A stretch of DNA of 64,000 nt from an uncultured Candidatus Saccharibacteria bacterium (GTDB lineage: Bacteria > Patescibacteriota > Doudnabacteria > UBA920), in the NCBI GenBank assembly GCA_964612745.1, contig CAZTCH010000001.1, forward strand, positions 6,074 through 70,073, given 5' to 3'. Positions 1 to 64,000 of this stretch are shown piece after piece. Position numbers and translations under genes: made by a program. Numbering within the stretch: the first letter of the stretch is position 1; each line of letters begins with the position of its first letter. A model generated the notes under the pieces. It was not told the DNA's origin, did no database searches, and was given only the letters and a program-made list of their open reading frames with translations.

Positions 1-408
1 CACAAGGGATGGAGCGAAAAGATTCACAGAACTGGGGTGCGCTAGTGAGATGGTTCCGGTAAGTGCTTTATATTGTGTGAGTTGCTCTTCTAGTTCCGCG
101 AGTAGTATCTGTGTTTGTTCTGGTGTAAGAGCGTCTTTTTCTGTCCACTCAAGGGATATGTGGTACCCTTTGGCGGGTTGCCAAATTATGTATTCTGCAT
201 ATTCTTTTGGGATATGGGAAGAAAGCCACGTATAGATTTCTGCTTGAACGACAGGCGGTACCTCTAAAAGAACTCCAAAAGTAGTAAGCTTTTGTTTTTC
301 TGGAGAAACGACAACTACGTTGGTGTCTTGGATTTTGGCCCAGTGAGTTGCGAGGCTCTTGTCCCATTCCGTATCTAGTTGGTAGCTGTTAGTAGTGGGG
401 GTTGTCAT
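1..408 (-). CDS. hypothetical protein, partial (C-terminus beyond window edge); possibly 2H-phosphoesterase-like (single H-x-S-x motif GYHISL)
   Basis: Manual minus-strand translation from ATG (~408..406) reads MTTPTTNSYQLDTEWDKSLATHWAKIQDT...GYHISLEWTEKDALTPEQ... with no stop to position 1. It is absent from the ORF track because no stop lies in the window. It starts 3 nt after the malic enzyme stop. Confidence 0.4.
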   Translation of the reverse strand, partial: MTTPTTNSYQLDTEWDKSLATHWAKIQDTNVVVVSPEKQKLTTFGVLLEVPPVVQAEIYTWLSSHIPKEYAEYIIWQPAKGYHISLEWTEKDALTPEQTQILLAELEEQLTQYKALTGTISLAHPSSVNLFAPSLV

Positions 409-410
409 AA

Positions 411-1544
411 TTACCGTATCGCGTTTGCAATAGTACTCACGACATTAGGATTAAATGGAGAGGGGAGTATTTCTTCTGGTGTTGGTTGTTCAACTAATTT
501 CGCAAGTGCTTCTGCTGCTTGGGTGAGCATGGTGTCGGTAATTTGGGTGACGGCATTGTCGAGTGCACCACGAAAGATACCAGGGAATGCGAGAACGTTG
601 TTGATTTGGTTTGGGAAATCACTTCTGCCTGTTGCTACAATAAACGCTCCTGCCTCGAGCGCTTCCTGTGGTAGTATTTCTGGAGCGGGATTGGCGAGTG
701 CGAAAATGATTGGTCGTTCTGCCATTTTGCGTACCATGTCTGGGGTCAAGAGTCCTGCTTTGCTAACTCCAATAAAGACATGGGCACTAGCAATAGCTGT
801 TTCCAGACCACCAGAAAGTTGCTTGGGGTTTGTTTTTTGTGCGAGGTGGAGTTTTTCTTCGGTAAGGTCGGTGCGGGAAGTGGTGATAATGCCATGACTG
901 TCTACCACAAGCAGTTGGGTAAAACCGTAGAGACACAAGAGCTCTGCAATGGCGGACCCTGCAGCGCCTGCACCGTTAATAACTATTTGTGCGGTGTGTT
1001 TGTCTAACCCACGAAGCTGTAGGCTGTTGATAAGTGCGGCTAATACTACAACTGCTGTGCCGTGTTGGTCGTCGTGCATAACAGGGATGGCTAGCTCTGC
1101 TTTTAACCGCCGCTCTATTTCAAAGCATCTCGGAGCTGCTATGTCTTCTAGGTTTATTCCACCAAATACTGGTGCAATATTTTTGATGGTCGCAATAATT
1201 CTCTCTGTATCTTGTGTGTCTAAACAGAGGGGGAATGCATCTATGTCTGCGAACTCTTTGAATAATGCGCATTTGCCTTCCATGACTGGCAGTCCGGCGA
1301 GCGCGCCAATATTGCCTAAACCGAGTACTGCTGATCCATCTGTAATAACCGCAATAGTATTGCGTTTGAGTGTGTACTCACGGGCTTCTGCGGGGTCTTG
1401 CCGGATAACTTCGCACACTGCAGCGACGCCAGGGGTATAGGCAGTCGCTAAATCTTCCTTAGTTTTTAGAGGGACTTTGACCGAAGTGCTAATTTTGCCG
1501 TGGTTGGTCTTATGGAGCTCGAGCGCAGCTTTGTTATAGTCCAT
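411..1544 (-). CDS. NAD(P)-dependent malic enzyme (short ~380 aa form)
   Basis: 377 aa with a malic-enzyme Rossmann motif (INGAGAAGSAIAELL) and typical N-terminal TPGVAAVCEVI and VITDGSAVLGLGNIG blocks. Confidence 0.85.
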   Translation of the reverse strand: MDYNKAALELHKTNHGKISTSVKVPLKTKEDLATAYTPGVAAVCEVIRQDPAEAREYTLKRNTIAVITDGSAVLGLGNIGALAGLPVMEGKCALFKEFADIDAFPLCLDTQDTERIIATIKNIAPVFGGINLEDIAAPRCFEIERRLKAELAIPVMHDDQHGTAVVVLAALINSLQLRGLDKHTAQIVINGAGAAGSAIAELLCLYGFTQLLVVDSHGIITTSRTDLTEEKLHLAQKTNPKQLSGGLETAIASAHVFIGVSKAGLLTPDMVRKMAERPIIFALANPAPEILPQEALEAGAFIVATGRSDFPNQINNVLAFPGIFRGALDNAVTQITDTMLTQAAEALAKLVEQPTPEEILPSPFNPNVVSTIANAIR

Positions 1545-1552
1545 GAATATAG

Positions 1553-2215
1553 TTATTTAGCCAATGCTTCTTCTATTTTTTGCTTTGCAGCGGCAAGACC
1601 GCCGTTGTAAATTTGTTCACCGTTTACGTAGAACGTAGGTGTGCCTGGGTTGCCAAGTGCGCTACCGTCTGTTTCATCTTGGTTAATCCGACCTCTGCTG
1701 GATTGGCCGACAAGGGCTTTGTCAAATTTTTCTTCATCTAGTCCAACTGCTTTTGCCATGGTGCGGAAGACTGGTTTTGGATCGCCGAGAGTTTCCCATT
1801 CTGGTTGCTTGGCGTACAAGAGGTCTAACATTTCCCAGAACTTTCCTTGTGCGCCTGCTGCTTCTACTGCATCGGCAGCAACTTTTGCGTTTTTGTGTTG
1901 TGGGAGTGGGTAATGTCTGAATACAAATTTAACTCTATCTCCGTATTCTTTGAATAGTTCGTTTACACTTGGGTTTATTGCTGCACAGGCAGGGCATTGC
2001 ACATCTGCAAATTCAACAAAAGTTACGGCGCTATCGAGCTTGCCACGGACATTCGGCGTTTCTCGATTAATCGCTTCTTCCTTTGTTTTCGGATCGGTTG
2101 TTGCAGTTGGGTTGGTGTAGTTCTGTGGTGAGCGGAGCATGAGCACAATGCCCACACCGAGGACAACAAGAACAATTGCGAGAATCATACCGACAAGTTT
2201 TGCTTCTTTAGTCAT
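1553..2215 (-). CDS. DsbA-family thiol:disulfide oxidoreductase, membrane anchored
   Basis: CPAC active-site motif in a thioredoxin-like context (FADVQCPACAA) with an N-terminal TM helix. The ORF-track start at 2290 lies inside a dispersed low-complexity repeat, so the ATG at 2215 (MTKEAK...) is preferred. Confidence 0.7.
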   Translation of the reverse strand: MTKEAKLVGMILAIVLVVLGVGIVLMLRSPQNYTNPTATTDPKTKEEAINRETPNVRGKLDSAVTFVEFADVQCPACAAINPSVNELFKEYGDRVKFVFRHYPLPQHKNAKVAADAVEAAGAQGKFWEMLDLLYAKQPEWETLGDPKPVFRTMAKAVGLDEEKFDKALVGQSSRGRINQDETDGSALGNPGTPTFYVNGEQIYNGGLAAAKQKIEEALAK

Positions 2216-2460
2216 AAGTGTAGAGAGAAGAATTAGTAAAAATAGAAGAGTTAGAAGAAATAGCCCCGATACTGCATCGGGACCCCGCAAAGTGCGGGGA
2301 GAATAGAAAGTGGGGAGAGCTTTTTAGCTTCCAAGCTTTCTAGCTGTTAGCTTTTAGGAATTAGGGGGTAGGGAGTAGCAATGCAAAATCCACAAAAGTG
2401 GTTTTTCTATTCTACTCTCTATTCTCTACCCTCTATCCGTCCGTTCGACGTTAAGACCTG
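2216..2460. repeat. modular low-complexity intergenic repeat (AG/CT-rich blocks + AGCTTTTTAGCTT block + GGAATTAGGGGGTAGGG block + CTCTACTCTCTATTCTC block)
   Basis: Shares blocks with 13521-13556, 36875-37010 and 42822-42895. It also encodes the spurious N-terminal 25 aa of the ORF-track DsbA ORF. Confidence 0.75.
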
Positions 2461-2480
2461 AAGACGTTCGACTGCTTTCT

Positions 2481-2924
2481 TTATTCTGGTTTTTGCACCG
2501 TACGGCGGAAGAGTAGTAGGAGTACTGTAATTCCGAGGAAACCAAGTGCTGCGAGCAATGGTATGGTCACGAATCCACCCCATTCAATGAACTTTGTAGT
2601 ACAGGAAACACCTGCGACACAAGGAGCTGCTGCTTCGGGTAAAATTTCGTAGTATAGCAGGTTGTGGTACAGGGCAATTCCGAGTCCCACAAGGGAGAAT
2701 GGTAGTGCGTAGCGAAACACAGATCGGTCTTTCGTGGCAATGCCTACTGCGAGAATGGCGACGAGGGGGTACATGCAAATGCGCTGGTACCAGCAGAGCA
2801 CGCAGGGTGGGTAGTTGGCGATTTCACTAAAATACAGACTGCCAAGCATGCCTATAATACTGCCTACCCATGCCAAGAGTAAATAGCCCAATGGCCATGG
2901 TTTTTGTTGTGATTGTATATCCAT
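2481..2924 (-). CDS. disulfide bond formation protein B (DsbB/BdbC-like)
   Basis: 147-aa 4-TM protein with paired Cys motifs (PPCVLCWYQRICMYP and APCVAGVSCTT). It sits adjacent to the DsbA-like gene. Confidence 0.7.
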   Translation of the reverse strand: MDIQSQQKPWPLGYLLLAWVGSIIGMLGSLYFSEIANYPPCVLCWYQRICMYPLVAILAVGIATKDRSVFRYALPFSLVGLGIALYHNLLYYEILPEAAAPCVAGVSCTTKFIEWGGFVTIPLLAALGFLGITVLLLLFRRTVQKPE

Positions 2925-2973
2925 ATAGATATTGTATCACGAAGCGTTTGGTGTTTGTTTGGCCCTAAAACGA

Positions 2974-4383
2974 CTAGTTTTGAGTCTCTGGAACCGATTG
3001 GGAGATGATTTGTTTGTACGTAAAAGCGCTGGGTCTGATGGTGCGAGCTTGGTTGTTTGCGTAATCTACAGCAACAAGTCCAAACCTTGGCCAGAAACCT
3101 TTATCCCATTCGAAGTTGTCCAGAAGTGACCAGGTAAAATACCCACGGACATCTGCACCAGTTTGTAGAGCTTGTTGTACCCAAAAGATGTGGTCAGAAA
3201 TATATGCTGCTCGTAAAGTATCTTGCGCATCTGCAATCCCATTTTCTGTAATATAGATCGGTTTATTGTAACGTTGCGTTGTCTGCATGATTAGCTCGTA
3301 TATGCCATGTGGGTAGACTTCCCAGCCCATGTCGCTCTGTATTGGGGCATTAGGGTCTGGAAAGTTTCGTATCGACACACCATTTTTTCGGTTGAGTGAG
3401 ACTGCGTATTGCATTGGTCCGTAATACTGAATGCCAATAAAGTCCGAATAGTCCTTGGTTGCATCAAGAAATTTCCAATTGGCAAAACCATCAAGATACT
3501 GTTGTGCAAGAGTATTTAGTGCGGTTGCTGGTGCTGCACGTCCTAGTTGCATAGCATGCGTGCTCCCGACTTGCGCGGCTGTATTTTTAGAGTGAATAGC
3601 AGTGTAGGCTTGTTTGTGTGCTTCCATCATGCGCGCAAAGGCCTGATTACCTAAGCGGATACTGCGTTGTTCTGGTGGGATGATTCCTTGGACATATCCT
3701 CCACCAATGTGTAGTTCTGGTTCATTAAACGTCATGTAGTAGGTCACTTGCGAGCCAAATGTCTCTGCGACTTTTGTAGCAAATCGCGTAAAATCGCCCA
3801 CTGTTTTTTCGTTTGTCCATTCGCCTTGATCTGCAATCCAAGTGGGCTGAGTTCGGTGCCATAGTGTGACAAACGGTTCAATGCCCGCTGCTTTGAGTTC
3901 TGAAACAAAAGTCTGATAGTGGTTTAGTGCAGCGGTGTCAAATACTCCATCTGCAGGTTCAATCCGTGACCACTCGACTGAAAAACGATAGGCGGTTAGC
4001 CCGAGCTTTTTCATAATTGCAATGTCTTCCGGGTAACGATGTAACTGGTCCGCTGCTGTTCCAGAAATGTAGTTACTGCTTTCGCTCGCCGTTGCTGAAA
4101 ACAAGCCCCAACGGGGGGTGTTGCTAAATTTGTCCTCAGCCCCAGCAGCGAGCTGCTCAGCATGTGCTTGTTCCCACTGTGTCCAGTCATTGGAGGTGGA
4201 ACCTTCTACTTGGTGGGCAGAGGTGCTTGCTCCCCATAAAAACGAAGTGGGGAGGCGCAGATCTGTTACGGAATATGCTGGGGTCGGGATTTTCTTTCGT
4301 GTAGGGAGTGGTACAGTACAGGCGAGGATTACGAGTAGTATGATTGTGAGAGCGAAGCGGGGTATAAATGAGCGAATATGCAT
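2974..4383 (-). CDS. glycoside hydrolase family 1 beta-glucosidase, N-terminal membrane anchor/signal
   Basis: GH1 catalytic motifs TFNEP (acid/base) and ITENG (nucleophile). 469 aa. Confidence 0.85.
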   Translation of the reverse strand: MHIRSFIPRFALTIILLVILACTVPLPTRKKIPTPAYSVTDLRLPTSFLWGASTSAHQVEGSTSNDWTQWEQAHAEQLAAGAEDKFSNTPRWGLFSATASESSNYISGTAADQLHRYPEDIAIMKKLGLTAYRFSVEWSRIEPADGVFDTAALNHYQTFVSELKAAGIEPFVTLWHRTQPTWIADQGEWTNEKTVGDFTRFATKVAETFGSQVTYYMTFNEPELHIGGGYVQGIIPPEQRSIRLGNQAFARMMEAHKQAYTAIHSKNTAAQVGSTHAMQLGRAAPATALNTLAQQYLDGFANWKFLDATKDYSDFIGIQYYGPMQYAVSLNRKNGVSIRNFPDPNAPIQSDMGWEVYPHGIYELIMQTTQRYNKPIYITENGIADAQDTLRAAYISDHIFWVQQALQTGADVRGYFTWSLLDNFEWDKGFWPRFGLVAVDYANNQARTIRPSAFTYKQIISQSVPETQN

Positions 4384-4460
4384 ATGTATAGTAGTATACC
4401 AGCTCTCGGTTGGGTGCGTGAGGAATACTGTATACTAGAAGTAGTGAAAATTTAGTCTGT

Positions 4461-5831
4461 ATGAAAAAGAATACATTACAAAAAGCAGCCGAAGTGCCGG
4501 CTTCTCTGGTAGAGCGAGGTGTTGAAGATTTAAAGAAATTAGAATCTGAGCTACTGAGTAAAAAACCACTCAAAGCAGCAGAGGATTATTGGCATACGCT
4601 TGGCCCTGGTTTGACCACAGGAGCTTCGGATGATGACCCTTCGGGGATAGCGACATATTCACAAGCAGGAGCGCGGTATGGCTTCCAGCTTTCGTGGCTC
4701 GCTCTGTTTACATTTCCGCTCATGGGCGTGGTGCAAGAAATGTGCGCGCGCATTGGGCTTGTTACCGGTCGAGGCTTAGCAGCCAACATACGGATTTTCT
4801 ACTCAAAAAAAGTTCTCTACGCTGCTGCGACTTTTTTGTTCGTAGCGAATACTTTTAACATTGGGGCAGACTTGGGTGCCATGGCACAAGCAGCGCAGTT
4901 ACTTGCACCAGAAGTGAACTTCTATGTGTTTCTGATTGGGTTTGCACTTATTTCTGTGCTGTTGCAAATATTTACCACGTACGCGCGGTATGCGCGATAT
5001 TTGAAGTACTTAGCACTTGTACTCTTTTCGTATATGTTATCGGCTCTGAGTGTGCGGCTGGATTGGCACGCACTCCTCACTGCTACCATTGTTCCTTCCA
5101 TAGAATTTTCTCGAGAGCAAATACTGTTACTATGTGCTATTTTGGGCACGACTATCTCTCCGTATTTGTTTTTTTGGCAAACCTCCCAAGAAGTAGAAGA
5201 AGAAATTTTGAAGGGCGAGAAAACTATTGCAGCGAGACAACGTTCGGTGACACCAAAAGAAATTTCTCGTATGCGGACGGATGTGTGGTCCGGTATGTTT
5301 ATTTCTAACTTGGTCATGTTCTTTATTATTGCTGCGTGTGCAGCGACTCTGTTTGCGTCTGGTGTGACCAATATAGAAACAGCAGCAGATGCAGCAGCAG
5401 CGCTCAAACCTATTGCAGGGAACGCAGCGTATTGGTTTTTTGCACTGGGTATAATTGGAACAGGTATGTTAGCAATCCCTGTGTTGGCTGGGGCGAGTTC
5501 GTACGCTTTGGCAGAAAGTTTTGGTTGGCGACAGGGACTCTACCGAACATTGGACCAAGCAAAAGCTTTTTATGGGGTGATTATAATTGCTATGGTGCTC
5601 GGCGTACTTATGAATATGACAGGCATTGATCCTGTAAAAGCACTTATATATTCCGCAGTGTTAAATGGAGTTATAGCAGCCCCAATTTTAGCGCTTATTG
5701 TGCGGTTGAGTAGTAGTAAGCGAGTAATGGGAGACTACAAAAATGCACGGTGGCGTACTGCGGTGGGCTGGCTTACGGTAGCGCTTATGGCGGTTTCTGG
5801 TATTGCAGCGTTGGCTACTTTGGTTATTTAA
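4461..5831 (+). CDS. mntH: Nramp-family divalent metal (Mn2+/Fe2+) transporter
   Basis: GPGLTTGASDDDPSGIATYSQAGA and MCARIGLVTGRGLA Nramp signature blocks. Multi-TM, 456 aa. Confidence 0.75.
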   Translation: MKKNTLQKAAEVPASLVERGVEDLKKLESELLSKKPLKAAEDYWHTLGPGLTTGASDDDPSGIATYSQAGARYGFQLSWLALFTFPLMGVVQEMCARIGLVTGRGLAANIRIFYSKKVLYAAATFLFVANTFNIGADLGAMAQAAQLLAPEVNFYVFLIGFALISVLLQIFTTYARYARYLKYLALVLFSYMLSALSVRLDWHALLTATIVPSIEFSREQILLLCAILGTTISPYLFFWQTSQEVEEEILKGEKTIAARQRSVTPKEISRMRTDVWSGMFISNLVMFFIIAACAATLFASGVTNIETAADAAAALKPIAGNAAYWFFALGIIGTGMLAIPVLAGASSYALAESFGWRQGLYRTLDQAKAFYGVIIIAMVLGVLMNMTGIDPVKALIYSAVLNGVIAAPILALIVRLSSSKRVMGDYKNARWRTAVGWLTVALMAVSGIAALATLVI

Positions 5832-5851
5832 AGAAATTGTTGAGTTATGTG

Positions 5852-5893
5852 AAAAAGGGTAACCCTTTCCGATGCGAAAGGGATACCCTTTTC
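5852..5893. terminator. bidirectional hairpin terminator between convergent mntH-like and truB genes
   Basis: aaaaagggtaaccctttccgatgcgaaagggatacccttttc. It shares the AAAAGGGTAACCC arm with the hairpin at 36791-36830. Confidence 0.6.
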
Positions 5894-5900
5894 TTTTAGT

Positions 5901-6698
5901 TTAGAGTTGGTAGTTGCCAACGTGAGTGCGAACGAGCTGGTAGATGCACGCACCAGTGCCCAGCTTTGCCCCTAATTCATGAACGAGTGAGCGAATGTAC
6001 GTACCACTTTGGCAATGTACTGTAAACGTTATGGTGGTGAATGGCTTTTGCGGTGATTGCAAAAGGGCGTCCCACGTCCCGAGTATATCTGCTTGTCTAA
6101 AATCTCCGTGTACGCGGGGAATATAGGTGTGCAGGCGTGTAGAAAGTTCGCTCGGCTCTATGGTGTTGAAGTGCGGTGTGGAGATGTTTGTTATGTGAGT
6201 AGTGCGCAATGGCGCAATGTGCACAGTTGGTTGTTTTCGTGCCCACCAAAACAGTGGTTTACCTTGGTGAGGAGGAGAACTGAACGGGGGAAGGGGGAGG
6301 GTGGTAGTGCCGACAAGTGATTGCAGAACAGGAGTTGCTTGAGCAAGTAATTGACCAGAATTGTCCAGAATTGACATTGAATGACCAGAATTGAAAACAG
6401 GCATACCAAGAAGGTCGTAGGAATCAGTGGCAATGCCGAGAAGGGCGGTAACAGTGTAGATTTTATCTAACCCTAAGAACTCTGGTTTTTTGTGAACCAT
6501 GTCTCCTGCCAGCACAAGCAGTAACCCTTCTGCCATAGGATCAAGCCTCCCTGCGTACGTGAGCAAAGTATTAGCGAGTGTTGGTTGTTGTAGTCTGAGT
6601 TCATCCAATGTTTGTAACGGGGTTTGTCCTGCGGGCTTGTAGACGCCCCAGACACCAGAAGAAAACTCTTGGCTTTGTAATAACGTGGTTGTGTCCAT
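5901..6698 (-). CDS. truB: tRNA pseudouridine(55) synthase TruB
   Basis: GVWGVYKPAGQT and GRLDPMAEGLLLV motifs (TruB catalytic Asp block). Contains an in-frame tandem nucleotide repeat at 6350-6395. Confidence 0.8.
   Translation of the reverse strand: MDTTTLLQSQEFSSGVWGVYKPAGQTPLQTLDELRLQQPTLANTLLTYAGRLDPMAEGLLLVLAGDMVHKKPEFLGLDKIYTVTALLGIATDSYDLLGMPVFNSGHSMSILDNSGQLLAQATPVLQSLVGTTTLPLPPFSSPPHQGKPLFWWARKQPTVHIAPLRTTHITNISTPHFNTIEPSELSTRLHTYIPRVHGDFRQADILGTWDALLQSPQKPFTTITFTVHCQSGTYIRSLVHELGAKLGTGACIYQLVRTHVGNYQL
6350..6395. repeat. short in-frame tandem repeat (ccagaattg-like units) inside truB
   Basis: gaccagaattgtccagaattgacattgaatgaccagaattg encodes the reiterated NSGQ/NSGH peptide segment. 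Confidence 0.6.
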
Positions 6699-6716
6699 GA
6701 AAAGATGGCTGGTGGC

Positions 6717-7694
6717 TTACGTGGTGGCGAAGTACACAAAATAAATTGCCTGTGCAATAACAAAGAGTGTGTATACGGACAAGAGTAGGTAGCCCTCTTT
6801 TCTGCTAATGTCCGTTTTGGATTTTGCTGCAATAAAAAATGCGATAAATCCTGCCACAGTGAGTGCCGCAGTGGCTTGAAATTCGCGTGCTTCGAGGTTG
6901 AAGTTACCATTTACAAATGGCAGGAACGCAAAAAATACGGTATTGGCAACAGCGGAACCAAGATAATCCCCAAGGGCGATATCTTTTCGCTTTTTTAATA
7001 TAGAACGAATAGCTATAACCAGTTCTGGAACATTCGTTCCGAGCGAGAGAAGTAGTAGGCCAATGATAGAGCTCGGAACGCTGAGTGCGTTGGAAAAAAA
7101 GACGGCTTCCTGTACTAGTAAATGCCCCGCAGCAAAAATTGCAGCTGCGCCAATTACTATTTTCCCAATATCCCACATGCCGGCGTGACTCTTTTCGACA
7201 AGGCTGGACTCTAGGGCTTGGAGTACTTTAGGGGCGGCAACATTACCTTGTTTTCGGATTTGGTACAACAGCGAAACATATAACAGTAAGCAGAGCAAAC
7301 CTTCTTGACGGTTAAGGTTGCCATCGAGTACAAGGAGCACAGGGAGCGCTGCCACTACGAGTGCGAGCCCTAAATTTTTTCTGGAAAGGGTATTTTTCAG
7401 AGTGACACCTTTGCCCACAACAGCGAGAGCGGGAATGACGAGTAGTATGAGCACAAACGAAGCGCCAATGAGATTTCCGGCGGACACTTGTGGGTTACCC
7501 TCTATGCTCGCATTGACCATGACAGAAAACTCGCTAATAGAGGTAAGAAAACCGAGTAAGAAAAAAGCTACCGTAAAACCAGTTTGGTGAAATCTGCGAG
7601 CTACTTTGCTGGCAGACTCCACGAGCATACCGGCAAAAAACCAAATAACAGCAGCAGAAAAAAATAGGGTAATAATATGGGGGATGTAGTTCAT
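6717..7694 (-). CDS. Ca2+/cation antiporter (CaCA family, YrbG-like)
   Basis: Two alpha-repeat motifs (GNLIGASFVLILLV and GDYLGSAVANTVF). Multi-TM, 325 aa. Confidence 0.75.
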   Translation of the reverse strand: MNYIPHIITLFFSAAVIWFFAGMLVESASKVARRFHQTGFTVAFFLLGFLTSISEFSVMVNASIEGNPQVSAGNLIGASFVLILLVIPALAVVGKGVTLKNTLSRKNLGLALVVAALPVLLVLDGNLNRQEGLLCLLLYVSLLYQIRKQGNVAAPKVLQALESSLVEKSHAGMWDIGKIVIGAAAIFAAGHLLVQEAVFFSNALSVPSSIIGLLLLSLGTNVPELVIAIRSILKKRKDIALGDYLGSAVANTVFFAFLPFVNGNFNLEAREFQATAALTVAGFIAFFIAAKSKTDISRKEGYLLLSVYTLFVIAQAIYFVYFATT

Positions 7695-7725
7695 ACGTAT
7701 TGTGTGACTAGCGATGATTTGTCAG

Positions 7726-8238
7726 TTAGCCGAACCACTGAATATGCGCGCCAAGGGGGAGTTTGCGAATGGTGGCTCCTGCTGGGTCGGCGGATATCCA
7801 TTCAGCACCAATTTTGACTCGTAGGTGTTGGTGAATAAAGAAATTAAAAAACACCGTTTTCATTTGAATATCTTCTGGTCGAAACAAAGAGCTGGTAGTG
7901 AGTAAGGTAAACAGTAAGTAGTTTTGGGTGTTGCAGTGTGCATAGCCCGGCGCATTCCAAATTTCTTCTAAGTTCGTACGAAAGGCGAGTGGGGCGTACC
8001 AAACTGTTTGCATTCTTCCGGCCCAGTAGCGTTCTGCGACTAGTGTGTATGCAGCGAGAAGATACTCTTTTTGGGTGGGATGATTTTGTTCGAGTGACTG
8101 TACTACTTGTGTAATATTCGCCGGAACATGGGTTGGTTTACCCCACGCCCGAAAGCCCATGAAAGGAGCAGTGAGGCGTAACACAAGAAAAATAAGAAAA
8201 AAGTAACTCAGAATGCCAACTAAAAGGTATGTCCACAT
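7726..8238 (-). CDS. membrane-anchored transglutaminase-like (TGc) superfamily protein
   Basis: N-terminal TM helix. Cys, His and Asp are spaced as in the TGc core: GYAHCNTQNYLLFTLL, then HQHLRVKIGAEW, then ISADP. Confidence 0.4.
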   Translation of the reverse strand: MWTYLLVGILSYFFLIFLVLRLTAPFMGFRAWGKPTHVPANITQVVQSLEQNHPTQKEYLLAAYTLVAERYWAGRMQTVWYAPLAFRTNLEEIWNAPGYAHCNTQNYLLFTLLTTSSLFRPEDIQMKTVFFNFFIHQHLRVKIGAEWISADPAGATIRKLPLGAHIQWFG

Positions 8239-8380
8239 ATAGAATAAGTATACCAGTAGTCTCCTGCGTGCGGAGGGGTAGCCCTAGCGCTGGATCTACT
8301 TCAGGTTTATTGGCTTTTTAGAATGGTAGATCTGAGGTGTAATTCTACGAATTTTGTTTCAGGTAAGCCAATCTAGAGGA

Positions 8381-8410
8381 CACCACTTTTCACGGCCGTG
8401 AAAAGTGGTG
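8381..8410. promoter_or_regulatory. perfect 30-bp palindrome in divergent promoter region upstream of marR
   Basis: caccacttttcacggccgtgaaaagtggtg. No convergent gene runs into it, so an operator role is more likely than a terminator role. Confidence 0.4.
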
Positions 8411-8439
8411 GCTTTTGGTTGACGGGGGAAAGTAGTTGC

Positions 8440-8465
8440 TATATACTTGAGTAGTCAAGTATATA
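8440..8465. promoter_or_regulatory. perfect palindrome tatatacttga-gtag-tcaagtatata, candidate MarR operator
   Basis: Inverted repeat with TTGA/TCAA half-sites typical of winged-helix operators, about 120 nt upstream of the marR start. Confidence 0.4.
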
Positions 8466-8584
8466 CATGTGCGGGGACGGTAGAAGCTGGGTGCATGTTG
8501 GAAGCGCTGAGGTGCTCTATAGCAGTGCTACATTTGTGCGTGTGTGCGACATGTCACAGTTTAAAAAAATAATTTGTGATCACT

Positions 8585-8995
8585 ATGAAAAAACTGAATG
8601 AAAAAATTGCTTTTATGTTTTTGCTTGCCAAAGCAGAAGCAGCTGCTTCTCGCAGATTAAGTGGACAAGGGTTGAGCCTCGCGGACTTGGCGGTGCTACA
8701 TGCGATTGCGGTTTCGCCAGAGGGTAAAGCACGGCGGACCGATTTAGCAGATGCAGTTGGTTTGACTGCGTCTGGGGTAACACGTTTGCTGTTGCCACTC
8801 GAGAAAATTGGTGTCGTAGCACGCGAATCGGCAGAGCTGGATGCACGCGTGAGTTTTGTGGTGCTTACCAAAGCAGGGAAGCAACTTCTGCAAGATGTCC
8901 TGACATGGACGGAGTTTAAAGTAGAAGATATGCTCCCAGATGTAGATGCAAAAAAGCTGGATATTGCCACGCATCTCTTGAAAAAAATTGCGTAG
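8585..8995 (+). CDS. MarR-family transcriptional regulator
   Basis: Winged-HTH pattern (LSLADLAVLHAIAVSPEGKARRTDLADAVGLTASGVTRLL). An alternative GTG start lies at 8576. Overlaps the downstream ABC gene by 8 nt. Confidence 0.75.
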   Translation: MKKLNEKIAFMFLLAKAEAAASRRLSGQGLSLADLAVLHAIAVSPEGKARRTDLADAVGLTASGVTRLLLPLEKIGVVARESAELDARVSFVVLTKAGKQLLQDVLTWTEFKVEDMLPDVDAKKLDIATHLLKKIA

Positions 8996-10787
8996 TATTA
9001 GTGCTATACTTACAGAATGCGATGCTTTGAAGCCTAATTTTTCTTCCGATTTTATGAACGCAGAAACTCCTCCAAAACCCCCACAGCCACAGCTCTTTGG
9101 CGTGCTTAAATCCTATACTTGGTTACTCGTATCCCTTATTGTGTTGTCGTTACTATCCAACGGGTTTACGTTGTGGCTACCACGCATTATGTCTCATGGC
9201 ATAGATGGTTTTGTGCGTGGCGACTCTTTGCGGCTGGTGCTATGGCAGTTTGGTGTGGCCTCTGGGCTTATTTTCCTCTTTACGTATTTGCAAACATTTG
9301 TGCAGACGTATGCGTCAGAACGAGTCGCGCGAGATATGCGCATGCAAGTTTCGGACAAAATAGCGACACAAAGTTACGCGCAAGTGCAGGCAATGAGTCC
9401 CGCAAAGCTTTTGACGAACCTTACTTCTGATATAGACGCGATTAAGACATTTGTGGCACAAGCGATTGTGAATGTTGTCTCTTCGTTATTTTTGATCATT
9501 GGGGCGAGTGTGCTGTTGGTCGTGATTAATTGGAAGCTAGGGTTAGCGGTATTGCTTATTATCCCTATTATTGCCGGTACATTTTTTGTTATTCTAGGCA
9601 AGGTTCGTTCGTTGTTTTTGGAGTCTCGCCAAGTGATTGATTGGCTGAACAAAGTGATTAACGAAAGCATTATTGGTGCGGCGCTCATTCGTGTTTTGCA
9701 CTCTCAGTCGCGCGAGTATGAAAAATTTAGTGATGCAAATAGCAAAGCGCGAGATATTGGGATGGGGATTTTAAAGCTGTTTTCTGCGATGATCCCAATT
9801 ATTACGTTTACGGCTAATTTGGCAACATTGGTTATTTTGGTTTTGGGTGGGAAGTTTGTGATTGGTGGGTCGCTTTCTATTGGTGATTTCGCTTCATTCA
9901 ATAGCTACTTAGTTATTTTAATATTTCCCATTTTACTTATTGGGTTTATGAGTACGCTTATTGCGCAAGCGCAAGCATCGTACGGACGCATTGTCGAAGT
10001 GTTATCGTCTGCGGAAGTGGCGGACACCGGAACGGTTGTTGCAGCACTCGCGGGGAGAATTGATGTGCGTGAGGTGAATCTGTCGTTTGGGCAGAAAGAG
10101 GTGTTGCGTCATGTGTCGTTTGCTGTTGCAGCAGGGAGTCGGGTGGCGATTATTGGTCCGACTGCTGCAGGGAAGACACAGTTACTGCATGTGTTAATTG
10201 GTTTGGTGGCGCCTACTGCTGGCGAGGTATTATATGACGGACGCTCCATTCAGGAATATCAACGTGAAGGTTTGTATAAACAAATTGGATTGGTGTTTCA
10301 AGATAGTGCTATTTTTAACATTAGTCTACAAGAAAATATTGCGTTTAACACCGCAGTCTCAGAAGAGGCAATGCACAAAGCCATTGAAACTGCAGAGCTG
10401 ACTGACTTCATTGCTTCATTGCCGGAAGGCTTACAAACCGTAGTGTCTGAGCGGGGCAATAGTTTGTCGGGTGGGCAAAAGCAGCGCATTATGCTGGCTC
10501 GGGCACTGGCGGTAAACCCGAAGATTATTCTGCTGGACGACTTCACTGCTCGAGTGGATTTGGCAACAGAACAAAAGATCCTTGCGAACATTGCCCAAAA
10601 CTACCCTGGCGTAACGCTGGTCTCTGTAACGCAAAAAATTGCTTCGGTTGAGCAGTACGACCAAATAGTCGTACTTATGGAAGGGGAGGTACTCGCTACA
10701 GGTACTCATGCAGAGCTACTGGCGACGTCACCAGAGTACGTCCAAATATATAATTCGCAGCAAAGCACCAATACTCATGAACTATAA
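8988..10787 (+). CDS. ABC exporter, fused permease/ATPase subunit (heterodimeric multidrug-type)
   Basis: Six-TM N-terminal domain with Walker A GPTAAGKT, signature LSGGQKQR and Walker B ILLDD. Confidence 0.85.
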   Translation: MRSISAILTECDALKPNFSSDFMNAETPPKPPQPQLFGVLKSYTWLLVSLIVLSLLSNGFTLWLPRIMSHGIDGFVRGDSLRLVLWQFGVASGLIFLFTYLQTFVQTYASERVARDMRMQVSDKIATQSYAQVQAMSPAKLLTNLTSDIDAIKTFVAQAIVNVVSSLFLIIGASVLLVVINWKLGLAVLLIIPIIAGTFFVILGKVRSLFLESRQVIDWLNKVINESIIGAALIRVLHSQSREYEKFSDANSKARDIGMGILKLFSAMIPIITFTANLATLVILVLGGKFVIGGSLSIGDFASFNSYLVILIFPILLIGFMSTLIAQAQASYGRIVEVLSSAEVADTGTVVAALAGRIDVREVNLSFGQKEVLRHVSFAVAAGSRVAIIGPTAAGKTQLLHVLIGLVAPTAGEVLYDGRSIQEYQREGLYKQIGLVFQDSAIFNISLQENIAFNTAVSEEAMHKAIETAELTDFIASLPEGLQTVVSERGNSLSGGQKQRIMLARALAVNPKIILLDDFTARVDLATEQKILANIAQNYPGVTLVSVTQKIASVEQYDQIVVLMEGEVLATGTHAELLATSPEYVQIYNSQQSTNTHEL

Positions 10788-12537
10788 TTTACAAACTGCA
10801 AACCAAGAGCAGAAGACGCCATTTTTGCAAGTGCTCAAAAAACTGTGGCCACTGATTGCGCAAGAAAAAACGATTGTTTTGTTTGCGTTGTTGGCTGTAC
10901 TGGTTAACTCTGCGTTCAACTTGGTGGCGCCACGATTAATTGCCCACACTATAGACACCTACTTTTTTACACGTGACTACCACGGAGTACTCGTTTTTTC
11001 TGGAATAATATTGGTACTCTATGTCTTTGGGTTACTCACCAGCTATTTGCAAACACGGCTCATGGGTGGGGTGGGGCAGCGAGTATTGTTCCGGTTGCGC
11101 AATCAGATTTTTAATAAAATTCAAGAACTCCCTGTAGCATTTTTTAACCAAAATAAAGCAGGGGATTTGATTTCGCGAATAAACAACGACACAGACAAAA
11201 TTAACCAGTTTTTTTCCCAAGGATTGGTGCAATTTATTGCGAACTTATTTTTGATGGCGGGTGCAGCAGTATTCATGCTGAGCTTAAATGTCCGTTTGGG
11301 GGCTGCAACACTTGCTCCAGCGGTGGTGTTGGTTGTGTTAACGCAAGTGCTGTCTGGTTGGATTAAACGAAGTAACTTGTCTAGCGCGCAGTCGTTGGGG
11401 AGCCTGAGTTCGGAAATTCAGGAAAGTTTAAATAATTTTAAAGTGATTATTGCGTTTAACCGCAGGGATTATTTTAAAAAGCGGTTCCAAGAGGTAAATG
11501 CAGAGAACTACCACGCTGCGGTAAAGGCAGGGATAGCAAATAACACGTTTACGCCAGTTTACGGGTTGGCTTCCAATGTAGGGCAATTGATTGTGTTGGC
11601 GTATGGTATTTCTTTGATTTTGTCTGGTAATTTTACGTTGGGTTTGCTGGTGAGTTTTATTTCCTATGCGAACCAGTTTTACAATCCACTCAGGCAACTT
11701 GCTGCACTGTGGACGAGTTTCCAAGCAGTACTGGCTAGTTGGGATCGCGTGCATGAAATATTGCAACTAGAAAATAATCTTGCGGTGCAGGAAAACGTAG
11801 AGAGTGCGCAGGCGGCAGTACTTCTTGAGTTTCGGGATGTTGCTTTTCACTACCCAAATGGGCGAGAAGTATTGCGAGGGGTAAACTTGCAACTACAAGC
11901 GGGCAAAACCTATGCACTTATTGGGCCTACTGGTGGTGGTAAAACAACTACGGCTTCGTTATTGGCACGTTTGTACGACCCAACTGCTGGCGCGGTGTTT
12001 ATGCATGGGAGGGATATGCGTAGTTACACACCAGAAGAGCGTACTCAAAAAATCGGATTTATTTTACAAGAGCCAATTTTGTTTACGGGGACCGTACGGG
12101 AAAATATACTATATGGAAACGAGCAGTTTGCGCAGTACGACAATGCACAATTAGAGGCAGTATTGCATACCGCTGGCGTAGAAACATTGTTGCAGCGATT
12201 TGACCAAGGGTTAGACACGCCTCTTACTGCAAGTGGAGAAGCGGTGAGTTTGGGGCAAAAGCAGCTCATTGCATTCATGCGCGCCGTTTTACGCAATCCT
12301 GAGATACTGGTGCTAGACGAAGCAACAGCAAACGTAGACACGGTAACCGAACAGTTGTTGGAAGATATTCTGAATCACTTACCAGCTGCGACTACCAAGG
12401 TGATTATTGCACACCGGCTGAACACTATAAAAAACGCAGACGAAATATATTTTGTGAATGCAGGGGAGGTCACTTTGGCAGGTTCCATGGAGCGTGCGTT
12501 AGACATGTTGCTGCACCAAAAGCGGCAAGGGGAGTAG
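10777..12537 (+). CDS. ABC exporter, fused permease/ATPase subunit (partner of previous)
   Basis: Walker A GPTGGGKTT, degenerate signature LSLGQKQ and Walker B LVLDEA. The ATG at 10777 overlaps the upstream stop by 11 nt. The ORF-track start at 10708 lies inside the upstream gene. Confidence 0.85.
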   Translation: MNYNLQTANQEQKTPFLQVLKKLWPLIAQEKTIVLFALLAVLVNSAFNLVAPRLIAHTIDTYFFTRDYHGVLVFSGIILVLYVFGLLTSYLQTRLMGGVGQRVLFRLRNQIFNKIQELPVAFFNQNKAGDLISRINNDTDKINQFFSQGLVQFIANLFLMAGAAVFMLSLNVRLGAATLAPAVVLVVLTQVLSGWIKRSNLSSAQSLGSLSSEIQESLNNFKVIIAFNRRDYFKKRFQEVNAENYHAAVKAGIANNTFTPVYGLASNVGQLIVLAYGISLILSGNFTLGLLVSFISYANQFYNPLRQLAALWTSFQAVLASWDRVHEILQLENNLAVQENVESAQAAVLLEFRDVAFHYPNGREVLRGVNLQLQAGKTYALIGPTGGGKTTTASLLARLYDPTAGAVFMHGRDMRSYTPEERTQKIGFILQEPILFTGTVRENILYGNEQFAQYDNAQLEAVLHTAGVETLLQRFDQGLDTPLTASGEAVSLGQKQLIAFMRAVLRNPEILVLDEATANVDTVTEQLLEDILNHLPAATTKVIIAHRLNTIKNADEIYFVNAGEVTLAGSMERALDMLLHQKRQGE

Positions 12538-12577
12538 GGCCTTGTTTAGGGTAAAAAAGGAAAACCGCCAGCGAACT

Positions 12578-13192
12578 TTATGGGTTCGGGGCGGTTGTTG
12601 TTAGCGGCTGCGTGGAAGTATAAACTGGCGCGTGTTTGTGTTGGTTTGAGTTTGCACTCCAGCGCATAGCTGTGTAGCTGTGTTCTAGCGCATGTCCTAC
12701 CCAGCGTTCATCTATGAACTGTGGGAGCCCTGGGCGTGGGTTCCATAAAAGCATGTTCCCAAGAAAGCGCCTCCATTCACTTTCTGGAAGTATTGCGGGA
12801 AAGTATAAGTGATGTGACCGTCCACTGCGGTATACATCTACACTTTTGATATCCCACCGAGCGGGTAACCATTTTGCAAAGTTACTATCAGTGTCGTGAG
12901 ATTCCTGACAGTCTGTGAAAAGCATGTGACCACGCTGGTTTCCATGTTTATCAAATACCTGCGATTGTATTGCAAGTTCTTGACCGAGTTTGAGTGTTTC
13001 AATGTGGTACTGAACCAAGTGGGGAGTTAAGTCCTCAAATTTGATTGGTACAATGACACGAGTGTCATTTGTACTCGTTTGCGGTACGTAGAAGTATTTT
13101 GCCAAAAGCAATATGCTTCCACGTGGTATAAGGCCAAGGCGGCCTAACTTGAGAATTGATTGTATGGGATGTAAGTCCCAGTTTATTTCCAC
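12578..13192 (-). CDS. hypothetical protein (GTG start, SD AAGGAGGG 9 nt upstream)
   Basis: 204-aa ORF with a good SD. No recognisable family. Confidence 0.5.
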   Translation of the reverse strand: MEINWDLHPIQSILKLGRLGLIPRGSILLLAKYFYVPQTSTNDTRVIVPIKFEDLTPHLVQYHIETLKLGQELAIQSQVFDKHGNQRGHMLFTDCQESHDTDSNFAKWLPARWDIKSVDVYRSGRSHHLYFPAILPESEWRRFLGNMLLWNPRPGLPQFIDERWVGHALEHSYTAMRWSANSNQHKHAPVYTSTQPLTTTAPNP

Positions 13193-13307
13193 TGTATTAG
13201 CCCTCCTTTGGGTTTCGTGTTGGGGGTATTGTAAGGAATACGGCTAAATATAGCAATTACAAAAAGCTCTATTACATTTCTTGTAATAGAGCGAGTGGTT
13301 GCCTGTT

Positions 13308-13439
13308 CTACTTGGGGAGTGGTTCGTAGCTGGCACGGGGAGAGCTGGGGACTTCGCGGGGAAGTTCGTGCTTGGTACAGCCTGCAGCAAGCAGGGTGAC
13401 CGAAAGAAGAAGTAGGAAATAGATGTGGAATGTTTTCAT
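13308..13439 (-). CDS. small lipoprotein (43 aa), leaderless promoter
   Basis: Manual translation gives MKTFHIYFLLLLSVTLLAAGCTKHELPREVPSSPRASYEPLPK, with a signal peptide and LAAGC lipobox. TATAAT sits 6 nt upstream of the ATG, and a hairpin terminator (13265-13293) follows the stop. Confidence 0.4.
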   Translation of the reverse strand: MKTFHIYFLLLLSVTLLAAGCTKHELPREVPSSPRASYEPLPK

Positions 13440-13520
13440 AGTAGTATTATACCGCATTGTGCCAGTGCATTGATTTTTTTGCCTTATTTTGTTAGTATAA
13501 GCAGGAATTGGGCAAGAGCA

Positions 13521-13556
13521 GAGAATAGAGAGTAGAGGTTAGAAAGAGCTTTTTAG
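13521..13556. repeat. copy of modular low-complexity intergenic repeat (inverted orientation)
   Basis: gagaatagagagtagaggttagaaagagctttttag matches blocks at 2412-2440 and 36960-37000 (CTCTACTCTCTATTCTC) and the AGCTTTTTAG block. Confidence 0.6.
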
Positions 13557-13623
13557 TTTTTCTGGCGTGAAGACTCTCTTGTCTTTCTCGCAACTAGCAA
13601 CTAGTCACTCGCAACTAATTCTG

Positions 13624-13699
13624 GCGCCATCATCTAATGGTTAGGATAGGTGGTTCTCATCCACCAAATCGGGGTTCGATTCCCCGTGGCGCTACCAAT
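13624..13699 (+). tRNA. tRNA-Glu (anticodon CUC), CCA encoded
   Basis: Manual fold: acceptor GGCGCCA/TGGCGCT, D-arm, anticodon stem GGTGG/CCACC with loop TTCTCAT, T-arm CGGGG-TTCGATT-CCCCG, then discriminator A and CCA. Confidence 0.75.
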
Positions 13700-13731
13700 A
13701 AAAATACACCAGCATGCTGGTGTATTTTTAT
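13699..13731. terminator. perfect palindromic hairpin terminator after tRNA-Glu
   Basis: aaaaatacaccagcatgctggtgtattttt. Confidence 0.6.
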
Positions 13732-13732
13732 T

Positions 13733-13930
13733 GGTAGAGAAAAGACACGGGGAATCGAAAAGAGCGGTCCCGCCACCAGCGGGACTGCGCTGCGACTAGT
13801 TGGAGCAGTGCAGAGCGGCGGGGTCGCGTTAGGCGTCATGCGATGCGCCCGAAGGAAGCAGAGCATAGCCGTGGGTGACTGATTCCCCGCATGTTCGCCG
13901 TAGCTTTGGCGAAGGAGTGTGGCGCTACCA
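13733..13930 (+). ncRNA. candidate structured non-coding RNA (GC-rich; SRP-RNA-like GAAGGAAGCAG motif at 13851-13861; ends pair)
   Basis: Lies between two strong terminators. The 5' CGGGGAATC (13757-13765) pairs with the 3' GATTCCCCG (13881-13889), and GGTAG pairs with CTACC. Local hairpins include GTCCCGC..GCGGGAC and GGCG..CGCC. The 3' end duplicates the tRNA-Glu 3' end (gattccccg...tggcgctacca) with a 30-nt insert. ORF-track ORFs here (13637..13882 and others) are judged spurious. Confidence 0.3.
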
Positions 13931-13972
13931 AACTAAAACAACACCGAACAATTGTTCGGTGTTTTAGTTTGC
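13930..13972 (+). terminator. long hairpin terminator (aaactaaaacaacaccgaacaa/ttgttcggtgttttagttt) followed by T-rich tail
   Basis: About 19-bp stem with a 3-nt bulge. Confidence 0.6.
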
Positions 13973-14004
13973 CCTGAGCTTGTCGAAGGGCTCCTGTAAT
14001 CGAC

Positions 14005-14040
14005 GATGGGCACCATGTGCTGCTGTAGATGGTGCCCATC
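14005..14040. repeat. GATGGGCACCAT hairpin repeat family, copy A
   Basis: GATGGGCACCAT-gtgctgctgt-AGATGGTGCCCATC. Other copies at 22635-22679, 42947-43045 and 50862-50914. Confidence 0.8.
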
Positions 14041-14090
14041 TTGCCACCAACTTACTTACCCCACCCCGTGTATTTTGTTATAATTGCTCT

Positions 14091-14579
14091 ATGCACATGT
14101 ATCTTATTGACGGTGTGTCCGGTGCCGGAAAAACAACAATTTGTGAAGAGTTAAATAAGCGCGGGTATAGAGCAGTGGAGGCTGACGAGGTATTAGCAGG
14201 ATTTATTGATCCCGCGACAGGATTGCCTACAGATGACCACTCATCCGAAAATTGGTATTGGAGCAAAGAAAAGTTTGAGAATATGGTCAAAGAAGCGGGT
14301 GAAGCTGATATTTTTGTTTGTGGTGGGGCGATGAATAAACCAGATTTTCTGAATCGATTCACTAAAGTCTTTACGCTACATCTTGATGATGAAACTTTGA
14401 GAGACAGATTGCTACACAGAACTACTAACGACTACGGTAAGAAGCCTGAGGAGCTGGATTTCCAACTCAGGGAGAATCAAAAAACTGTACAGTATTCTAA
14501 GGAGCGTGGTTCTATACTGATTGACGCTACTAAATCTGTCGATGAAGTTTTAACTCAAATAATAAAAAACCTTGTGTAG
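14091..14579 (+). CDS. P-loop NTPase, small nucleotide/antibiotic-kinase-like (AAA_33/CPT-like)
   Basis: Walker A GVSGAGKTT near the N-terminus. ATG at 14091 is 6 nt after TATAAT (14079-14084), a leaderless layout. The ORF-track 13980 start is upstream of the promoter. Confidence 0.65.
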   Translation: MHMYLIDGVSGAGKTTICEELNKRGYRAVEADEVLAGFIDPATGLPTDDHSSENWYWSKEKFENMVKEAGEADIFVCGGAMNKPDFLNRFTKVFTLHLDDETLRDRLLHRTTNDYGKKPEELDFQLRENQKTVQYSKERGSILIDATKSVDEVLTQIIKNLV

Positions 14580-14720
14580 ATCGTTCATACTGCTGACGAT
14601 GTACATTATGTGTAGCTACGACACGCTGTGTTCATTGTTGGGTGGTAATTATATTGAGGCGAGTTGGTAGCGCTGCTTTTTCCTGCTAAAATCACTAAAT
14701 CTAAAACCTAACGAAAAACT

Positions 14721-15200
14721 ATGACTTCAAAAAATACAGTGTGTTTGTGGTACGACCGTGATGCAGAAGCGGCAGCAAACTTTTACGCGGTAACGTTTCC
14801 GGATACGGTAGTGACAGGTGTGCACAAAGCGCCAAGTGATTTTCCCGATGGTAAAGCAGGGGACGTGCTTACCGTTAATTTTACGGTCATGGGCATACCT
14901 TGTATGGGTTTGAACGGCGGACCGGCATTTACACAGAGTGAAGCATTTTCTTTTCAGGTAATTACCGAAACACAAGAAGAAACAGACAAGTACTGGAACG
15001 CAATTGTAGAAAATGGTGGGCAGGAAAGTCAGTGCGGATGGTGCAAAGACCGCTGGGGTGTGTCGTGGCAAATTACCCCACGTGTGCTCGTGGACGCAAT
15101 GACTGCAGGTGGCGAAGAAGCAAAGCGCGCATTTGAAGCAATGATGCCCATGAAAAAGATTGACGTTGCTGCAATTGAGGCAGCACGTAAAGGGGAATAG
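14721..15200 (+). CDS. VOC-family protein (PhnB / 3-demethylubiquinone-9 methyltransferase-domain-like, COG3865)
   Basis: N-terminal CLWYDRDAEAAANFY matches the PhnB-like CLWFDGQAEEAANFY pattern. 159 aa. Confidence 0.7.
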   Translation: MTSKNTVCLWYDRDAEAAANFYAVTFPDTVVTGVHKAPSDFPDGKAGDVLTVNFTVMGIPCMGLNGGPAFTQSEAFSFQVITETQEETDKYWNAIVENGGQESQCGWCKDRWGVSWQITPRVLVDAMTAGGEEAKRAFEAMMPMKKIDVAAIEAARKGE

Positions 15201-15243
15201 CACAGTAAAAGTGGACAGTGGATAGTGGACAGAGAACAGTGCG

Positions 15244-15287
15244 CAGTCGTTTGAGGCCCTGAGGGGTCCTCAGGCCCTCGAAGGGTG
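15244..15287. repeat. hairpin repeat cagtcgtttgaggccctgaggggtcctcaggccctcgaagggtg (left copy flanking tRNA cluster)
   Basis: Internally palindromic (GAGGCCCTGAGG/CCTCAGGCCCTC). The inverted copy at 15802-15853 differs by a few bases. Confidence 0.7.
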
Positions 15288-15303
15288 GATAGTGGACAGA
15301 GGA

Positions 15304-15331
15304 AAAACCGTTGCGGGGCAGCGGTTTTTTT
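15304..15331 (+). terminator. hairpin plus T-run terminator after VOC gene
   Basis: aaaaaccgttgcggggcagcggttttttt. Confidence 0.55.
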
Positions 15332-15334
15332 GTA

Positions 15335-15363
15335 TTGACTTGATGGGATAAAGACGGTATCAT
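15335..15363 (+). promoter_or_regulatory. sigma70-like promoter for tRNA cluster (-35 TTGACT, 17-nt spacer, -10 TATCAT)
   Basis: Consensus hexamers sit 12 nt upstream of the first tRNA. Confidence 0.5.
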
Positions 15364-15375
15364 GCTTCAAACATC

Positions 15376-15447
15376 GGTCCCTTAACTTAATGGTAGAGTG
15401 CTGAGCTCCACGTTCAGAGGTTGTAGGTTCGAATCCTACAGGGGCCA
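15376..15447 (+). tRNA. tRNA-Trp-like (anticodon CCA), atypical C37 and A73
   Basis: Acceptor GGTCCCT/AGGGGCC, D-stem ACTT/GAGT, anticodon stem CTGAG/TTCAG with loop CTCCACG, T-arm GTAGG-TTCGAAT-CCTAC. No encoded CCA. Confidence 0.6.
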
Positions 15448-15571
15448 TGAGTTGTAGCTCAATGGTAGAGCGCTGCTACTGAATAGGTAGGCTAAGACAC
15501 ATCAATTGAAGAAATTATGTGTATAGCGATTAAAAATCCAGAGGTTGTGGGTTCGAATCCCATCAGCTCAG
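15448..15571 (+). tRNA. interrupted tRNA-like gene (124 nt): U1-A72 acceptor, canonical D-arm and T-arm, ~50-nt insertion where the anticodon arm should be
   Basis: 5' TGAGTTG-TA-GCTC-AATGGTA-GAGC and 3' AGGTT-GTGGG-TTCGAAT-CCCAT-CAGCTCA-G pair perfectly as an acceptor stem. No 5-7-5 anticodon arm could be built, and the insert contains an ACACAT/ATGTGT hairpin. Confidence 0.4.
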
Positions 15572-15573
15572 TT

Positions 15574-15646
15574 GCTAGGGTAGCTCAACGGCAGAGCGTT
15601 CGCTTTTATAGCGGAAGGATTGCGGGTTCGAGTCCCGTCCCTAGCG
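15574..15646 (+). tRNA. tRNA with UUA anticodon (ochre-suppressor-like tRNA-Sup(TTA)), 73 nt
   Basis: Perfect 7-bp acceptor GCTAGGG/CCCTAGC, D-arm GCTC-AACGGCA-GAGC, anticodon stem TTCGC/GCGGA with loop TTTTATA (positions 34-36 = TTA), T-arm GCGGG-TTCGAGT-CCCGT, discriminator G. Confidence 0.55.
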
Positions 15647-15801
15647 TTGTCCACAGGAGGACAGATACATGTGCGGTTTGGTGCCGCTTAGTGCGCCAAA
15701 TATTTTGGATCTTAGATCCATTCCGCACTGGCGAGCTTCGTGCCCGCCAACAGAAACGAAAAACAACATGTAATGGTACATGTTGTTTTGTTTTTTCTAT
15801 T

Positions 15802-15853
15802 CACCCTTCGAGGGTCTGAGGACTTCTCAGGGCCTCGAACGACTGTCCACTAT
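15802..15853. repeat. hairpin repeat, right (inverted) copy flanking tRNA cluster
   Basis: cacccttcgagggtctgaggacttctcagggcctcgaacgactgtccactat is the reverse complement of the 15244-15287 family. Confidence 0.7.
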
Positions 15854-15863
15854 ATACTGCTCT

Positions 15864-16730
15864 TTACTCTTCCTCGTCATCTTCATCGTCGTCGTCAATA
15901 AACTCATCTTCTTCTGTGGTGGTTGGGGTTGTTGCTGTAGGTGCTGGAGCAGGTGTTGGGGGTGTGTACGGAGCATATGCAGGCTGGGCTTGCGCGTATG
16001 CCGTGTGTTGGGGTGCTGGCTCTTGCCATGTTTGTGCTGGTGGCTCAGGTTGTACTACAGCTGGTGTTTCTGGTTCACTGAACACCGGAGGAGCTGTAGG
16101 GGCGCTTACATTTTGTGGAGTAGTAGGGAAGTTGGCTACAGGGTCGGTATAGCTTGTAGTTTGTACTGGTGCAGCCTCTGCTTCTGTGACTTCTGCTTTT
16201 GCTTGTGGTGTTTCTGGAAGTTTAATGCTTGCAGTAAGTTTTTCGAACTCTGGCAGGTCTGACACAGATTGCAAACCCATGTGTTGCAAAAACTCTGTCG
16301 TTAGCTGGTAGTGGGCACTTCTGCTGTCTGCAGGGTTAACCACTTTTTCTATAAGTCCGCGCATGAGCAACTGACGAATGGAATACTGACAGTTTACTCC
16401 ACGGATAGCTTCTATTTCTGCTTTGGAAATTGGCTGGCGGTACGCAATAATACCCAATACTTCTACGGTCGCATCGGTCAACTTTTCGCGCAGGTCTGCG
16501 GTTAAGTAGTTTTTAACTAAGTTTACATTTTGTGGGTTGGTACCGAGTTGCCACTGGCCATTGGCTTCCATGACTATGATGCCCGAAGCTTTGCGCGCTT
16601 CTTGCAAACTTTGCAATGCAGCAAGGACTTCTGCTTCTTCCTTTTCACAGAGTTTTGCAAGGAGCGCTGGAGTTGCTGGTTTGTTTGCAACAAACAAAAT
16701 GCTTTCGAGTTGTGCTTTGAGTTCTTCCAT
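15864..16730 (-). CDS. scpB: segregation and condensation protein B (ScpB) with ~115-aa Pro/Thr/Ala-rich and poly-acidic C-terminal extension
   Basis: N-terminal ScpB wHTH region (ESILFVANKP..., GIIAYRQPISKAEIEAIRGV). The tail ends EEDEFIDDDDEDDEEE. Confidence 0.8.
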   Translation of the reverse strand: MEELKAQLESILFVANKPATPALLAKLCEKEEAEVLAALQSLQEARKASGIIVMEANGQWQLGTNPQNVNLVKNYLTADLREKLTDATVEVLGIIAYRQPISKAEIEAIRGVNCQYSIRQLLMRGLIEKVVNPADSRSAHYQLTTEFLQHMGLQSVSDLPEFEKLTASIKLPETPQAKAEVTEAEAAPVQTTSYTDPVANFPTTPQNVSAPTAPPVFSEPETPAVVQPEPPAQTWQEPAPQHTAYAQAQPAYAPYTPPTPAPAPTATTPTTTEEDEFIDDDDEDDEEE

Positions 16731-16753
16731 AGGAGTGAAATAGAGTTAAAAAC

Positions 16754-16984
16754 TTACCGCGCTTGGAACAGCCAAATACCGAGACCAATTAATACCAGCG
16801 AAATAACCACAATCTGTGCTTGGTTGCCCATGAGTCGCGTGTTCTCGGGCATGCCTTCCGGGATTTTGAACACACCCACGTACGAAAGCAACCGTTGCAA
16901 CGTAAAATACCACGGCTCGTACAAGGTAGTACCGTAGATATAGCCCACTATTATGAGTAATGCAGCAAAGATAATTCTGTTCAT
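16754..16984 (-). CDS. small 2-TM membrane protein (76 aa) between scpA and scpB
   Basis: Hydrophobic helices. An overlapping alternative-frame ORF (16746..16994) looks less protein-like. Confidence 0.35.
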   Translation of the reverse strand: MNRIIFAALLIIVGYIYGTTLYEPWYFTLQRLLSYVGVFKIPEGMPENTRLMGNQAQIVVISLVLIGLGIWLFQAR

Positions 16985-17020
16985 GGGTGAACACTATGAC
17001 TGTATTTAGTATAGCAAGTA

Positions 17021-17200
17021 GCTACGAATCTACGAATACCTACAAATCTACGGATGCCTACGGATAAATGCAGATGCGTACTAATCTACGAATACCTACA
17101 AATCTACGGATGCCTACGGATAAATGCAGATGCGTACTAATCTACGAATACCTACAAATCTACGGATGCTGGCTGATCTACGAATTATTCGTGGGTATTC
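17021..17200. repeat. tandem repeat, ~56-nt unit x ~2.7 (ctacgaatacctacaaatctacggatgcctacggataaatgcagatgcgtactaat)
   Basis: Direct reiteration lies between the scpA stop and the small ORF. It ends in the hairpin CTACGAAT..ATTCGTAG. Confidence 0.85.
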
Positions 17201-17211
17201 GTAGCCCTGTC

Positions 17212-17958
17212 TTAATTCGTTGATTCGTTGTGTGTTGATTCGCTGCTCTCTTCGACGCGGCGGATGGTAATGTCTGTAAAGAGTGCGTCTTGTTCGACGC
17301 TGAATATGCGTTGCTTAATCAGTTCCAGCAGGGCCAAGAATGTCACAATAACTTCCGATTTATTTTTCGCTTGGGAAATAATACTGGAGAGCTTCGTCTC
17401 TATTTGTTTGGCAAGCAGTCCTTGCAAGTGCGTAATCTTTTCTTGAATAGAGATTGCTTCTTTAATGCGTGCCTTAGGCAATGCATCTAGCTCTTTTAAG
17501 TTAGTCAGTACTTTCATGACTGCATTTTGCAGTTCGCTTGTCGTGACGCTTTGGTCTGGAAAAAAACTGATGCGCTGCGAAAATACTAGAGTCCGAGTAA
17601 AGCTTTGTTGCTGCAGTGCGTCGAGCACTTTAAGGTGGCGCGCTACTTCGCGGAACTGTTTGTAGAGTAAGAGCTGGGTTTCCAGCGGGACTCCGGCGTC
17701 ATCTTCCTCTATGTCTACTTCTAACGTCGGCAAAATTGCTTTGGACTTTATGACGAGTAACTTTGCAGCAATTGCTAAGTAGTCAGACAACGAGGTTGGG
17801 TCTAGTTCTTCTAATTGTCGAACATACTGCAAAAACTGCTCGGTGACTTGCGCCAAAGAGACTTCGGTAATATTGAGCTTCTGGTTTTCTATTAACGACA
17901 ACAGCAAGTCCAGTGGTCCTTCGAACTGTTGTTTTTCTAATGTAATAACGTGTGACAT
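17212..17958 (-). CDS. scpA: segregation and condensation protein A (ScpA)
   Basis: N-terminal FEGPLDLLLSLIENQKLNITEVSLAQVTEQFL is the ScpA signature. Confidence 0.85.
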   Translation of the reverse strand: MSHVITLEKQQFEGPLDLLLSLIENQKLNITEVSLAQVTEQFLQYVRQLEELDPTSLSDYLAIAAKLLVIKSKAILPTLEVDIEEDDAGVPLETQLLLYKQFREVARHLKVLDALQQQSFTRTLVFSQRISFFPDQSVTTSELQNAVMKVLTNLKELDALPKARIKEAISIQEKITHLQGLLAKQIETKLSSIISQAKNKSEVIVTFLALLELIKQRIFSVEQDALFTDITIRRVEESSESTHNESTN

Positions 17959-17999
17959 GTGGAAAAGTATATAAGCAAGTGCTGTATAGGTAGTATACC

Positions 18000-19484
18000 T
18001 TACCTTGCACTGGTTTGGCTTGTGGAGTTCTTTGGTGAACTGGCATTCTTAACTATTTGCACATATATCGAGATGTGGAACCCAACAACGAGTATGGTAA
18101 CGGGTACTAAAATCCATGCAGGGACAAACAGACTGGCAGCCCAGAGTGTGACCACGCCATAGCCAAGGCTACACAGCGCTACCATGGTGCTACGCAGGAA
18201 ACTTGGACGGGTTGCTGCAGGAAGGGTGTGGTTCAGCCGCAACACCAGTGGCGGGTAGAGCCACATAGTAAATGCTCCAAGGCAGGCAGAAGTCACGAGC
18301 AAGAAGAACGGTTGCTTGAACTGTGGCACCACCAAAGACAGAAGCAAGATAGCCACACCAACCAGTGCGGTGACCGCGCTAATTATTTGGTGGTTGGCCA
18401 GCTTAGGTAGGTTGTAGCGCTTAGCGACTGGGGCAATAATGCGGGCAAAGAGTCTGCCAGTCGCATCTAAGATAACCAAGTTCGCCATTATAAATAACAA
18501 CATGCTGCCCACACCAAACAAAGTGCCAAGGTGGGGGAACGTGTCGTTAAGTGTGAGGATTTCTGCACGCAACACCCCAAAGCCTTGCGCGGTACCGAGG
18601 GGGAGCAAGAGTCGCCCCAAGTATGCCAGTAGGAAAATAGTAATAACGTTCGCCCCCAAAAAGAGTAAGCTGTGTTCTTTGTTGATTGCAGTAAACCAGC
18701 GCTTGAAATTGGAAACAGATTCTGCGCTCTCTAGTTCAATTTGAGTAGTGTTGCTTGAAGCATCCAAAGATTTTGTCAGAGAGACGGAAAGCTCTGCGCT
18801 GTTGCCGTATCCTTTGTCTTTTATCCACTCACTTTGTACTAAGTTCAAAATACCGGCAACACCACCATATGCCAGTGCTGCGACAAAGTCGAAGCGAGGG
18901 AGTCCTTGGGGTAAGTAGCCAAAATTAACCAGTCCTTTGAGACCTTCCCAAAACAAAGCGAGGTCAAACTTGATTACCACTACAAGGAGGATAATGAGCA
19001 GGGATAGTGTAAGTCCAACGCGCGAAATTTTTTCTAGTGCTTTGTAAACGTCCGGTCGGCGAAAAAGGAGTAAGGACAAAAGGAGGAGTGCAACAGCGAG
19101 TACCAGTCCAACTGTGCGCTCTTGTTGTGCCGGTACACCAGCCACCACTGCAATAATGTTACCGGCAGTAGTCATCCACGCGGGCCACACCTGTGCAGCA
19201 AGTGCAGTAACGCCAAAGACAAGTGCCAGCCACGCTTTGTTCTCGGTAAGGGCGGAAGCAATGTGTTTACCGGTTACCAGCGTGTAGCGCTCTATCTCTA
19301 TGTTTACAAAATATTGAAAGACTAAAATAATGGATACCGGCCACAAAATAGCCAGTCCAAAGTTGGCAACAAGGCTTGGCCACAGGAGCATTTCCCCACC
19401 GTTAATGGACAGTGCTACAAACACGACGCTAGGGCCCAGCATGGCGAGGAGAGTTTTGGTGAGAGGTGGGAAGGGTTTTTGCAT
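18000..19484 (-). CDS. divergent Nramp-superfamily-like metal transporter (lacks DPGN)
   Basis: LGPSVVFVALSINGGEMLLWPSLVANFGLAIL...ERYTLVTGKHIA parallels the Nramp N-terminal blocks. 494 aa, multi-TM. It sits 4 nt downstream of the CaCA gene (likely an operon). Confidence 0.5.
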   Translation of the reverse strand: MQKPFPPLTKTLLAMLGPSVVFVALSINGGEMLLWPSLVANFGLAILWPVSIILVFQYFVNIEIERYTLVTGKHIASALTENKAWLALVFGVTALAAQVWPAWMTTAGNIIAVVAGVPAQQERTVGLVLAVALLLLSLLLFRRPDVYKALEKISRVGLTLSLLIILLVVVIKFDLALFWEGLKGLVNFGYLPQGLPRFDFVAALAYGGVAGILNLVQSEWIKDKGYGNSAELSVSLTKSLDASSNTTQIELESAESVSNFKRWFTAINKEHSLLFLGANVITIFLLAYLGRLLLPLGTAQGFGVLRAEILTLNDTFPHLGTLFGVGSMLLFIMANLVILDATGRLFARIIAPVAKRYNLPKLANHQIISAVTALVGVAILLLSLVVPQFKQPFFLLVTSACLGAFTMWLYPPLVLRLNHTLPAATRPSFLRSTMVALCSLGYGVVTLWAASLFVPAWILVPVTILVVGFHISIYVQIVKNASSPKNSTSQTSAR

Positions 19485-19488
19485 AAAA

Positions 19489-20601
19489 TTAGAACCAGTT
19501 GCTTATTTGTAATTTCGCTGGATACAGGGCGCCATAAGCGGTGAAGGCAAGATACGCGAGATACAGCCCTATAAGCGCATACCCTGAGCTGCGCGAGATG
19601 TGGAAGCGTTTAATAAGAAATACAAAGAGCACTGCAATAACCGTACCGAAGAGTAAGAATACTGATGACATAAGGCTTTCTGTGGCAATAGGGACGGATT
19701 TTCCTGTAAACAGAATGTACCCAAACCAAGGCAGCCCCAAACAAATAAGCACATCGAAAATATTGCTACCGACAGCATTGCTTACCGCCATATCTCCACG
19801 ACCTTGTTTTGCCACTATAAGAGAGGCAAGTAAATCTGGTACCGATGTACCGCCAGCGAGAATGGTTAGCGCCACAATCGCTTGTGGTATGCCTAAGTCA
19901 CCAGCCAATGCTACGCCTAATTCAACCAGAGCCCAACTGAGCGCAATAATCCAACCAATAGAAATGGTAAAAGTCAGTGGGTATTTTTCTGGATGCTTGT
20001 CTAGATTGGGGAAGGTTTTCTCTAGTATGGTGTCGACGTGCTTCAGGGCTGCACTGAAAACAGTTCTTGGTTTTTGGACTTCCGTTGCTCGTTCTACTGC
20101 TTCTTCTATCGCTTTGAGTTGTGTGGTGACTGGTGCTGGTTTGTGCCACTTGCTCCACGAAGCGAGAACGACTATGTATAGTGCGTATATCGCTAAGTAG
20201 AACGCTGTTTCGGTAAGGGTAATGTGCCCATCTCGAAAGGTAAAAAGCATAACCAGTATGGAGAGCACGTAAAATGTCATGTCTCTCAGTACTGGTTGCC
20301 AACGAACGTATGCACGTGCGACTACTGCTGAGCCACCTATTATGACAAGGATATTGAAAATGGCAGAGCCGACAATAGTGCCCGCGCCAATATCTTCTGC
20401 ACCAATTTTGAACAGTGCAAGCAGTGCCGTAAAAAATTCAGGGGCAGAGGTACCAATTGCCATGAATGTAGCCCCTGCGACATCTTCTGAAAGCTTTAGT
20501 TTTTTTGCGATAATGTCTAAACTTTGTACGAAGTACTGGTCACAAATTTTAGCAAGAAGGTAAAAGCAAAGTATAAGTCCAGCAAGGTAGAGTAAAATCA
20601 T
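19489..20601 (-). CDS. Na+/Ca2+ exchanger family protein (CaCA, two alpha repeats)
   Basis: GATFMAIGTSAPEFF and GGTSVPDLLASLIVAKQG alpha-repeat motifs. 370 aa. Confidence 0.75.
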   Translation of the reverse strand: MILLYLAGLILCFYLLAKICDQYFVQSLDIIAKKLKLSEDVAGATFMAIGTSAPEFFTALLALFKIGAEDIGAGTIVGSAIFNILVIIGGSAVVARAYVRWQPVLRDMTFYVLSILVMLFTFRDGHITLTETAFYLAIYALYIVVLASWSKWHKPAPVTTQLKAIEEAVERATEVQKPRTVFSAALKHVDTILEKTFPNLDKHPEKYPLTFTISIGWIIALSWALVELGVALAGDLGIPQAIVALTILAGGTSVPDLLASLIVAKQGRGDMAVSNAVGSNIFDVLICLGLPWFGYILFTGKSVPIATESLMSSVFLLFGTVIAVLFVFLIKRFHISRSSGYALIGLYLAYLAFTAYGALYPAKLQISNWF

Positions 20602-20690
20602 GGCTACAGATTTTGTTAGTGTTTGTTATGTACGTATAGGGTACGCACTGATTCTAAATACGGATTTCTTTGGTGGGTGCTATTTGTAAG

Positions 20691-21611
20691 CTACAGCTTT
20701 TTTGGGAACAGCACAGAGAGGAGCAAGGAAGCGGCGAGTGCTGCCATGATGATCGCAAAAGACACGATAGACGAAAGGTGTATGCCAAACATGACTGCCA
20801 GCATTTTTGCACCAATAAAAACTAGAATGAACGACAATCCTTTTTGGAGGTGGTGGAATTTGTGTACCACACCTTCTATTAAAAAGAATAGTGCACGCAG
20901 CCCCATGACCGCAAAAATGTTAGAAGTGAACACCAAGAACGGGTCTTGGGAAATAGAAAATGCTGCGGGGATAGAGTCGATGGCAAAAATTATGTCTGTG
21001 GTTTCTACCAAAATTACAATCATGAGCAGGAGTGTGGCGTAGAGTTTGCCATTTTCGCGCACAAAAAAGTGCCCGCCGTGGTGGTTGGTGGTAAAGCGTA
21101 GTGCTTTGTGCGCGAGTTTGTAGACTTTGCTATTACCAAAGTCGGCGTGTTCTTCTTGTTTGTCTTGCAGGAGCTTAAACCCTGTGTACACTAAAATTGC
21201 ACCAAAGATATACAGCACCCAGTGGAACTGACTCACAATGTAGCTACCCGTTAAAATAAACGCACCGCGGAATACAATAGCCCCCAAGATACCCCAAAAC
21301 AACACACGGTGGTGGTATTTCTCTTCTAGTTTAAAATAGCTAAACAAAAGCAGGATAACGAACAGGTTGTCTACCGAGAGCATTTTTTCGGTTACGTAGG
21401 CAGACAAAAACTGTGTGCCTGCTTCTGCGCCGAGCATGCGAAATACGAGCCCAGAAAAACCCAGCGCTATACAAATCCAAAATAGTGACTGGTAGGCAGC
21501 GGACTTCAGCGAAATTTTGTGCGCTTGGCGGTTAAAGTACCCAAGGTCGGCTACCAAAAATCCAACAATAATTGCGCCGAATATGGCAAAGAGTATTTGT
21601 TCTGGTGTCAT
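20691..21611 (-). CDS. TerC-family membrane protein (putative Mn2+ exporter)
   Basis: EKMLSVDNLFVILLLF and LIVETTDIIFAIDSIPA TerC motifs. Confidence 0.8.
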   Translation of the reverse strand: MTPEQILFAIFGAIIVGFLVADLGYFNRQAHKISLKSAAYQSLFWICIALGFSGLVFRMLGAEAGTQFLSAYVTEKMLSVDNLFVILLLFSYFKLEEKYHHRVLFWGILGAIVFRGAFILTGSYIVSQFHWVLYIFGAILVYTGFKLLQDKQEEHADFGNSKVYKLAHKALRFTTNHHGGHFFVRENGKLYATLLLMIVILVETTDIIFAIDSIPAAFSISQDPFLVFTSNIFAVMGLRALFFLIEGVVHKFHHLQKGLSFILVFIGAKMLAVMFGIHLSSIVSFAIIMAALAASLLLSVLFPKKL

Positions 21612-21639
21612 TTTTTAGAAGTAAAGAGTTCGATTTTTT

Positions 21640-21670
21640 CCGCTTTTCCAAAGAGGGGCTAGGGGAGTTT
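21640..21670. repeat. CCAAAGAGGGGCTAGGGGAGTTT hairpin-repeat family, copy a (imperfect)
   Basis: ccgcttttccaaagaggggctaggggagttt. Confidence 0.7.
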
Positions 21671-21684
21671 GGCTGACTTTTGAA

Positions 21685-22071
21685 TTAGTAGTGTTGTAAA
21701 GAAAAATAAAACCACACAAATGCAGCTGCTAAAGCTTGCAAAAGGATAACTATGAATACTCGTATTCGAGAAAGGTTAAATTTTGTCTGTAAGTACACCA
21801 TGCACAGTAACCAGAGGTAAATTACAGTCAATCCTATATGCAAAGCTCCAGAGAGTATGAGTGTTGTGAAGAATACAATATCTCGCGGTGCACCACAATG
21901 CACGCAGTCGGATGAGAGGTTTGGCGACAATAAAAAACTCAAGAGTAAGAAGCAAAGTGTAACTATGATTGAGAAGGAAAAAAATATTTTGAAGAGTCCA
22001 TTTACATTTTTGTACGGAGAATAAGTTGGGGCTTGGTTGGCAGGATTGTTGTTCACGATATTGTTTTGCAT
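21685..22071 (-). CDS. small membrane protein with CxxC (CVHCGAPRD), DUF2752-like
   Basis: 128 aa with 3-4 TM helices and a conserved Cys pair. Confidence 0.4.
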   Translation of the reverse strand: MQNNIVNNNPANQAPTYSPYKNVNGLFKIFFSFSIIVTLCFLLLSFLLSPNLSSDCVHCGAPRDIVFFTTLILSGALHIGLTVIYLWLLCMVYLQTKFNLSRIRVFIVILLQALAAAFVWFYFSLQHY

Positions 22072-22082
22072 AGTGTTTTGTT

Positions 22083-22116
22083 CCCCCTCTTTTCCAAAGA
22101 GGGGCTAGGGGAGTTT
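22083..22116. repeat. hairpin-repeat family, copy b (perfect stem)
   Basis: ccccctcttttccaaagaggggctaggggagttta. It overlaps the DUF559 stop codon. Confidence 0.75.
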
Positions 22117-22489
22117 ACTGTGGGCGTAACGAGTTAATGGTATTTACCAGTTTTTGGTGCACACCGTCATTATTTTCTAAGACATCATTATTCCAAAATC
22201 GTAACACATGTACGCCTATGTTTGCGAGGTAGTGGCTTCGTTCTTCATCGTTCGAAATTCCTGTGGGGGTGTTGTGTTGTCCACCATCTAGCTCTATGGC
22301 AAGTAGTATTTCTGGGCAGTAGAAATCGAGAATGTAATTTCCTACGCTGTACTGCCGAAAGAATTTCAGGTTTTGTATGTTGCGGTTACGAACCGTGTTC
22401 CACACTATTTTTTCCGCAGGTGTTTGGTTGTGCCGAAGTTGTCTTCTGAGTGGTTTGAGGCTCGGGTTGTTGTAGAGGGTGGTTTTCAC
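22115..22489 (-). CDS. DUF559 endonuclease-domain protein (Vsr/PD-(D/E)xK-like, COG2852)
   Basis: LRRQLRHNQTPAEKIVWNTVRNRNIQNLKFFRQYSVGNYILDFYCPEILLAIELDGGQH matches the DUF559 core pattern. Confidence 0.75.
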   Translation of the reverse strand: MKTTLYNNPSLKPLRRQLRHNQTPAEKIVWNTVRNRNIQNLKFFRQYSVGNYILDFYCPEILLAIELDGGQHNTPTGISNDEERSHYLANIGVHVLRFWNNDVLENNDGVHQKLVNTINSLRPQ

Positions 22490-22506
22490 GGTGTTTGTGT
22501 GAATGG

Positions 22507-22539
22507 AACTCCCCTAACCCCTCTTTGGAAAAGAGGGGG
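22507..22539. repeat. hairpin-repeat family, copy c (inverted orientation)
   Basis: aactcccctaacccctctttggaaaagaggggg. Confidence 0.75.
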
Positions 22540-22580
22540 ATAAAGACATGAGGTCTTTGGGTTTGCGGGCCGGGTCATGT

Positions 22581-22617
22581 CCCTCTCTTAATTATAAGAG
22601 AGGCTAGGTGAGTTTAA
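22581..22617. repeat. hairpin-repeat family, variant copy d
   Basis: ccctctcttaattataagagaggctaggtgagtttaa has the same architecture with a different loop. Confidence 0.6.
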
Positions 22618-22634
22618 TTAATCTAAAACAATAC

Positions 22635-22679
22635 GATGGGCACCATCTGTCCGCCGGCTGGCGACAGATGGTGCCCATC
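22635..22679. repeat. GATGGGCACCATCTG hairpin repeat family, copy B (17-nt arms)
   Basis: GATGGGCACCATCTGTC-cgccggctggcg-GACAGATGGTGCCCATC lies immediately 3' of the aspS stop. Confidence 0.85.
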
Positions 22680-22689
22680 AACGGAGGGG

Positions 22690-24462
22690 TTATGCCTTCT
22701 TTTCTCTTATGTCTATTTTAATGTGTAGGTCTGCGAGTTGTTTGGCGTCTACGGTACTTGGGGCAGACATCATGAGGTCTTCTGCGGAGCCATTCTTTGG
22801 GAACGCAATAACTTCGCGAATGTTTGGTTCGTCGCGTAGTACCATGAACAAACGGTCGAGTCCAAAGGCGCAACCACCGTGTGGTGGTGCACCAAACTCA
22901 AACGCACGAATCATGCCGCCGAAACGTTCGTCTACTGTGGCTTTGTCTATGCCCACAATTTCAAATGCTTTGTACATGACTTCTGGGTTGTAGTTGCGAA
23001 TAGCGCCACTGCAAATTTCGTACCCGTTGGCGACCATATCGTACTGGTCTGCTTTAATTTGGAGTGGGTCTTGTGAAGCGAGTGCTTCGAGCCCGCCTTG
23101 TGGCATGGAGAATGGGTTGTGGGAGAAATCCACTTTTTGTTCGGAGTCGCTCCATTCGTACATTGGGAAATTGGTAATCCACGCGAGTGCAACGACGTTT
23201 GGATCTTTGAGCCCAAAGTCTTCGCCAAGCTGGCTACGAAGTTTGCCCAATACTTTGTTTACAACGCTTCGTTCGTCTGTACCAAAGAAAATAATGTCAC
23301 CATCTACAGCTTCTGTGCGAGAGATAATTGCCGCTATTTCTGTTTCGTTTAGGAACTTGAGGATTGGTGATTTCTTTTCTCCATTTTCGAGGACAATGTA
23401 TGCCAAACCACCAGCGCCTTCTTTGCGCACGAGTTCGGTTAAGGTGTCTATTTGGCTGCGGGAAAGTTTTGCTCCACCTACACAACGAATGGCTTTTACA
23501 CATCCACCATTTTTAATGGCGTTCGCAAAGACACTAAACTGGGTTTCGCGTAGCTCTTCGGTTAGCTCTACCATTTCCATGTCAAAGCGTAAATCTGGTT
23601 TGTCGCTGCCGTACTTCTCCATTGCTTCTGCATAGGGAATACGAGGGACAGGTTTGTGTAATACTTTTTTGCCGGCAAAGTCTTCTACTAGGGAAATAAT
23701 GAGCGGCTCAATTTCGTTCCAAATGGTTTCGCCAGTTTCGGCGAAGCTCATTTCGAGGTCGAGTTGATAAAACTCTCCAGGGTGGCGGTCGGCGCGAGGG
23801 TCTTCGTCACGAAAACAAGGAGCGATTTGGTAGTAGCGAGGCAGTCCACCAACCATCAGTAACTGTTTGAATTGTTGTGGTGCTTGCGGGAGCGCATAGA
23901 ACTTTCCTGGGTGAATACGGCTTGGGACCAAGTAGTCACGAGCACCTTCGGGGGAGCTAGAGGTCAAAATTGGAGTGGTGACTTCTACAAAGTCGTGGTT
24001 GGTCATGTAGTTGCGGATGTGCATGTTGTACTGCGCACGGCTCTTGAGCATTTGCTGCATTTTTGCACGACGCAAATCCAAAAAGCGATATTGCAACCGC
24101 AGGTCTTCGTTTACGTTGACGTCGCTAAATACAGGGAATGGTAGTGGTTTGCTGGTGTTCAGGATTTGTAATTCTGAAACGACTAACTCCACCGTGCCAG
24201 TCGCAATGTTCGGGTTGACGAGTGCTGCGTCTCTTTGAGTTACGGTAGCGGTGGCACGCAACACAAATTCGTCGCGTACTTTGCTTGCGGTGGCAAATGC
24301 GTCTGCGGTTTCTGGGTGCACGGTAAGCTGCACAACACCGGTGTGATCGCGAAGGTCGATGAATATAAGGCCGCCGTGGTCACGGGTAGAAGAAGCCCAA
24401 CCAGAAACGGTGACTGTTTCTCCAACGTGCTGGAGAGTTTCGAGAGATAATGTTCGAGGCAT
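22690..24462 (-). CDS. aspS: aspartyl-tRNA synthetase
   Basis: 590 aa with class II aaRS motifs (FRDEDPRADRHPGEFYQLDLE, GGAPPHGGCAFGLDRL) and an N-terminal OB anticodon-binding domain. Confidence 0.9.
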   Translation of the reverse strand: MPRTLSLETLQHVGETVTVSGWASSTRDHGGLIFIDLRDHTGVVQLTVHPETADAFATASKVRDEFVLRATATVTQRDAALVNPNIATGTVELVVSELQILNTSKPLPFPVFSDVNVNEDLRLQYRFLDLRRAKMQQMLKSRAQYNMHIRNYMTNHDFVEVTTPILTSSSPEGARDYLVPSRIHPGKFYALPQAPQQFKQLLMVGGLPRYYQIAPCFRDEDPRADRHPGEFYQLDLEMSFAETGETIWNEIEPLIISLVEDFAGKKVLHKPVPRIPYAEAMEKYGSDKPDLRFDMEMVELTEELRETQFSVFANAIKNGGCVKAIRCVGGAKLSRSQIDTLTELVRKEGAGGLAYIVLENGEKKSPILKFLNETEIAAIISRTEAVDGDIIFFGTDERSVVNKVLGKLRSQLGEDFGLKDPNVVALAWITNFPMYEWSDSEQKVDFSHNPFSMPQGGLEALASQDPLQIKADQYDMVANGYEICSGAIRNYNPEVMYKAFEIVGIDKATVDERFGGMIRAFEFGAPPHGGCAFGLDRLFMVLRDEPNIREVIAFPKNGSAEDLMMSAPSTVDAKQLADLHIKIDIREKKA

Positions 24463-24624
24463 AGTGTTATTGAAACTTAAAAATTAAAACGCAAAAGTCA
24501 AAACTGCAACTAAAAACTTTTAACTGACTAGTGTGCTTTTAGTTTTGAGTTTTGATTTGAAGTGTTGACTTTGCACTTTTGAGTTTTGACTTAATAAAAA
24601 CAAAAACGTTCTTACAAAATAACC

Positions 24625-24800
24625 ATTTAAAAAAATGATTACGTTGTAAGGACGTTCAAATATGACGTGGTGCCACCTTACTTTGCTCGGCAGTATGCCA
24701 AGGACTTCATTGTCGCCCTTCGACATGCTCTCCTCGAGTCTGAGCGACCTCGGAGTCGATGACAGGGCTTTCAGCGATAACGGGCGTTCCCGGAAGGGTC
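24625..24800 (-). promoter_or_regulatory. probable T-box riboswitch leader of aspS (Asp specifier GAC)
   Basis: On the minus strand: Stem-I distal motif GGAGAGCA, specifier-context GGGCGACAAUG (GAC followed by A), T-box sequence AGUAAGGUGGCACCACG (UGGC bulge; C matches the Asp discriminator G73), then a hairpin and U-run (plus A-run 24628-24636). Lies about 160 nt upstream of the aspS ATG. Confidence 0.45.
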
Positions 24801-24982
24801 TACTAATCAGTGCGAAGTGCTTAGTTCTTAGTGCTTAGGAAGCTTTGCACTAAGTACTGAGTACTCAGAACTAATGTTCTGCCTTCAGCTCGGCTGTGTT
24901 TGCAGCGTCTGTGCTTGTAAAGTAATTATAGAACATTGGGCTTGGGGAGGCAATAGGAGGGGAGGGGTAGGAGGAGGGGCGT

Positions 24983-25081
24983 TAGACGGGCATCTTCTAA
25001 CGTACGAGTCTTTAGTTGTGTAATGCTGATAATGTTCCTGCCGAGCATATAACTACCATTTGTTAGAAGATGCCCATCTAA
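24983..25081. mobile_element. MITE-like element: 21-nt terminal inverted repeats GTTAGACGGGCATCTTCTAAC / GTTAGAAGATGCCCATCTAAC around a 58-nt core
   Basis: Arms are reverse complements with one mismatch. They share the TTAGATGGGCA seed with the GATGGGCACCATCTG family, and copy C (42947-43045) has the same arm/spacer geometry. Confidence 0.5.
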
Positions 25082-25495
25082 CTTTTTCGGTTGAATAAAA
25101 AAAGAAGACGGAGAAGCGCAGCGTGGGGCTGGGATCTCCGTCAGGGGGGCGTTTACTTTTGGGGCTTTTCGAAACCTGTGATTTGGGGGACCTTGTTTGT
25201 CCCCTTCGTTGCTCTTGTGCTCCAGCTGAGCCTCAAGGCTCCTTCGCTGTAGACGCAATCTGCGTGAGCTGGGATTGGTACAATATTCGGCAATCGATTG
25301 CCTACTCTATGATCGAACTTGAAAATGGCACATTTGCATTGAAGTGTGAAGATGTACATAAAAAATCCTCCTGAGATTCTTTTCGAAATTGCCGAACTGT
25401 TTTTCGGCAATGCATTGTACGATATTTTGCCCACATGTGTCAACTTACGTGTGACGGTGTGGTATACTATTTTTTAGAATTTTCTATAGAGAGAT

Positions 25496-25561
25496 ATGTT
25501 AAAAAAGATCGTACTAGACTTGGAGACTCATCCAGCCTTCGCCAAGGCTTCGGCGGATTAA
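25496..25561 (+). pseudogene. duplicated 5' fragment of downstream exonuclease gene (21 codons, MLKKIVLDLETHPAFAKASAD*)
   Basis: agagagatatgttaaaaaagatcgtactagacttggagactca (25488-25535) nearly duplicates 25594-25641, the true gene start. Confidence 0.55.
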
Positions 25562-25601
25562 TACAAGATACTTTTTGTTTTTCGTTTATTTAAAGAGAGA
25601 T

Positions 25602-26180
25602 ATGTTAAAAAAGATTGTCCTAGATTTAGAAACTCAAAATTCGTTTGCAGATGTGGGTGGGAGAGGAAAAAACCACTTGCTCAAGATTTCGGTGTGCGGA
25701 GTGTATTTTTACGAAACAGACACATACGTGTGCTACGAAGAACACGAGCTTTCCAAACTGGCACCGCTCTTGCAAACTGCGGATCAGATTATTGGGTATA
25801 ACATTAAAGACTTTGACTTCGAAGTGTTGCAGCCGTACTTGAATTTTAATATTTTCGATATTCCGTATTTAGACGTGTTGCAAGAAATAGAAAAATCTAT
25901 TGGTCACCGTGTGAAGCTCGAGTCAGTTGCCCAAGCAACGCTCGGCACGGGGAAGTCGGGGACCGGTTTGCAAGCGATTGTGTACTGGCGAGAAGGTAAG
26001 TTAAACGAACTAAAAAGTTATTGTTTGGATGACGTAAAAGTAACCAAGCAAGTGTACGAGTACGGCATGAAACATGGAAAAGTTTTGTACTCGGACTATT
26101 TTAATACAAAAGAATGCCCCGTAACGTTCGTAGAACCGAACGCACGGGGCGAGGTGCTTCACCAAGGAAGCTTGTTTTAA
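25602..26180 (+). CDS. DEDDy-type 3'-5' exonuclease (RNase D/WRN-exo-like fold)
   Basis: Exo I LDLETQ, Exo II GYNIKDFDFEVL, Exo III YCLDDVKVTKQVYEY. Start at MLKKIVLDLE is preferred over the upstream TTG/ATG. Confidence 0.6.
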   Translation: MLKKIVLDLETQNSFADVGGRGKNHLLKISVCGVYFYETDTYVCYEEHELSKLAPLLQTADQIIGYNIKDFDFEVLQPYLNFNIFDIPYLDVLQEIEKSIGHRVKLESVAQATLGTGKSGTGLQAIVYWREGKLNELKSYCLDDVKVTKQVYEYGMKHGKVLYSDYFNTKECPVTFVEPNARGEVLHQGSLF

Positions 26181-26629
26181 CGTACTATTTCAATCGTAAG
26201 TATGGGGTGCTGACCTGTATCGGTGATACACAACTCACTTACAGATATGGATCTTAGATACGCATGTAAAATGGTTTTCGTCGTTTCGGCATCAATACCT
26301 TTTGTAGGTATGTTTTCAGTCGTTCCTACAGAAGTTTTTAGATTCGCACAGAGTTCGTTATTTTGCAAAAATAGCAACGCTAATTGGATTATCTGTGCTT
26401 TGTCATTGCTTTGCCACACGACAAGGGTGTGGGTTAAGTAGTCTTTTAGGGCATCAGCGTGGCGAAACTTTTCCGCCGACTGCTGCTTACCTTTTCGGTG
26501 ACCAAGGAAAACATTGTACATTGCTTGCCTCCAAGAGCTAGGTTTTCTTTGTTGATATCTTGAACAAGGATTGACGCAGTACGGTGTCAAAAATAAATAA
26601 TCCAGTATTGCCGTATTCCGAGATAGCAA
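26177..26629 (-). CDS. hypothetical protein (possible 3' part of a frameshifted gene)
   Basis: 150-aa ORF overlaps the 26538..26954 ORF by 92 nt in another frame. Contains an FLGHRKGKQQSAEKFRH segment. No confident family. Confidence 0.3.
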   Translation of the reverse strand: MLSRNTAILDYLFLTPYCVNPCSRYQQRKPSSWRQAMYNVFLGHRKGKQQSAEKFRHADALKDYLTHTLVVWQSNDKAQIIQLALLFLQNNELCANLKTSVGTTENIPTKGIDAETTKTILHAYLRSISVSELCITDTGQHPILTIEIVR

Positions 26630-26954
26630 GTGCTATAGCCTGTTTCAGTCCCTGTTTATTTTGCTCAGCTATTTTAGTAGCGAGGACTTTTGCTGAGCCG
26701 CGTTGTCTCAGTACTTGCTTTGCTCCCAAAGACTCATAAATAAACCGAAGCGCTTGTTTTGCTGTTACTTGAACGGCTTTCCCTTGGTTGACGCAAATTT
26801 CAATGTCTAACGTTTTATTCCAATTCACAATGTCAGAGCCAGATTGTTGTGGTTTACTATTTGATGCTTGTATCAGATATGTTGGCACAGTAGAAGACCT
26901 CCTTTGATCTTGAGTAGTGTTTGTTTGAGCGGACGAGGTGTAGTATAAGCTCAT
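26538..26954 (-). CDS. hypothetical protein (possible 5' part of a frameshifted gene)
   Basis: 138-aa ORF. See the previous entry. Confidence 0.3.
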   Translation of the reverse strand: MSLYYTSSAQTNTTQDQRRSSTVPTYLIQASNSKPQQSGSDIVNWNKTLDIEICVNQGKAVQVTAKQALRFIYESLGAKQVLRQRGSAKVLATKIAEQNKQGLKQAIALAISEYGNTGLFIFDTVLRQSLFKISTKKT

Positions 26955-26981
26955 CTGCGCCGTTTGTCATGTTGGTAGTCC

Positions 26982-27032
26982 CCGTTACGAAGGTGACCTT
27001 CGTAACCGTTACCATGGTCACCTTCGTAACGG
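26982..27032. promoter_or_regulatory. nested palindromes upstream of lgt (CCGTTACGAAGGTGACC ... GGTCACCTTCGTAACGG)
   Basis: 17-nt perfect inverted repeat plus an internal TTACGAAGGTGACCTTCGTAA palindrome in the divergent region, immediately before the lgt -10 TATACT. Confidence 0.5.
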
Positions 27033-27046
27033 TGTATACTGGTTAT

Positions 27047-27934
27047 ATGCGAAAGGTAACTCTTATTTGTGCTGCGTTGGCAGTGGTGGCAGGGGGATTT
27101 TTTTTAAAACAAGTTTTTTCTGGGGCGTGGGCATTGCCCCAAACAATTAGTGTGGGATTTGTGACGCTGCACTACTATGGCATTACGATGGCACTGGCAC
27201 TTGCGAGTGCATGGTATTTTGCTGTGTATCGAGCACCTCGTTTTGGTTTAGCGTCTGAATGGGTAGACGCGGCTGCAGTATGGCTGGCTTTGGGTGGGTT
27301 TGCTGGTGCGCGGTTGTACCATGTATTTTCTAGCTTTGGTTACTATACGCAGAACCCTGTAGAAGTATTTATGGTGTGGCATGGGGGATTGTCTATTTTT
27401 GGTGCCCTCCTCGGAGGGTTTGCAGCGCTGCTGGGGTACCTGTATTTTTTCCGCAAGCAATCAGCTACTGCAGAAGTATGGGGTTGGTTGGATGTGTTGG
27501 CGCCGGCAGTACTGCTCGGGCAAATAGTTGGTCGGTTTGGGAATTTGTTTAACTACGAAGCATTCGGCTACCCAACGGCACTGCCGTGGAAGATGTTTGT
27601 ACCAGAAGTGTTTCGGCCTGTAGAATTTGCAGCGACACAGTTTTTCCATCCTCTGTTTTTGTACGAAGCAGGGGCAAACGCGCTTATTTTTGCGTTCCTA
27701 TGGTGGTACGCGCGACCTTCGGGTCGGACACCGCTGCGCATGGGGGCCGTGTTCAGTTTGTATATTATTCTGTATAATACTGTTAGATTTTTCCTCGAAC
27801 ACTTGCGCACAGACAGTACATTTCTTTCGCCTCAGGTGCGGTTGAATGCGGTGGCTAGCGCGCTCTTAGTTGTCGTGGGCAGTGCAATTTATTTCTATGT
27901 AAGACGTTATGGCAGAACCTACACTCGTTCATAA
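27047..27934 (+). CDS. lgt: prolipoprotein diacylglyceryl transferase
   Basis: Lgt signature GRFGNLFNYEAFG. Multi-TM. ATG at 27047 is 6 nt after TATACT (leaderless). The ORF-track start 26921 runs through the palindrome region. Confidence 0.8.
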   Translation: MRKVTLICAALAVVAGGFFLKQVFSGAWALPQTISVGFVTLHYYGITMALALASAWYFAVYRAPRFGLASEWVDAAAVWLALGGFAGARLYHVFSSFGYYTQNPVEVFMVWHGGLSIFGALLGGFAALLGYLYFFRKQSATAEVWGWLDVLAPAVLLGQIVGRFGNLFNYEAFGYPTALPWKMFVPEVFRPVEFAATQFFHPLFLYEAGANALIFAFLWWYARPSGRTPLRMGAVFSLYIILYNTVRFFLEHLRTDSTFLSPQVRLNAVASALLVVVGSAIYFYVRRYGRTYTRS

Positions 27935-28673
27935 AAAATGGCTTCGGGGGATTAGCATCTTCGCGGCTTTGGTATTGCCGGTGGGGGTATATGCGCTGTC
28001 GCTTCCAACTCCTGTGTTCCGCTACATTATCCCTTTTGTACTTGCGGTAGTGCTTTTGGTTGAGTTGGTTACGTGGTTTTCTTTGGCGCAAACTCCAGAA
28101 GTACGCCGGTGGATGTTAGTCCGAAGTGCGCTGTTTTACTGTGCATGGTTGGCGGTGTTCTTTTTAGTACCTTTCTCTTCTTTGTTTTCTTGGTACATGG
28201 TGTTGAGTGTGCCACTGTTGTACTTGGGGCACACTATGGTGACATATACCGGAGAGACGGTACTGATTTCCCACACAATTTTAGTGAGCTTTGGGATATT
28301 GCTCACGGCAGCTGCAGGGGAGTATTACTTTAAAGCAGGGAGTTTGCTTCTGACCACATTGGTATTTGCAGCTTTGGTGCTCTTGACTCGGGGGACGTTT
28401 GTATTGGTGCCGCAGCAACCAGCAGTGCGTTTGTCTGCGTCCTTGTTGGTGGCGCTGTTTGCAACCGAAACGTATGCAGCATTGTTACTGCTACCATTTC
28501 ACTACACCGTGATTGGGTTTCTGGCGTTCCTTGCGTTTTATGTGGTGTGGTTGTGCGCGTACTACTGGCAGTTCAACGTTTTGACTGCGCAACGCGCGAA
28601 GTTTTACTTGTTTGTAGCGCTTGTTCTTGCTGGTTTGGTGTTGCTGGTCACACCATGGCAAGTTGTGGCATAA
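27909..28673 (+). CDS. hypothetical polytopic membrane protein
   Basis: 254 aa with about 8 TM helices. Overlaps the lgt end by 26 nt. Confidence 0.5.
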   Translation: MAEPTLVHKKWLRGISIFAALVLPVGVYALSLPTPVFRYIIPFVLAVVLLVELVTWFSLAQTPEVRRWMLVRSALFYCAWLAVFFLVPFSSLFSWYMVLSVPLLYLGHTMVTYTGETVLISHTILVSFGILLTAAAGEYYFKAGSLLLTTLVFAALVLLTRGTFVLVPQQPAVRLSASLLVALFATETYAALLLLPFHYTVIGFLAFLAFYVVWLCAYYWQFNVLTAQRAKFYLFVALVLAGLVLLVTPWQVVA

Positions 28674-28723
28674 TATAGAAAAGTACGACTGGTTCGTGCT
28701 CTCTATTTTCAACTTTATATCTT

Positions 28724-29782
28724 ATGAAATTTGGTTTCTTTCGGACTTTGCTCTGGATAGTCAGTGTAGGCGTAGTAGTTTTTTTCTGCTCCGTCTTGTT
28801 TGGCGATGTGTTACTTGCTCGCCTGTCTACGTTGAGCGTTGTGAAGAAGTATCACTTACTTGAACCAAGTGCTCCGTTGGTCATAAACACTCGAGAAGAA
28901 GTACGGGTAAACGAAGCAAACGACATTATTGCCGCAATTAACAAAAACCAAGAGAAGGTTGCTGCGGTGGTAACTGGGTCTGGAACGGGGACGGTGTTGC
29001 GCGGTGCTGCACTAGCTTCGGTGTCCGATGGTTTGTGGTTGACCACAAAAGCAGTTGTTGCGGGAGTAAAGCCTGCAGACTTGGCAGTGGTGCAAAACTC
29101 GGGCAAGCGTTTACCAGTCTCTGCAGTGACACTCGATACCGTGTCTAACTTAGTCTTGCTTCGGACAGATGCAAAAGGTTTGAATGTTTCTGCGTTTCGC
29201 GAATTCAAAGCAGCGGCAACGGGCGAGCGAGTAGTGTTGCTGGGTGCACAAGCAGATGGTGCTATCTATTTTTTGACTAGCTATATTTCTGCGCAAGAAA
29301 AGTTTAGTGGCGCGGTAGTTGCCAGCGAAGCTCCGTCTCGCTCACTACTCCTCCAAACAGTAGCAGGGCTTATGCCTGGGCAAATTGCGTTTGATTTTTC
29401 TGGACAGGTTACCGGCGTGTACGATGGTCAGTCACTCGTGCCAGCAAGTGTGGCGCAGGAGTTTGTGGCAAACGTTTTGGCAAACCAAGGAAAACTAGTC
29501 CGGCCGTATTTTGGCTTTTTCTACACTCTGACACCAGAGAAAGGTTTGGTGGTCACAAAGCGGGAAGCGGTGGCGGTCGTAGCGGGAAGTCCTGCAGCTC
29601 GGGCAGGGTTGGTAGAAGGGGACGTTATTACTAAAATTGGGCAACAAAGCGTCCTAGGTGCAACTCCTCCAGATATGATTTTGCAAGCGGTTCCGGTAAA
29701 TGCCCCAATCTTGCTTACGGTTATGCGGCAAAACAAGGAAATCGAGGTTTCTGTAACTCCAATTCCCCAAAAAGCCCAATAA
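28724..29782 (+). CDS. membrane-anchored PDZ-domain protein (HtrA-like architecture without obvious GNSGGP catalytic motif)
   Basis: N-terminal TM and a C-terminal PDZ (GLVEGDVITKIGQQSV). No clear catalytic Ser motif. Confidence 0.55.
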   Translation: MKFGFFRTLLWIVSVGVVVFFCSVLFGDVLLARLSTLSVVKKYHLLEPSAPLVINTREEVRVNEANDIIAAINKNQEKVAAVVTGSGTGTVLRGAALASVSDGLWLTTKAVVAGVKPADLAVVQNSGKRLPVSAVTLDTVSNLVLLRTDAKGLNVSAFREFKAAATGERVVLLGAQADGAIYFLTSYISAQEKFSGAVVASEAPSRSLLLQTVAGLMPGQIAFDFSGQVTGVYDGQSLVPASVAQEFVANVLANQGKLVRPYFGFFYTLTPEKGLVVTKREAVAVVAGSPAARAGLVEGDVITKIGQQSVLGATPPDMILQAVPVNAPILLTVMRQNKEIEVSVTPIPQKAQ

Positions 29783-29892
29783 ACACACGTTCGAGGTAGT
29801 CCATTGGGTGGAAAACCTGCTATTGACAAAAAGGTACATTTATGATATGGTAATAGCCACAGTGATGTGGCTATTATTTATTTATATTTTGT

Positions 29893-31191
29893 ATGGCAGA
29901 TAACAAATTTTACCCAGCAGCAAGCGAAGAAATGGCTCGAATGCTTGGTTTAGTGAGTGAACCAGCAAAAGCTGAGCCCGTGCAGAACACGACTTTTCCG
30001 GAAGTTGTGCCTGTTGAGGCGTCTGTTATACAGATGCCCGTACAGACTCCAGAAGAAATAATTGCCCAAGATGTAGCGGCAATAACTGGTGAAGCACCAG
30101 CAAAAATGATGGAACAAGCCTCTGCGACAGCAGCAGTGGTAGTAGCTGGAAGTGCTTTGCAACCAGCATTGCTCCGTGTTGGAAAAGTGGTTTTGTCTTT
30201 AGTGCCCTACCTCTTAGTATTCGTGATTTTGTTTGGGGTGTACTACTTCTGGTTTGCTGACCCTTCCAACCGTCCTGAAATTTTCCGTAAAGTCCAAACA
30301 AAGACTCCAACAGTTGCAGAGCAGAAAGCTACCGACATGGCCACTGCGCAAAAAGAGCAAAAGGTAGAGTTTAACACATGGATCTTGCAGTACTACTTTG
30401 ATGTGAGCGATGCGGCTATTGTTGCCCCAGACTTTATTGCACCGAACAAGTTAACGAACTTTGAAAACTATTTACTCAAGCTGAACCCGAAGACGAATGA
30501 TATTCGCCGTCTCGGTGTGACCGATGCCGAGTCTGTGTTAAATGGCATAGAGCCGAACACTGGTGAACCTTTGGCAGATTGGCAACGTGACGTGGTAGCA
30601 AAATACTTTAACTCCGACGCAATCCTTGCTCGTGTGCGTGGCGAAACCAGTACAAGTGCTCCTTCTGCAGTAACCCCACGGGTTGCACAAGCAGCGACTT
30701 CTACGCCAAACGGTGTCTGTGCAGAAAATGCTATGGGCATTAACACCGAAATTGCTGGTCGACTCGAAGTACCTTCTATGGGTGTGAACGTGCCAATTAT
30801 TTGGACAAAGAACGCAGCAAACTTCGACAACGATTTAAAGAGCGGTGTGGTGCATTACCCATGTACACCACTTCCTGGTGATACTGGTACCAGTTACATT
30901 TCTGGACACTCCAGTAACTATGCATGGATTAAGGCAGACTTTAACCAAGTGTTTGCACAGATGAACAGCCTTGCCGATGGTGCAACATTTAAGATAACCG
31001 TGGTCGGGAATGATGGTAAAGATATTCGGTTGCACTATATTGTCCAGCGCAAAGCAGTGTACGCAGCAGACGACCAAGCACAGTTCGCAAATACTGCAGA
31101 CTCGCTCGTCGCGTTGTCCACTTGCTGGCCACTGAACACTACCGAGAAACGTATGGTAGCGTACGGCAAGTTGGATAGAGTAGAGAAATAG
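29893..31191 (+). CDS. sortase-family transpeptidase with N-terminal extension and TM anchor
   Basis: C-terminal domain carries His (YISGHSS), the LSTCWP (TLxTC) catalytic Cys motif, and a downstream Arg. Confidence 0.7.
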   Translation: MADNKFYPAASEEMARMLGLVSEPAKAEPVQNTTFPEVVPVEASVIQMPVQTPEEIIAQDVAAITGEAPAKMMEQASATAAVVVAGSALQPALLRVGKVVLSLVPYLLVFVILFGVYYFWFADPSNRPEIFRKVQTKTPTVAEQKATDMATAQKEQKVEFNTWILQYYFDVSDAAIVAPDFIAPNKLTNFENYLLKLNPKTNDIRRLGVTDAESVLNGIEPNTGEPLADWQRDVVAKYFNSDAILARVRGETSTSAPSAVTPRVAQAATSTPNGVCAENAMGINTEIAGRLEVPSMGVNVPIIWTKNAANFDNDLKSGVVHYPCTPLPGDTGTSYISGHSSNYAWIKADFNQVFAQMNSLADGATFKITVVGNDGKDIRLHYIVQRKAVYAADDQAQFANTADSLVALSTCWPLNTTEKRMVAYGKLDRVEK

Positions 31192-31379
31192 AATCAGTCG
31201 AAGGTCTTCACGTCGTAAAGTCGAACGCTTTCAGATTACAGTTGCGGTTTTGTGTTTTGACTTTCCAGTTTGTTCTCTCGTATGTATTTCTGGGGTGAAG
31301 ACGTTACGACCTTATAACGTTACGACATGACTGTTGTGAGCGGGTAGTGGGGGTGTCTAGTCCGGTAGATTGTGGAAAT

Positions 31380-31579
31380 ACTAGTCACTTCCAAACGCGC
31401 CCATGACAAGCGCGATTTGGGGGAGCTCCACCGCGGAGCGCTCCACTTCTTCTGACACCATGCGGTGTCAGTCTAAGCGGGGGGTTGAACAGTTCAATCA
31501 CCCCAAATCTTCGCGCTTCGGCGCAGTACATTCACATTGGTGCGTATAAAATGCGTACCCTATCTCAGGAGGATAGAAA
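31380..31579 (+). promoter_or_regulatory. highly structured GC-rich 5' leader (multiple hairpins including GCGC-UUCG-GCGC) upstream of secreted PG-binding protein gene
   Basis: Hairpins CGCGC..GCGCG, GGAGCGCTCC, CTGACACC-atgc-GGTGTCAG, GGGG..ttgaacagttcaa..CCCC and gcgcttcggcgc. A strong SD AGGAGG precedes the ATG at 31580. Confidence 0.35.
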
Positions 31580-33166
31580 ATGAAAACGAAACTATTTATT
31601 TTGACGATCGCAATTTTAGCGTTTGCATCAACAACGTTTGCGCAACAGACTGACGACTGCCGCCGTAGGGCACAAAATGGTCAGTGTATCGACATGTCCA
31701 CGGTTTTCGTTGGTGCTCCAGACTTACGTAAAGCGAAAATAATCGTCCTTAACGCGCCTGATTTAACGGAAACTCAAGTTAGGTTAGTGATTTCAGAGCT
31801 TACGCCCCATTTTGTTAGTGTCTATGGTAAAAATTTTATCGTAGTCACTGATGAGCGAAAGATTAACCCATCATGGGGTGGTGAGCGGATTCCGCTTACT
31901 TACAACGTGCGCGTACGTTCTGATGTCAGCGAAATGCAATCTTCAACTCTGAGCACTGCTGGTAAGCGTGCAGCTGCTCGCATTGGTCAAAGCGTGTTCA
32001 GTATTTTAGTTCAAGTCATTCCGGGAAACAATCCTATCGCTAGCAGAACTAAAAATGAAGTAGAACGGGCAGGTCAAGATGTTCTTCAAGAACAAATTGA
32101 TAATCACGAGGCGGGTATGGCCCCAAAATACCGAACCTATGCTGTCACTTCGGAGTTACTTCGTGGTGACGGAGCAAAGTTCAAGCCCCTGAAAGACCCT
32201 ACTGACTACTTTGTGATTAAAGAAGTATACAAAACCAAAGGTAGAACAGAACATTTTTTAGTGGCTCAAGGCGATCGAGAAGATCACATAAAGCCGCTAG
32301 AAAAACAAATTTACCTTGGTTACACCTCAGAGGCCCCTCAAAATGGCCTAACACGACTCGAACTTCTACGACTTTTAAGGCGGGATGATGATCCTGCTCA
32401 CAAAAGCCAACCTTTAGACCAATTCTTAAGGGGTGACAGCCCTTCAAGCGACTCATTCGATGCAAGTGGAAACTGCAAACGTCGGGAGTGGAGCGATGAA
32501 AAAAACGACTGGGTCTGCAAAGATTCAGTTGAGGCTAAAACACCTCCACCTTGCAAAACGCAAGTGAGAGATAACTCAGGTGAGTGGCGCTGTGCACCAG
32601 AGCCTCCGCAAACAGCAGCAGTTAAACCAGCAACACAAGAACCAGCACAAGCCGCAAAGCCGACTTGTCCCGATGGTTATAGGCTGGTGTGGCAAAATGG
32701 CACAGCGCCTTTGTGCTTGCCGGTGAGTGGTCCTGTGCCACCGCCTGCGCAAGCAAAAGTTGAGCCGCCGGTGCAAGTAGTACCGACTCCTCAACCGCCA
32801 ACAACTGCAGCTCCTGTTACAGTTGTCGGCTTTCCCGGTTTCAGTTCTACAACGGACTTCAGTACGCGAACCGAAGCTGCAAGTCGAGTAAACGGCTTTT
32901 TCTGCGCTGGGAGCGGTGACCATTGGTTTTACACCCAATGGCAAAGCACATGGATCCCGAATATTTCGGGTCCTAACAGCAAAAAAGCTATTGGCGAGTT
33001 TCAGGCAACAAACGGGTTGCCTGTTACGCAAAGATTGGACTTTGCTACGCTCGAAGTGCTGAATCTGTTGTGGCACAAAAATCCACAGCTTTTTCCAACT
33101 ATGGAAGAGCTGTTGAAAAAGTCGCCGCAGCCGTGCAGGGTGCGCCCGAGCGTGCCAAAAAAGTAG
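31580..33166 (+). CDS. secreted protein with C-terminal peptidoglycan-binding (PG_binding_1-like) domain
   Basis: Signal peptide (MKTKLFILTIAILAFASTTFA), a Pro-rich linker, and a C-terminal GLPVTQRLDFATLEVL PG-binding-like repeat. Confidence 0.65.
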   Translation: MKTKLFILTIAILAFASTTFAQQTDDCRRRAQNGQCIDMSTVFVGAPDLRKAKIIVLNAPDLTETQVRLVISELTPHFVSVYGKNFIVVTDERKINPSWGGERIPLTYNVRVRSDVSEMQSSTLSTAGKRAAARIGQSVFSILVQVIPGNNPIASRTKNEVERAGQDVLQEQIDNHEAGMAPKYRTYAVTSELLRGDGAKFKPLKDPTDYFVIKEVYKTKGRTEHFLVAQGDREDHIKPLEKQIYLGYTSEAPQNGLTRLELLRLLRRDDDPAHKSQPLDQFLRGDSPSSDSFDASGNCKRREWSDEKNDWVCKDSVEAKTPPPCKTQVRDNSGEWRCAPEPPQTAAVKPATQEPAQAAKPTCPDGYRLVWQNGTAPLCLPVSGPVPPPAQAKVEPPVQVVPTPQPPTTAAPVTVVGFPGFSSTTDFSTRTEAASRVNGFFCAGSGDHWFYTQWQSTWIPNISGPNSKKAIGEFQATNGLPVTQRLDFATLEVLNLLWHKNPQLFPTMEELLKKSPQPCRVRPSVPKK

Positions 33167-33180
33167 TTTCGATACAAACT

Positions 33181-33216
33181 AAGGATGAACGAGCTTCGGC
33201 ACGTTCATCCTTTTTA
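33181..33216 (+). terminator. hairpin terminator (ggatgaacg-agcttcggca-cgttcatcc + T-run)
   Basis: 9-bp stem followed by TTTTTATT. Confidence 0.6.
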
Positions 33217-33436
33217 TTATGTAATAATATTGACTTATACTCAAATATATATTATAATATTACTTAATAAAATCTAATGTATTGAGCAGCAAAAAAGGGT
33301 ATTTTTACGCTTTTTTGCTGCTCACCTCATTTTTCGCAGTTATATTTTTTATTCGTCGTTATACCCAGAGGTGGGTCCTGAAGCCGAGGACATTTTCGGG
33401 CTACAATAGTTCTTTTACAACCACCTTGGAGGGTGT

Positions 33437-35710
33437 ATGAAATTGAAAAGTTTTATTTTGACTGTATTGGCGTTTGTAAGAGCATTTTTTCTGCGTATTG
33501 TCGCAGGGTGTTTCTTGCTCGCGGGCGTGCTGCTCGTTTGGTTCCTGTTTAGCTTTGTGCCTAAGTACAATGCAGCAGGAGAAATTTTGCGGAACAAAGA
33601 CATTAACGACTTGTTCGAAATGAACAGTGTTGTTGGCGTCTTTGACCGTGACGGAAAATTGCTCGCTACGCTTGGTGAGCAAAAACCCAAGCTATATCCA
33701 CTCGCTCAGCTTGACCCACGCTTTGTAAAAGGCGTGCAAGCCGTGGAAGACCGTCGCTACTATGCGTGGTGGCGGAAATATATTCCCATCGATCCCTTAG
33801 GGACGTTGCGGGCGATAAAAATTAATATTGGTGTTTTGGTGAAAACCATAATACTACGTCAAAAACCGAAAGAGAACATTGCGGGTGGGAGTACTATTTT
33901 GCAAATGTTTTCTCGTACCGTGTTTCCAGAAGTAGGACATGGGCGCACATTGGAGCGTAAGCTGTGGGAGCTGGCATTTAGTTACCAGCTTTCTAGTCGC
34001 TATACCCAAGACGATTTGTTGGCAGCGTTTATTTGCAGAGCGAATTTTGGCTCAGTCAACGGCGTTCCGTTGTATGGAGTAGAGCAAGCTGCCAGTGGCT
34101 ACTACCAAAAGAAAGTTGAAGAACTTTCTTTGGATGAAGTGGCCACACTCGTAGGCGTGCTCAATGCCAACACAGCGTATAACCCAGTTCTAAATCCTAC
34201 CACAAGCCAAAAACGAAGAAATATCGTTTTAAGCATGTGGGAAGATCAAAGGCTGATTACTGCAGTTGAACGAAAAGAGTTAGCTGCTAAACCAATTGTA
34301 ACAAATCCCAAAAAAGCAGGAAGTAAGTACGGTGAGTTCACACAAGCCGTGAAGACTTCCCTTAGTGAGTGGCAAGAGATACGCGCAGAGCTAATGGCGA
34401 ACGGCGTTGTCCTGCCGCCGGATGAACTGTTGCGAATTGAAACAACACTCCACGACGGCATGCAAGACCTTTGGGTCCGGTCATTCCGTTTGGGGCTTTC
34501 CCAGTTGCCGAACAATTTGAAAGCAGCTGGTGGGGTGATGGATTGGCGAACGGGTGAAGTGCTCAGTGTGTATGGCGGTGGAGATTTCTTCAACCGTTTT
34601 ACAGAAGCGACACGACAGCCCGGTTCGGTGTTCAAGCTTTTTGTCTACGCCCTTGCACTTGCAGAGGGCAAAATTGCTCCAGATTCAATATTTATGGACG
34701 AGCCTCGTTCATTTCAATATGAAAATGGAACACGCGAGTACTCACCTGGAAATTACAAAGACGAGTACACAAACGCACCCATAACTGCAGCAGAAGCGCT
34801 GGCGAAATCAAAAAACGTCATTGCGATAGAAGTTGCAGAAAGAGTAGGGTATGACCGCGTGGTCAATTTTGCTCGCGACCTTGGTCTAGAGCTGGTTGCT
34901 GACGGTAAGGGTAACCTTATGCCAACTCCAGCAATTGCATTAGGCGTGTACGAAACAACCATACCGCAGTTGATGAGTGCCCTGTCTGTTTTTGCGAACG
35001 GGGGCAAGCAGGTAACACCGCGCTACATCAAATCTGTGTCAGGGCTCAATGGTCAAGTTTATTACACAATGGATGTTGAATCTGTTGAACGTATTAACTC
35101 TACTGTTGCGGCTGCTGTCACAGCAATGATGGTTGCGTGTGCCGATCACGGTACTGGCAAGGGCATCTTCTCTGGGTTAATAGCTCTCAAAACTGGTTCG
35201 TCACGAGACGGCTGGTTGGTGGGCTTTACTCCAGGTGGTCTCCTGTTTGTTGTGTATGTGGGGTATGACAACCCCACTGGACAAAAAACGAATCAGATTA
35301 CCGGTGCGGGCACTGCGGGTAAAGTCGTTGGGCCATTCTTGGCAGAGGCATCTGCAATGAAAGACCCTTTCGTGCAGGCGCTATTTGCTGGGTCGTTTCC
35401 AGTTTCAAATTGGAATGGTGTAGTGGTGGCTGGTTCGCCAGCTTCTTCTCCATCGACCCCTGCAAGCCCATGTGCTGTCTGGAGTGACTGTCTCAAACAG
35501 GCACCTCAATCAGTTGGGTCTCCTCAGGCTAACCCATCACCCATTGCGTCTCCCATGCCAAGCCCAGCTCGGACATGGCGGGACTACAAGCAGGCTGTGC
35601 CAAAGCCGACACAAGTGCCGCAAACAAACAAAAAGCCGATGACTGCTCCAGCCCCTGCTCAAGCGGGGCCGTGCAGTAACTGGCGGGATTGTAAGAGGCA
35701 GTCTCAGTAA
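33437..35710 (+). CDS. class A penicillin-binding protein (bifunctional glycosyltransferase/transpeptidase, PBP1)
   Basis: GT51 motifs (EDRRYY, GGSTILQ) and transpeptidase SVFK, SPGN-like and KTGS motifs. N-terminal TM and a Pro/Ser-rich C-terminal tail. Confidence 0.85.
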   Translation: MKLKSFILTVLAFVRAFFLRIVAGCFLLAGVLLVWFLFSFVPKYNAAGEILRNKDINDLFEMNSVVGVFDRDGKLLATLGEQKPKLYPLAQLDPRFVKGVQAVEDRRYYAWWRKYIPIDPLGTLRAIKINIGVLVKTIILRQKPKENIAGGSTILQMFSRTVFPEVGHGRTLERKLWELAFSYQLSSRYTQDDLLAAFICRANFGSVNGVPLYGVEQAASGYYQKKVEELSLDEVATLVGVLNANTAYNPVLNPTTSQKRRNIVLSMWEDQRLITAVERKELAAKPIVTNPKKAGSKYGEFTQAVKTSLSEWQEIRAELMANGVVLPPDELLRIETTLHDGMQDLWVRSFRLGLSQLPNNLKAAGGVMDWRTGEVLSVYGGGDFFNRFTEATRQPGSVFKLFVYALALAEGKIAPDSIFMDEPRSFQYENGTREYSPGNYKDEYTNAPITAAEALAKSKNVIAIEVAERVGYDRVVNFARDLGLELVADGKGNLMPTPAIALGVYETTIPQLMSALSVFANGGKQVTPRYIKSVSGLNGQVYYTMDVESVERINSTVAAAVTAMMVACADHGTGKGIFSGLIALKTGSSRDGWLVGFTPGGLLFVVYVGYDNPTGQKTNQITGAGTAGKVVGPFLAEASAMKDPFVQALFAGSFPVSNWNGVVVAGSPASSPSTPASPCAVWSDCLKQAPQSVGSPQANPSPIASPMPSPARTWRDYKQAVPKPTQVPQTNKKPMTAPAPAQAGPCSNWRDCKRQSQ

Positions 35711-35728
35711 TAAACTTTTCATTCTTGA

Positions 35729-35771
35729 AGACAGCGTGCGTACACTTGTGTACAAACGCTGTCTTTTTTTA
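35729..35771 (+). terminator. hairpin terminator AGACAGCG...CGCTGTCT + T7 after PBP gene
   Basis: Perfect 8-bp stem and U-run. The ORF-track start (35736) of the next gene lies inside it. Confidence 0.65.
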
Positions 35772-35813
35772 TTGTGCGGTATACTTATGTATATACATTT
35801 AGAAACGTATTCC

Positions 35814-36764
35814 ATGGGAGAACGAGCACAACATTTTGAAGCTAGGAATAACACACCAGAAAGTCAGAAATCTACACGTCGAGAGTTTTTAAAACTGTCT
35901 GGCGAAGCTGCGATTGCTGGGCTTGCTGCTAAAACATTGTTTTTCGGTGGGAGTAAGGTAGAGGGCGCGGTGGCGCAAGAGAGGGGTAGGGTACGACAGC
36001 GACCAGACGAGCAAGAAACACATACTGCCCAGTCTCGTGAAATACAGCAAGGACCAGAGCGAAAATTTAGACCAGTGCATTTTCCAGCAGAAGTCCGTGG
36101 GGTGTCGAGAGAGGCAGATGGGGCACTGACTGCTGAGTTACAGACACTATTGCAGATGGAGCTCTTCCGACTACGGCGTGAGCTTAAACAAGATCTCTCA
36201 CCATGTATTCTTACTGTTGGTGAATTGGTAACGAAAGAGAGTCAGTCGCGTCTTGGTACGGGTCTGGCAAACGAAGCAGATAGGCAAATAGCGCAAGCAC
36301 CTGTCAACGTTCCTTCGCTAGGGAATGGTAGGATAGCGCAGGCGGCAGGGCAGGCTTTGGACTCGATGCTTCGTTGGGGTAGAAGAAAAGCAGAAGCTAA
36401 AACTAGAGAAAAACTTGCACCGGTAGAAGGGCGGGCCGAGTTGTCATTTACTATGCACGCAGGGACAGAAACCCAGACAGGGCGTGTTACTTTGAAGTAC
36501 GAAAAAGTAGAAGGAAAAGTGGTGCCGAAAAATATTGTTTTGGGTTCTGGTGTAGAACTTCCTGTGCACAACGCTACACAAATTTCTGGGCAAAACATAG
36601 CAGAGATGAAGTCGTTTGTTGCACACGAGCTACTAGAGGCTGCGTTTAGTGTGGCAGGACCAGATGCAGAACAGTTTCCTGTAGCAACAATGGTGCGACG
36701 ATATGTGAAAGAGGCGAGTGTAGAGACCGGCGGACAGAGTAAGACGGTACGACCGAAAAGGTAG
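35814..36764 (+). CDS. Tat-signal (twin-arginine) secreted hypothetical protein
   Basis: STRREFLKLSGEAAIAGLAA twin-arginine motif. The start at M27 of the ORF-track ORF is preferred. Confidence 0.5.
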   Translation: MGERAQHFEARNNTPESQKSTRREFLKLSGEAAIAGLAAKTLFFGGSKVEGAVAQERGRVRQRPDEQETHTAQSREIQQGPERKFRPVHFPAEVRGVSREADGALTAELQTLLQMELFRLRRELKQDLSPCILTVGELVTKESQSRLGTGLANEADRQIAQAPVNVPSLGNGRIAQAAGQALDSMLRWGRRKAEAKTREKLAPVEGRAELSFTMHAGTETQTGRVTLKYEKVEGKVVPKNIVLGSGVELPVHNATQISGQNIAEMKSFVAHELLEAAFSVAGPDAEQFPVATMVRRYVKEASVETGGQSKTVRPKR

Positions 36765-36790
36765 AAAAGTAATTAGTCACTAGTCAAGTC

Positions 36791-36830
36791 AAAAGGGTAA
36801 CCCTTGCGCTGCGCAAAGGTTACCCTTTTG
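36791..36830 (+). terminator. hairpin terminator aaaagggtaaccc-ttgcgctgcgcaa-aggttacccttttg (family shared with 5852-5893)
   Basis: 13-bp arms. Confidence 0.6.
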
Positions 36831-36874
36831 TCTGGTGCTTCTATTTTAGATTTGGAATTACGGATTATGCATTG

Positions 36875-37010
36875 CGTATTACGTATTTCAGATTTTGGAT
36901 TTCGTATTTTGAAAAGCTAACAGCTAGAAAGCTTGAAAGCTAAAAAGCTCTGTCTACTCTCTACTCTCTACTCTCTATTCTCTACCCTCTGTCCTCTCTA
37001 CCTGTGTGTG
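36875..37010. repeat. modular low-complexity intergenic repeat (AGCT-block + CTCTACTCTCTATTCTCTACCCTCT block)
   Basis: gaaaagctaacagctagaaagcttgaaagctaaaaagctc is the reverse complement of 2338-2385. ctctactctctattctctaccctct matches 2412-2440. Confidence 0.75.
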
Positions 37011-37149
37011 GATAAACCGTCTGGTCCGAAATTTGCCCCATGGTATAGTAATGGTAGGTGCGGCGACAGAGTGAGTCGTGCTGTATAACAAAACTTTTTA
37101 AACAAACAAACCAAAAAGCATACGCGTGGTTTGTTTTATTTTTTTATAT

Positions 37150-38310
37150 ATGGATCAAGACCAATTACAAACGCTGATTTCTGAGGCGGAACGGCAAGGT
37201 GGAGGCTTGGTGCTTCGCGTAGGCGAAGCACCCCAAGCAGTAGTGTTGAGTGTCGCAGCGTATTCTGAATTGCTCTCTGGGAGAACTGGGCTTGTGCCAG
37301 AGTTAGAGCCGCAAGACGGAGTAGTGACTGAATCACGGGTGACGCCTGCAAAAACTATTTTAGTAGTGGGTGGTGCGGGGTATATTGGAAGTGTACTTGT
37401 GCGAGAACTATTGGCTGCTGGGGTGCGTGTGGTTGTGTTAGACAATCTTTCTTCGGGAGCGCGTGAGCAGGTGCCTGCAGGTGTGGTGTTTATTGTGGGA
37501 GACTTTGGTGATGCGGCGCTCTTGCGAGATGTATTTGCAGAATATACAGTGAGCGCAGTGGTGCATGTTGCAAGCGTTCATGGCGATGCGGAGAATGCAG
37601 TGGTAGCTCAGGAGCTGCTGCGGAATTCTACGCAGGCACTCTACACGCTTACTACCATCATGGCTGAAAACAGTATTACAGATTTAGTTTTTACATCCGA
37701 TGCGCTTCTTACCTTGCTTGGCCAGTTACAACCGGTAGTGAGCAACACACACGCCACACTACAACCACGTACCGAGACAGCATTGCTCGCAGAGTCTGTG
37801 CTTCGCTATGCAAGTAATTTTTTAGGGTTGCGAACAGTTGTGATGCGTCTTGGTACTGTTGCAGGGGCCATGCCCGAAAGTGGTGTGTACGGAACTTTTC
37901 ACCGACATGGATTTTTAGCTCAGGTGTTGCGGGTTGCCCGCGGGGTTGGTTCGTCTGTAGTAATTCCTGGGGGTGACTGGAATACTAACGATGGTACATA
38001 TGTTCGTGACTATGTGTTTGTGGGAGATGTTGCAAAAGCTGTAGCCGCAGTGGTGCATGCGCCATTTCACGCAGGCATGCAAGTGTACGCGTTTGGGAGT
38101 GGCAAGGGAGTAAGTATTCGCGAACTTATTCAAGCGGCAGCAGAGTCGACAAGTCGAATGATTCCAATGGAACTTGGGCCACGAAATGAACAAGATGTTG
38201 AAAGGATTGTAGTGGATGCAAGCGAGTTTATGAAAACATATGAATTTGCTTGTACCCCAAAGAGTATTCACGAACTTATTGCATCTGAATGGGTCGCTCC
38301 CACGGTGTAG
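37150..38310 (+). CDS. fusion protein: Phd/YefM-like antitoxin-type N-terminal domain + GalE-like NAD(P)-binding SDR domain lacking catalytic Tyr/Lys
   Basis: N-terminus QTLISEAERQGGGLVLRVGEAPQAVVLSVAAYSELL fits the Phd/YefM fold pattern. Rossmann ILVVGGAGYIGSVLVRELLAAGVRVVVLDNLSSG is GalE-like. The expected S-x-YGxSK region reads TSDALL...QPRTETALLAE (Tyr and Lys absent). ATG at 37150 directly follows TTATAT (leaderless). Confidence 0.6.
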   Translation: MDQDQLQTLISEAERQGGGLVLRVGEAPQAVVLSVAAYSELLSGRTGLVPELEPQDGVVTESRVTPAKTILVVGGAGYIGSVLVRELLAAGVRVVVLDNLSSGAREQVPAGVVFIVGDFGDAALLRDVFAEYTVSAVVHVASVHGDAENAVVAQELLRNSTQALYTLTTIMAENSITDLVFTSDALLTLLGQLQPVVSNTHATLQPRTETALLAESVLRYASNFLGLRTVVMRLGTVAGAMPESGVYGTFHRHGFLAQVLRVARGVGSSVVIPGGDWNTNDGTYVRDYVFVGDVAKAVAAVVHAPFHAGMQVYAFGSGKGVSIRELIQAAAESTSRMIPMELGPRNEQDVERIVVDASEFMKTYEFACTPKSIHELIASEWVAPTV

Positions 38311-38361
38311 CTTTTTTCTTAGGGAATATGCTACCATGTAGGTATATTATTGATATTTTTT

Positions 38362-39081
38362 ATGCAAAAGCTTTCTGTGGTAATCCCTTCGTATAGCGAA
38401 GCGGCTCGTATTACTCCAACAATAAAAGAGACAGACGCCTTTTTGTCTGCGCAAGGATATGACTATGAAATTTTAGTCGTCATCGATGGTGCGAAAGACA
38501 ACACTGCGGCAGTGGTGACTGAACTACAAGCGTCTGTACCGAAACTTCGTGTGATTAACAACCCAGAAAATCATGGGAAAGGGTATGTCGTGCGCCAAGG
38601 GATGTTGGAAGCAACTGGCGATATCCGGTTGTTTATGGACGCGGATAACTCCACAAAGGTAGTGCATATTGCAGAGTTTTTGCCATTCTTCGAACAGGGG
38701 AGTGATATTGTTGTTGGTTCACGTCGTATTGCCGGTGCAAATATAGCAGTCCACCAAGGTTTGTTGCGAGATTTCCTCGGCGGTGTGTTTCGGTTTATTG
38801 TCCACACAATTGTGCCACTTGGGGTGACCGATTCGCAGTGTGGGTTTAAAGCGTTTACCGCTGCAGCTGCAGAAAAAGTATTTCCGAAACAAACTATTGA
38901 CCGTTGGGCATTTGACGTAGAAATTTTGGCTATTGCTCGAAAGATGAAGCTGACTATTCACGAAGCTCCAGTGGTGTGGGTCAACGACGGTGCGAGCACC
39001 GTGCGTTTCTCTGGCATGGTTCACATGCTGCTTGAAATCTTGGAAGTCCGCTGGAATTTGTGGACGGGGAAGTACAGATAG
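38362..39081 (+). CDS. family 2 glycosyltransferase (polyprenol-phosphate sugar transferase, Dpm1/GtrB-like)
   Basis: VVIPSYSEAARI, DGAKDNT and MDADNS (DxD) motifs. The ATG is 6 nt after GATATT. Confidence 0.8.
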   Translation: MQKLSVVIPSYSEAARITPTIKETDAFLSAQGYDYEILVVIDGAKDNTAAVVTELQASVPKLRVINNPENHGKGYVVRQGMLEATGDIRLFMDADNSTKVVHIAEFLPFFEQGSDIVVGSRRIAGANIAVHQGLLRDFLGGVFRFIVHTIVPLGVTDSQCGFKAFTAAAAEKVFPKQTIDRWAFDVEILAIARKMKLTIHEAPVVWVNDGASTVRFSGMVHMLLEILEVRWNLWTGKYR

Positions 39082-39235
39082 GCGCAGACGAAAATCCGAA
39101 ATCCCAAACTCGAAATCCCAAAATACAAACAAATCTCAAACTCCAATTTTCAATTTTAGTTGGTCTTGGTTTTTGGGATTTAATTATTTGAAAATTGTTT
39201 GTATTTTGGTGCTTGTTTTTTGATATTTATTCAGT

Positions 39236-40849
39236 ATGTATAAGAAAATAATTAGTGGTATTTTTGTACTTGTTTCGGCGTTGATTACAGCACAGCCTGC
39301 TACTGCTGCTGGTTTTTCTGTTGCGCTCGATGCGACTGATCCGGGGTTTACGAGTAATCCACAAAACGTAGATAAGCAGTGGGCGCTGTCCAAAACGCGA
39401 TTTATTGATGCGTGGAACAAGACCACAGGGAGCAAGCTCGTAAAAGTAGCACTCATAGATACTGGTGTAGACCAAACCCACGAAGATTTGCGTGAGGTGT
39501 CGTTTCTGAGCGGTTATGACTTTGTGAAAAACCGACCAATCGAAGTAGGGAGTGATTCGGATGACAACGGCCATGGGACACTGATTGCTGGTGTGCTTGC
39601 TGCGACTCCCAATAACGGGTTGGGCATTGCAGGGACAAACTGGAAGCTGACTCTGTTGCCTGTAAAAGCGCTCGACGCCACTGGGGATGGAAGCTCAGAA
39701 CAAATTGCAAAAGCAATCCGTTGGGCGACTGATCAAGGCGCAGATATTATTAACTTAAGCCTTGGGGGTGTAGGCTTTGGGCAAGATACTGACTTGGCGG
39801 ACGCAGTCACCTACGCTTTTAAACGGAATGTTGTTTTAGTTGCCGCTGCCGGTAACGACGCAGCAGCAGTAGGGAAAGATTTAGATGTAGAGCCTGTATT
39901 CCCCATTTGTGATGATAACGGTGAAAACATGGTTATTGGGGTTACTGCGGTAGACGTGGATGACACAAAGCCTGGGTTTGCTAACTATGGCAAGTCTTGT
40001 GTGGATGTTGCGGCACCGGGGAAACGGATTCTTTCGACAATCGGTCGCGACCCAATTACAGGGATTATCTCACCAAGCTCGTATGCATATGCTTCAGGGA
40101 CTTCGCTTGCAACACCTTTTGTGAGTGGGCATGCAGCGCTTTTGCGTGCGGTGTACCCCGACGCTACCAACAGACAAATTCGTGATCGCATTATTGCGTC
40201 CACCGATCCGATAGATATGAAAAATACTACCCAGTGCAACGGATCATGTGCTGGTAAACTTGGTTCGGGCAGGATTAATGTGGTCGCAAGTTTTGCTGGT
40301 CCAATTGTACCCGAAGCTTTGGTAGAAGGAGACGTGGTACGAGTGAACGAGACTGGTGTGCTCTATGTGATAAGTGGTGGAAAGCGGTTGCCTCTGAGCG
40401 CGTTTGTGCATCAGCAAAAGTATAAAGGTGTTGTGCCGCGAAAAGTGAACTTGTCTTTGGTGCAAGCATTTCCCGAAGGGCAATTTGCTCCACCAGCAGA
40501 CGGAGCGTTACTTAAGAAAGCCAACGAGCCTACTGTCTATATGGTATCGAATGGTCTGAAAATGCCAATTTTGTATTCTGTGTTTGTGGCGCATGGGTTT
40601 CGGTTCGACCGAGTGTCTACCGTGCCGGAAGCGGAAGTGGATTCGTTGTTAACCGGTAAGTTACTCGCACCACCGGATGGGACACTGGTTCGCAGTCGGA
40701 CTGGACGTACAGTGTATTGGGTTGTTGGTGGTTCGCTTCACCCAATTACAGCTTCCTTTTATAGATCGCGTGGATTGAGTATTTTCCCTTTGTCGTACTT
40801 TAGTGAGCTCGATGTCCGTGGGTTTCCGAAAGGGGAGCCGTACTTGTAA
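39236..40849 (+). CDS. secreted subtilisin-like serine peptidase (S8) with C-terminal repeat domains
   Basis: Catalytic triad blocks VALIDTGVD, HGTLIAGVLAA and GTSLATPFVSGHAALL. Signal peptide. Two ~55-aa C-terminal repeats are shared with the next gene. Confidence 0.85.
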   Translation: MYKKIISGIFVLVSALITAQPATAAGFSVALDATDPGFTSNPQNVDKQWALSKTRFIDAWNKTTGSKLVKVALIDTGVDQTHEDLREVSFLSGYDFVKNRPIEVGSDSDDNGHGTLIAGVLAATPNNGLGIAGTNWKLTLLPVKALDATGDGSSEQIAKAIRWATDQGADIINLSLGGVGFGQDTDLADAVTYAFKRNVVLVAAAGNDAAAVGKDLDVEPVFPICDDNGENMVIGVTAVDVDDTKPGFANYGKSCVDVAAPGKRILSTIGRDPITGIISPSSYAYASGTSLATPFVSGHAALLRAVYPDATNRQIRDRIIASTDPIDMKNTTQCNGSCAGKLGSGRINVVASFAGPIVPEALVEGDVVRVNETGVLYVISGGKRLPLSAFVHQQKYKGVVPRKVNLSLVQAFPEGQFAPPADGALLKKANEPTVYMVSNGLKMPILYSVFVAHGFRFDRVSTVPEAEVDSLLTGKLLAPPDGTLVRSRTGRTVYWVVGGSLHPITASFYRSRGLSIFPLSYFSELDVRGFPKGEPYL

Positions 40850-40942
40850 TATTTTTCTGCTTAACCATGGCTAATGTGGTTTCGTATGGCCTACTTTTGC
40901 CAATCTCCTTGTATACTATGTATACAGGGAGATTTTTGTTCT

Positions 40943-42814
40943 ATGAAGAAACTTATTCAAACGAAACGAGGGGTAACAGTAGTAGTGCTCGCGGTGGTGT
41001 TGTCGCTGTTTGCGCCAGCCCAGCAGATTTCGGCACAGGCATTTGACCCGAGCTTTGACCCCAATACGCTTATTGCAGACAGTGTGTTTTCTGACACCGA
41101 GACATTTGGTGGGGCAGCAGGTGTCCAGAAATTTTTAGAGAGTAAAAATAGTGTGTTGGCGAATACATCGCCTGAGTTTTTGGTAAAACTAAAAGAGCCA
41201 CAATCAGTTACCGTGAAAAGCGGACTGAACGATCCACAGCCAAGTTTGCCGCGTTTGCGTTCTGCGGCAGAACTTATTTGGGACGCTGCCAAACAAAGTG
41301 GAATTAACCCACAAGTGCTTTTGGTAACATTGCAAAAAGAGCAAGGGTTAATTACTGCAAGGCAAAATGATCCACCAGAGAGATTGCAACGCGCCTTAGA
41401 TTTTTCTATGGGATTTGGGTGTCCTGATTCCACGGGGTGTGGGCCACTTTTCTCAGGTTTTTATTTCCAGTTGTTTGGTAATTTTGATGCAGCCAATAAC
41501 CGCTACTTAGGTGCAGCACGCAGCCTTATGGCGTGGTTCAACGTGCCAGAAGGACGTGGGCCGAACATAAATGGCAAGACTACTCGCGTGGGTGAAGTCA
41601 TAGAGCTACAAAATACACTTGGTGGTTTTGATGGCGTCATGGAGCGGCAAACAGTGATGTTGCAAAATCGAGCAACAGCAGCGTTGTATCGGTATACGCC
41701 CCATGTGTTTAACGGTAACTATAATTTCCAAAAATATTTTACGTCTTGGTTTAAGTACCCAAACGGGACGCTTATGAAGCTGTCTGGGGACTCAACCACG
41801 TATATTATCCAGAATGGTAGCAGGCTGACATTACCTTCGTTTGTGGCAGCTGCTCGGGGCCTAGACTTAAACAAAGTAATTACCGTGTCTCCGACAGAGG
41901 TGGCGAGTTATCCATTAAGCGGGTTGCTCGGTCCAGCTGATAACACGGTGGTTATAGTGCCAGGGTCAAACCAAAAGTTTGTGTTTTTGGATAACGTGAA
42001 ACGACCAGCATCTGACTTTGTTATTACCCAGCGGAAATTAAACCCTGCTGCAGCGCTGGTTATGACACCAGCAGACGATGCGTTGTTTACCGCAGGTCCT
42101 ATGCTCACGCCAACCGACGGTACGGTGGTACGTGGCAGCACAAAACCGGAAGTGTATCTAGTCGCCGCTGGCAAGCTCCAGCTGTATAGCGCGTTCACGT
42201 TTGCACAATATGGCGTTGCAAAACAAGTATCCCTTGTGCCAGATGCAGAACTAGAGTTGTACCCAAAAAATGGATTTGTTCCACCGAAAGATGGAACAAT
42301 ATTTAAAGCAGCCAATAGCCAAGCTGTATACGAAATGTTCCAAGGGTCAAAACATCCGTTTACAGCAGCCGTGTTCAAGAACAGGGGTGTGACGCCGAAG
42401 GGTGTAGCAGTACTGTCTGCTGATGAAGTTGCAAGTTTCCCGACTGATGGTTTTGCGAGACCAAAAGATAAGACATTCTTTACTATTGCGGGGAGCGCGC
42501 AGTTGTACTATTACCGTGAAGGGGCAAAGCGAACTATTTCCGCATTTGTCGCAAAGCAGCAAAAAATTACATCTGACTATACCTTTAGCGCGGATGAAGC
42601 AAACACATGGTCCGACGGCACACCTGTCCCTCCTCGAAACAATACTATTGTGAAAGGTGACGGGGATGCTACCGTGTACATTGTGTTAACAGGGCAGCTC
42701 CGCCCACTGACCTATCCTGCTTACCAAGCACGAAAAATTACTCCGAAGAAGATTTCGGTACTGCCACAAGCAGAGGTGGATGCATATGCGAAAGGCGACG
42801 TAGTTAGTAAGTAG
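40943..42814 (+). CDS. secreted hypothetical protein with six-plus ~55-aa repeats homologous to the S8 peptidase C-terminus
   Basis: Signal peptide after MKKLIQTKRG, with SD GGGAGA 10 nt upstream. The repeated motif pattern is (P)DGT.V...(T)..VY.V..G.(K)..(I/L).. Confidence 0.6.
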   Translation: MKKLIQTKRGVTVVVLAVVLSLFAPAQQISAQAFDPSFDPNTLIADSVFSDTETFGGAAGVQKFLESKNSVLANTSPEFLVKLKEPQSVTVKSGLNDPQPSLPRLRSAAELIWDAAKQSGINPQVLLVTLQKEQGLITARQNDPPERLQRALDFSMGFGCPDSTGCGPLFSGFYFQLFGNFDAANNRYLGAARSLMAWFNVPEGRGPNINGKTTRVGEVIELQNTLGGFDGVMERQTVMLQNRATAALYRYTPHVFNGNYNFQKYFTSWFKYPNGTLMKLSGDSTTYIIQNGSRLTLPSFVAAARGLDLNKVITVSPTEVASYPLSGLLGPADNTVVIVPGSNQKFVFLDNVKRPASDFVITQRKLNPAAALVMTPADDALFTAGPMLTPTDGTVVRGSTKPEVYLVAAGKLQLYSAFTFAQYGVAKQVSLVPDAELELYPKNGFVPPKDGTIFKAANSQAVYEMFQGSKHPFTAAVFKNRGVTPKGVAVLSADEVASFPTDGFARPKDKTFFTIAGSAQLYYYREGAKRTISAFVAKQQKITSDYTFSADEANTWSDGTPVPPRNNTIVKGDGDATVYIVLTGQLRPLTYPAYQARKITPKKISVLPQAEVDAYAKGDVVSK

Positions 42815-42821
42815 CCGCTAG

Positions 42822-42895
42822 GAAGCGAGAAGAAATAGAAGAGTTAGAAGAATAAGAAGAAATAGAAAATAGGAATTAGGGGGTAGGAAGATAGT
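42822..42895. repeat. modular low-complexity intergenic repeat copy (atagaagagttagaagaa + ggaattagggggtagg blocks)
   Basis: Matches 2225-2260 and 2385-2405. Confidence 0.7.
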
Positions 42896-42946
42896 AAGTC
42901 GAAAGTCGTCACGTCGTAATGTCTTCACGCCAGAAAAACGGTAGAG

Positions 42947-43045
42947 TTAGATGGGCACCATCTGACATGTAACTTTATATTTACTTATGTCGATGCGTCC
43001 TCAAACCGTATCTGTGGGCATAATGTCAGATGGTGCCCATCTAAC
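42947..43045. mobile_element. GATGGGCACCATCTG family, copy C: 22-nt inverted arms TTAGATGGGCACCATCTGACAT around 55-nt core (MITE-like)
   Basis: Arms are perfect reverse complements. The element lies between convergent genes. Confidence 0.6.
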
Positions 43046-43127
43046 GAAAAGCCATAGCATCTTCAAGCTAGATTAAGTGAAAGTCCAAACAAATACGAGT
43101 TTAACTAATAACTGTCTTAAAGCCCTA

Positions 43128-43168
43128 ATGCCAGAAAAAAATACAACCGCTAGCGGTTGTATTTTTGT
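43128..43168. terminator. bidirectional terminator AAAAATACAACCGC-tagc-GCGGTTGTATTTTT between convergent genes
   Basis: Perfect 14-bp arms with A/T runs on both sides. Confidence 0.65.
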
Positions 43169-43184
43169 TTAGCTATACTTTTTC

Positions 43185-43219
43185 TTAGCACTTAGCACTT
43201 AGCACTTAGCACTTAGCCC
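43185..43219. repeat. tandem heptamer repeat (cttagca)x~5
   Basis: cttagcacttagcacttagcacttagcacttagccc. Confidence 0.8.
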
Positions 43220-43226
43220 TGCTTTC

Positions 43227-44588
43227 CTACTTGCTCGCTACATTCAAAGGGTTGCTGTTGAACACTTGAACTAATCGATGAATTTTGAGTACGTAGTTCA
43301 CTGTTTCGTTGCGTAGGATTGCTCTGTCGAGGCTATCCCGCTCTGCGGTGAGTGAGTTGAGAGTTGCTTGTTCTGCACTTAGAGTTTTTTGCACAGCTGC
43401 TTTCTGGGTTTTACCAGTTGTTTTCTTAAGCTTAGTTTTTAAGCTGTTTACAACGGTGTTTTGTAGTGCGATTTTTCCGTTGAGTGGGGAGAGTTTATCG
43501 CTGTTGTCTTCGTACCATGCGGTGCCAAATTGACGCGCGGCATTGGCAACTCTGGCTGGTCCACCGTTGTACGCGGCAACACCGTAGTCGAAAGCGTGGC
43601 CACTTAAGAAGTACTCGGGGGCTCTGTCTTGCACTGCTTTAATGTAGTCGTCGAGCAAGATAAACGTAGCTTTGACTGCGTTGGTGTGGTCGCGCATGCC
43701 AGTAACAAAATTTGGAATAAGCTGGGCGTCAGGGTGGCGTTTGACGAGTGACGCATATGTAGAAGGAATAAACTGGCTAATTCCTGCTGCGCCAGCGCTC
43801 GAGACACTGTATTTCCACGTTTCACCTTTGTTACTACCCAAGAGTATATTTACTTTTTTAATGAGCTGTTCTGTGTCGGTAGTGTTTAAAAACTCTGTCG
43901 TGTCCATATGCTCGGCGTACAAGAGGGCGCGGACCAACTCTGGTTTAATGGCTTCGGGGATGCTTTTTCCTGGGACACTGACGGAGTTTTTGTTTTGTAG
44001 CGCTGTGGTGGCTGCGGTAATTACACTAGAGAGGTACGTGTTGCCAGCTTGGCTGACCCCGTCGTCTAGGAGCTCTGGGGAATACGGTGTGTAGATACCG
44101 TCGTAGAGCGCATTTTCAATTGCAGCTTTGCTACCCGTTTCTACCGGCGAAATAAGGTACTTGAGCGCTACTACTTTGCCGTTGGCTGGGGTTTGCACTG
44201 AGAATCGTGTATTAACACCGTTGAATCGTATTTTTGTGATAGCGAAATTTTTGTCTGGGAACTCAAACGAAGTATCACGCTGGATTGCTGCGGTAATACG
44301 TATTTGATTTGTGGCAGGGTCAAGGATTGCCAAGGCAAGATCTTTTGCGTCTAGCTTGTACCCAGAAAGTACTTTGGTAGTCGTTTTTTTCTTCTTTACC
44401 GTTTTTGTTACTGTTTTGTACTGTGGCGAAATAGAGTAATTGAGCTTGACTGGCTCAAGCAATTTTCGTGCTTCGTCTATTTTTTGCACTAAATTGAGGT
44501 CGGGGGTATTGCTGGCTGTGTCTGCTGCTACGGTATTTTGACTGAGAGCAAAACTGACGAGAACGAGTGAAAGAAGGAGTTTTTTCAT
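43227..44588 (-). CDS. secreted lytic-transglycosylase (SLT)-domain protein
   Basis: Signal peptide. The AGAAGISQFIPSTYASL motif matches the SLT catalytic-region pattern. Confidence 0.6.
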   Translation of the reverse strand: MKKLLLSLVLVSFALSQNTVAADTASNTPDLNLVQKIDEARKLLEPVKLNYSISPQYKTVTKTVKKKKTTTKVLSGYKLDAKDLALAILDPATNQIRITAAIQRDTSFEFPDKNFAITKIRFNGVNTRFSVQTPANGKVVALKYLISPVETGSKAAIENALYDGIYTPYSPELLDDGVSQAGNTYLSSVITAATTALQNKNSVSVPGKSIPEAIKPELVRALLYAEHMDTTEFLNTTDTEQLIKKVNILLGSNKGETWKYSVSSAGAAGISQFIPSTYASLVKRHPDAQLIPNFVTGMRDHTNAVKATFILLDDYIKAVQDRAPEYFLSGHAFDYGVAAYNGGPARVANAARQFGTAWYEDNSDKLSPLNGKIALQNTVVNSLKTKLKKTTGKTQKAAVQKTLSAEQATLNSLTAERDSLDRAILRNETVNYVLKIHRLVQVFNSNPLNVASK

Positions 44589-44669
44589 GCTTTTAGTATA
44601 TCACGTGAGCGTTCTTGAAAATTGAGTGTGGGCTTTCTGCTGCGGAGCGCTTCTGGTATGATTATGCAT

Positions 44670-46166
44670 ATGGCAACACCATCTAAAAATATTTTGTGGC
44701 TTTCGGTGTCTCGGGTGCTGGGTTTAGTTTTGCTCTTTTTTGCGTACACACAGTTATTTCGTTACTTAGGCCCGTTTGGTACAGGGCAGTACCAGTTTGT
44801 GCTTTCTTTGGTCACAATTTTTGGGGTGGTGATTGATTTGGGGATTTCGCAGTATGTGACCAAAAAAATTGCAGAAGAACCAAAAGAAGTATCGAAGCTA
44901 TTTCACACGTTCTTTGCTGCAGAAGTATTTTTGGCGGGTATTATTTATGCGCTCATGGTGGTGTTTGTGTTTTGGCGTGGGTACGAACCCGTGGTGCAGC
45001 AAGCGGTGATGGTGGCGGGGGTTGGGCTGTTTTGCTATGGGTTAACGACGCCATTCCTTTCGGTGCTTTCTGCGTTTCAGGATTTACGTCGAGTAGCCGC
45101 AATAAATTTGCTTGCTTCGGTAATTAATGCTGTCATAATTTTTTCTGCTATTCATTTCCAGCACTACATTGTGTTTTTGGCGTTGAACCAAGTGGTGTAC
45201 GGTGTAGTAGCTTTTTTCTTGTACCGGCATTTTGTAAAGGCGTATGTGCCACAGATGCACTTGTGGGCAGTACTGCAGCACGTGGACTGGAAGCTGCTCA
45301 AGAAGATTTTGGTTGCAGCATTACCGTTTGCACTCCTTGTGAGCTTTAGTACCGTGTACAATCGCATAGACATTGTAATCATTACGAAGTTGCTTGGATA
45401 CGCAGAGACGGGGTTGTATACAGCAGCGTACAAAGTGGTAGATTTGACCAACTTTTTCCCTGCGGTAGTGTCGCATGCGTTGTACCCAGTATTGGCAGCG
45501 CTCATGGCAAAGGGTGCGCTTTCGGAAGTGCGGGGAACTCTTGAAAAATACATGCGGTTTATGGTGGCTTTGGCGTTGCCCATGGCAATGCTGGGGAGTC
45601 TTTTGTCTAAGCCACTTATTTTGATTTTAACCAGCGGTGACGCGCGTTTTTTGCCCGCGGCACCAGTTTTGTCTATTTTGGTGTGGGCGATTGCTATTTT
45701 GTTTATATACGTAACTGCGAACTCTTTGGTAGTGTCGCAGTTAACGAAGTGGGCAGTGGTGGTCACGGGGGTAAATGTGGTCATAAATATTGTGGGCAAT
45801 GTAGTGCTCTTGCCGTGGATTGGCATTCGGGGAGCGGCAATCATGACGGTGGTGTCCGAAGGGCTGCAAGGTATATTTTATTTTTACTTTATTTGGAAAC
45901 ATATAACTCATTTTTCACTGGTGCAAGCATTTGCAAAGCCACTTGCAGCAACACTCTGCATGGGCGTGTTAGTCTTTGTGCTTCGTGACATGGTGGCGTT
46001 AGGGTTGCCAGATGCAGCTTCTGCAGCTCAGATGGCAGTACTTGTTGCAAAAGTTGCTGGTGTTGCTCTGCTTGGTTTGACTACGTATGTTGCGGTGCTG
46101 GCTGCAGGAAAGTTTTTTACCTCCGAAGATATTGCTTTCGTGAATCGCTTTTTGCGCCGCGCGTAA
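44670..46166 (+). CDS. MOP-superfamily polysaccharide flippase (Wzx/MurJ-like)
   Basis: About 14 TM helices and a polysaccharide-biosynthesis-protein-like N-terminal pattern. The ATG at 44670 is 7 nt after TATGAT. Confidence 0.7.
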   Translation: MATPSKNILWLSVSRVLGLVLLFFAYTQLFRYLGPFGTGQYQFVLSLVTIFGVVIDLGISQYVTKKIAEEPKEVSKLFHTFFAAEVFLAGIIYALMVVFVFWRGYEPVVQQAVMVAGVGLFCYGLTTPFLSVLSAFQDLRRVAAINLLASVINAVIIFSAIHFQHYIVFLALNQVVYGVVAFFLYRHFVKAYVPQMHLWAVLQHVDWKLLKKILVAALPFALLVSFSTVYNRIDIVIITKLLGYAETGLYTAAYKVVDLTNFFPAVVSHALYPVLAALMAKGALSEVRGTLEKYMRFMVALALPMAMLGSLLSKPLILILTSGDARFLPAAPVLSILVWAIAILFIYVTANSLVVSQLTKWAVVVTGVNVVINIVGNVVLLPWIGIRGAAIMTVVSEGLQGIFYFYFIWKHITHFSLVQAFAKPLAATLCMGVLVFVLRDMVALGLPDAASAAQMAVLVAKVAGVALLGLTTYVAVLAAGKFFTSEDIAFVNRFLRRA

Positions 46167-46450
46167 ATCTGTTGTGTCTGTGATACTGTCAATCTATTGG
46201 GTGGCTTCTCTTGGCTATTTGTCTGTATTCTTTATGTTACGCAATCCTATGAGTTTGCTGGCATGATTTTGAAAGCGATCTCATAACTTTCTTGTACCTA
46301 ATTTAGACGGCCGTCTCATTTAGGTACATTTTTTATACTATTATGCCTAGTGATTTGTTATTGGCGATGTATTGGTTGCAAGAAATCTAAAATTCTGGCA
46401 CTGTAAGCTCAAGTGTTTTCACTTGAGGCAAAACTCAGAAGGGGGGTACT

Positions 46451-46720
46451 ATGCCAAATGTAGGTGATCCATATTTTAGGGGTGGTGTTTGTGTTGGGAC
46501 GTGGGAATTTATCGGTGGCAAATTAGTTGGCGTCGTTGACCAACAAGTGAGTGAACATTTTACTACAGAACATAAAGTCATTTCTGTTACTGAGGCACAC
46601 CCAAAACCAATTCACCATGGCCCGTTAGTTAGGCCGCGTAATCAACCTCACAAGGAAGGGGAGGAGTGGTGCGGAGATTGTACGTGCTATCATTTTCCGG
46701 GGCACCACCGTTACAGGTGA
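46451..46720 (+). CDS. small Cys/His-rich hypothetical protein (89 aa)
   Basis: Strong SD GGGGGG, CGDCTCYH and HHGP motifs, followed by a hairpin terminator (46744-46769). Confidence 0.45.
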   Translation: MPNVGDPYFRGGVCVGTWEFIGGKLVGVVDQQVSEHFTTEHKVISVTEAHPKPIHHGPLVRPRNQPHKEGEEWCGDCTCYHFPGHHRYR

Positions 46721-46787
46721 GTTTGCGTACGGTATTTCCATCTCGAGGCTGCAAGCGCGGCCTCTTTTTTCTTGATATACTGTATAT

Positions 46788-47882
46788 ATGATTATTGGCA
46801 TAGAAGCAGAGCGGGCGAATAGTGGGCAGAAGACGGGGGTAGAACACTATGCCCAGCAACTTATTTTACAATTTGCAGAGATAGACAAGGAAAATCAGTA
46901 CGTATTGTATTTGCGGACACAGCCGCAAGAGTGGATTTTGCAATTACCCAAAAATTTTAGTTATAAAGTAATGCCGTTTCCGTTGTTTTGGACGCAACTG
47001 CGGCTTTCTTGGGAAATGTTGCGACATGCCCCAGATGTACTGTTTGTGCCAGCAAGTAGCATGCCGTTGGTGCACCCACGTAAAACGGTAGTAACAGTGC
47101 ATGACTTGGCGTTCATGTTGTACCCAGAAACATATACTTCGTTCATGCGGTACTACCATATGTTTGAAGATGTGCTGGTGAGTCGTTTGGCGTGGCGGGT
47201 GATAACCGTGTCCGAAAGCACCAAACGTGATTTTGTAAAGTTTTGGCAAGCGGACGAAAAGCGGATTCGGGTCATACACCACGGGTATACTGCTCAGTCT
47301 GCTACAACCTACAACCTACAACCTACAACCTCACTACAGTTGCCAGAGAAGTTTGTGCTGTTTCTCTCTACCCTCCAGCCGAGGAAGAATTTGCACGGAC
47401 TGATTGCTGCGTGCAAAGAATATAGACTGCAGCACTCAACTGAAGATCTGAAGCTTGTGGTGGCAGGGCGCGTTGGGTGGAAGTCGGAAGAAATTGTTGC
47501 AGAAATAGAAGCGAATAAAGATTTTGTGGTGCACCTCAACCATGTGACAGATGCAGACAGGGCGATGCTCTACCAGCGTGCGAGTGTGTTTTGTGTGCCG
47601 TCGTTCTACGAAGGGTTTGGTATGTGGATTTTAGAAGCGTTTGATGCGGGGGTTCCGGTGGTCACGTCGAATGTGTCTAGCATGCCAGAAGTGGCAGGGG
47701 ATGCATCCGAGTACTGCGACCCGCACGATATGGCGAGTATTGCCAGTGCACTTACGCGAGTTCTGCAAGACAAAGAAAGAGCCGCTCTACTTGTCCAAAA
47801 AGGACGAGAGCGGCTACAAGAGTTTAGCTGGCGTAAGTGTGCCGAAGAGTCTTTGGCTACTCTGACTTCTCAGGAGCAATAA
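46788..47882 (+). CDS. family 4 glycosyltransferase (GT-B, GT4)
   Basis: EGFG motif (PSFYEGFGMWILEA). The ATG follows TATACT by about 7 nt. Contains an in-frame 9-nt microsatellite. Confidence 0.8.
   Translation: MIIGIEAERANSGQKTGVEHYAQQLILQFAEIDKENQYVLYLRTQPQEWILQLPKNFSYKVMPFPLFWTQLRLSWEMLRHAPDVLFVPASSMPLVHPRKTVVTVHDLAFMLYPETYTSFMRYYHMFEDVLVSRLAWRVITVSESTKRDFVKFWQADEKRIRVIHHGYTAQSATTYNLQPTTSLQLPEKFVLFLSTLQPRKNLHGLIAACKEYRLQHSTEDLKLVVAGRVGWKSEEIVAEIEANKDFVVHLNHVTDADRAMLYQRASVFCVPSFYEGFGMWILEAFDAGVPVVTSNVSSMPEVAGDASEYCDPHDMASIASALTRVLQDKERAALLVQKGRERLQEFSWRKCAEESLATLTSQEQ
47301..47338. repeat. in-frame 9-nt microsatellite (acaacctac x ~3.5) within the GT4 coding sequence
   Basis: gctacaacctacaacctacaacctacaacctcac encodes TTYNLQPTTYNL-like linker repeats. 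Confidence 0.8.
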
Positions 47883-48093
47883 CCTCGATTTCATCTATGG
47901 CGCAATCGTAAATCCCAATATTGCTGTGGAGTACGGCGCGATTATCTGCGAGGCTCAGTGTGCCAATCAAAACAAATATTTCTGTTCGTTCGGTTGCGTC
48001 CTTCAAAAATACGCACCCTTGGCGCAGTACGACAGAGCATCGTTTACCAGAATAGCCGACTTCGAGCACTGTGGTATCGTAGAAACTTTGCAT
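47857..48093 (-). CDS. possible small protein (78 aa) in the gap between the GT4 gene and the ligase-like gene
   Basis: Start M25 of the ORF-track ORF is preferred. It fits the 258-nt gap. No family is recognised, and a spurious antisense ORF is possible. Confidence 0.3.
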   Translation of the reverse strand: MQSFYDTTVLEVGYSGKRCSVVLRQGCVFLKDATERTEIFVLIGTLSLADNRAVLHSNIGIYDCAIDEIEVIAPEKSE

Positions 48094-48139
48094 GAGCAGA
48101 CCTCCTTGTGGTTGCAGGTTTTTGTAATTTGAAAATAGT

Positions 48140-49786
48140 ATGAACGTATTGAAGCAAAAAAACAACTGGTTAGGTTTACTTGTGTTAGCACAGCTTATTT
48201 TGGTGTACCTCTTGGCGATTGGTGTGGTGCCAGCATGGGTTGTTTTAGTGCAAGCAGTAGTGCTTGCGGGTTTAGTGTTGTCACTCCCTTCTACGTATGG
48301 TTTGCGCGTTTTTGTGGTGTCTGTGCCATTTTATTTGGTGTTACCACAGCAGTATTCCAACACATTGTCGACGTGGCGGCCACTGGTAGCGCTTTTGTTT
48401 GTGCGTGTTGTGGGAGAGTTTTTGTTTTACATCTATCGCAGTGGTAGAGCCGAACACAAAACCTTATCCAACTTTTTCACAATTGTGAAAAAGTTGGATA
48501 AGACTGTGCGTAGCGTAAGGGCGTGGGAGTGGACTGCGGTTGCTCTGTTTGTGTTTGGGTTGGTGTCGCTTCTCTGGGCACGATTTCCCGTGGAAGGAGC
48601 AAAGCAGTTAGTATTTTTACTGAACGCAGCGCTGCTCTACCCAATAGTCTTGTGGGTGTTACGGGATAGAAAACAGACTTTGCCGGTGTTGGTGTCTGGG
48701 GTTGTGTCTACTGGGGTAATAATTTTTATGGGGTTTGTGCAATACGCCATAACGCTGTTTACTGTTGCGTATTACTTCTGGCAGTTCTGGGCGTTGCAGG
48801 TAGCAAGTTTGTACTACGGCACGGAGCTTGCGCGCGTGTTGCAGTATTCCAACTCGTGGGTGACGGTGCAAGGTGAAGAAAAGATTTTGCGCATGTTTTC
48901 CGTAATGCCAAGCAGTCATGCGTTCGCTATGGTTGCGGTGCTCTTTTTGGCGTTTGTCTTACCACTGTTGTACCTGAACAGGCATAACGAAAAACTGACG
49001 GCCGTCGAAAATGCGTTACATTTTAGTGAGCTTAAAAAGCAATGGGTGTTGTGGGCTTCTGTGGTGTTGGCGTCGTTTGCGCTAATACTTTCGGGTACGC
49101 GCGGGGTGTGGCTGGGGATGTTACCTGTGTTAGTTGTTGCAGGGTTGGTGTACTACCGAAGTAAGTTGCGAATGTTGGTAGCGCCCATTTTTGCGTGCAT
49201 GCTTTTGGTGGTGGTATTGTTTGAGTTTTCTCCGATTACCGATAGGGTCACATCTTGGGTGCGCAGTGGGGGTTGGCGGTCGGGGACTTTGGAGCGGGTG
49301 GTGAGTATTGCCAACACAAACGAAACTTCGAACGCGGGGAGACTTGCTATGTGGAAGCGTGTGGGTGCGCAAGTACTGCACAATCCGTTTGGGGTGGGCT
49401 ATGGCAACTTTGTGGCTACGCTCGAACCGGACGCAACTACTGCAGACTTTGAAGCTATTGCCAATCAAGACAACGATGCATACAACTTACCACAGCGGTA
49501 TGTGACTGCGCATAGTTTGTACTTGCAACTACTGGCAGAACTTGGAGTAGTTGGGTTGGTATTGTTTGGGTTGTTTTGGATTTTTCTGCTATGGGACATG
49601 GGGAAAGCAGTTGTGGCGAGTAGTGAGTTGAATTTGAACAACATTTTTTTGGTTACCACCTTTTGTGTGTTTCTGTGGTTTTTGGCATATAGCGTATTTG
49701 ACCTGACATGGTTGAATGATAAGATACTTCTATATACGTTTTTGTTGTTCGCCCTTATGCGCACACTCAAACGCCCGCAGATGTAG
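48140..49786 (+). CDS. O-antigen ligase/polymerase-like (Wzy_C domain) membrane protein
   Basis: Polytopic. Contains the conserved SGTRGVWLG and AHSLYLQLLAELGVVG (H-x-x-L...E-x-G) Wzy_C-type motifs. Confidence 0.65.
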   Translation: MNVLKQKNNWLGLLVLAQLILVYLLAIGVVPAWVVLVQAVVLAGLVLSLPSTYGLRVFVVSVPFYLVLPQQYSNTLSTWRPLVALLFVRVVGEFLFYIYRSGRAEHKTLSNFFTIVKKLDKTVRSVRAWEWTAVALFVFGLVSLLWARFPVEGAKQLVFLLNAALLYPIVLWVLRDRKQTLPVLVSGVVSTGVIIFMGFVQYAITLFTVAYYFWQFWALQVASLYYGTELARVLQYSNSWVTVQGEEKILRMFSVMPSSHAFAMVAVLFLAFVLPLLYLNRHNEKLTAVENALHFSELKKQWVLWASVVLASFALILSGTRGVWLGMLPVLVVAGLVYYRSKLRMLVAPIFACMLLVVVLFEFSPITDRVTSWVRSGGWRSGTLERVVSIANTNETSNAGRLAMWKRVGAQVLHNPFGVGYGNFVATLEPDATTADFEAIANQDNDAYNLPQRYVTAHSLYLQLLAELGVVGLVLFGLFWIFLLWDMGKAVVASSELNLNNIFLVTTFCVFLWFLAYSVFDLTWLNDKILLYTFLLFALMRTLKRPQM

Positions 49787-49804
49787 TAATAAAGAACTGT
49801 CAAA

Positions 49805-49828
49805 TTTTACTCACAAATGTGAGTAAAA
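49805..49828. terminator. perfect palindrome TTTTACTCACA-aat-GTGAGTAAAA after the ligase-like gene and before the GT2 gene
   Basis: 11-bp arms. Could be a terminator or an operator. Confidence 0.5.
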
Positions 49829-49844
49829 TTAGACAAAAGATTTT

Positions 49845-50855
49845 ATGGCAAAAGTTGCAATTGTACAAATGGTGTATAACGGAATGAAATATATTCCGCA
49901 GTCGTTTGATTCTATGGTGAACCAGACGTACAAAGACGTAGAAATCATTGCAGTTATAAACGGGAACGCCGATGGAGGGAAAGAGTATATACAGCAACAC
50001 TACCCAAGCGTGCGGATTATTGAACCCTCCGAGAACTTGAAATTTGTGCGGGGACACAATTTAATTTTTGAGACGGTTGATGCCGAGTTTTTTCAGTTGG
50101 TAAACCAAGATTTAATTTTACAGCCTACGTATGTAGAAGAAATTTTACAAGCATTTGCCGACCCTGTGGTTGGTGCTGCAAATGGTAAGATTTTTCAATA
50201 TGATTTTGACTCGAACGTTGCGAGTGACGTACTAGATACTACGGGGATTGTTGTTTCCAAAAATGGTCGTGGAAAAAGCAGAGGGCAGAATGAACAAGAT
50301 ACTGGCGCGTATGATTCCCAGCTAGAGATTGTAGGTGTGGATGGCGCGGCATGTATGTATAGAAAGAGCGCGCTAGAGAAGATTAAATACCAGCGTGTAG
50401 ACGGGCATGCTGAATATTTTGATGTAGATTTTGAGATGTATTGGGAGGACGTAGATTTGTCGCTACGTTTACAAAACGCTGGTTTTAAATGTCGGTTTGT
50501 ACCAGCGGCGGTGGGGTACCATGGTCGCACTGCTGGGTCGAGTAAAAAAGGGTACAAAGATGTAGCTGCGTTTAAAGAGCATCATAAAAAACTACCAACT
50601 TGGATAAAAGAATATAACTATAAGAACCACATTTTTTTAGTTATCAAAAATTTCCCACAGTTTTATTTGAAGTTCTTTGTGCGTGAATTTTTTATGTTGG
50701 GGTATATTTGTGTGTTTGAAACATCGACCTTAAAAATACTTCCAACCATGATTCGACAACTTCCTGCTATGTGGCGAAAACGGAAATGGATACAGATGCA
50801 TCGAAGTAGTGCCAATTGGGTGGGGTTGCTGAATGATAAGGGTTTGCTTTCTTAA
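49845..50855 (+). CDS. family 2 glycosyltransferase
   Basis: N-terminal GT-A fold pattern (AIVQMVYNG...DVEIIAVINGNAD) and DxD-like motifs. Confidence 0.8.
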   Translation: MAKVAIVQMVYNGMKYIPQSFDSMVNQTYKDVEIIAVINGNADGGKEYIQQHYPSVRIIEPSENLKFVRGHNLIFETVDAEFFQLVNQDLILQPTYVEEILQAFADPVVGAANGKIFQYDFDSNVASDVLDTTGIVVSKNGRGKSRGQNEQDTGAYDSQLEIVGVDGAACMYRKSALEKIKYQRVDGHAEYFDVDFEMYWEDVDLSLRLQNAGFKCRFVPAAVGYHGRTAGSSKKGYKDVAAFKEHHKKLPTWIKEYNYKNHIFLVIKNFPQFYLKFFVREFFMLGYICVFETSTLKILPTMIRQLPAMWRKRKWIQMHRSSANWVGLLNDKGLLS

Positions 50856-50861
50856 TGAGTG

Positions 50862-50914
50862 GATGGGCACCATCTGCATGCTCCGCCTGTCGGCGGATGC
50901 AGATGGTGCCCATC
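50862..50914. repeat. GATGGGCACCATCTG hairpin repeat family, copy D
   Basis: GATGGGCACCATCTGCAT-gctccgcctgtcggcgg-ATGCAGATGGTGCCCATC lies between two GT2 genes. It accounts for the N-terminal extension of ORF-track ORF 50859. Confidence 0.85.
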
Positions 50915-50963
50915 GTGCAGTGCGTGTTGGATTTGTTATTTGTTATTTCGAATTTCTATTACT

Positions 50964-51860
50964 ATGGACCTCTCAATTATTTTTGTAAATTATAAAGATA
51001 AGCAACATTTGCTGGATGCTTTGGACGCAGTGTATTCCTCTAAGGTGAATTTTAGCTACGAAGCAATTGTTGTAGACAATGACTCTCAGGATGATAGCTT
51101 GGATGCTGTTCGGGCGCGATTTTTTTCTGACCCAGCGAAAGCGGCGGTTACACAGTTGGTGCCCAATGTGAATAACGGTTTTGTAGGTGGGAATAATTTA
51201 GGTATTAGCTTAGCAAGCGGCGAGTATACGCTGTTACTTAACTGTGACACAAAGCTTTCTCCTGAAACGCTGCAGGTAATGATGGACTTTATGAAGTCAC
51301 GACCGGATGTCGGGATTAGTACGTGCAAGCTGGTAAAAAGAAATGGTGAGTTAGATTGGGCATGCAGGCGCAGTTTCCCTGACCCATGGGTGTCTTTTTT
51401 CCGATTGTCTGGTTTGTCTAAACTATTTCCGAACAGTAAAACACTCGCAGCATACAACCTGACTTACAAAAGCGTAGACGAAGAAACAGAAGTAGACTCC
51501 TGCGTGGGGGCGTTCATGTTTATTTCTCCCGCGTGCATGAAAGCAATCCAAGGGTTTGACACTGACTACTATATGTACGGCGAAGACTTGGACATGTGTT
51601 TTCGGGCAAAGCAGGCAGGGTTTAAAGTCTGGTATTACCCGAAAACTACTACCATTCACTACAAGGGGCAGTCATCGCGCAAGGCACCGAAGCGCGCGCT
51701 CTATGCGTTCCATGACGCCATGTGGATTTTTTACCGTAAACATTTGCAGCAGAAATATCCTGCGCCTTTTAACTGGCTCGTCTATGTTGGTATCTGGGGT
51801 CGCTACTATGTTAAACTGATACAGAACATGCTGCGCAAAGAAGCGATTGTGAGTAAGTAG
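50964..51860 (+). CDS. family 2 glycosyltransferase
   Basis: SIIFVNYKDKQHL...VVDNDSQDDS and GGNNLG motifs. The start at M36 of the ORF-track ORF is preferred (upstream part is repeat-encoded). Confidence 0.75.
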   Translation: MDLSIIFVNYKDKQHLLDALDAVYSSKVNFSYEAIVVDNDSQDDSLDAVRARFFSDPAKAAVTQLVPNVNNGFVGGNNLGISLASGEYTLLLNCDTKLSPETLQVMMDFMKSRPDVGISTCKLVKRNGELDWACRRSFPDPWVSFFRLSGLSKLFPNSKTLAAYNLTYKSVDEETEVDSCVGAFMFISPACMKAIQGFDTDYYMYGEDLDMCFRAKQAGFKVWYYPKTTTIHYKGQSSRKAPKRALYAFHDAMWIFYRKHLQQKYPAPFNWLVYVGIWGRYYVKLIQNMLRKEAIVSK

Positions 51861-51892
51861 AAAAGCAGTTTGAATATTTTTAAGAAACACAC

Positions 51893-53146
51893 ATGGAAGA
51901 ACAAAACACAACAACACCAGAAAAATCTCGCTTCGTAGTGCGTGTACTCAGTGGCGTACTCGTTGCACTATTAGTTGCTGGTGGGTACGGTATTGGGTTT
52001 TGGCAGGGCAAACAAGGGTTTGTGTTTGAACCAAGCACATTTAAAATAGTTAACCAAAAAGATAGACCACAAACAGTAGACTACAACTTACTGTGGGACA
52101 CGATTGCCAAGCTGAAGTCTGCGCACATCGACAAACCAACCAACGACCAAAAAATACTGTATGGTGCGGTCAAAGGTGCAGTGCAGTCTTTGGGTGACCC
52201 CTATAGCGAATTCTTTACTCCAGAAGAGCTCAAGAGTTTCCAGACAGACTTAGCGGGGAGTTTTGATGGCATTGGCGCGGAGATAGGGAAGCAAAATGGT
52301 GACATCGTGATTATTGCCCCGCTCGATGGCGCACCAGCAAAAGCTGCAGGGCTCATGCCAAAAGATATTATTGTGAAAGTAGATGGTGTGCAGGTAGAAG
52401 ACTGGTCGGTAGAAGAAACAGTCAGGCGCATTCGAGGCAAGAAAGGAACTACCGTGACGCTTACCATTTACCGAGAAGGTAGAAGCGATACGTTTGATGT
52501 AGCTATAAAGCGCGACCAGATTGTAATAAAATCGGTAAAGTGGGAAGTAAAGACAGTGACTGCTGCGCGCGACCAAAAGAAAATTGGATATATATCTGTT
52601 TCCCGTTTTGGGGACGACACCGAAAGCTTGTTTAGCACTGCTGTGCAAGATCTTCGCTCCCAAGGCGTGTCTGGTTTAGTGCTCGACTTGCGTAGTGATC
52701 CCGGTGGGTACTTGGACACTGCAGTAGAGCTTGCCAGTTACTGGATTGCTAAAGATAAATTGGTGGTAAAAGAAGCGCACAGTAGCGGTGCGGACGTTGA
52801 CTACAAATCAAAAGGGTACGGCCGGCTCACTGGTGTGCCTACCGTAACACTGATTAACGGCGGGAGTGCTTCTGCTTCGGAAATTTTGGCTGGTGCTTTG
52901 CATGACTACAAACTTACGACGCTCCTTGGTGAAAAGTCTTATGGTAAGGGGAGTGTGCAAGAGATTTTGGCGCTTTCTGGCGGGAGTGCGCTCAAGGTAA
53001 CAATTGCAAAATGGATTACCCCGAACGGGAAAAACATTAGCAAGGAAGGACTTACTCCAGACATAGAAGTAAAACTGACAGAAGAAGATGTAAGGGCGCA
53101 AAAAGATCCCCAGCTCGAGAGGGCGTTACAAGAGTTGACAAAATAG
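51893..53146 (+). CDS. carboxyl-terminal processing peptidase (S41, CtpA-like) with PDZ domain
   Basis: GIGAEIG PDZ-adjacent block, catalytic Ser region GSASASEILAGAL, and a downstream Lys. N-terminal TM. Confidence 0.85.
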   Translation: MEEQNTTTPEKSRFVVRVLSGVLVALLVAGGYGIGFWQGKQGFVFEPSTFKIVNQKDRPQTVDYNLLWDTIAKLKSAHIDKPTNDQKILYGAVKGAVQSLGDPYSEFFTPEELKSFQTDLAGSFDGIGAEIGKQNGDIVIIAPLDGAPAKAAGLMPKDIIVKVDGVQVEDWSVEETVRRIRGKKGTTVTLTIYREGRSDTFDVAIKRDQIVIKSVKWEVKTVTAARDQKKIGYISVSRFGDDTESLFSTAVQDLRSQGVSGLVLDLRSDPGGYLDTAVELASYWIAKDKLVVKEAHSSGADVDYKSKGYGRLTGVPTVTLINGGSASASEILAGALHDYKLTTLLGEKSYGKGSVQEILALSGGSALKVTIAKWITPNGKNISKEGLTPDIEVKLTEEDVRAQKDPQLERALQELTK

Positions 53147-53178
53147 TATAAAGTAAGCATAATACGCTTACAACTACC

Positions 53179-53212
53179 AAAGACGGACGTGCATACCGCA
53201 CGTCCGTTTGGG
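53179..53212 (+). terminator. hairpin terminator AAAGACGGACGTGC-atacc-GCACGTCCGTTTGG
   Basis: Perfect 14-bp arms follow the ctpA-like gene. Confidence 0.6.
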
Positions 53213-53551
53213 TTAGAAAAAATGAAAGGAAGAGACAGCGATGTTTAAGAGACTATGGCTATACGCCAGAATTTTACTCATCGTTGCCCTAATCTGGGGT
53301 CTGGATGCGGTCATAAATTACCGCAAGCCATACCCTGTTATTACTTACAACATAACACTCACCAAGTTGTAAGTAAGCCCACCTTGCCAGCTGTAACAAG
53401 CTGGCATTTTCTTTTGTATTGACTTTTATGCTAAAAAGTGGTAAAATGCATAAAAGCAAAAACGGCAGAAAGTTCTGCCAAAACCACAAAAATCTGAGCA
53501 AGGCTAGTTTTCTAGTTTTGTTCTTCACCACCCTGTAAGGAGGGGAAAATC

Positions 53552-53962
53552 GTGAAAAGAGTATTCTTGTTTTTGGTAGTTGTGGGATTTATTGGGTTGG
53601 TATTTTGGTCGGCTTACAACATTGGTAAAAGCCCCAACCCAAATAACGCGCCATTTATTGCGGAGCCAACACAGCCAACGGTGACTCCTACCGTTGACGC
53701 ATCGGTGAACCTCATTACTGTCCGGGGGTTCGTGCAAACTAAATTGCCCGGCACATTTTACGTGAGCAAAAGCAGAATATACAAAACCCCAGAAGGGGGG
53801 ATGTACATCATTGCTGATAGTAAAATTTACAGAGAGAGATTCTATGACGATGAAGTCCAGATTGCCTTCGACGGTAAAGAAGGCCGCGTCGTTGGCTCGA
53901 TTGAGGGTATCACAAACACCAATGCTAGTATTGGTCCGTATGACATGCCACTCACAAACTGA
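53552..53962 (+). CDS. membrane-anchored hypothetical protein (GTG start, SD AGGAGGGG)
   Basis: 136 aa with an N-terminal TM. Confidence 0.5.
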   Translation: MKRVFLFLVVVGFIGLVFWSAYNIGKSPNPNNAPFIAEPTQPTVTPTVDASVNLITVRGFVQTKLPGTFYVSKSRIYKTPEGGMYIIADSKIYRERFYDDEVQIAFDGKEGRVVGSIEGITNTNASIGPYDMPLTN

Positions 53963-54047
53963 CTATCGCTAACCTTTTTTGACCCGCATGCGCTGTGCTT
54001 TGCAGCACTCGCATGACAGGGTCTTTCTTTTTTGGTATATTTTAACT

Positions 54048-55970
54048 ATGAAAGCAACAGAAGTCAGGTCAAAATATTTGCGGTTTTTTGAAGGTAAGGG
54101 CCATGTCGTCATACCTTCTGCATCTTTAGTGCCAGAGAACGACGCTACGACGTTGTTTACCGGAAGCGGTATGCAGCCAATGGTGCCGTATTTGCTGGGC
54201 GAACCTCACCCGTTGGGTACGCGGATTGCGGACTCCCAAAAGTCATTTCGCAGCCAAGATATAGAAGAAGTGGGCGACAACCGTCACACGACGTTTTTTG
54301 AAATGTTGGGCAACTGGTCCTTGGGTGACTTTTTTAAACAAGAGCAGATTCCGTGGATGTTCGAATTTTTGACTTCCGAACTGGGGCTAGACCCAAGCCG
54401 GATTTACGTGACTTGTTTTCGGGGTAATGACGACTTAGGAATTCCTCGCGACACCGAAGCAGCAGAATTGTGGCAAGGGTTGTTTACGCAAAAAGGTGTA
54501 GACGCAAACATTGTAGATTTCCCTGAGCAGGGTGGCATGCAAGGTGGGCGCATTTTTTACTATAACGAAAAAAAGAACTGGTGGAGCCGTTCTGGTGTGC
54601 CTTCTGCTATGCCCGTGGGTGAGCCTGGTGGACCAGATACAGAAATGTTCTGGGATTTTGGTGCAGCACTTGGTTTGCACGAACAATCCGAGTGGAAAGA
54701 CGAACCATGTCACGTAAACTGTGACTGTGGCCGATTTATGGAAATTGGCAACAACGTGTTCATGGAGTACATCAAAACCGAGACTGGTTTTGAAAAGCTT
54801 AAGCAGCAAAATGTAGATTTTGGTGGTGGGCTCGAACGTATGGCAGCCGCGGTGGGTGATAACCCAGACATGTTCCGCGTGGATTTGCTGTGGAGTTTGG
54901 TGGAGTACATTCAGACAGTGACTGGTAGACAGTACGCAGAGTCTGCAGAAGTGACCAAACAAATGCGTATTGTGGCAGATCACATTCGGGGTAGTGTGTT
55001 TTTGGTGAGTGATGGTGTGGTCCCTTCCAACAAAGACCGTGGCTATGTGCTGCGTCGTTTGCTGCGCCGTGCAATGGTGGCCGTGCGTATGTTAGGAAGC
55101 CAAGCCGATTGGGTTGCAGGAGCTGTAGCAAAAGTCATAGAGATTTACAGCGACTCCTACCCACAACTGGCAACCAACGAAGCACAGATTACCAAAGTTA
55201 TAACAGAAGAAAAAAATAAGTTTGCGACAACTTTAGATAAAGGGATAAAAGAATTTCGTAAGATTGCTATTGATCATTCAGTTGATTTGGATACAGATGC
55301 AGGCGGCTTGCGTGATAAACCATCTAAGGTTTTTACTGCTGTGGATGCGTTTAACTTATACCAAACATTTGGTTTTCCTTGGGAGCTAACCCGAGACTTG
55401 GCCAAAGAGGCAGGGCTCTCCGTGGACGAAGAAGAATTTAAGGCAGAGTTCAAAAAGCACCAAGACTTGTCTCGTACTGCGAGCGCTGGTGACTTTAAAG
55501 GTGGACTTGGCGGTACAGGCGAAATCTATACTCGGTACCACACTGCAACGCACTTGCTACAAAAAGCGCTCCGTATTGTGCTGGGTGAAGACGTGTGGCA
55601 GAAGGGGAGCAATATTACCGAAGAGCGCACTCGGTTTGATTTTACTTTTGGCAGAAAAATGACAGACGAAGAAAAGCAGCAAGTAGAAGATTTGGTAAAC
55701 TCATGGATTGCTCGTGACTTGGGAGTAAAGCGTGAAATGGTAGCACTGGAAGAAGCACGAGCTCGTGGGGCTATTGGGTTGTTCGGCGAAAAGTACGCAG
55801 ACACCGTGTCTTTGTATACCGTGTACGACCCGAAGACAGAAGAAGTGATTTCGCTCGAGTTCTGTGGTGGGCCGCATGTAGAGCACACGCAGATTATTGG
55901 CAAATTTAAAATTCAAAAAGAAGAAGCAGTCAGTGCTGGTGTCCGCCGGATTAAAGCGGTTATTGAATAA
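54048..55970 (+). CDS. alaS: alanyl-tRNA synthetase, short form lacking C-terminal C-Ala/DHHA1 domain (~640 aa)
   Basis: Class II catalytic blocks (FFEGKGHVVIPSASLVP, FTGSGMQP, NRHTTFFEMLGNWS), editing-domain HxxxH (HTATHLLQKAL) and CGGPHV. The ATG at 54048 is 6 nt after TATATT (leaderless). The ORF-track start 53979 lies upstream of the promoter. Confidence 0.85.
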   Translation: MKATEVRSKYLRFFEGKGHVVIPSASLVPENDATTLFTGSGMQPMVPYLLGEPHPLGTRIADSQKSFRSQDIEEVGDNRHTTFFEMLGNWSLGDFFKQEQIPWMFEFLTSELGLDPSRIYVTCFRGNDDLGIPRDTEAAELWQGLFTQKGVDANIVDFPEQGGMQGGRIFYYNEKKNWWSRSGVPSAMPVGEPGGPDTEMFWDFGAALGLHEQSEWKDEPCHVNCDCGRFMEIGNNVFMEYIKTETGFEKLKQQNVDFGGGLERMAAAVGDNPDMFRVDLLWSLVEYIQTVTGRQYAESAEVTKQMRIVADHIRGSVFLVSDGVVPSNKDRGYVLRRLLRRAMVAVRMLGSQADWVAGAVAKVIEIYSDSYPQLATNEAQITKVITEEKNKFATTLDKGIKEFRKIAIDHSVDLDTDAGGLRDKPSKVFTAVDAFNLYQTFGFPWELTRDLAKEAGLSVDEEEFKAEFKKHQDLSRTASAGDFKGGLGGTGEIYTRYHTATHLLQKALRIVLGEDVWQKGSNITEERTRFDFTFGRKMTDEEKQQVEDLVNSWIARDLGVKREMVALEEARARGAIGLFGEKYADTVSLYTVYDPKTEEVISLEFCGGPHVEHTQIIGKFKIQKEEAVSAGVRRIKAVIE

Positions 55971-55978
55971 GTACGATA

Positions 55979-56416
55979 TTGCTTTGGATGCACTCAAAAA
56001 ACACAATTGATATTATGAATACCTATAGTAAATATTTGCGATACCTGTTTGGGGCATGGTTGTTGTTGGTTTTCGTTGGGCTTCCTGTCGCTTGGATATT
56101 TGGGAAGTTGATGTCTCCAGGCGACGACATTATTTATGTAGTGATTGGTGGGTATTGGGTTATTGTCTATTTACTGCTCTGGCTTGTGAGTTTGGTAACT
56201 CTATTAGTTGCGTATAAGCATTGGAGGGTGGAAAGCAGAATAGAGTTTATTGAACAGAAGCGTGTACTCAAAGGCTGGCTGAGGTTGCATGTAGTACTGT
56301 CTTTAATTCCTCTTGCTGTGATTATTTGGTTACAGCTAAGTTCTTTGACTGATGCGACTGTGCCCGTTAATTGTCCGCCGGGGATGGCGTGTGAGACAAA
56401 AGAAATTTACAAATAG
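55979..56416 (+). CDS. hypothetical membrane protein
   Basis: 145 aa with 3 TM helices. An alternative start is at 56012. Confidence 0.4.
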   Translation: MLWMHSKNTIDIMNTYSKYLRYLFGAWLLLVFVGLPVAWIFGKLMSPGDDIIYVVIGGYWVIVYLLLWLVSLVTLLVAYKHWRVESRIEFIEQKRVLKGWLRLHVVLSLIPLAVIIWLQLSSLTDATVPVNCPPGMACETKEIYK

Positions 56417-56431
56417 TAAAATAAGAAAAAT

Positions 56432-56797
56432 ATGAACAGAGAAGGGCTGGGCATGGGAGGGTATGAAGAAGACCCTGAACAGTTTAAAGCTGAAAGGCGT
56501 GAGACCCCCGTTTTAAGCGCAAAGATGCAACTGATACAAGTTTTGAAAAGAGAAGGTTCTGAGCTCCTCCAGCGACCACGGTTTGCCAATTTGGAAGAGG
56601 ATTTTGACCTTTTGGCAGACACGATTTCTAATAATGCCGATCGTGACCTCACAACGCTGACTTCTGAGCAAGTGAGTGAGTTAGAAGGTATGATATCGGA
56701 TGCCATAGATGGTGAAAACTATTCTGTAAAGACAGGGTTTCAGTCAGGTGTCATGACAGAGCTAGGGAAAAAAATTCGGGCAGCGAAGTGGGATTAA
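56432..56797 (+). CDS. hypothetical acidic cytoplasmic protein
   Basis: 121 aa. An alternative start is at 56453, with SD GAAGGG. Confidence 0.4.
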   Translation: MNREGLGMGGYEEDPEQFKAERRETPVLSAKMQLIQVLKREGSELLQRPRFANLEEDFDLLADTISNNADRDLTTLTSEQVSELEGMISDAIDGENYSVKTGFQSGVMTELGKKIRAAKWD

Positions 56798-56825
56798 CAC
56801 GTTTATTCCCTTTTTAAAACAAAAA

Positions 56826-57992
56826 ATGAATTTAGAATATTACAATACGCCAGCGCCAGAAAGTTTGCAGGTGCAACTGCTTCCAAAAGAGTTACCGGCG
56901 TTTTTGTCCTATCGTCCAGACTTTGCGCTGTTAGAGGAACTGCAGAAAGAATATGCACAGTACAAAAAAATTGTAGTGATTGGCCACGGGGGAAGTATTA
57001 CTTCTTTTTTGGGTATGTACACATCGCTCTGCGCTCACTCTGGTGTAGAAGTGTTTTTCTTGAATACGGTGGACGCAGATTATATTGCCTCAGTACGCAG
57101 CGCGACAACTCCACAGGACACACTTGTGCTTGCCGTGAGTAAGTCCGGAGAAACGATTACGCTGTTTGAAGTTTTAAGTCAATTTGCAGACTACCCACTC
57201 GTGTGTCTGACCGAAGCGGGGAGTCCTCTGGCGCAAGCGGCGGAAAAGTTAGGGGCGCGTGTAGTGGCGCACCCTGCAATCGGTGGTCGGTTTACGGGAG
57301 TGACCGAAGTAGGGTTGTTGCCAGCGGTTTTGTGTGGGGTAGACGTAGCTACAGTATTTGCAGGAGCGGCGGAGTTGTATAAGCAGTTTCAGAAAGACAA
57401 TCTTGCATGGAAAGCTGCAAGTATCTTGTGGCAGTTGGAGCAAAAAGGATTTGTAGATGTGTTTCTTCCTGTGTACAGCAGAGGGCTGTATGGTTTGGCG
57501 CAACTATTTGTACAACTGTGCCACGAAAGTTATGGAAAAGAAGGTCGGGGACAAACATTTTTAGCAAGTGAAGCGCCTGAGTCACAGCACCATACAAACC
57601 AACGATTTTTTGGTGGGCGAAAAAACATGTGTGGCTTTTTTGTGACCACCGAAGCAACAAGTGAGAGTATTGTGCGATACCCTGCGAGCCTGCACAGTAT
57701 TCCAGTACACGGGAGACATCTTGCAGACATGAATGGACTCTCGCTCAAGCAGGCGATGCAGGCTGAATGGCAAGGAACGCTCGATGACGCGCGGCTCAAG
57801 AACATGCCTGTGTTGCACCTGAGTACAGCAGTGGTAGATGCCAGAAATGTGGGTAGACAAATTGCTTTTTGGCAACTTGTGGCAGTCTATGGTGCGCTCC
57901 TGCGGGGTGTGGACCCATTTTCCCAGCCACAAGTAGAATCGAGCAAACTACTGAGCGTCACCAAACGCCTGTCTCTGCTCGGTTTGGCGTAA
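56826..57992 (+). CDS. pgi: glucose-6-phosphate isomerase (short SIS-type PGI)
   Basis: VIGHGGS, SKSGETIT and the PGI signature AIGGRFTGVTEVG. C-terminal SQPQVESSK resembles PGI signature 2. Confidence 0.65.
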   Translation: MNLEYYNTPAPESLQVQLLPKELPAFLSYRPDFALLEELQKEYAQYKKIVVIGHGGSITSFLGMYTSLCAHSGVEVFFLNTVDADYIASVRSATTPQDTLVLAVSKSGETITLFEVLSQFADYPLVCLTEAGSPLAQAAEKLGARVVAHPAIGGRFTGVTEVGLLPAVLCGVDVATVFAGAAELYKQFQKDNLAWKAASILWQLEQKGFVDVFLPVYSRGLYGLAQLFVQLCHESYGKEGRGQTFLASEAPESQHHTNQRFFGGRKNMCGFFVTTEATSESIVRYPASLHSIPVHGRHLADMNGLSLKQAMQAEWQGTLDDARLKNMPVLHLSTAVVDARNVGRQIAFWQLVAVYGALLRGVDPFSQPQVESSKLLSVTKRLSLLGLA

Positions 57993-58061
57993 GCGGGGCT
58001 GTTTGACGCACCCGAAGTAGCTGCTATTATGAATACATCTGTATAAGTAGTACCACTGTCC

Positions 58062-59726
58062 ATGTACAAAACGCTGTATTTCAATATTGAAGATGACATA
58101 AAAACCATTACGGGTAGAATCCAAACCGAAACTCTGAGCGAGTTTGTTTTGGTGTTTCCGCGCAGGTCGTATATTTTTTCTGATCCGCTTAACTTAAAAA
58201 TGCTCAAAAAGCAGCTTGATATTTTGAAAAAGCAAGCGCGCATTATGACCATGGACGAACGGGGGCAGCAAGCCGCCACCAGTGCGGGGTTTACGCTCGA
58301 GCAAGTGCCAGTCAGGCGTCCTCGAAGCGCGGCTTCGGATATGGCAGTTGTGGGTAGGCCAGCTGCAGCAGTAGCTGGTGCAGGAGAGTCAGTTCCAGAG
58401 CAACAGCCAGTAGCTCCAGTAGCACCAGTAACGCCACCAGCAACAAAGCCGGTAGTGGCGAAGGTGACTCCTCCGACAAAGCCAATCCCACAAGTGCAAG
58501 TTCGCGACACTATATTTTCTGAAGTGCCACGGAAGTCAGGGGTAGAAACAGAGCTAATTCGGGGTAGGGCAGAGTCAAAGCGCAAGACCGTGCTTGCTGT
58601 GTTGGGTGCGGCAATTGTGCTTGCCTTGGTTGGGGTATTTGCTCTGGTGTTTGTGTTACCCAGTGCAGACGTAACGGTAGTGCCTACATCGGAATCTGTG
58701 GTGCGCGATATGGAGCTCACACTCGCGGTGCAAACACAAACTGCAGATGTTGCTACGCTTGCGCTGCCAGCAATGTTTTCCGACGTGGCCGCTCCAGTCG
58801 AAAAGAAGATAGATACTTTAGGGAAAAAAGAAGTAGGTACAGCCGCCGCGGGTACGGTACGGATTTTTAATTTGACCGGAGCGCCTATTAACTTGCGTGC
58901 AGGAACCACCAAGTTGTCTGCTTCGGGTAGAACTTTTGTGTTTCGGAAAGACCAAAACTACATAAAAGCAGTAACCAAAGCAGGTTTAACCAACCCTAAT
59001 GCAGGGCAAGTGGCCGAAGTCGTTGCAGAAGTAGCGGGTGACGCGGGAAATTTGGCCGTGGGTACAAAGCTAGAGATCTCGAACCAAGTATTTGGGAATA
59101 AACCAGACCAACTCTATGCTGTCGTGGAAGAAGCGTTTGTTGGTGGCAGTTCCAGGTTTGTTTCTGTGGTGGAAGAACAGGACATTACCAAAGCTCAAGA
59201 AAACCTCATGAATACGGCAGTTGACGCATTGGCCGCAGAGCTCAAGACGCAGGGGCGTCTTTTGGCCGAAAGTGCATATAGTGCAGAAATAAGTGACTTT
59301 AGTACAGACAAGCCAGCGGGGACAGAAGCCACCAGTTTTGTTGCAAAAGGGACAGTGCGGGTGCGTGGGCTTTCTTTTGAGCCTGTTGGGCTGACTGACT
59401 TAGTCCGCCGAAGGGTGACCCAAGTCTTGCCCCAAACGGGCAAGTTGCAGGCTGTGGATAAAGATACTATGAATTTCCGAGTAAAGCGCTTAGATTTGGC
59501 TGGGGGCGAGATGAGCTTGATGGTACATTTGGAAACCCGCATGTTTAAAACGCTCGACACGAAAATGGTAACCGATAAAATCCAAGGTAAAAAAGTGGCA
59601 GATGCGGAAAAAAGCCTTATAGAAACGCAAGATATAGAAAAAGTCTCGTTTTCTTTGTGGCCCAGCTGGTTTAAGAACGTCCCAAGACTCGCATCGCGGA
59701 TCTCGGTTACGTTGTCAGAAGAGTAG
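58062..59726 (+). CDS. hypothetical bitopic membrane protein (cytoplasmic N-domain, Pro/Ala-rich linker, TM, large extracytoplasmic domain)
   Basis: 554-aa ORF. The antisense ORF 57887..58912 has a low-complexity S/T/A composition and is judged spurious. Confidence 0.55.
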   Translation: MYKTLYFNIEDDIKTITGRIQTETLSEFVLVFPRRSYIFSDPLNLKMLKKQLDILKKQARIMTMDERGQQAATSAGFTLEQVPVRRPRSAASDMAVVGRPAAAVAGAGESVPEQQPVAPVAPVTPPATKPVVAKVTPPTKPIPQVQVRDTIFSEVPRKSGVETELIRGRAESKRKTVLAVLGAAIVLALVGVFALVFVLPSADVTVVPTSESVVRDMELTLAVQTQTADVATLALPAMFSDVAAPVEKKIDTLGKKEVGTAAAGTVRIFNLTGAPINLRAGTTKLSASGRTFVFRKDQNYIKAVTKAGLTNPNAGQVAEVVAEVAGDAGNLAVGTKLEISNQVFGNKPDQLYAVVEEAFVGGSSRFVSVVEEQDITKAQENLMNTAVDALAAELKTQGRLLAESAYSAEISDFSTDKPAGTEATSFVAKGTVRVRGLSFEPVGLTDLVRRRVTQVLPQTGKLQAVDKDTMNFRVKRLDLAGGEMSLMVHLETRMFKTLDTKMVTDKIQGKKVADAEKSLIETQDIEKVSFSLWPSWFKNVPRLASRISVTLSEE

Positions 59727-59863
59727 TTTGTGTGTTTTGTATAGTATTTTATTGACACATCTGCAGCTCATATGATAAAATAAGACATCTGTCATTTAAC
59801 CGCATAAATAAGACTATTTCCAGCAGAACACCCGATTTTGGGAAGCGCCAGACAAATAAAGAT

Positions 59864-60067
59864 GTGATCGAACTAGAGGGGAAGATTATAGAGAGCTTGC
59901 CCAATGCCATTTTTCGTGTCCAATTGGACTCGGGACAGATGGTCTTGGGGCATTTGGCTGGCAAAATGCGTGTGAATATGATTCGAGTTTTGCCGGGTGA
60001 TAGGGTGATTATTGCAATGACCCCATACGACCTCCAAAAAGGCCGTATTATAAGAAGATTAAGATAA
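59864..60067 (+). CDS. infA: translation initiation factor IF-1 (GTG start)
   Basis: S1-like fold sequence [42 protein letters not shown]. Confidence 0.85.
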
Positions 60068-60173
60068 TTCATCCACGGATGCGCCGATAACACGGATTGC
60101 ATAGATTGGTACTGAGCCTTTGGCCGCTACTTGTCTGTGATATCCGTATAATCCGTGTATTTGTGTAACTACT

Positions 60174-60287
60174 ATGAAAGTAAAAGCAAGCGTTAAGCCG
60201 CGATGTAAAGATTGCAAAATAGTGAAGCGCTTTGGCCGAGTCTACGTGATTTGCAAGACTCCAAAGCACAAACAGCGACAAGGCTAG
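60174..60287 (+). CDS. rpmJ: 50S ribosomal protein L36
   Basis: Manual translation [37 protein letters not shown] (37 aa; below the ORF-track length cutoff). Confidence 0.85.
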
Positions 60288-60370
60288 TGGTCTCGCCTGA
60301 ATTACTGGTTTAGGCACACACTTGAAGCTCCGACGTAATTCACTATCCAATATTTGTAATTTCAATTTTT

Positions 60371-60760
60371 ATGGCACGTATAGCAGGGATTAACATTCCA
60401 AACGAAAAAAGAATAGAAGCAGCACTTCCATACATCTACGGTGTTGGTCCAAGCAATACCAAAGCAATTTTGACTGCAACAAAGATTGATGCAGACAAAC
60501 GGACCAAGGATTTGACCGAAGCAGAGCTCGGGCTTATCCGCGACTACATCGACAAGAACATCAAAGTCGAAGGTCAGTTGCGCCAACAAGTGCTCTTGAA
60601 CATCAAGCGCTTGAAAGAAGTTGGGTCTTACCGTGGTATTCGCCACATTCGCAGCCTTCCTGTCCGTGGGCAGCGTACCAAAACTAACTCCCGTACTCGT
60701 CATGGTAACGTCCGCCGCACTGCTGGCAGCGGTCGCAAGAAATCCTCTGACAAGACCTAA
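60371..60760 (+). CDS. rpsM: 30S ribosomal protein S13
   Basis: [26 protein letters not shown].... Confidence 0.9.
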
Positions 60761-60844
60761 TCGTTAAGGGGTTTATAAAGTTCATAAAGTTTGACGCATT
60801 ACTTTAAGAGCTTTCCACTTTATAAACGTTATAAACTAATTTTT

Positions 60845-61297
60845 ATGGCTGAAGAAATAGTATCCACAACTGAACAAACTCCGGCGGTCGACGCAAAGAC
60901 CGACCTTGCTTCCAAGATTAAAGGTGGTCGCAAGAAAAAGAGTAAAGCAAAAGTAACCAAAGGTCGTATGTACATCACTGCTACATACAACAACACTATC
61001 ATTAGTGTGACTGACCAAACTGGTAACGTGCTTGCATGGGGTAGCAGCGGTCGCACAGGGTTTAAGGGTTCTAAGAAATCCACTCCTTACGCAGGACAGC
61101 GCACCATGGAAGACTTGCTCACTCGAGTAAAAGACAGAGGTTTAGTAGAAGTTGATGTCTTTATTAAAGGTGTGGGAACAAGTCGTGAGTCTGCGGTACG
61201 TGCTTTGCAAGGCTCAGGAATGACCGTTCTGTCCATTAAGGATATGACCCCTGTGGCACACGGTGGCATTCGCCCAAAGAAAGTCAGACGTATCTAG
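60845..61297 (+). CDS. rpsK: 30S ribosomal protein S11
   Basis: GRMYITATYNNTIISVTDQTGNVLAWGSSG... The start at M19 of the ORF-track ORF is preferred. Confidence 0.9.
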   Translation: MAEEIVSTTEQTPAVDAKTDLASKIKGGRKKKSKAKVTKGRMYITATYNNTIISVTDQTGNVLAWGSSGRTGFKGSKKSTPYAGQRTMEDLLTRVKDRGLVEVDVFIKGVGTSRESAVRALQGSGMTVLSIKDMTPVAHGGIRPKKVRRI

Positions 61298-61344
61298 TCT
61301 AACGCTCGAAACACTATTACTTTAATCAACTTTTAACTTACAGT

Positions 61345-61953
61345 ATGAGATATACAGGACCACGTGGTAAACGGGCACGTCGACTTGGACAAGCCTTTAC
61401 CAACAAAGAAGCGGCTGTATTGCGCCGCCGCAGTCAGCCCCCAGGGCAACATACCGACCCAAGAGGACGCCTTTCCGAATTCGGATTGCAACTCAAAGAG
61501 AAGCAGAAAGCTAAGTTTGCCTACGGTGTACAAGAAAAGCAGTTCTATAGCTACTTCTTGAAAGCACAAAACAGACCTGGTGTTACTGGTGCAAACTTGT
61601 TGCAGATTCTTGAACAACGACTCGATAACGTTGTCTACCGACTCGGTTTTGCGGAAACCAGAGCTCAGGCTCGCCAATTGGTTTCCCACGGATTCTTCCA
61701 AGTCAATGGTAAGCGCGTTACTATTCCTTCCTACTCGGTACGAGTTGGGGACATAGTCAGCGTTGGAGCAACCAAGGCAAAGACGAAGTACATGCAAGCA
61801 GCGGCCACTAAACTCAAAGCTGCGCAGTGTCCTGACTGGCTCGACATGCAAGTCGCAGACATGAAAGCAAAAGTACTGAGCCAGCCAACCGCAGAAGACA
61901 TGGATAAGGCGATTAATACGCAGCTTATCATCGAACACTATAGCCGCATTTAA
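61345..61953 (+). CDS. rpsD: 30S ribosomal protein S4
   Basis: MRYTGPRGKRARRLG... plus the S4 domain (LDNVVYRLGFAETRAQARQLVSHG). Confidence 0.9.
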   Translation: MRYTGPRGKRARRLGQAFTNKEAAVLRRRSQPPGQHTDPRGRLSEFGLQLKEKQKAKFAYGVQEKQFYSYFLKAQNRPGVTGANLLQILEQRLDNVVYRLGFAETRAQARQLVSHGFFQVNGKRVTIPSYSVRVGDIVSVGATKAKTKYMQAAATKLKAAQCPDWLDMQVADMKAKVLSQPTAEDMDKAINTQLIIEHYSRI

Positions 61954-62095
61954 TAATTAAATTCGAAGTACGAAATCCGAAATTCGAAACAGTATATATT
62001 CGAATTTCCCAAATTCAAACACTATTAGTATTTGAGGTTGAGGTAAAAGAATTTGTTTCGGGTTTCGACATTCGATAATCGAATTTGTAAAAATT

Positions 62096-63034
62096 ATGGA
62101 AGCTCTCTCTCTTCCCAATCAAGCCAAAGTCGAAAGTCTTGGCAACAATCGATATGCGGTAACTCTCGAACCTTTGCATCCAGGGTACGGGGTTACTATA
62201 GGTAACACGTTGCGTCGCGTATTGCTTTCGAGCATGCCTGGTGCTGCAGTCACAGCGGTCAAAATTCGTTTTGCAGATCATGAATTTTCTACTGTGCCAA
62301 ACGTGAAAGAAGATGTTGTACAGATTATTTTAAATCTGAAGCAGCTTCGCTTAAAGTGTTTCTCTGCTGAACCAGTCAAGGTGAGCATTAAGGTAAAAGG
62401 TGAACGCGTGGTAACCGCTGCAGATATTCAGACTGGTGACCAAGTAGAAATCATCAACACCGATTTGCACATTGCAACTCTGGATGGCAAAAATGCTGAG
62501 CTCGACATGGAGCTCACCGTCGAACAAGGACGAGGTTACGTTCCTGTAGAAGCTCGCGAAACAGAACGCCACGAACTCGGTGTACTCGCAGTTGATGCTA
62601 TCTTTACCCCTGTACGCGCTGTATTCTTCGATGTTACCAACGTTCGCGTTGGACAAATGACCAACTTTGAAAAGTTGTCCATGAACATTGAAACAGATGG
62701 CACGCTCACTGGTGGCGAAGCAGTAGACATTGCTGCGCACATCTTGGTTGACCACTTTAGCATGTTGTTTGGTGGGGTTGCCCCAGTACTCACTGCTGCT
62801 CCAGTTGCCGAAGAAGCAGAAGAAGCAGTCGAAGAAGACGCGGCAGATGTTGCTGCTGAACCAAGCGATTTAGACTCCTTTAGCCTTTCTAACCGAGCAA
62901 AGAATGCACTTCTGAAGTACGGTGTTGTTTCTGCAGAACAGCTGAAAGCATTACCAAGCGAAGAAATAGCCACAATCCCTGGTCTTGGCAAAAAGACTAT
63001 CACAGAGATTATGATGCTGTTAGGAAGAGAATAA
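62096..63034 (+). CDS. rpoA: DNA-directed RNA polymerase alpha subunit
   Basis: N-terminal EPLHPGYGVTIGNTLRRVLLSSMPGAAV, an acidic linker, and the C-terminal alphaCTD. Confidence 0.9.
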   Translation: MEALSLPNQAKVESLGNNRYAVTLEPLHPGYGVTIGNTLRRVLLSSMPGAAVTAVKIRFADHEFSTVPNVKEDVVQIILNLKQLRLKCFSAEPVKVSIKVKGERVVTAADIQTGDQVEIINTDLHIATLDGKNAELDMELTVEQGRGYVPVEARETERHELGVLAVDAIFTPVRAVFFDVTNVRVGQMTNFEKLSMNIETDGTLTGGEAVDIAAHILVDHFSMLFGGVAPVLTAAPVAEEAEEAVEEDAADVAAEPSDLDSFSLSNRAKNALLKYGVVSAEQLKALPSEEIATIPGLGKKTITEIMMLLGRE

Positions 63035-63091
63035 TTACCGTGTGCAGCTGCACCGTGCAATACACGAGCCGCTGACCACAACCCTACATTT

Positions 63092-63436
63092 ATGAGACAC
63101 CACAAGAAGAAAAAATTTGGAAAGGGAATGGACCACCGAAGAAAGTTGTTGAGGACTCTTGCTTCTTCTTTGGTGTTGCATGAACGCATCGAGACTACAT
63201 TTGCAAATGCTCGTGCCGTACGACCTTATTTGGAAAAGCTTATTACGAAAGCGAAAGTACAGAGCTTGCATGTGAGACGTCAGTTGATTGCTGATTTGAC
63301 TCGCAACGCTGCAGCAAAAACTTTCGAAGTACTTGGCCCCAAATACACAGAGCGCCCAGGTGGGTATGTACGACTGACTAAGTTAAATGACCCAAAGGCA
63401 GGTTTGTCCCGCGTGGTTGTGGAGCTCGTTGAATAA
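63092..63436 (+). CDS. rplQ: 50S ribosomal protein L17
   Basis: MRHHKKKKFGKGMDHRRKLLRTLASSLVLHERIETT.... Confidence 0.9.
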   Translation: MRHHKKKKFGKGMDHRRKLLRTLASSLVLHERIETTFANARAVRPYLEKLITKAKVQSLHVRRQLIADLTRNAAAKTFEVLGPKYTERPGGYVRLTKLNDPKAGLSRVVVELVE

Positions 63437-63550
63437 GTTATCCTCGGATGCACGGATAGCACGGATTGCACAGATTGAGCATATGAACATATGCCATCTG
63501 CAAGTAATCTGTGAAGGTCTGTGAAATCCGTGATTCGTGAAATAATTTTT

Positions 63551-63967
63551 ATGAAAGCACAGAAATCTTCCGTTATTACGAAAATCGAACGCACGTGGCA
63601 TGAAGTAGACGCATCTTCCCAAACTGTTGGGCGTGTTGCTACCAGAATTGCTACGCTGCTTCGCGGCAAGCACAAACGCACCTTTACCCCAAATGTGGAC
63701 TGTGGTGATTTTGTGGTCGTGACCAATGTAGACAAGCTAAAATTTACTGGACGGAAGATTGAACAAAAGACCTACTACCGTCACTCTGGATACCTTGGTG
63801 GGTTAAAGAAAACCAGCCTCAAGGTTGCGCTCGAACGCAAGCCAGAATGGGTATTGCGCGAAGCAGTTCGCAGCATGTTGGACGAAGTTCGTTTCCGCAA
63901 GGCCATGCTTGCTCGTATGAAAGTACAAGCTGGAACTGCACATAATTATCCTGTTATTAAGAAGTAA
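63551..63967 (+). CDS. rplM: 50S ribosomal protein L13
   Basis: MKAQKSSVITKIERTWHEVDASSQTVGRVATRIATLLRGKHK aligns to the L13 N-terminus. The ORF-track GTG at 63521 is less likely. Confidence 0.9.
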   Translation: MKAQKSSVITKIERTWHEVDASSQTVGRVATRIATLLRGKHKRTFTPNVDCGDFVVVTNVDKLKFTGRKIEQKTYYRHSGYLGGLKKTSLKVALERKPEWVLREAVRSMLDEVRFRKAMLARMKVQAGTAHNYPVIKK

Positions 63968-63991
63968 CCTCCACTTTAGGACCCATAGCGT

Positions 63992-64000
63992 ATGTCTGAA
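63992..64000 (+). CDS. rpsI: probable 30S ribosomal protein S9, first 3 codons only (window edge)
   Basis: ATG TCT GAA lies 24 nt after the rplM stop. The call rests on conserved rplM-rpsI synteny only. Confidence 0.35.

Follow-up and report, generated by a model that had tools for sequence, protein, structure and literature searches.

A candidate accessory operon of non-decoding tRNA mimics with a structured 3′ RNA domain in a Doudnabacteria-like chromosome

Results

Layout of the locus

The window, that is, the whole 64-kb stretch of DNA that was analysed, belongs to a Patescibacteria (Doudnabacteria-like) chromosome. It contains one transcription unit of ~425 nt that consists of a promoter, three tRNA-shaped genes, a 3′ domain of ~113 nt and a terminator (Table 1). 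The initial annotation had described a good sigma-70 promoter followed by three abutting tRNA-like genes within a pair of inverted palindromic elements, and all of these are present, essentially where it had placed them; it had missed the 3′ domain and the palindromic terminator, both of which are parts of the operon.

All three genes exceed the gathering score of the generic Rfam tRNA model (29 bits), and they retain the 7-bp acceptor stem, the D arm, the T arm and the conserved D- and T-loop nucleotides, that is, the tRNA elbow. None encodes CCA, unlike the ordinary tRNA-Glu gene of the window. No Rfam family beyond the generic tRNA matches the operon; ARAGORN reports no tmRNA in the 64-kb window, Rfam gives no tmRNA match at the locus, and six-frame translations of the operon have no match in the protein database. 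The hairpin and T-run upstream of the promoter are likely the terminator of the upstream PhnB-like gene; the same hairpin occurs in the related locus L005 with a different loop. The terminator at the other end of the unit is terminator-like on either strand and is common to the operon and the convergent scpB gene.

The two palindromic elements that flank the operon (copies A and B) are 55 nt long and 87% complementary to each other, in agreement with the bracketing described initially, and each is itself a hairpin (the internal one of copy A spans 15250-15282). All 4 matches to their core motif in the 64 kb (0.48 expected) lie in these two elements.

Table 1. Features of the operon and its flanks (window coordinates).
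Feature	Position	Strand	Evidence or remark
Palindromic 55-nt element, copy A	15238-15292		Inverted repeat; 3′ of PhnB-like VOC gene
Hairpin and T-run, AAAAACCGTTGC-GGG-GCAGCGGTTTTT	15303-15329	+	Inverted repeat
Sigma-70-type promoter, TTGACT-17-TATCAT	15335-15363	+	Consensus match at 10/12 positions
tRNA-like gene 1	15376-15447	+	ARAGORN tRNA-Trp(CCA); Rfam tRNA, 58.6 bits
tRNA-like gene 2	15448-15571	+	Rfam tRNA, 49.4 bits
Gene 2 insert, hairpin 1	15476-15490
Gene 2 insert, hairpin 2	15491-15527		Followed by GAUUAAAAAUC
tRNA-like gene 3	15574-15646	+	ARAGORN tRNA-Stop(UUA), 15573-15647; Rfam tRNA, 58.9 bits
Structured 3′ RNA domain (~113 nt)	15647-15759	+	MFE z-score, compensatory pairs, conservation
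P0 hairpin	15647-15664		Contains AGGAGG, 15655-15660
P1	15671-15676 with 15723-15728		Encloses P2 and P3
P2	15677-15700
P3	15706-15720
P4	15729-15749
Terminator, AT-rich 13-bp palindromic hairpin	15760-15797		T-runs on both strands
Palindromic 55-nt element, copy B	15797-15851		Inverted repeat; 3′ of scpB (other strand)

Conservation, gain and loss among relatives

The operon is known in three independent lineages (the window, L003/L004 and L005/L006/L007). In the relatives L003-L007 it occupies the same position, between scpB and the upstream gene, and the promoter hexamers, the three genes, the 3′ domain and the terminator are all retained. The −35 and −10 hexamers and their spacing are kept in L003 and L005 while the spacer sequence diverges; the terminator is identical in L003 and matches that of L005 at 32 of 36 positions. 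At fourfold sites the window differs from L003 by about 0.18-0.38 and from L005 by 0.64-0.69; the segments that make up the tRNA scaffolds differ by 0-0.12 and 0.07-0.30, respectively. Synonymous sites are saturated while the tRNA bodies are strongly conserved with compensatory changes: across the three lineages, double changes that preserve pairing are found at two base pairs in gene 1 (D and T stems), three in gene 2 and two in gene 3 (acceptor pair 6-67 and T-stem pair 50-64). These counts are small because only three independent lineages carry the operon. This pattern indicates that the tRNA bodies and the 3′ domain are under purifying selection and that the anticodons are not. As a control, the 7-nt loop, A37, a Glu anticodon and the encoded CCA of the ordinary tRNA-Glu gene of the same genomes are all maintained among relatives that are far more distant.

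The unit comes and goes among close relatives. L045 lacks the operon although its ScpB is about 97% identical to that of the window over the conserved domain, and L047 (96% to L005), which has the same flanking genes, lacks it as well; it is also absent at this position from six more distant lineages (L009, L011, L013, L041, L043 and L044). The unit has been lost at least twice and, judged by these comparisons, is dispensable. In L043, a different tRNA-like pair without a 3′ domain occupies the same locus; comparison of this pair with genes 1-3 gave no demonstrable orthology.

Such presence/absence polymorphism fits an accessory, possibly transferable, element, and to this extent the initial suggestion of a mobile cassette holds. 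The proposal that the inverted hairpins delimit the cassette does not: both copies are absent from the operon-bearing loci L003 and L005, copy A is found outside the window only in L001 (the same strain), and alignments identify copy B as an insertion relative to L003, L005 and L045. The copies are specific to the window and lie outside the conserved unit. The boundaries between presence and absence fall at the promoter −35 hexamer and past the terminator, not at the inverted repeats, and no recombinase gene adjoins the operon.

The locus is a variable region; its neighbours are a tRNA-Glu integration hot spot and a PhnB-like gene that was transferred recently. The latter is the only consistently linked gene; its product is a poor clade marker because it is about 80% identical to proteobacterial homologues, and an extra locus that we reached through this anchor is an empty site.

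The 3′ RNA domain

The segment that follows gene 3 is predicted to fold into P0, a stem P1 that encloses P2 and P3, and P4 (Table 1), with MFE z-scores of −6.4 in the window and −4.9 in L005. Five pairs show compensatory change, and L005 has an entire extra hairpin inserted. The p-distance is 0.04 to L003 and 0.27 to L005, where neutral values are about 0.25 and 0.66; Rfam returns no match for the domain at E≤1. A small ORF starts at ATG 15669 within the domain. The AGGAGG motif and this ATG are kept in all three lineages, but the ORF is poorly conserved: its peptide is not conserved past about 10 residues, and a nonsense change and a frameshift leave products of 34, 21 and 18 aa.

For RNase P and RNase Z, the acceptor/T/D half of a tRNA is a sufficient substrate. 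The 3′ domain could be the functional product of the operon, either as an sRNA or through the small ORF, with the tRNA-like bodies serving mainly as punctuation that directs RNase P/Z processing and stabilises the transcript, by analogy to tRNA-linked sRNAs and 3′-ETS sponges. The conservation pattern of the bodies fits these processing requirements, and the domain is the best-conserved segment outside the tRNAs, is highly structured and has its AGGAGG and ATG in every lineage. However, three tRNAs are kept where one would be enough for processing, the tRNA-like genes at the same locus in L043 have no such domain, and the peptide is not conserved beyond its first residues; we consider this explanation unlikely.

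Selection and decay

The variable setting (the integration hot spot, the transferred PhnB-like gene and, in L005, nearby Hachiman HamA and helicase defence genes), the repeated losses and the degenerate anticodon loops could all be read as signs that the genes are decaying pseudogenes without present function, left over from a tRNA cluster (phage or island) that was acquired horizontally. Relics would not be expected to differ by 0.07-0.30 in bodies, hexamers, 3′ domain and terminator when synonymous sites differ by about 0.66, nor to have stems that are kept paired by compensatory changes. Also, no phage or plasmid homologue was found: patterns for the 3′ domain, gene 3 and gene 1 have no match in viral contigs, and in blastn searches with the operon, INPHARED phages and PLSDB plasmids show generic tRNA similarity only. 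Decay is therefore quite improbable as an account of the operon.

Anticodon loops of genes 1 and 3

As described initially, gene 1 folds as a tRNA-Trp(CCA), with ARAGORN making the same call, and has C37 and A73; the loop is CUCCACG (15406-15412). On an almost identical body, the anticodon is CCA in the window, CCG in L003 and UCG in L005. C35 is present in all lineages, and C37 together with a possible C32-G38 pair occurs in all three. A purine at position 37 is near-universal in decoding tRNAs. Among bacterial identity elements, TrpRS expects G73 and ArgRS expects A20; gene 1 carries A73 and U20.

Gene 3 is the cloverleaf in which the initial annotation recognised UUA at positions 34-36, and ARAGORN labels it tRNA-Stop(UUA). 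Its loop, UUUUAUA (15604-15610), has U37, and the gene has G73. Only in the window does this loop have 7 nt; the orthologues have 6-nt loops (UUUAUA in L003 and GGUCAG in L005). The window has its ‘UUA’ anticodon because of a single extra T in a T-run relative to the closest relative, and this extra T may be a homopolymer assembly error. From these alignments, the ‘ochre’ anticodon appears to have arisen by chance, when the length of an unconstrained loop changed by one base. A search for the UUA-loop tRNA pattern in 185,579 species genomes (evidently not including the species of the window) returned a single match, located inside a coding region of an Ignavibacteriaceae MAG and attributable to chance; in viral contigs the pattern has no match.

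TAA is the main stop codon in the window: it terminates 27 of the 45 ORFs of ≥150 aa (~60%), including the rpoA and malic enzyme genes, as had been pointed out at the outset. A working ochre suppressor would be costly for such a host. Hardly any gene of the window stops at TGA; reassignment of this codon was considered and rejected, as TGA serves as a stop in L005, L008 and L009 and does not interrupt the reading frame of any window gene.

We evaluated the possibility that the operon is a working recoding unit, that is, that gene 3 is an ochre suppressor, gene 1 a Trp/Arg (mis)decoder and gene 2 a spliced tRNA, which implies strain-specific read-through or reassignment. The ARAGORN calls of tRNA-Stop(UUA) and tRNA-Trp(CCA), the good tRNA scores of all three genes, the selection on the tRNA bodies and the strong promoter are what one would expect of such a unit. 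The 6-nt loops of the gene 3 orthologues, the anticodons that change on near-identical bodies, the pyrimidines at position 37 (C in gene 1, U in gene 3), the mismatch of A73 and U20 in gene 1 with TrpRS and ArgRS, the prevalence of TAA as a stop, the lack of an encoded CCA in genes 1-3 (present in the bona fide tRNA-Glu) and the absence of the unit from sister strains are not, so the proposal of a suppressor or recoding cassette fails and recoding is very unlikely. The UUA call is also the point of likeness to the suppressor tRNAs of recoded phages; however, the tRNA-Sup(UUA) genes of a phage-type array (L037) have an ordinary CUUUAAU loop with A37, where gene 3 has U37 and orthologues with 6-nt loops, and the operon has no viral matches (viral contigs, INPHARED).

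The insert in gene 2

In the alignment to the Rfam tRNA model, 63 nt of gene 2 (15476-15538) replace 11 model positions of the anticodon arm, which gives a net insert of 52 nt and agrees with the ~50-nt insertion, U1-A72 acceptor stem and canonical D and T arms that were reported initially. The acceptor stem starts with U1-A72 and contains six Watson-Crick pairs and U5-G68; U1-A72 is replaced by G1-C72 in L005. The branched insert is 63-68 nt long across the lineages and has two hairpins in all three, but its sequence diverges at or above the synonymous rate: the p-distance is 0.51 to L003 (about 0.25 at synonymous sites) and 0.73 to L005, and with nhmmer the L003 insert gives no match, so that similarity can no longer be recognised even to the closest relative. 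The L005 branch is closed by a stem of 7 bp and lacks an anticodon-type loop. By inspection, the single-stranded tail of gene 2 is complementary to the gene 3 loop in the window and L005 but not in L003, and we rejected a kissing loop between them.

The initial annotation listed an intron-containing tRNA, a disrupted pseudo-tRNA and a tRNA-like structural RNA as options for gene 2; the third is the best description. If gene 2 were an intron-containing tRNA, removal of the 52-nt insert would yield a normal decoder. Indeed, deletion of 15476-15527 produces a perfect cloverleaf with the stem CUGGA/UCCAG and the loop UUAAAAA, and the same removal in L003 (52-54 nt) produces a cloverleaf with the loop UUUCAGA, a coincidence that is hard to dismiss entirely. 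The insert, however, is located between stem positions 29 and 30 and not in the loop, the resulting anticodons (AAA and UCA) are not conserved, the loop is not restored in L005, and the Rfam search (E≤1) shows no intron or ribozyme family, including group I. On inspection, the predicted folds of the insert are two simple hairpins with no obvious bulge-helix-bulge. Bacterial tRNA introns belong to group I, interrupt the anticodon loop and measure about 200 nt or more (PMC13011429), and those of Patescibacteria are self-splicing group I introns, for example at 35/36 (Nakagawa et al. 2026, PMC13011429). The latter occur in the same phylum as the window and, like gene 2, are missed by standard gene finders due to the insertion; the gene 2 insert differs in being 52 nt long, located in the stem, hypervariable and without a group I signature. 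An intron is thus a highly improbable explanation of the insert.

Comparison with known tRNA-like RNAs

YrlA and the other bacterial Y RNAs are tRNA-mimicking partners of Ro60 (Chen et al. 2014, PMC4201824), and the D. radiodurans Yrn1 has a 6-nt ‘anticodon loop’ (PMC4201824). They resemble the proposed operon mimics in being non-decoding, in keeping the D arm, T arm and an acceptor-like stem with another module on the anticodon side, and in often being present in several copies per locus. They differ in being permuted (the operon RNAs have tRNA topology and end in the acceptor stem); also, genes 1 and 3 have anticodon arms of normal length and the operon has a separate 3′ domain.

An unbiased pattern search for tRNA bodies with a 55-85-nt insert recovered mostly Ro60/RtcB-linked, Y-RNA-like tRNA mimics; the metagenome scan with a gapped pattern for gene-2-like bodies with an insert yielded these Ro60-linked mimics but no homologue of the operon. 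Ro60-linked arrays (L022, L035 and others) are built like gene 2, with ~55 nt inserted in the anticodon stem of a tRNA body, and their recovery identifies a tRNA scaffold with an inserted module as an established non-decoding design. In these arrays, tandem non-permuted tRNA bodies that have the Ro60-site insert adjoin the Ro60 and RtcB genes, which suggests that the curated YrlA model underestimates how widespread the design of a tRNA body with an inserted module is.

That the operon RNAs are themselves Ro60-bound Y RNAs of the YrlA family, as the architecture of gene 2 and weak partial Rfam matches (15415-15475 and 15543-15597; 30 and 22 bits, gathering score 69) might suggest, is scarcely credible: the matches run from the T arm of a tRNA into the D arm of its downstream neighbour, an artefact of tandem tRNAs that the authors of the family have described as a source of false positives (PMC4201824); the Ro60-binding motif GNCGAAN0-1G is absent from the operon of the window, L003 and L005; neither Ro60 nor RtcB has a tblastn match in the 64-kb window or in the loci of the relatives; and Pfam scans find no TROVE domain among the neighbours. 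The motif is present in Ro60-linked controls (4 in L022, 2 in L035, and in L015 and L020) and has no match in the L043 locus.

The tRNA-Other of B. cereus is a pseudo-tRNA that forms part of a larger regulatory RNA (Rogers et al. 2012, PMC3399842). Like the operon genes as interpreted here, it is a tRNA-shaped gene at the edge of a variable region or island that does not work in translation, and it is a proposed tRNA-like structural element inside a longer regulatory transcript; unlike them, it is a single Firmicutes gene with no sequence relationship to the window and without a triple array, branched insert or equivalent of the 3′ domain. The operon belongs to neither YrlA nor tRNA-Other, which are the closest concepts. 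Accessory tRNA arrays such as the cryptic trn operon of Anabaena PCC 7120 (PMC8421152, PMC10272220) are described as dispensable, separately regulated extra tRNA genes, some of them atypical, outside the housekeeping set; they contain 20-40 mostly decodable tRNAs with proper loops, whereas the operon contains three, none with a canonical conserved loop.

Proposed function of the operon

The differing anticodon regions, together with sister strains that lack the unit, point to accessory mimics and not to a stop-codon suppressor cassette. Judged by the three lineages, genes 1-3 appear to have lost the constraints of a decoding anticodon arm. We favor the interpretation that the locus is an accessory operon that combines non-decoding tRNA mimics and a 3′ RNA domain, to which we assign a probability of roughly 0.6. 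Several observations weigh against it: genes 1 and 3 score like ordinary tRNAs (about 59 bits) and keep U33, the invariant C35 of gene 1 makes charging by some synthetase, and even occasional decoding, possible, and the notional removal of 52-54 nt yields a perfect gene 2 cloverleaf in both the window and L003.

In the proposed pathway, RNase P and RNase Z probably process the transcript at the tRNA-like bodies, to which CCA may then be added; the three tRNA mimics would be stable, and the 3′ RNA would be released separately from them. Owing to their tRNA shape, the mimics would serve as scaffolds or compete for tRNA-binding proteins. The modules on the anticodon side (odd loops of 5-7 nt in genes 1 and 3, a branch of two hairpins in gene 2) could drift freely or serve as lineage-specific effector surfaces, following the logic of the tRNA-like Y RNAs and the Bacillus tRNA-Other.

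Gene finders will label such a locus ‘tRNA-Trp’ and ‘suppressor tRNA’, with the risk of false claims of recoding in CPR genomes; comparison of relatives identifies these calls as artefacts of tRNA mimicry. The short list of bacterial tRNA mimics (tmRNA, YrlA and tRNA-Other) would be extended to Patescibacteria, where an episymbiont lineage with a reduced genome maintains three mimics and an unclassified structured RNA in one strongly promoted operon that its sister strains do without. The question that this raises is which protein reads the tRNA shape once the anticodon is irrelevant.

A further possibility, doubtful at present, is that the operon encodes tRNA-scaffolded RNAs of a new class in CPR bacteria, independent of Ro60 and engaged in conflict over tRNAs. 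The mimics, in this scenario uncleavable or undecodable and with pyrimidine-37, 5-6-nt loops or a branched arm, would then inhibit tRNA-targeting nucleases or toxins (of phages, competitors or the host of the episymbiont) or act on them as pseudo-substrate decoys; if so, an arms race would explain why the anticodon-side modules change so fast. The locus itself is a hot spot of gain and loss beside defence genes.

Three tRNA-like genes in one conserved unit

The initial annotation described three clustered, non-canonical tRNA-like genes behind a promoter. This observation is real and beyond chance: the features can be read from the sequence, ARAGORN and the Rfam tRNA model (gathering score, 29 bits) agree with them, and the promoter is present (Table). 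ARAGORN calls three tRNAs in the 64 kb, that is, an ordinary tRNA-Glu plus genes 1 and 3. Gene 1 has the loop CUCCACG, with C37, and a discriminator A73. The acceptor stem of gene 2 opens with U1-A72 and has six Watson-Crick pairs plus U5-G68, and its D and T arms are canonical. In gene 3 the loop UUUUAUA presents UUA with U37. None of the three encodes CCA.

The minus-strand neighbor of the cluster is scpB, and the closest named homologues of its product are from Candidatus Doudnabacteria and Patescibacteria. We compared contigs with ScpB homologues and one contig with the upstream PhnB-like gene. The cluster is carried by three lineages: the window, L003/L004 (ScpB 99% identical over the conserved domain), and L005/L006/L007 (86%). 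The locus is one conserved unit; the alignable block comprises the promoter hexamers, genes 1–3, ~113 conserved nucleotides past gene 3 (the 3′ domain), and a terminator, a 13-bp AT-rich palindrome common to the convergent scpB.

Table. Coordinates of the operon, its surroundings, and related features in other contigs
Feature	Sequence	Position	Description
AEP-like primase-domain protein	window	12578-13192 (minus)	beside tRNA-Glu
tRNA-Glu(CUC), ordinary	window	13623-13697	ARAGORN
tRNA-Glu 3′ end, GTGGCGCTACCAA	window	13684-13697; 13918-13930	second copy ~220 nt downstream; att-like
Stretch between GTGGCGCTACCAA copies	window	13725-13917	GC-rich; folds well (z-score -3.5); SRP-RNA-like CCCGAAGGAAGCAG motif
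PhnB-like gene	window	14721-15200	VOC/glyoxalase; Pfam 3-dmu-9_3-mt
Heptamers GTGGACA/GTGGATA/GTGGACA/GAGAACA	window	15211-15241; also 15285-15299; 15843-15857 (minus)	
Same heptamers	L045	1107-1125	
Inverted-repeat arms	window	15238-15292; 15797-15851	55 nt, 87% complementary; each a hairpin
Promoter	window	15335-15363	TTGACT-17-TATCAT
Gene 1, called tRNA-Trp(CCA)	window	15376-15447	ARAGORN; Rfam tRNA 58.6 bits
Gene 2	window	15448-15571	Rfam tRNA 49.4 bits; 63 nt in place of 11 anticodon-arm positions
Gene 3, called tRNA-Stop(UUA)	window	15573-15647 (ARAGORN)	Rfam tRNA 58.9 bits
Hachiman-type pair (HamA + DEAD/HIRAN helicase)	L005	12576-16804	beside PhnB-like gene
Duplicated tRNA-Glu 3′ part	L041	12117-12212	
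Two different tRNA-like genes	L043	4200-4345 (minus)	promoter TTGACT-17-TATTAT; terminator
Heptamers TAGTACC/TAGTCCA/TAGTACT/TAGTGCT	L047	887-925; 975-1000	
Predicted tRNA-Sup(UUA)	L037 (MDTC01169440.1)	2310-2382; 2939-3011	phage-like array
Ro60/RtcB-linked tRNA-shaped RNAs	L022	2513-3045	
	L035	3061-3606	
	L028	1239-1364	
	L015 (= L018/L034)	1515-1630	
	L020	1652-1814	
Insert-bearing phage-array tRNA genes	L019 (IMG/VR, 123 kb)	4793-4896	
	L031/L016	2198-2307	

Constrained bodies, unconstrained anticodons

The anticodons of genes 1–3 are under no decoding constraint. That of gene 1 is CCA in the window, CCG in L003, and UCG in L005, with C37 in all three lineages and a possible C32-G38 pair in each that would reduce the loop to 5 nt; the loop of gene 3 is UUUUAUA in the window, UUUAUA in L003/L004, and GGUCAG in L005/L006, and ARAGORN cannot assign the two 6-nt loops. 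The gene 2 insert retains two hairpins in every lineage, but it differs from that of L003 at 26 of 51 aligned positions and has no nhmmer match there, although its flanks are ~95% identical; in L005, the branch is closed by a 7-bp stem (CUACUUG/CAAGUAG) and has no anticodon-type loop. The control, tRNA-Glu, keeps its 7-nt loop, A37, a Glu anticodon, and an encoded CCA in relatives with ScpB only 70–74% identical.

The tRNA bodies and the 3′ domain are under selection. Neutral divergence, taken from synonymous and fourfold sites of four flanking genes, is ~0.18–0.38 between the window and L003 and 0.64–0.69 (saturated) between the window and L005; the corresponding p-distances are 0–0.12 and 0.07–0.30 for the tRNA body segments, 0.04 and 0.27 for the 3′ domain, and 0 and 0.11 for the terminator. 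Compensatory changes occur in gene 1 (T stem, A-U to C-G; D stem, A-U to G-C), gene 2 (U1-A72 to G1-C72), gene 3 (G6-C67 to A6-U67; C50-G64 to U50-A64), and the 3′ domain (five pairs).

Our general reading, to which we give a probability of about 0.6, is that the locus is an accessory operon of non-decoding tRNA mimics; Rfam holds no known family matching it beyond generic tRNA. The transcript would be processed by RNase P and RNase Z, CCA may be added, and the RNAs would act on tRNA-binding proteins through their tRNA shape. It is possible but doubtful that the true product is the 3′ domain and that the tRNA bodies serve as punctuation. Relic pseudogenes are unlikely: the three genes are not decaying, because their stems stay paired via compensatory changes and their divergence is below neutral.

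Stop codons and the insert of gene 2

The initial annotation proposed an ochre-suppressor or recoding cassette while observing that TAA terminates confident genes. The latter holds (TAA ends most genes in the window, including rpoA and the malic enzyme gene) and argues against the former, as does the UUA loop of gene 3, which carries U37, is limited to the window, and arises from one extra T in a T-run; a working cassette is thus very unlikely. Scans of 185,579 species genomes and of viral contigs turned up no tRNA matching the loop pattern of gene 3. TGA stops are nearly absent from the window (0–1 of 45 ORFs of at least 150 aa, the TGA-ending ORFs having no Pfam support); since conserved genes end with TGA in the close relatives L005, L008, and L009, this is a usage skew and not a code change. 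Separately, a phage-like tRNA array in a metagenome contig (L037), probably from a stop-codon-recoded phage, holds two predicted UUA suppressors and one tRNA with a 4-base ‘atta’ anticodon call. The suppressors have the usual look (CUUUAAU, A37), unlike gene 3 in the window.

The proposal that gene 2 is an intron-containing tRNA fares still worse. When the insert is notionally excised, the window and L003 sequences do form neat cloverleaves; their anticodons, however, are unrelated (AAA and UCA), and in L005 nothing comparable to a cloverleaf results. Whereas tRNA introns in Patescibacteria are group I elements within the anticodon loop (PMC13011429), the 52 extra nucleotides of gene 2 separate positions 29 and 30 of the stem, and Rfam finds no ribozyme or intron family in the insert. 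We consider a spliced tRNA highly improbable.

A dispensable operon at a variable locus

The operon is dispensable. L045 (ScpB 97% identical to the window) has instead a single hairpin downstream of scpB followed by the TCTATTCAC flank, the same flank that comes after the operon terminator elsewhere; L047 (ScpB 96% identical to L005) has only a terminator amid the flanking genes of L005 (PhnB-like, small lipoprotein, scpB). Thus, in the ScpB tree, one empty-site strain lies inside each operon-bearing sub-clade. The unit is also absent from this position in six more distant lineages. The indel boundaries are the promoter −35 (TGTATTGAC) and a point just past the terminator (TCTATTCAC), two similar 9-mers that each follow a T-run; short-repeat recombination between them would allow deletion of the operon.

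Inverted palindromic copies do flank the cluster, but mobility of the cassette through them is not supported: both 55-nt copies are missing from the operon carriers L003 and L005, relative to which alignments show them as insertions in the window. One lies shortly 3′ of the PhnB-like gene (plus) and the other shortly 3′ of scpB (minus), both oriented alike with respect to the adjoining protein gene; the convergence of these genes alone suffices to explain the inversion of the copies. The window has no other match to the core motif, and the element recurs solely in L001, a contig belonging to the same strain. We read the copies as REP-like 3′-UTR palindromes acquired in the window's lineage and not as mobile-cassette ends. 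Lineage-specific tandem heptamers also flank intergenic terminators near scpB, those on one side being inverted with respect to those on the other.

The locus is a hot spot of gain and loss, as judged by the PhnB-like gene, the tRNA-Glu duplications, and the HamA/helicase pair of L005. The PhnB-like gene adjoins the operon in the window and L005. It is ~78–82% identical to thousands of homologues, one of them from Paracoccus, and ~80% identical to proteobacterial ones; this similarity points to its recent acquisition by this CPR clade through horizontal transfer. Because of the primase-domain protein in the window and the Hachiman-type pair in L005, the region from scpB to tRNA-Glu is a variable, island-like zone. 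The stretch between the tRNA-Glu 3′-end copies could be an att-type scar left by an integrated element or else a structured RNA that lacks annotation; the tRNA-Glu 3′ part is similarly duplicated in L041, a more distant relative.

At the same lipoprotein–scpB position, the more distant relative L043 (ScpB 74% identical) carries a pair of different tRNA-like genes with their own promoter and terminator. One has an acceptor stem and T arm, no D arm, and a hairpin (8 bp, 4-nt loop) replacing the anticodon arm; the other is a cloverleaf with loop CUGAUCA (GAU) and, as in gene 1, C37. Judging from this pair, odd tRNA-like genes may have stood at the locus before the three-gene unit arose.

tRNA bodies with inserts elsewhere

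YrlA was considered as an identity for the locus and rejected, the weak matches each straddling two consecutive genes (T arm of the first, D arm of the second); the authors of the YrlA family filtered out such false positives (PMC4201824). That the operon encodes a Ro60-bound Y RNA is the least probable alternative: the binding motif GNCGAAN0-1G is absent from the operon, and neither the window nor the related loci have a Ro60 or RtcB homologue.

A gapped pattern search (the D arm of gene 2, 55–85 nt, and a T arm) matched 5 viral and 21 metagenomic stretches. In several of these, a true tRNA body has ~55 nt inserted into its anticodon stem, on the 5′ strand. Among them, five distinct loci, whose RNAs have perfect 7-bp acceptor stems, adjoin Ro60 (TROVE/vWA) and/or RtcB genes; the GNCGAA motif occurs in all but L028, and the inserts often end with GGGUUAUC. 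In L022, four tandem units of two alternating types lie directly upstream of Ro60 and RtcB. These RNAs score below the Rfam YrlA threshold and appear to be related to the YrlA Y RNAs, but non-permuted. Because of these loci, a tRNA body with an inserted module is an established non-decoding design; gene 2 shares it but lacks the Ro60 module. The reading that remains for the operon is an array of three bacterial tRNA mimics, joined by a 3′ RNA that is unclassified, in a CPR lineage.

Phage-array tRNA genes in L019 and L031/L016 carry a ~48–55-nt insert ending with GGUUAUC; neither ARAGORN nor Rfam at the gathering threshold calls them, and no Ro60 gene is nearby within the stretch examined. One of these genes is tRNA-Met-like, its CUCAUAA loop intact past the insert.

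Follow-up and report, generated by a model that had tools for sequence, protein, structure and literature searches.

Substitution of any one of the GalE residues S124, Y149 or K153 cuts the activity of this UDP-glucose 4-epimerase by orders of magnitude. Among other Rossmann-fold proteins, NmrA and HSCARG/NMRAL1 are non-catalytic sensors of the SDR/Rossmann type, and NmrA-type proteins work by protein-protein contact. Rex, an NADH-sensing repressor, pairs its Rossmann fold with a winged helix at the N-terminus, which binds nucleic acid and has conserved basic residues. The chloroplast proteins CSP41a and CSP41b are stem-loop-binding, epimerase-like SDRs that lack catalytic residues. The antitoxins of the Phd/YefM family (PF02604) autorepress through palindromes, and the crystal structure of YefM with DNA assigns the DNA-reading head to N5, Y6, S7, R10 and Q11 (PMC7544224).

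The gene described here is located in a 64-kb stretch of DNA (the window) from an uncultured bacterium of the Patescibacteria (CPR), and its features are listed in Table 1. The original prediction, which was made from the sequence, regarded its product as a Phd/YefM-like DNA-binding domain fused to an inactive GalE, and proposed that it acts as a sugar-nucleotide-sensing regulator. The single 386-aa ORF on which that proposal was built is real; its product begins with a module of 44 aa, which a flexible linker joins to a domain with the complete GalE fold. The open frame spans 37126/37150 to 38310 on the forward strand; the ATG at 37150 was taken as the start, since the N-termini of homologues read MDxxxL or MExExL. 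Read-through into the GT2 gene, which is in frame here, is ruled out by the stop codon (38308-38310) and a second in-frame TAG (38320-38322), and the frames of the two genes differ in other loci. A frameshift artefact, against which the original prediction had cautioned, is excluded because the uninterrupted fusion recurs in homologues and in 11 related loci that were fetched. The linker keeps neither its length nor its sequence among homologues, and residues 44-63 have a pLDDT below 50 in the predicted structure.

Table 1. Features of the fused gene and its surroundings; positions refer to the window.
Feature	Position	Strand	Basis or remarks
Hairpin, 23-nt arms	36787..36833	+	Just after the upstream ORF; likely terminator of that gene
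Extended -10-like block TGGTATAGT, candidate promoter	37041..37049	+	CATG(G/C)TATA(G/T)T conserved upstream of orthologues
Inverted repeat AAACAAACCA-N13-TGGTTTGTTT	37104..37136	+	In the 5' leader; 13 nt separate it from the ATG, and a T-rich tract follows
CDS, 386 aa + TAG stop	37150..38310	+	Truncated Phd/YefM-like module, linker, catalytically degenerate GalE-like extended SDR
N-terminal module, residues 1-44	37150..37281	+	PF02604 matches in orthologues, hhalign, AF2 of the module alone
Variable linker, residues ~45-67	37282..37350	+	Predicted disordered
GalE-like domain, residues 68-386	37351..38307	+	Pfam Epimerase, 2c20 match, AlphaFold/Foldseek
D184 at the catalytic Ser/Thr124 position of GalE	37699..37701	+	Residue mapping
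R207...A211 at the catalytic YxxxK positions (Y149, K153)	37768..37782	+	Residue mapping
GT2, 239 aa (MQKLSVVIP...)	38362..39081	+	Resembles polyprenyl-phosphate hexosyltransferases

According to structure prediction, the C-terminal part of the protein has the complete two-domain extended-SDR fold. It matches Pfam Epimerase at 3e-29 over residues ~68-386, its closest solved relative is the GalE of B. anthracis (2C20; 5.5e-41), and its AF2 model (pLDDT 82) aligns with GalE structures at TM scores of 0.81-0.87 (Foldseek, E ~1e-28), in line with the full-length GalE-like body of the original prediction. The nucleotide-binding elements are also retained: the Rossmann GGAGYIGS, VLDNL and GDxxD (GDFGD) motifs are present, with G7, G10, G13, D31, N32 and D58 of the NAD contacts all conserved, and so are the equivalents of R231, Y233 and D295. 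A match to PF05368 (NmrA) is limited to residues 67-133 (29.4 bits) beneath the much stronger full-length Epimerase match; it reflects the generic Rossmann fold and does not make the protein an NmrA-like atypical SDR.

In contrast to GalE, the window protein has lost its catalytic residues along with several that contact NAD or UDP. When mapped on E. coli GalE (a reference identical to 1udc_A), S124, Y149 and K153 correspond to D184, R207 and A211, and the YFN177-179 motif, N199 and R292 are also lost. The sequence QPRTETA occupies exactly the position of SPYGKSK in GalE, as originally predicted, and the active-site region of the window protein contains no alternative YxxxK. The whole protein scores 181.4 bits against TIGR01179, the NCBI equivalog model for GalE, which has a curated cut-off of 262.3 bits; P0004, a member of the same clade, also stays below it at 193.9 bits. 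No second GalE was found within the 64-kb window.

The same fused architecture was found in ~20 proteins by full-length search and in ~10 further full-length sequences among 50%-identity representatives. Six of the fused relatives (P0007, P0014, P0013, P0018, P0020 and P0129) score 347-391 bits against TIGR01179, so that positional orthologues of the window gene are bona fide GalEs by the NCBI model. The fusion defines a Patescibacteria-specific GalE subfamily in which most members have every catalytic residue and score above the TIGR01179 cut-off, and no free-standing GalE was seen with the extra N-terminal domain. Catalysis has been lost only in the window's clade of six sequences, which share S124D and K153A/L/V and have also lost N179, N199 and R292, with Y149R in this genome. 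Since intact-site positional orthologues carry the fusion, it predates the catalytic loss, and the module evolved on a working enzyme. Where the fused proteins are named in public databases, they are simply labeled "UDP-glucose 4-epimerase", and a literature search on GalE-Phd/YefM fusions and Doudnabacteria epimerases found nothing; the domain combination, which the original prediction did not recognize as described, thus has no description in either source.

The gene neighborhood also agrees with that prediction, with GT2, S8 peptidase and further glycosyltransferase genes. Like the intact-site GalEs of the subfamily, the window gene adjoins glycosyltransferase genes. Wherever a locus reaches far enough, GT2 follows the fused gene directly or with two genes between them. 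The order fused GalE, 239-aa GT2, S8 peptidase is common to all the loci that were fetched. The wider order of Lgt, PDZ, sortase, then the fused gene, GT2, S8, a ~620-aa protein, SLT and flippase is common to members with dead and with intact sites. Upstream, GC-rich hairpins analogous to the one in Table 1 are found in related loci, and this hairpin likely marks the fused gene as a separate transcription unit. The extended -10-like block was not called by a consensus promoter scan because it has no -35 element; it is an inferred candidate promoter.

The window's clade gene is under purifying selection despite its lost active site. Within the clade, dN/dS is 0.07-0.16 for the full gene and 0.065-0.157 for the GalE part. 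Constraint is strongest on the N-terminal module, with a dN/dS of 0.02 or less at a dS of 0.44-1.0; it is 98-100% identical among P0002-P0005, in which synonymous sites are half-saturated. The ORF is intact in the five clade genes read as DNA (the window and P0002-P0005), and P0006 has a full-length product of 398 aa. These values bear on the idea that the gene is a decaying relic without function, which would fit the variation of the degenerate active-site residues among clade members and a GalE part that evolves several times faster than the neighboring GT2. However, the intact-site pair P0007/P0010 has much the same ratio (~3.5) of dN in the fused gene to dN in GT2, and together with the intact frames, the low dN/dS and the near-identity of the module this already disfavors decay, which we regard as highly improbable. 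The loss of catalytic residues under purifying selection instead identifies the protein as a pseudoenzyme.

It could be argued that the protein is still an enzyme, one that uses non-canonical residues (e.g., D184 or R207) or converts a nucleotide sugar by some other chemistry that is not redox. The retained Rossmann motifs and R231/Y233/D295 equivalents are consistent with such a role, as is the purifying selection on the GalE-like part, and the Tyr149 equivalent is retained in five of the six clade members, for which residual or altered chemistry is possible on the basis of that residue. On the other hand, Ser124, Lys153, Asn179, Asn199 and Arg292 have been lost together, five of the six have deletions around the 82-84 loop, the prediction for the 188-201 loop is poor, and the score of 181 bits is far from what the GalE model demands. 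Catalysis in the window protein is therefore quite unlikely.

The identity of the N-terminal module was examined at the level of the family and of the single sequence. PF02604 is matched by 22 of 24 orthologous N-termini (best E 7e-6), all of them under the gathering score; even the top family member scanned whole, P0124, reaches 26.9 bits against a gathering cut-off of 29.8. The window's own N-terminus, scanned alone, has no Pfam match at E<=1 and no NCBIfam match. In hhalign, the N-terminal profile aligns with a Phd/YefM alignment over 42 columns (97% probability, E 8e-11). That alignment was seeded from the best outside match of the N-terminal profile itself, and independent evidence therefore comes from the Pfam result. 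With E. coli YefM alone as the target, the alignment is weak (24%, 15 columns) and in the same register. A word-indexed search with the profile returned two contig-end fragments only, an exhaustive HMM search recovered the family plus two outside Phd/YefM matches, and a search of PDB sequences gave spurious low-complexity matches with no Phd/YefM protein among them. The Phd/YefM pattern claimed by the original prediction thus stands for the family and does not stand for the window sequence alone.

The module modeled alone (AF2, pLDDT 82) has a helix (3-15), two strands (19-24 and 27-33) and a second helix (35-43), and it is of low confidence within the full-length model (pLDDT 49-69). The low-rmsd PDB matches in Foldseek (2.5-3.0 A) are all Phd/YefM-type antitoxins, though none is significant (best E 0.94). 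With antitoxins of this type, such as YefM (2A6Q/6L8E), Phd (3K33) and 2ODK, the module has homology over the alpha2-beta2-beta3-alpha3 core and a predicted topology in common. Unlike them, it does not have the complete beta1-alpha1-alpha2-beta2-beta3-alpha3 domain: it begins at the equivalent of YefM residue 8, so that beta1, the start of alpha1 and the N5/Y6/S7/R10/Q11 head are absent, and the Arg10 position is occupied by Q, E, N, S, T, P or I, never by a basic residue. The C-terminal toxin-binding segment is absent as well, with the linker and GalE body in its place. No toxin gene of the YoeB, Doc, RelE or ParE type is adjacent; the neighbors are an unknown 342-aa ORF and GT2, and related loci are alike. 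The module is also acidic: net charge is -4 to 0 in all 24 N-termini and negative in 22, and no basic residue is conserved. Whole-protein pI is ~4.8-5.1 across the fused proteins, and the dead clade shows no basic shift that would hint at nucleic-acid binding.

The 5' leader of the gene contains an inverted repeat. Its core arms, AAACAAACC and GGTTTGTTT, show sequence conservation across ten further loci (L001-L008, L010 and L132), and variant hairpins occupy the same place in two more, a symmetric one in L009 (A-to-C / T-to-G) and a different one in L011. The uniqueness scan covered the 64-kb window and L001-L007: the repeat occurs once in the window (0 expected) and once in each of the seven loci, always just upstream of the orthologue. 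A genome-wide scan for the exact repeat gave at least 120 matches in unrelated bacteria, with the fused protein encoded at none of the listed loci, and the motif alone is therefore not diagnostic. The half-sites are spaced 19 to 32 nt from start to start across loci. The repeat falls inside the region that the original prediction had proposed for EMSA, an observation in favor of its model.

Under that model, the protein would be a transcription factor: the module would dimerize and bind the leader repeat, the dead SDR would sense UDP-sugar or NAD(H), and the protein would autoregulate its own gene and perhaps the downstream glycan genes, with the intact-site relatives acting as "trigger enzymes". 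The homology of the module to an antitoxin DNA-binding domain, the palindrome-based autorepression of that family, the maintenance of the pseudoenzyme by selection, and a repeat that is conserved between the promoter-like block and the ATG and confined to this site in the loci scanned are all consistent with it. However, the module has neither beta1 nor the Arg10/Gln11/Tyr6/Ser7 reading head, and no basic residue is conserved in it though the half-site is invariant across lineages. The charge of the module and a whole-protein pI of ~5 also argue against DNA binding, the change in spacing would alter the rotational phasing of the half-sites, and the fusion arose on an enzyme rather than a sensor. 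The parallel with Rex is limited in the same way: the window protein resembles NmrA, HSCARG and Rex in the logic of a Rossmann fold that keeps its dinucleotide motifs after loss of the catalytic Tyr and Lys, as far as its sequence tells, and its module lacks the conserved basic residues of the Rex winged helix. A DNA-binding sugar-nucleotide-sensing regulator is thus left unsupported by the missing head, the acidic module and a fusion older than the catalytic loss, and we consider this role unlikely.

The variable spacing of the half-sites is easier to reconcile with an RNA hairpin than with a rigid dimer operator. Within the transcribed leader the repeat comes after the promoter-like blocks, and an invariant stem with loops of 10-23 nt would be suited to a hairpin that acts as an attenuator, stability element or translational operator. 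It would be recognized by another factor or by the GalE-like body, in the manner of CSP41 and of enzymes with affinity for their own mRNA. The symmetric change in L009, the five additional stem pairs in L132 and the T-rich tail that follows the hairpin in most lineages are in agreement with this. CSP41 shares with the window protein an epimerase fold and the loss of its chemistry and has taken up a non-enzymatic role, as the window protein may have, and the conserved stem-loop is in the window gene's own leader; unlike the window protein, CSP41 has no Phd/YefM-like module, and the two come from unrelated organisms and sequence lineages. The hairpins are nevertheless weak (-9 to -10 kcal/mol, with about -10 for the one in the window; z-scores -1.4 to -3.1; 3 G-C pairs of 9-10 in the stem) and their loops are large. 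They do not have the G+C-rich stem, 3-8 nt loop and T-run of an intrinsic terminator or attenuator, L132 has no T-tract, a consensus terminator scan makes no call, and no Rfam family matches the leader. Given that the protein is acidic and that nothing ties it to RNA, autoregulation at the RNA level is improbable.

We favor, with a probability of about 0.45 and thus tentatively, the view that the protein is a pseudoenzyme variant of the fused Patescibacteria GalE subfamily that has a non-catalytic part, as scaffold or modulator, in the glycan pathway encoded next to it. In this subfamily a ~45-aa module derived from the Phd/YefM core (helix, hairpin, helix) is joined through a flexible linker to the front of a GalE body, which, judging from its residues, was originally and is in most present members probably a working enzyme. 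This enzyme may supply UDP-hexose to the neighboring GT2; fused GalE, GT2, S8 peptidase and the ~620-aa protein form a conserved envelope module. The window's clade has lost the redox chemistry, but keeps the ADP-binding Rossmann motifs along with part of the UDP pocket; the protein may still hold its ligand, which would make it a dinucleotide- or UDP-sugar-binding scaffold or modulator. The N-terminal module would then mediate self-association or docking rather than read DNA.

The leader repeat shows gene-specific regulation that the scaffold or modulator role leaves unaccounted for. A regulatory role of the protein is possible, and the repeat could be the target of the fused protein itself. 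One such scheme, which we think unlikely, treats the fused GalE family as "trigger enzymes" and the window's clade as their purely regulatory end-state: occupancy by UDP-hexose and/or NAD(H) would be reported by binding of the leader arms, as DNA or as an RNA hairpin, and would set the expression of the envelope-glycan module, with the Phd/YefM-derived part giving the dimer geometry. If true, the Patescibacteria would have a class of sugar-nucleotide-responsive regulators that has not been described before.

The genomes of Patescibacteria are tiny, and their cell envelopes are largely uncharacterized. Here, a conserved envelope module opens with a GalE that bears an antitoxin-derived domain, a clear case of a domain from toxin-antitoxin (TA) systems that has found use elsewhere. 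The name "UDP-glucose 4-epimerase" is probably wrong for the window's clade. In several lineages catalytic, cofactor or substrate residues of the fused GalE are gone and yet the gene stays under selection, which points to a non-enzymatic role linked to envelope glycan synthesis. Pseudoenzyme evolution is thereby caught beside positional orthologues that, by their residues, appear to be still active.

A single ORF on the forward strand was listed at 37126..38310, but all full-length homologues begin with MDxxxL or MExExL, corresponding to the ATG at 37150, so that the product is 386 a.a. long, in agreement with the original prediction. A ~385 nt AT-rich gap separates the gene from the upstream ORF. 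The bulk of the protein is a GalE-type extended SDR domain (Table), whose nearest relative of solved structure is B. anthracis GalE (2c20, 5.5e-41), and crystal structures of GalE overlay on the AlphaFold model of the protein (pLDDT 82) at TM 0.81-0.87. Against NCBIfam TIGR01179 (galE) the window protein scores 181 bits, below the 262.3 cut-off. With E. coli GalE (sequence identical to 1udc_A) as the residue ruler, the positions of S124, Y149, and K153 are occupied by D184, R207, and A211, and QPRTETA does stand in place of the GalE SPYGKSK, as had been noticed from the sequence. Further ligand-contacting positions are changed (YFN177-179 to LGT, N199 to G, and R292 to N), while the equivalents of G7/G10/G13, D31, N32, D58, R231, Y233, and D295 are retained. 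Residual or altered enzymology at such a site is improbable.

Alignment and a residue table split the fused proteins into two groups: (i) a dead-site clade, comprising the window protein and P0002-P0006 (51-57% identical to it); and (ii) a larger set with the same N-terminal module, in which S/T124, Y149, K153, N179, R231, R292, and D295 are intact. Intact-site members exceed the TIGR01179 cut-off (P0007, 358 bits; P0014, 347; P0013, 375; P0018, 349; P0020, 376; P0129, 391), and the dead-site P0004 scores 194 bits. The fusion is thus older than the loss of catalysis in the window's clade. Catalytic or cofactor residues have also been lost independently in other fused lineages: P0133 (Tyr149 to Ala, Lys153 to Ser), P0134 (third Gly of GxxGxxG to Thr, D31/N32 gone, Y and K retained), P0123 and P0127 (R231V), and P0137 (residues 179-180 deleted). 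The enzyme part decays repeatedly and the N-terminal module stays, a sequence pattern suggesting that the family carries a second, non-catalytic function.

The dead-site and intact-site genes are positional orthologues. A common gene order (Lgt, a 250-a.a. protein, PDZ, and sortase, then further along the fused gene, GT2 (239 a.a.), S8 peptidase, a ~620-a.a. protein, SLT, and flippase) is present in the window and dead-site loci L003, L005, L006, and L007, as well as in intact-site loci L001, L002, L004, L008, L009, L010, and L132. Those members that carry a name belong to "Candidatus Doudnabacteria" and "Patescibacteria group" bacteria, and in all of them the protein is annotated simply as UDP-glucose 4-epimerase. 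The GT2 neighbor shows weak, sub-threshold similarity to polyprenyl-phosphate hexosyltransferases, and likely starts at ATG 38362 rather than the listed TTG 38350, since its homologues begin with MQKLSVVIP or MPKLSVVIP. The fused gene, GT2, the S8 peptidase, and a ~615-646-a.a. protein form a conserved four-gene module; the last is found after the S8 peptidase in every locus long enough (Table), and matches nothing in Pfam or NCBIfam. GalE and GT2 are adjacent in loci other than L009 (the P0018 locus), where two small ORFs of 74 and 90 a.a. without Pfam matches lie between them. The 342-a.a. ORF directly upstream of the fused gene has no family match, and its slot holds 283-332-a.a. proteins without a Pfam match, or PBP directly, in related loci. 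Elsewhere in the window, three tRNA genes lie in tandem (15376-15647); the anticodon of the third would read the stop codon UAA, and the window ORFs appear normal with the standard code.

Table. Coordinates of features in the window and related loci
Feature	Sequence	Position	Remarks
GalE-type extended SDR	window protein	residues ~68-386	Pfam Epimerase 3e-29
Inverted repeat AAACAAACC-N(10-15)-GGTTTGTTT	window	37104-37136	upstream-region comparison; ends 13 nt before ATG
AAAGCT(A/T)GAAAGC-type 8-nt tandem units	window	36913-36948	intergenic, upstream of fused gene
(CTCTACT)n tandem units	window	36950-37000	CT-rich
342-a.a. upstream ORF	window	35736-36764	
Two small ORFs	L009	3296-3845	
~615-646-a.a. 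protein	window	40874-42814	
~615-646-a.a. protein	L001	12005-13867	
~615-646-a.a. protein	L004	11953-13815	
~615-646-a.a. protein	L005	11987-13849	
~615-646-a.a. protein	L132	8662-10509	
tRNA-Trp(CCA)	window	15376-15447	first of tandem
Second tandem tRNA	window	15448-15571	63-nt insertion in anticodon arm; Rfam tRNA 49 bits; missed by ARAGORN
Third tandem tRNA	window	15574-15646	Rfam 58.9 bits; anticodon loop UUUUAUA, anticodon UUA

The homology of the N-terminal module rests on the family members, as the window N-terminus alone has no match in either Pfam or NCBIfam. A profile HMM built from 13 orthologous N-termini was run exhaustively against 1.84 billion representatives and retrieved 23 proteins, almost all of them N-termini of 350-405-a.a. 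GalE fusions or their contig-cut fragments; the only credible outside matches were two Phd/YefM proteins, P0142 and P0143 (the latter 6e-13 against PF02604). Scanned singly, 22 of 24 N-termini match PF02604 (best E-value 7e-6, all under the gathering score), the individually shown matches covering profile positions ~13-60 of 74, and no other family recurs. Alignment of the module with Phd/YefM by hhalign gave 97% probability (E-value 8e-11, 42 columns); the Phd/YefM alignment was seeded from P0143, and the Pfam result therefore serves as the independent check. Modeled alone (AlphaFold, pLDDT 82), the module forms helix 3-15, strands 19-24 and 27-33, and helix 35-43. Foldseek against the PDB returned no significant match (best E-value 0.94), but all superpositions at or below 3.0 Å rmsd are Phd/YefM-type antitoxins (2odk, 3g5o, 6l8e, and 3k33). 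The conclusion is that the module derives from the Phd/YefM core, with β1 and the first part of α1 missing, as module residue n corresponds to YefM residue n+7.

The original prediction took the protein for a DNA-binding regulator. The crystal structure of the S. aureus YoeB-YefM-DNA complex shows the DNA being read by N5, Y6, S7, R10, Q11, K14, and T32, and mutation of the DNA-reading residues abolishes binding (PMC7544224). In contrast, the fused module has no counterpart of YefM residues 5-7, and in place of Arg10 it has Q/E/N/S/T/P/I and in no case a basic residue. Net charge is -4 to 0 in all 24 modules (negative in 22), with no conserved basic residue among them, and only hydrophobic residues or Gly are invariant. 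The pI of the whole protein in the window's clade is 4.8-5.1, not more basic than that of active relatives or free GalEs. DNA binding by the module is doubtful on these residues, and a DNA-binding regulator is unlikely.

What keeps an autoregulatory reading alive is solely an inverted repeat in the leader (Table), which occurs once in the 64-kb window (0 expected in shuffles), once each in L001-L007 at an always equivalent position, and also in L008 and L010. The L132 copy has a stem longer by five pairs and a loop of 13 nt, the L009 copy carries a symmetric A-to-C/T-to-G change, and L011 has a different hairpin in its place. The leaders are otherwise unalignable, with three conserved blocks only: CATG(G/C)TATA(G/T)T, the two arms, and a T-rich tail. 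The tandem repeats at 36913-37000 are not conserved in the aligned related leaders. As RNA the repeat folds at ~-10 kcal/mol with large loops; it was not called in a terminator scan and matches no Rfam family. An exact scan for the repeat across genomes gave at least 120 matches, in unrelated bacteria; none of the listed loci codes for the fused protein, and the motif by itself is not diagnostic. The conserved repeat is evidence that this gene is specifically regulated, and the start-to-start arm spacing of 19-32 nt is more in keeping with a hairpin than with a rigid dimeric operator. Autoregulation through a leader RNA hairpin is improbable.

A decaying relic is very improbable, given the selection on the gene. 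Pairwise dN/dS (Nei-Gojobori) among the dead-site P0002-P0005 is 0.07-0.16 for the whole gene, 0.065-0.157 for the GalE-like part, and ≤0.02 for the N-terminal module (amino-acid identity 98-100% at dS 0.44-1.0), compared with 0.015-0.025 for the neighboring GT2 and 0.051 for the intact-site pair P0007/P0010; synonymous sites are saturated in comparisons with the window itself. Selection therefore still maintains the dead enzyme, and within its gene the constraint is strongest on the antitoxin-derived module.

The best-supported explanation is that the gene belongs to a GalE subfamily of Patescibacteria, which carries a truncated Phd/YefM module on a tether and would work with the adjacent GT2. 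In the window's clade the protein has turned into a pseudoenzyme that retains the Rossmann motifs for ADP binding and some of the UDP pocket. It may act at the protein level without catalysis, as a scaffold or modulator that binds a ligand, and the module would be a putative self-association or docking element; this role is put at slightly under even odds (0.45). No description of a GalE and Phd/YefM-module fusion was found in source annotations or literature, which bears out the original impression of an undescribed combination. What is new is an unreported domain on a GalE family member and a pseudoenzyme subclade, not a new kind of system. The fused GalE, with its function as proposed here, offers a clean, testable case, in CPR bacteria, of an antitoxin domain put to another use and of the evolution of a pseudoenzyme.
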